From NCBI GenBank assembly GCA_964356915.1, contig CAYHJF010000005.1, positions 1 through 58,331 on the forward strand: a stretch of 58,331 nucleotides of DNA. The letters run 5' to 3'. Positions 1 to 58,331 of the stretch are shown here, piece after piece. Below the pieces are notes generated by a model. That model did no database searches, was not told the DNA's origin, and saw only the letters and a list, made by a program, of their open reading frames with translations. The translations under genes were made by a program, and so were the position numbers. Source of the stretch: an uncultured Candidatus Saccharibacteria bacterium. Its GTDB lineage: Bacteria; Patescibacteriota; Minisyncoccia; Ryanbacterales; GWA2-47-10b. Position 1 is the first letter of the stretch. The number at the start of each line of letters is the position of its first letter.

Positions 1-27554: not shown

Positions 27555-29243
27555 ATGACGCACGAACAGTTGCACGAATTACTGGTTACGCCCGGACACG
27601 TACGGGAGGAGGACTTTCAAGCGGCGCTCGCGGAGGCGGGATCGTCTAAAAAGGCGCCTCTCGAGGTTCTGGTTGATAAAGGACTTGTAAAAGATGAGCA
27701 AGTTGGACAACTTATCGCGGGATCTTTAGGGATGCCCTTTGTAAATTTGCGCGAAGAAAAGATCGAAGAGGTTTTACTGAATGTAGTTCCCGAGCTCGTC
27801 GCCCGATCAAAAGAGATTATTGTTTTTGGGCGTGCTCAGGGTGGACCGAAAATTGCTACCGCGCATCCTGAAGATATAGAGACGATTCATTTTATTGAAA
27901 AGCGTTTGGGGGAAAAAGCTCTTGTGTATTACGCAACCTCACTCGACCTTCATAACGCATTGTCTCGCTACAAGACCGGGCTCAAGGACGCATTTCAGGG
28001 AACACTGACAAAGCTTGAAGGTGAGACATTGTCTCGCGAAGAGCAGGATGAGGGTATCGTGGCACTTGTTGATACGCTTCTGCGATACGGATATGAATCA
28101 AAGGTTTCAGATATTCATGTCGAGCCACATAAAGAACAGGGCGTGATACGATTTCGCATTGATGGCATTATGCATGACGTTCTGACGATTCCCGCGCGAC
28201 TTCTTGAGTCTATTATCACGCGTATCAAGGTGCTTGCAAAAATGCGAACGGATGAACATCGCGCCGCACAAGATGGTAAGTTGACTTTTCAAGCAGAGGA
28301 CGATGAGACGGTTGACGTGCGCGTTTCATCGGTGCCGATCACGAATGGTGAGAATATTGTCATGCGTATTTTGTCGGCGAAATCGCGCCAGTATAATATT
28401 GCCGACATAGGACTTTCAGAAGAAGATCTCGTAAAAGTAGAACGCTCTATCGATGACCCACACGGAATGATTTTAGTGACAGGTCCTACAGGGTCGGGTA
28501 AGACGACGACTGTGTATGCCATGCTCAAGATTTTGAATACGCGTGATGTACATATCGCGACCATCGAAGATCCTGTCGAGTATGATATTGAGGGGATCAG
28601 TCAAATTCAGGTAAATCAACGAACGGATTTAACTTTTGCAAAAGGTCTCCGCGCGATCGTGCGTCAAGACCCCGATATCATCATGGTAGGTGAAATCCGA
28701 GATGAAGAGACTGCGGGTATCGCAGTTAACTCTGCGATGACGGGTCATCTTGTGTTATCGACACTACATGCCAATGATGCTGCTACGACGCTCCCACGTT
28801 TGCTCGACATGGGTATCGAGCCGTTTTTAGTTTCCTCTACGGTAAATATTATTATTGCTCAACGTTTGGTTCGAAAGATTTGTGATAAGTGCCGTGTTTC
28901 GTATCCTGCAAGTGAAGCGGAGGATCACATGATTCGCTCAACTCCGCATATTGCTGAAGCATTTGGTGCTACTCGTCTTAAGGCGCTTCCGAAGACTCGT
29001 TTTTATAAAGGATCAGGATGCAATGTATGTAGTCAGACGGGGTATCTTGGACGCGTGGGTATTTTTGAAGTACTTATGATGGATGATGAGATAAAAGCAC
29101 TTGTAACAAAGCGCGCAACCTCACCGGAGATTATCAAGCTTGCACGTGAGCGTGGTATGGCAACTATGATGGAAGATGGCATTAGAAAGGCGATCGCCGG
29201 AATCACAACCCTGGACGAAGTGGTTCGGGCAACAATGGAATAA
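27555..29243 (+). CDS. pilB: Type IV pilus / type II secretion assembly ATPase (PilB/GspE family)
   Basis: It has an N-terminal GspE-N domain, Walker A 'GPTGSGKTT', an Asp box, Walker B 'IIMVGEIRD', and the tetracysteine motif 'CDKC...CNVC'. Confidence 0.9.
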   Translation: MTHEQLHELLVTPGHVREEDFQAALAEAGSSKKAPLEVLVDKGLVKDEQVGQLIAGSLGMPFVNLREEKIEEVLLNVVPELVARSKEIIVFGRAQGGPKIATAHPEDIETIHFIEKRLGEKALVYYATSLDLHNALSRYKTGLKDAFQGTLTKLEGETLSREEQDEGIVALVDTLLRYGYESKVSDIHVEPHKEQGVIRFRIDGIMHDVLTIPARLLESIITRIKVLAKMRTDEHRAAQDGKLTFQAEDDETVDVRVSSVPITNGENIVMRILSAKSRQYNIADIGLSEEDLVKVERSIDDPHGMILVTGPTGSGKTTTVYAMLKILNTRDVHIATIEDPVEYDIEGISQIQVNQRTDLTFAKGLRAIVRQDPDIIMVGEIRDEETAGIAVNSAMTGHLVLSTLHANDAATTLPRLLDMGIEPFLVSSTVNIIIAQRLVRKICDKCRVSYPASEAEDHMIRSTPHIAEAFGATRLKALPKTRFYKGSGCNVCSQTGYLGRVGIFEVLMMDDEIKALVTKRATSPEIIKLARERGMATMMEDGIRKAIAGITTLDEVVRATME

Positions 29244-29246
29244 TAT

Positions 29247-29978
29247 ATGGCAAAAAAATCAAAATCTCGCCTTACCGCTAATATGAAAAATATCACCGAA
29301 GTTACATCGGTGATTTCGCATCAGTTAAAGACACCGCTTGCAGGTATCAAGTCTGCGCTCGAAGTATTATTGTCGGGTGATTTAGGCTCATTAAATAAAG
29401 ATCAGCAAGAATACGTTACGCTTGCGCTTTCGAGCGCTGCAAAAATGATTGGTCTTGTAAAAAATCTTCTCGATGCTTCCCGTATTGATGAGAAGCGAAT
29501 GCAGCTGACACTTACGAAAGCAGACTTCGGAAAAATTGTTGAAAGAGTTATTGGAGATCTTGAAAGTTTTGCGCGTGCAAAAAATTCACAGATTATCACT
29601 CGCATCGAATCAAATCTACCAGTACTTTCCATTGATGAGACAAAGATACAAGAGGTTGTTAATAATCTTGTGTTTAATGCTATTCGATATACGAGAGGCA
29701 AAGGGAGTATTGTCGTCGCAGTTTCAAAAAAAGGAGGAAATCTTTTATTCTCGTGTGCTGACAATGGCATTGGCATGACCCCGTCAGAACAAAAAAATAT
29801 TTTTAAGAAGTTTTATCGAAGCCCGCGTGTCGTAGAGCTCGCAACAGAGGGTTCCGGGTTAGGGCTCTTTATATCCCGCGCGATCATACGTCAGAGTGGT
29901 GGAAAAGTATGGTTTGAGAGCAAGCAAAACCAAGGAACAACATTTTATTTCACCTTACCGATAAAACCGATACAATAG
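29247..29978 (+). CDS. Cytoplasmic (sensorless) histidine kinase
   Basis: The H-box is 'ISHQLKTPL', the N-box 'VVNNLVFNAIRYT', G1 'DNGIGM' and G2 'GSGLGL'. There is no TM or input domain ahead of the DHp helix. Confidence 0.85.
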   Translation: MAKKSKSRLTANMKNITEVTSVISHQLKTPLAGIKSALEVLLSGDLGSLNKDQQEYVTLALSSAAKMIGLVKNLLDASRIDEKRMQLTLTKADFGKIVERVIGDLESFARAKNSQIITRIESNLPVLSIDETKIQEVVNNLVFNAIRYTRGKGSIVVAVSKKGGNLLFSCADNGIGMTPSEQKNIFKKFYRSPRVVELATEGSGLGLFISRAIIRQSGGKVWFESKQNQGTTFYFTLPIKPIQ

Positions 29979-29982
29979 AACT

Positions 29983-30396
29983 ATGAGTACGCCAGAACAA
30001 CAAGAACCGAAACATAAGATTCTTTTAATTGAGGATGATAAGTTTTTAATAAAACTTTATAGCGATAAGCTGACGCGGGAAGGTTTTGAGGTCAGCATGG
30101 CGATCACAGGAGAGGAGGGACTGAGTAAAGTAAAGAGTGAAAAGCCCGAACTCATATTGCTCGATGTGATACTGCCTCAAAAAAACGGATTCGATATTCT
30201 AAGCGCTCTCAAACTCGATAGTACGACCAAGTCAATTCCGGTAGTGATGCTTACAAACTTGGGACAAGAATCTGATGTAAAGACAGGATTGGAGTTGGGG
30301 GCTGTAGATTATCTCGTAAAGACGGATTTCTCAATTACGCGGTTGCCTGAGGTGGTGCGCAAACATATTGCTCTTCATACAAAAAAAGGAAAATAA
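29983..30396 (+). CDS. Single-domain response regulator (CheY/PilH-like receiver)
   Basis: It has 'ILLIEDD', the phospho-acceptor region 'LILLDVILP', 'VVMLTN' and 'DYLVK'. There is no output domain. Confidence 0.85.
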   Translation: MSTPEQQEPKHKILLIEDDKFLIKLYSDKLTREGFEVSMAITGEEGLSKVKSEKPELILLDVILPQKNGFDILSALKLDSTTKSIPVVMLTNLGQESDVKTGLELGAVDYLVKTDFSITRLPEVVRKHIALHTKKGK

Positions 30397-30405
30397 CATC
30401 ACATA

Positions 30406-31482
30406 ATGCAACGCAACGTTCTTCATACAGAAGTATCCATCGGGGGCGTCTCACTCGCAGAGCGCGCGCTTTTTGCTAAACACTTGGCGATTATGCTCAA
30501 GTCGGGACTAACTGTCACTGAGGCTCTCGAGATCGCGCAGGATGCTTCGTCGGGGAAACTCAAGCGCACGATCGGACATGTGCGTCTGTCGGTTGAATCG
30601 GGTCGAACGTTGTCACAGGCGCTTGCAGAGCATACTCGGATATTTTCTCCACTCTTCGTACAAGCTACGTATGCGGGAGAGGTGAGCGGCACACTTGTCG
30701 AAAATCTTGAGAATATTGCTCTCGAGCTCGAAAAAGAGAAAGAGCTCGTTGCAAAAGTAAAGGGAGCATTGATTTATCCAGTCGTGGTACTTGTTGCATC
30801 ATTTTTTCTCGCAATGGGTCTTACATTTTTTATCTTGCCCAAAATCGTTCCTTTGTTTGAAGGATTAAAGGTAGATCTGCCCGTGACAACGCGCGCGCTG
30901 ATTATATTTGCGCATGCGGTTGAGAATAATGGCATTATGCTTTTTGGTGGTACGTTTGGTGGGGCGCTCGCGCTTTCAATATTATTACGTCAGCGTTTTA
31001 TGCAGCCTATTACGCACATGGCACTTCTTCACATGCCAATTTTGAAGCCGATTGTACGCGGGGCAAATCTAACTCGTTTTTCAAGAACGCTTGGCATGTT
31101 GATTAAGAGTGGTGTAACGATTGATGAGGCGCTTGAGATTACAAAAAATTCGATGGGGAATTATTATTATCGTCAGTCACTTAGCGCGGTAAGTCATCAT
31201 ATTGGAAAGAGCGCGAAGCTCGCTGAAAGTCTTGAGCAATTTGCCTCTCTCTATCCTCCTGTGGTGACAAAGATGATTCGAGTAGGTGAGTCCTCGGGAC
31301 GTTTTGAAGAGACACTTTTATATCTTGCCGATTTTTATGAAGCAGAGATGGATAATGCAACAAAATCTCTTGCGACTGCAATCGAGCCGATCTTGCTCCT
31401 TATTATCGGAGTGGTGGTCGGAGGTCTCGCGCTCTCCATTATCACGCCGATTTATGAAATCACGGGCAATATTCAACGGTAG
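30406..31482 (+). CDS. pilC: Type IV pilus platform protein (PilC/GspF family)
   Basis: It has two GspF repeats with 3 TM segments, e.g. 'FAKHLAIMLKSGLTVTEAL' and 'FSRTLGMLIKSGVTIDEAL'. Confidence 0.9.
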   Translation: MQRNVLHTEVSIGGVSLAERALFAKHLAIMLKSGLTVTEALEIAQDASSGKLKRTIGHVRLSVESGRTLSQALAEHTRIFSPLFVQATYAGEVSGTLVENLENIALELEKEKELVAKVKGALIYPVVVLVASFFLAMGLTFFILPKIVPLFEGLKVDLPVTTRALIIFAHAVENNGIMLFGGTFGGALALSILLRQRFMQPITHMALLHMPILKPIVRGANLTRFSRTLGMLIKSGVTIDEALEITKNSMGNYYYRQSLSAVSHHIGKSAKLAESLEQFASLYPPVVTKMIRVGESSGRFEETLLYLADFYEAEMDNATKSLATAIEPILLLIIGVVVGGLALSIITPIYEITGNIQR

Positions 31483-31948
31483 AGCATTTACGCTCGTTGA
31501 GCTTGTGATTGTGATGGGCATTATGCTCGCGACACTTGTTGCCGCGACTCCCATTTACGGTAATTTATATTTTTCAACACAACTTGATGAGGCGAAGTCA
31601 GATTTAATTCAAAAGTTCCGAACCGCGCGTCAGCGAGCGGTTGCAGGTTTTGATAATAAAACGCACGGTGTGTATCTCGATATTAATTTTAGCGGAACAC
31701 AGGATCGATATATTTTGTACAGCAGGAGCGGTACATCATATGGCACGGCCGATCCAACTGATACAATTGTAGTATTAGACCAAGCGCTTCAACTTGAGCG
31801 AGATCCTGCTCAGCTTTCTTCTGCCGATATTAATTTTACAAAAGGAGGCGGAGCGCCGTCAGTGAATGGTACGTTTACTATTCGTCATGTTTCCGAGGGT
31901 ATTCGTACGATTCGCATTACGCCGCTCGGTCTTATCCGCGAACAATAA
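31454..31948 (+). CDS. Minor pilin-like protein (GspH/FimT-like)
   Basis: The prepilin-like N-terminus reads 'MKSRAIFNGRAFTLVELVIVMGIMLA'. The start overlaps the pilC 3' end. I trimmed from the track start at 31286. Confidence 0.7.
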   Translation: MKSRAIFNGRAFTLVELVIVMGIMLATLVAATPIYGNLYFSTQLDEAKSDLIQKFRTARQRAVAGFDNKTHGVYLDINFSGTQDRYILYSRSGTSYGTADPTDTIVVLDQALQLERDPAQLSSADINFTKGGGAPSVNGTFTIRHVSEGIRTIRITPLGLIREQ

Positions 31949-31952
31949 TAGT

Positions 31953-34900
31953 ATGAAGTGGAATCGAGGACAATCGATGTTTGAGATTATCGTAGCGCTT
32001 GGTATTTTTGCGCTTCTTGTTGTCGCGCTCGCTCAGTTATCTGCTGGTGGGTACACGGGATTTTTGCGTGGAGGGGAATACACGCAAGCTCAGTCACTTG
32101 TTAGTGAGGCAGTTGAGGCGTTGCGTTCGGTGCGAGAGGGCGCATGGAATGAAATTGTTGGTACGAATGTTGTTGTGTCGTTGAGTGGCGGAGCATGGCA
32201 AGTTACGAGCGGTGTTTCAGAGCTTGTTGATAATAAATATACACGCAAGATTGAACTCACGGATGTTTGCCGAGATTCTGCAGGATCAATCGTATCGTGT
32301 CCAGCGACAGGTACAAATTACAAAGATCCTTATGCGAAGCAGGCAAATATTTCTGTTTCGTGGGGGCTTGGTAATACTGCGACAACATCGCTATTGCTTA
32401 CAAACTGGGATTCAAAGGATTGGACGCAAACTGATTGGAAAGATGGGGGAGGCCAAGTTATTTGGTCTGATCCAGAAAAATATGGTTCGGGAGTAAATAC
32501 TGATCATTCATTTTCAGGGCAAATTAGTCTTGCGCCCACATTTGGTAGTGCGATAATGGCGCGTTCTGCGGGAGGTCCTGTGATTCAACAAACAACTGAG
32601 AGCGAATTTAATGCTGGAGCATTCGTAAATACGCAAGTAAGCGGACTGGGTTCCGCTGGCGCTGTAGAATTACAGAAAAGCTTTCAAATTGTGCTTGATC
32701 CTGCGAGTGGCGTTGTAACAACAAAAGGAATTAATGCAATCGGTGTCGTGCCGGGATCGGAAGAAGCGTGGGCTGTCGGGAACGGTGGACTTATCTTGCA
32801 CTATATTCCTGGGACTGGGTGGCAGTTAATTCCTTCTGTGCCTGCTCTTGCGACGCGCGATCTCAATGCTATTCACGTGATTTCTCAAAATCATTGGGTC
32901 GCTGTTGGTGGTAATGCATTTCTCGAATATCAAGACGGGATGTTTAGCGCTGTAGCCCCAACAGGTTATGTCGCAAACGGGGTTCATATGATGAATGACC
33001 ATGAAGGTTGGGCTGTAGGTCGTAATAAGTTTATAGGTGGCTATAGTGCGACATCATCGCAAATTATCATTCCTTCGACAACTGTTGACTATAACTTTAA
33101 TGATGTGTATGAACAAAATGGTATAGCTTTAGTGGCTACCCAACTATCTGGAAACGGTGCGTATACGTGGCGGGTTGCTCCTTATACTGGTTTTAGTTCT
33201 TGGCGGTTACCTGCTGGTTTAACGCAGGGCGTTCCGATGGCTATTCATGGTGATGGAACTTATTTTTGGTCTGTTGGTACGAATGGTAGAATAGATAGAA
33301 TTGTGGCCGATGGAGGTGGTTACGGAATAAACTCTTACAACGTTGCTTCCAACGCTGACCTCGAAGGCATTTTTATGGTTTCCCCAACTGATGGTTGGGC
33401 GGTTGGAAGTGGCGGGCGGATTTTTAGATTTAATGGGACATCATGGCAGTCCGTTCCTTCTCCGGCAACTACAGGGTTAAGGGATGTCGTAATGACTTCT
33501 CCTACATCCGGCTGGGTCGTTGGTTCCAGTGGAACTATTTTGAAAATAGGAGAAGTATATGTCTCCTCGGGTATATTTGAGTCGGATGTTATTGATAGTG
33601 GCAGTCAAAGTACTACATGGGATGTAACTTATTGGTCTCAATCGGTTCCAGTCGGCAGCTCGATCAGTTTGAGAGCTAGAACTGGCAATACACCAACGCC
33701 GGATGCTTCTTGGACAAATTATGGACCCAGTATGAGTCAAAATCTTTCGAGCGCTCCTCAGATAGCTCCTGGACAGTATATGCAATATCAGGCGACGCTT
33801 ACTCGAGGGGCTGACCCAAGTTTTTCTCCTGAGCTTAGCGATATTTCTTTTATTATTTTTCGTCCTCCGGTGGGGCAAGCTTTAAGTGATGTTGCTATAT
33901 TGTCTTCAAATGAAGTGTGGGCAGTTGGTAACCAGGGTAGCATTATTCATACGATAGACGGTGTAACATGGGTGCAAATAACTCCAAAACCAACGTTAAA
34001 AAATCTTTTTGGAGTTGCTTTTTTTTCTCCTAGAGATGGGTGGGCTGTTGGTGAAGCGGGTGTCATACTGCACTATGATGGGAGTAATTGGACTTCGGTT
34101 GTGTCACCCACAAATAAACAACTTAATTCAATTGTCATACTTAATGAAAACGAAGGGCGAATAGCTGGACATGATGGAACAATGCTCCGATGGAATGGAT
34201 CCGCTTGGGTTTCAGAATCTTTTCCTGTAGACAACCGTAATTTGAATGATGTTGATATTGTAGACAGCCCGACGGGTCTTATTGGTTATGCGGTAGGGAG
34301 TAGTGGTTTTATCGCAAAATATGGGAATGGAAGCTGGGGTATATTAAGTTCCGGTACATCGAAATCCTTACAGACAGTTGAAATTGTTAATTATAATGAT
34401 GTTTGGACTGGTGGTCAGGATGGAAAGACCTACCATACTATTAATGGCGGTTCTAGTTGGCCAGAGGTAGTAACGGGCATAAATTCTGATATTCGTAGTA
34501 TTGTATTTAGCAATGCTCTGAGCGGGTACGGAGTGGGAGTTAATGGTAAGATAATTCGTTATACGGGATTATGGTCATCATTAACTTCTCCAGTGACTCA
34601 GAATTTACATTCTATCGCCCTTCTCACTCCCTATAGTGGATGGATTGTCGGTGCCAACTCAACCGTTTTACAGTTTTTTACTACATACTCAATGTCAGGT
34701 TCTTTCATATCATCAGCTTTCAATATGACTGATAATTCTCCTGCTCAGATAGTTGAGTGGGATCAAGACATCCCACAAAATTGTTCTCCACCAACATGTG
34801 CCATTCGTTTGCAAATCTCTACAGCACCCGACGCGAGCGGCGTGCCGGGAGTGTGGAGTGAATGGGTAGGACCCGAAGGACTTGATGGGGACGAGACGGA

Positions 34901-35042
34901 TTATTTTATCAGCTCAAAAGGAGAATTAATTTCTGCCGCGCTCAACGGGAAACGATGGGTTCGATATCGTGTATTTCTCGATGGTGATGCTCAGCAAAAT
35001 TACACCCCAATTTTAAAAGAGGTACGGGTAAATTATAAATGA
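31953..35042 (+). CDS. Giant pilin-like protein (1029 aa): prepilin N-terminus + two beta-propeller blocks, each followed by a ~100-aa module
   Basis: The N-terminus is 'MKWNRGQSMFEIIVALGIFALLVVAL'. Thirteen W-[AVS]-V-G-x2-G-type blade motifs follow in two blocks. I trimmed to the ATG at 31953. Confidence 0.75.
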   Translation: MKWNRGQSMFEIIVALGIFALLVVALAQLSAGGYTGFLRGGEYTQAQSLVSEAVEALRSVREGAWNEIVGTNVVVSLSGGAWQVTSGVSELVDNKYTRKIELTDVCRDSAGSIVSCPATGTNYKDPYAKQANISVSWGLGNTATTSLLLTNWDSKDWTQTDWKDGGGQVIWSDPEKYGSGVNTDHSFSGQISLAPTFGSAIMARSAGGPVIQQTTESEFNAGAFVNTQVSGLGSAGAVELQKSFQIVLDPASGVVTTKGINAIGVVPGSEEAWAVGNGGLILHYIPGTGWQLIPSVPALATRDLNAIHVISQNHWVAVGGNAFLEYQDGMFSAVAPTGYVANGVHMMNDHEGWAVGRNKFIGGYSATSSQIIIPSTTVDYNFNDVYEQNGIALVATQLSGNGAYTWRVAPYTGFSSWRLPAGLTQGVPMAIHGDGTYFWSVGTNGRIDRIVADGGGYGINSYNVASNADLEGIFMVSPTDGWAVGSGGRIFRFNGTSWQSVPSPATTGLRDVVMTSPTSGWVVGSSGTILKIGEVYVSSGIFESDVIDSGSQSTTWDVTYWSQSVPVGSSISLRARTGNTPTPDASWTNYGPSMSQNLSSAPQIAPGQYMQYQATLTRGADPSFSPELSDISFIIFRPPVGQALSDVAILSSNEVWAVGNQGSIIHTIDGVTWVQITPKPTLKNLFGVAFFSPRDGWAVGEAGVILHYDGSNWTSVVSPTNKQLNSIVILNENEGRIAGHDGTMLRWNGSAWVSESFPVDNRNLNDVDIVDSPTGLIGYAVGSSGFIAKYGNGSWGILSSGTSKSLQTVEIVNYNDVWTGGQDGKTYHTINGGSSWPEVVTGINSDIRSIVFSNALSGYGVGVNGKIIRYTGLWSSLTSPVTQNLHSIALLTPYSGWIVGANSTVLQFFTTYSMSGSFISSAFNMTDNSPAQIVEWDQDIPQNCSPPTCAIRLQISTAPDASGVPGVWSEWVGPEGLDGDETDYFISSKGELISAALNGKRWVRYRVFLDGDAQQNYTPILKEVRVNYK

Positions 35043-35536
35043 GCACGAAGCGCGCATTTACGCTGATTGAGACCGTGCTTTATGTGGCGATTCTTGGAAT
35101 GATCGCAGGTAGTTTAATTTTGTTTAGTATTTCTATGTCGACGGCACGGGCGAAAGACGCGGTTATCGAAGAAGTAAATACGGGTGCGCGTAATTCGCTG
35201 GGTATTATTTCATCAAAAATTAGACAAGCGACAGCGGTAACCGTACCGCTGCCAGGAGCATCAAATACAGTTCTCGGTCTTGATATGCCTGCGCCAACGC
35301 CTGATGTTGTAATTCTCCCGTTCAATGGCGTATTAAATTATATTGATTCGGCTGTTGGAGCTCAACAGATGACAAGTAATAATGTGCGTGTAAAAAATAT
35401 TCTTTTCCAAAATGTAGCGAGTGCGGGAGAGCGTGATGCATTAAAGATTACGCTGACCCTTCAGGTGAATGCGTCTAGTTCCCCGGAGTTTAATTATGAG
35501 CAGACAGTTTCAACAACTGTTATGACGCATTTATGA
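35039..35536 (+). CDS. Minor pilin-like protein
   Basis: The N-terminus is 'MSTKRAFTLIETVLYVAILGMIAG'. It shares an ATGA overlap with the upstream gene. Confidence 0.75.
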   Translation: MSTKRAFTLIETVLYVAILGMIAGSLILFSISMSTARAKDAVIEEVNTGARNSLGIISSKIRQATAVTVPLPGASNTVLGLDMPAPTPDVVILPFNGVLNYIDSAVGAQQMTSNNVRVKNILFQNVASAGERDALKITLTLQVNASSSPEFNYEQTVSTTVMTHL

Positions 35537-35934
35537 ACAAGGGAGTTGCTGCATTAATCATTATCTTTGTTATCGGTGGTGCTGCTTTTTTGATGGTATA
35601 TCGAAATGCATTTTTAGGTTTAGGGGAACTTGAAAATGGCATTACGTATACAGGGGAACAGCGCATGATTGCAATGACAGAGGGTTGCATGGAGGAGGCG
35701 CTGTTGAGACTTCGAAGATCGGCTACGTATACCGGCGGTACGTTACAGATTACAGGCGGATCGTGTACAATATCTGTAACAGGAGCTGGGAGTAATCGTA
35801 CTATTACAACAACTGCACGCATGGCAGGGACATCGCCGTATTGCAGACAAATTGAATCACAAGTTACGCGTACAGGTTTTACTATTACCCTTGGTACGTG
35901 GGTTGAGAAAACAAACTGGGTTACAGCATGTTAG
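35533..35934 (+). CDS. Pilus-associated small protein with an N-terminal TM (PilX/ComGG-like, no E5)
   Basis: The N-terminus 'MNKGVAALIIIFVIGGAAFLMVY' is followed by a beta-rich body with 'GGSCTISVTG...'. It overlaps both neighbours. Confidence 0.5.
   Translation: MNKGVAALIIIFVIGGAAFLMVYRNAFLGLGELENGITYTGEQRMIAMTEGCMEEALLRLRRSATYTGGTLQITGGSCTISVTGAGSNRTITTTARMAGTSPYCRQIESQVTRTGFTITLGTWVEKTNWVTAC

Positions 35935-58331: not shown

What the first reader, a model, noticed from the sequence alone, without database searches (positions are those of the whole stretch)
31953..35042. 1029-aa prepilin-tagged protein with two beta-propeller blocks and an internal [propeller + ~100-aa module] duplication
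**Seen in sequence.**
- The ORF opens with a class-III-type signal, 'MKWNRGQSMFEIIVALGIFALLVVAL'. It has a Gly, a Glu five residues later, then a hydrophobic helix.
- It sits inside the pilus operon with ATGA-type overlaps to its neighbours.
- The body has 13 blade-like repeats centred on W-[AVS]-V-G-x2-G-x-I, often followed by G-x-x-W.
- The first block has six: AWAVGNGGLILHY, HWVAVGGNAFLEY, GWAVGRNKF, FWSVGTNGRIDRI, GWAVGSGGRIFRFNGTSW, GWVVGSSGTILKI.
- The second block has seven: VWAVGNQGSIIHTIDGVTW, GWAVGEAGVILHYDGSNW, RIAGHDGTMLRWNGSAW, GYAVGSSGFIAKYGNGSW, VWTGGQDGKTYHTINGGSSW, GYGVGVNGKIIRY, GWIVGANSTVLQF.
- Each block is followed by a ~100-aa module with the same outline. One runs 'SSGIFESDVIDSG...GQYMQYQATL...SPELSDISFI'. 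The other runs 'MSGSFISSAFNMTD...KRWVRYRVFL...TPILKEVRVNY'.

**Established knowledge.** This repeat type resembles Ycf48/BNR-like propellers. Type IV pilins are normally 100-200 aa.

**Inference.** This could be a pilus-presented (tip or shaft) binding module of roughly 110 kDa, for example for attachment to a host cell or a polymer.
Basis: partly seen in the sequence, partly recalled or inferred. Interest (0 to 1): 0.72.

Follow-up and report, generated by a model that had tools for sequence, protein, structure and literature searches.

The report
Giant twin-propeller modular minor pilin
A groundwater ultra-small (CPR) bacterium encodes, inside its type IV pilus operon, a 109 kDa pilin-headed protein that probably displays two beta-propeller binding domains at the pilus tip. 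It belongs to a large, so far unnamed family in which the same pilin scaffold carries many different adhesin-like inserts.

Summary
ORF 31953-35042 encodes 1029 aa with a conserved prepilin signal (G6|QSMFE, Glu at +5). The protein has a pilin head, two Ycf48-like seven-bladed propellers, and a ~100-aa beta-sandwich module after each propeller.

It is not supported by experiment.

- The protein belongs to a large CPR/Patescibacteria family (at least 337 clusters at E<=1e-30).
- Only the N-terminal pilin domain and the C-terminal module are constant in that family.
- The cargo between them ranges from 0 to about 2100 aa. It can be Ycf48 propellers, ConA/LamG lectins, pentraxin, H-lectin or unknown domains.
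- The gene always lies second among four minor-pilin genes: GspH-like, this gene, a canonical pilin, then a Glu5-less pilin.
- In one clade the pilin part and the cargo plus C-module are separate adjacent genes. The second gene has its own signal peptide.

I infer that the C-module is a docking domain completed by a strand segment next to the pilin domain, and that the cargo is a nested insertion in it.

This is a new variant of the known "modular pilin" kind. The ligand is unknown.

The parts
31953..35042 (+). Whole gene: 1029-aa modular minor pilin (mature 108.7 kDa, pI 4.75)
   Evidence: identical protein on an independent contig
31953..31970 (+). Leader peptide MKWNRG (aa 1-6), predicted prepilin-peptidase cleavage after Gly6
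   Evidence: Read from the sequence; the G|QSxxE motif is conserved in relatives
31971..32135 (+). Alpha-1 helix of the pilin module (aa 7-61), with Glu at +5 and a hydrophobic N-terminal half
   Evidence: AF2 model has a helix at 8-61, pLDDT 76-88
32136..32414 (+). [quoted passage not shown]
   Evidence: Strands 73-150 in the model; invariant C..C in the alignments; the protein has only 4 Cys
32415..32552 (+). Conserved tail 'DWTQTDWxGGxGQxIWSD...G.I.L' (aa 155-200). Proposed to be the N-terminal strand segment of the C-terminal beta-sandwich (mod2)
   Evidence: Conserved in the family. In Actinomycetes locus L013 the same segment directly follows a Sec signal, without a pilin domain, and is followed by an insert and then a module body. 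AF2 confidence is low here. The assignment is an inference.
32586..32681 (+). 'TDF hairpin' (aa 212-243, TESEFNAGAFVNTQVSGLGSAGAVELQ). Proposed to be the N-terminal strands of module 1
   Evidence: HMM i-E 2.8e-15. The number of hairpins equals the number of modules minus one in 115 of 137 family proteins. Hairpin and module are contiguous in P0006.
32730..33557 (+). Propeller 1 (aa 260-535), Ycf48-like. Blades 1, 5, 6 and 7 are clear; blades 2-4 are degenerate
   Evidence: pLDDT 31-54 over aa 297-425
33558..33872 (+). Module 1 body (aa 536-640), a beta-sandwich paralogous to mod2
   Evidence: pLDDT 66-88
33873..34688 (+). Propeller 2 (aa 641-912), a seven-bladed Ycf48-like propeller
   Evidence: pLDDT 94-98; Foldseek match to Ycf48, TM 0.73; 7 blades
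34689..35039 (+). Module 2 (aa 913-1029), a beta-sandwich (jelly-roll / CBM-like fold) with the Cys944-Cys949 pair. It is the constant C-terminus of the family
   Evidence: Lies at the extreme C-terminus of 114 of the top 150 family representatives and of all full-length genome-locus members. The model of the minimal member P0132 matches CBM6/CBM61-type sandwiches only weakly.
27555..29243 (+). PilB-type assembly ATPase with an MshEN domain
30406..31482 (+). PilC/GspF platform protein
31454..31948 (+). GspH/ComGD-like minor pilin (MKSRAIFNGRA|FTLVE)
35039..35536 (+). Minor pilin with a canonical motif (KRA|FTLIE); ATGA overlap with the target gene
35533..35934 (+). 133-aa pilin-like protein with Gly plus a hydrophobic helix but no Glu at +5. 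Candidate GspK-like cap
   Evidence: 8 of 8 orthologues lack Glu5
35928..37775 (+). PilM fused to a membrane-spanning extension and a C-terminal SH3_3 domain
37860..38399 (+). Probable major pilin (QKG|FTLIELLIV), 179 aa

Best explanation
The gene encodes a modular type IV minor pilin of a CPR (Patescibacteria) bacterium.

**Proposed mechanism.**
1. A prepilin peptidase removes the six-residue leader after Gly6.
2. The hydrophobic alpha-1 helix with Glu5 then lets the small pilin module join the complex of four minor pilins that primes pilus assembly. That complex ends up at the pilus tip.
3. The rest of the protein, about 95 kDa, is carried outside the filament as an adhesin head.

**Layout of the head.**
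- Directly after the pilin fold comes a short conserved strand segment.
- The chain then runs through the cargo: a small beta-sandwich that itself carries propeller 1, followed by propeller 2.
- The chain returns to finish a C-terminal beta-sandwich (mod2). Mod2 packs with the segment next to the pilin domain.
- The cargo is therefore a nested insertion held at both ends.

**Function.**
- The two Ycf48-like seven-bladed propellers are the ligand-binding parts. The most likely ligand is a surface polymer or protein of the host cell on which the episymbiont lives.
- Different lineages have exchanged the cargo on the same scaffold for lectin-type or other domains.

**Shown:** domain composition, the duplication, the conserved signal, the conserved gene order, and family-wide cargo variation.

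**Inferred:** processing, tip location, the split-domain topology, and binding.
For: **Pilin identity.**
- The G|QSxxE motif, with Glu at +5 and a hydrophobic helix, is conserved in all relatives.
- The AF2 model shows a 54-residue N-terminal helix followed by a beta-sheet.
- Pfam N_methyl hits are found in orthologues.

**Operon.**
- The order PilB-(HK-RR)-PilC-GspH-like-TARGET-pilin-Glu5-less pilin-PilM-major pilin is found in the window.
- Essentially the same core order, with the HK/RR genes variably placed, is found in CPR loci such as L001, L003, L005, L008, L009 and L011.

**Core minor-pilin position.**
- The gene is second of four, matching the gspH-I-J-K order.
- Four family members give weak, sub-threshold NCBIfam hits to ComGE/PilV/GspI/XpsI.
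- The last of the four genes lacks Glu5 in 8 of 8 loci.

**Extracellular character.**
- The protein has only four Cys, in two conserved close pairs.
- Its GAST content is 37.7%, against 23-30% for cytoplasmic proteins of the window.

**Propellers.** Pfam E=2.8e-20; Foldseek match to Ycf48 with TM 0.73; pLDDT 94-98 for propeller 2.

**Scaffold plus cargo.**
- An N-domain profile finds 337 clusters at E<=1e-30. The top 150 are 171-2414 aa long, with the domain at or close to the N-terminus in all but a few.
- 114 of the 150 end in mod2. 32 carry Ycf48 propellers and 88 carry other cargo.
- Minimal members of about 330 aa consist of the N-domain plus mod2 only.
- Other cargos are Laminin_G_3 (11 of 44), LamG_2, pentraxin and H-lectin.
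- Scaffolds that are 63-73% identical carry quite different cargos.

**Split-domain docking.**
- Hairpin and module counts co-vary.
- Locus L013 has a non-pilin protein with the same arrangement of segment, insert and module.
- In L018/L019, L020 and the P0129 locus, the pilin domain plus hairpin is one gene. In L018/L019 and L020 the next gene starts with its own hydrophobic signal or anchor; no DNA was returned for the P0129 locus. In L018 the second gene ends in mod2.

**Precedents.**
- Modular pilins PilB and PilC of S. sanguinis (PMC8179133).
- In the Saccharibacterium TM7x, PilX1 is a pilin plus a jelly-roll domain. PilX2 is a pilin plus a seven-bladed propeller, and its deletion halves host binding (PMC11623550).
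Against: - There is no experimental evidence of any kind for this protein: no processing, localisation or binding data.
- The window holds no prepilin peptidase gene and no PilT.
- Pfam N_methyl does not reach its threshold on the window protein itself.
- Foldseek with the minimal family member returned only generic beta-sandwich hits at low TM (0.4-0.5) and no solved pilin among the top 50.
- AF2 confidence is low exactly where the split-domain idea needs it: aa 160-260 have pLDDT 51-73. No coordinates were available to check strand pairing.
- Half of propeller 1 is poorly predicted and its blades 2-4 are degenerate, so it may not be a functional binding domain.
- The assignment to the GspI/PilV class rests on sub-threshold hits and on gene order.
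- The ligand is unknown.
Confidence: 0.68

Rival explanations
1. The protein is a membrane-anchored surface adhesin and not a pilus subunit. The pilin-like N-terminus serves only as a cleavable signal or membrane anchor. The protein stays at the cell surface, or at the pilus base, and presents its propellers there.
For: The cargo of about 95 kDa cannot fit in the filament shaft, as argued for modular pilins in PMC8179133. The TM7x authors noted that PilX1 and PilX2 are not recognised as PilD substrates by SignalP. In the split forms the cargo protein has an ordinary signal or anchor.
Against: Glu5 and Gly-1 are strictly conserved in a family whose remaining sequence diverges to 30-40% identity. 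The gene keeps a fixed place among the minor pilin genes. In TM7x, deletion of pilX2 gives the same binding defect as loss of the major pilin.
Confidence: 0.15
2. It is the DNA receptor of a competence-type pilus, like ComZ of Thermus. On this view the head captures extracellular DNA for uptake, which CPR bacteria need for nucleotides.
For: CPR type IV pili have been proposed to work with ComEC in DNA uptake (PMC10633639). Large minor pilins can be DNA receptors, for example ComZ, cited in PMC8179133.
Against: Every domain is acidic, with pI 4.2-5.2, so no basic surface is evident. Sister cargos are lectin-type domains: Laminin_G_3, pentraxin and H-lectin. In TM7x the T4P-2 pilin mutants tested kept normal competence, and in Southlakia T4P essentiality is independent of comEC.
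Confidence: 0.05
3. The head is an enzyme, for example a BNR/sialidase-like or GH74-like glycosidase working on the host wall, and not a passive binder.
For: Asp-box-like 'DGxTW' motifs are present in the blades. One family member gives a weak Pfam BNR hit and one a trans-sialidase C-domain hit.
Against: No glycoside hydrolase family matches the window protein. The best fold match is Ycf48, a non-enzymatic assembly factor. The cargo varies among lectin-type folds.
Confidence: 0.07
4. It is an assembly or annotation artefact: two or more genes merged, or a decaying pseudogene.
For: Blades 2-4 of propeller 1 are degenerate and poorly modelled. Split versions of the gene exist in other lineages.
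Against: The reading frame is open for 3090 nt. The same protein is found on an independent contig. The same architecture of pilin, propeller, module, propeller and module, at about 1000 aa, occurs in P0004, L001, L005 and L009, and in about ten further 50%-identity cluster representatives.
Confidence: 0.03

Closest known systems
Modular type IV pilins PilB (vWA module) and PilC (ConA-like lectin module) of Streptococcus sanguinis (Raynaud et al. 2021, PMC8179133; PMC9934059)
   Same: A class III signal and a small pilin module carry a bulky adhesion domain not specific to pili. Tip display is predicted. Sister members of the present family carry the same lectin superfamily, Laminin_G_3 / ConA-like.
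   Different: In S. sanguinis one module is appended C-terminally, and PilB and PilC come in addition to the four core minor pilins. Here the cargo lies between the pilin module and a constant C-terminal beta-sandwich. The cargo consists of two Ycf48-type propellers plus an extra sandwich. The gene occupies a core minor-pilin slot. No sequence homology was tested or seen.
PilX2 and PilX1 of Nanosynbacter lyticus TM7x (Saccharibacteria; Grossman et al., PMC11623550 / PMC12206443)
   Same: Both are CPR minor pilins with large accessory domains. PilX2 has a seven-bladed propeller and is needed for efficient host binding. PilX1 has a jelly-roll domain resembling CBMs and capsid proteins, is the largest pilin of the main T4P locus, and has GAST 36.5%, against 37.7% here. 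Both have non-canonical signals. Our minimal scaffold (pilin plus mod2, with CBM/capsid-like Foldseek hits) fits the description of PilX1.
   Different: The PilX2 propeller is RCC1-type, not Ycf48-type, and is single. Neither protein is described as having cargo inserted between the pilin and a constant C-module. Sequence relationship could not be tested, because no TM7x sequences were at hand.
PilY1 / PilC tip adhesins of type IVa pili (Pseudomonas, Neisseria, Myxococcus)
   Same: A large tip-located adhesin with a beta-propeller and variable modules, dependent on the core minor pilins. The split-gene variants of the present family resemble this arrangement: a non-pilin adhesin next to the minor pilin genes.
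   Different: PilY1 is not a pilin. Its propeller is the conserved carrier domain (IPR008707), not the variable part. No Pfam PilY1/Neisseria_PilC hit was found here.
Ycf48 / HCF136 photosystem II assembly factor (PF14870; PDB 5ojr, 2xbg, 8am5)
   Same: Seven-bladed propeller fold. Pfam E=2.8e-20, Foldseek TM 0.73, about 20% identity.
   Different: Ycf48 is a single-domain lumenal lipoprotein of phototrophs. Here two copies sit in a pilin of a non-photosynthetic episymbiont. The NCBIfam equivalog cut-off is far from met (65 bits against 326). Many other non-photosynthetic surface proteins carry the same propeller, for example with SLH, T9SS or Loki-CTERM contexts.
GspK (T2SS) and ComZ (Thermus), minor pilins with a domain inserted in the pilin fold
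   Same: Tip-located minor (pseudo)pilins enlarged by an inserted domain.
   Different: In those proteins the insertion is within the pilin beta-sheet. Here it is proposed to lie in a separate beta-sandwich that follows the pilin fold. GspK lacks Glu5, whereas the target keeps it. The Glu5-less protein of this operon is the 133-aa gene two genes downstream.

Membership tests
Type IV pilins (class III signal peptide, IPR012902 / PF07963) | Short polar leader ending in Gly, Glu at +5, about 20 hydrophobic residues | tested here: met
   MKWNRG|QSMFEIIVALGIFALLVVALA. The motif is conserved in relatives. Pfam N_methyl is below threshold on this protein but hits orthologues. Position +1 is Gln, not Phe/Met.
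Type IV pilins (class III signal peptide, IPR012902 / PF07963) | Lollipop fold: long N-terminal helix packed on an antiparallel beta-sheet | tested here: inconclusive
   AF2 secondary structure fits: helix 8-61 and strands 73-159 in the target, with the same pattern in P0132. However, no solved pilin appeared among the top 50 Foldseek hits, and a profile search of PDB sequences found none.
Type IV pilins (class III signal peptide, IPR012902 / PF07963) | Encoded with type IV filament machinery | tested here: met
   PilB, PilC, PilM, three further pilin-like genes and a major pilin lie in one co-directional cluster. The synteny holds in CPR loci.
Type IV pilins (class III signal peptide, IPR012902 / PF07963) | Cleaved by a prepilin peptidase and polymerised into the filament | not testable with these tools
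   No PilD gene lies in the window. This needs proteomics or labelling.
Modular pilins (sensu Raynaud et al. 2021) | Pilin module plus at least one domain that is not specific to type IV filament biology | tested here: met
   PF14870 propellers follow the pilin module. The definition is read from PMC8179133.
Core minor pilin of GspI / PilV / ComGE type | Sequence membership in the GspI/PilV/ComGE models | tested here: inconclusive
   Hits are consistent but sub-threshold: E 0.00086-0.56, 10-20 bits against cut-offs of 44-150 bits, in four family members.
Core minor pilin of GspI / PilV / ComGE type | Second gene in an H-I-J-K-like minor pilin row whose last member lacks Glu5 | tested here: met
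Ycf48 / PSII_BNR propeller (PF14870) | Pfam domain score above the gathering threshold, and a seven-bladed fold | tested here: met
   73.2 bits against a cut-off of 27. Foldseek 5ojr_D TM 0.73.
Ycf48 / PSII_BNR propeller (PF14870) | Functional equivalog of the photosystem II assembly factor (NCBIfam NF010237) | tested here: not met
   65 bits against a cut-off of 326. The context is a pilus operon of a CPR genome.
PilY1 / PilC tip adhesins (PF05567, IPR008707) | C-terminal PilY1-type propeller | tested here: not met
   No such Pfam hit at E<=0.01.
TM7x PilX1 / PilX2 | Sequence homology to the TM7x proteins | not tested
   No sequences were available here. The supplement examined (supplementary table 1, primers) carries no protein sequences. 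The resemblance is by published description only.

The most novel reading that the evidence does not exclude
The family is a CPR-wide display system for host recognition. It consists of a core minor pilin in the GspI/PilV slot, joined to a split beta-sandwich whose first loop accepts whole adhesin cassettes: propellers, lectins, and nested copies of the sandwich itself.

The sandwich can also work in trans. In the split-gene clade, a separately secreted cargo protein would dock on the pilin by completing the domain. That would link modular pilins and PilY1-type non-pilin tip adhesins in one evolutionary series.

On this reading the cargo type sets which host cell an episymbiont can attach to.
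Probability: 0.35. Interest if true: 0.75.

Novelty: new variant of a known kind. Interest (0 to 1): 0.55.

Why it matters
CPR/Patescibacteria are a large share of bacterial diversity, and the cultivated ones live attached to host cells. How the uncultivated ones choose hosts is unknown.

In the few cultivated Saccharibacteria, type IV pili and large accessory-domain minor pilins are already implicated in host binding.

This finding gives three things:
- **A sequence-defined scaffold.** It is recognisable by the pilin domain with the 'DWTQTDW' motif and by the constant C-module.
- **A way to find candidate host-recognition heads.** The scaffold makes it possible to pull them out of any CPR genome and compare cargo with ecology.
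- **A testable structural idea.** It proposes how very large adhesins are fixed to a pilus tip.

For this particular gene the practical result is a candidate adhesin: two Ycf48-type propellers on one pilin.

Tried and rejected
- **Locus search with the 7-sequence N-domain alignment.** The search for related loci failed for lack of a conserved stretch. A 4-sequence alignment worked.
- **Profile search of PDB sequences with the N-domain and the module alignment.** There were no meaningful hits. The LigA and AA10 matches are short and weak.
- **Third homologue search with the module profile.** Only 2 trivial hits came back, because the word index yielded only 667 candidates. The distribution of the module outside pilins therefore rests on locus L013 alone.
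- **Foldseek on the minimal family member.** It gave only generic CBM/jelly-roll and viral capsid sandwiches at TM 0.4-0.5. That is enough to name the fold class and not enough to infer a ligand.
- **TM7x PilX1 sequence in the paper's supplements.** One of the six held files was read (supplementary table 1); it lists primers only. The other five were not opened.
- **Neighbour-joining tree in the sandbox.** It timed out and was replaced by identity clustering. The apparent polyphyly of propeller cargo is therefore only suggestive.
- **Same reading frame of gene 1 and gene 2 in the three split-gene loci.** I considered this as a sign of stop-codon read-through. I rejected it as evidence, because the three loci probably form one clade and gene 2 has its own signal peptide.
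- **DNA-receptor and enzyme readings.** I rejected both as main explanations; see the rival explanations.

Full report
**1. What is in the sequence**

The ORF at 31953-35042 on the + strand is open for 1029 codons.
- A longer version starts at 31866. It would overlap the upstream gene by 83 nt and bury the signal motif. The N-termini of relatives support the ATG at 31953.
- A gene caller started the identical metagenomic copy (P0001, 1021 aa) at Met9, which hides the signal.
- That copy lies on an independent 4.3 kb contig from Hainich aquifer well H41, 0.1 um fraction.

The window has about 44% GC and uniform composition. It carries housekeeping genes on both sides of an 11 kb pilus cluster: BipA, PGI, ROK kinase, MltG/YceG, MnmA, AlaRS, ClpB, DnaK/DnaJ, RpoA and S4.

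**2. The signal and the pilin module**

- The N-terminus reads MKWNRG|QSMFEIIVALGIFALLVVALA. It has Gly at -1, Glu at +5 and a hydrophobic stretch of about 21 residues.
- The motif G|QS(L/M)(I/L/F)E recurs in metagenomic relatives and in 12 genome loci.
- AF2 predicts a 54-residue helix (aa 8-61) followed by a beta-sheet (aa 73-159). The minimal family member P0132 gives the same pattern.
- A Cys pair (106/116 in the target) is invariant in the family. A second close pair (944/949) lies in the C-terminal module. The protein has no other Cys.
- The GAST content is 37.7%, like the other pilins of the operon (33-42%) and unlike PilB, ClpB and DnaK (23-30%).
- Foldseek and PDB sequence searches did not return solved pilins. 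The pilin fold is therefore supported by topology and context, not by a structural match.

**3. The propellers and the modules**

- Pfam finds PSII_BNR (Ycf48) at E=2.8e-20. PDB sequence search finds Ycf48 chains at about 1e-11.
- In the AF2 model (mean pLDDT 78.3), aa 644-912 form a propeller with pLDDT 94-98. Its strand pattern gives seven four-stranded blades.
- The best single-domain Foldseek match is Ycf48 (5ojr_D, E=6.6e-15, TM 0.73, rmsd 3.7 A, 20% identity).
- The first block (aa 260-535) also has a strand pattern compatible with seven blades. However, aa 297-425 have pLDDT 31-54.
- A blade HMM built from block 2 recognises only five blades in block 1, four of them significantly. Blades 2-4 are degenerate.
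- The two halves align at 27% identity over 389 columns, E=1.6e-32, so the duplication of [propeller + module] is real.
- The two modules are paralogues of one beta-sandwich type of about 100-118 aa.
- This module has no Pfam family and no relative among PDB sequences.
- The model of P0132 matches CBM6/CBM61/CBM28-type sandwiches and birnavirus capsid jelly rolls at low TM.

**4. The operon**

The cluster reads, in order:
1. PilB (with an MshEN domain)
2. a sensor-less histidine kinase
3. a single-domain receiver
4. PilC
5. a GspH/ComGD-like minor pilin (..GRA|FTLVE)
6. the target
7. a canonical minor pilin (KRA|FTLIE)
8. a 133-aa pilin-like protein with Gly plus a hydrophobic helix but no Glu5
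9. a PilM fusion ending in an SH3 domain
10. the probable major pilin (QKG|FTLIE)

The order H-like, target, canonical pilin, Glu5-less pilin mirrors the gspH-I-J-K / fimU-pilV-pilW-pilX / comGD-GE-GF-GG order (established knowledge).
- The Glu5-less state of the fourth gene is conserved in 8 of 8 loci.
- N-domains of four family members give consistent but sub-threshold NCBIfam hits to ComGE, PilV, GspI and XpsI.

I therefore regard the target as the occupant of the GspI/PilV slot of the tip-priming complex. This is an inference.

**5. The family**

- A back-translated motif of the N-domain (DWTQTDW) found 12 loci with a full N-domain match. Most are labelled as CPR lineages: Uhr-, Magasanik-, Ryan-, Dojka- and Saccharibacteria and other Parcubacteria. 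Two are labelled 'uncultured Gammaproteobacteria' and one only 'bacterium'.
- The pilus gene order is the same in these loci, apart from the variable placement of the HK and RR genes.
- In all full-length members the N-domain and the C-terminal module (mod2) are present. The middle differs.
- A profile search of 1.84 billion cluster representatives gave 9833 hits at E<=1e-3, 3332 at E<=1e-10 and 337 at E<=1e-30. The best 150 are 171-2414 aa long, with the domain at or close to the N-terminus in all but a few.
- Of those 150, 114 end in mod2 within 8 residues of the C-terminus. 32 carry Ycf48-type propellers, and about ten of these have the same two-propeller layout of about 1000 aa. 88 carry other cargo.
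- Members of 297-332 aa consist of the N-domain directly followed by mod2.
- Pfam on 44 non-propeller members finds Laminin_G_3 in 11, Laminin_G_2 in 7, pentraxin in 3 and H-lectin in 2. Most of the cargo matches nothing.
- Scaffolds (N-domain plus mod2) that are 63-73% identical carry cargos of very different size or type:
  - P0253, 797 aa of cargo, against P0280, none;
  - P0223, 1057 aa, against P0227, 386 aa;
  - L001, two propellers, against L002, a LamG domain.
- The cargo is therefore exchanged on a conserved scaffold. The clustering used is crude, so I do not claim a number of exchange events.

**6. The split-domain idea**

Four observations suggest that the module is completed by a strand segment lying upstream of the cargo.
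- **(a) Hairpin and module counts co-vary.** Every internal module is accompanied by an upstream 'TDF..G.F....G..V.L' hairpin. In 115 of 137 family proteins with at least one module, the number of hairpins equals the number of modules minus one. In P0006 the hairpin and module are contiguous (aa 203-232 and 234-329). In the window, propeller 1 lies between them (aa 212-243 and 536-640).
- **(b) The N-domain tail sits where the hairpin sits.** The conserved tail of the N-domain (aa 155-200, DWTQTDWxGGxGQxIWSD...) occupies the position that the TDF hairpin has in P0005 and in the short forms.
- **(c) The arrangement exists without a pilin.** An Actinomycetes MAG (L013, 9851-11578) encodes a Sec-secreted protein with no pilin domain. 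It begins, right after the signal peptide, with IDWTQTDWSGGAGQPVWADSTKYESG...GQVRL. It continues with a ConA-like insert of about 200 aa and then a module body (...GRWLQYEVDL...TPVLNDVTATY).
- **(d) The two parts can be separate genes.**
  - The clade comprises P0122-P0130. I checked contexts for P0128, P0129 and P0130.
  - In this clade the pilin domain plus hairpin is a gene of 193-217 aa. It is followed 9-12 nt later by a second gene of 860, 494 or more than 252 aa.
  - In L018/L019 and L020 the second gene has its own Lys-rich, hydrophobic N-terminus. No DNA was returned for the P0129 locus.
  - In L018 the second gene ends in a typical mod2.
  - The rest of the operon is unchanged.

Together these suggest that tail (or hairpin) plus module body form one beta-sandwich whose first loop tolerates large insertions, and that mod2 is the part that fixes the cargo to the pilin. 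In fused forms it would do so in cis, and in split forms in trans.

AF2 confidence in aa 160-260 is low (pLDDT 51-73), and I had no coordinates. The topology is therefore inferred, not shown.

**7. How it most likely works**

- After cleavage at Gly6 the pilin module enters the minor-pilin complex that primes assembly, and it ends up at the distal end of the filament.
- The head is too large for the shaft. The same argument is made for modular pilins in PMC8179133.
- The propellers, and perhaps the sandwiches, bind a ligand on the partner cell or on a polymer.
- All domains are acidic, pI 4.2-5.2. That argues against DNA as the ligand.
- No glycoside hydrolase signature is present.
- The ligand cannot be named from these data.

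**8. Comparison with what is known**

- Modular pilins are an established category with hundreds of architectures, including CPR examples (PMC8179133).
- In the Saccharibacterium TM7x, PilX1 is a pilin plus a jelly-roll resembling CBMs and capsids, encoded in the main T4P locus. PilX2 is a pilin plus a seven-bladed RCC1 propeller, and its loss halves host binding. Both are described as candidate tip proteins. Both escape SignalP's PilD-substrate prediction (PMC11623550).
- The minimal scaffold found here fits the description of PilX1. I could not test homology.
- T4P genes are essential for epibiotic growth of Southlakia (PMC10633639).
- Interchangeable minor-pilin tips with variable domains are described for Myxococcus Kil/Tad pili (PMC12075869).
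- Full-text searches found no paper that combines pilins with Ycf48-type propellers, or that describes cargo inserted between a pilin and a constant C-module.

**9. Verdict**

- The object is a new variant of a known kind.
- The more interesting result is at family level: a constant scaffold, swappable nested cargo, and split-gene forms.

Noticed in passing
window 29247-30396: A sensor-less histidine kinase (243 aa, HisKA plus HATPase only) and a single-domain receiver (137 aa) lie between pilB and pilC. The Ryanbacteria locus L005 has the same order. In other CPR loci the pair, or extra receivers, lies upstream of pilB. PilB itself has an MshEN (c-di-GMP-binding type) N-domain.
   Followed up: partly
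window 35533-35934: A 133-aa protein with no family hit has a pilin-like N-terminus (MNKG|VAALIIIF...) without Glu at +5. This is conserved in 8 of 8 related loci. It is a candidate GspK-like cap of the tip complex.
   Followed up: partly
window 35928-37775: The PilM gene is a 615-aa fusion: an actin-like PilM, a membrane-spanning segment, a long extracytoplasmic part and a C-terminal SH3_3 domain. In locus L018 the SH3 part is a separate gene.
   Followed up: no
L018 6001-9186; L020 4144-5490; P0129 locus: These are split-gene versions of the family. The pilin domain plus TDF hairpin is one gene. After one or two stop codons, and 9-12 nt further on in the same reading frame, a second gene encodes the cargo; in L018/L019 and L020 it has its own signal or anchor (no DNA for the P0129 locus), and in L018 it ends in mod2. 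The shared frame is probably inherited from one ancestral split.
   Followed up: partly
L013 9851-11578 (Actinomycetes MAG): A Sec-secreted 575-aa protein without a pilin domain carries the same 'DWTQTDWSGG...' segment, a ConA-like (3-keto-disaccharide hydrolase-type) insert, a module body and a HYR domain. The split sandwich is therefore not confined to pilins or to CPR.
   Followed up: partly
window 13195-17538: A 649-aa protein with an N-terminal CopC domain lies next to a 794-aa minus-strand fusion of a FAD oxidoreductase (DAO), a Rieske 2Fe-2S domain and a ferric-reductase-type membrane domain. This is an unusual redox fusion for a reduced CPR genome. A superoxide dismutase (6002-6592) and SufS/NifU-type genes lie nearby.
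   Followed up: no
window 20483-21511(-), 21658-22695, 45329-46477, 46506-47990, 55567-56598: Five ORFs of 342-494 aa have no Pfam hit at the thresholds used (E<=1e-5 for four of them, E<=1e-4 for 55567-56598).
   Followed up: no
window 1-54 and 58276-58331: Partial tRNA genes are cut by both ends of the window.
   Followed up: no
window 32844-33228 (aa 297-425 of the target): Blades 2-4 of the first propeller are degenerate and poorly modelled, whereas the first-propeller region of orthologues (P0004 read directly; L001 and L005 by tblastn) shows clear blade motifs. This may mean relaxed constraint or a divergent binding surface in this lineage.
   Followed up: partly
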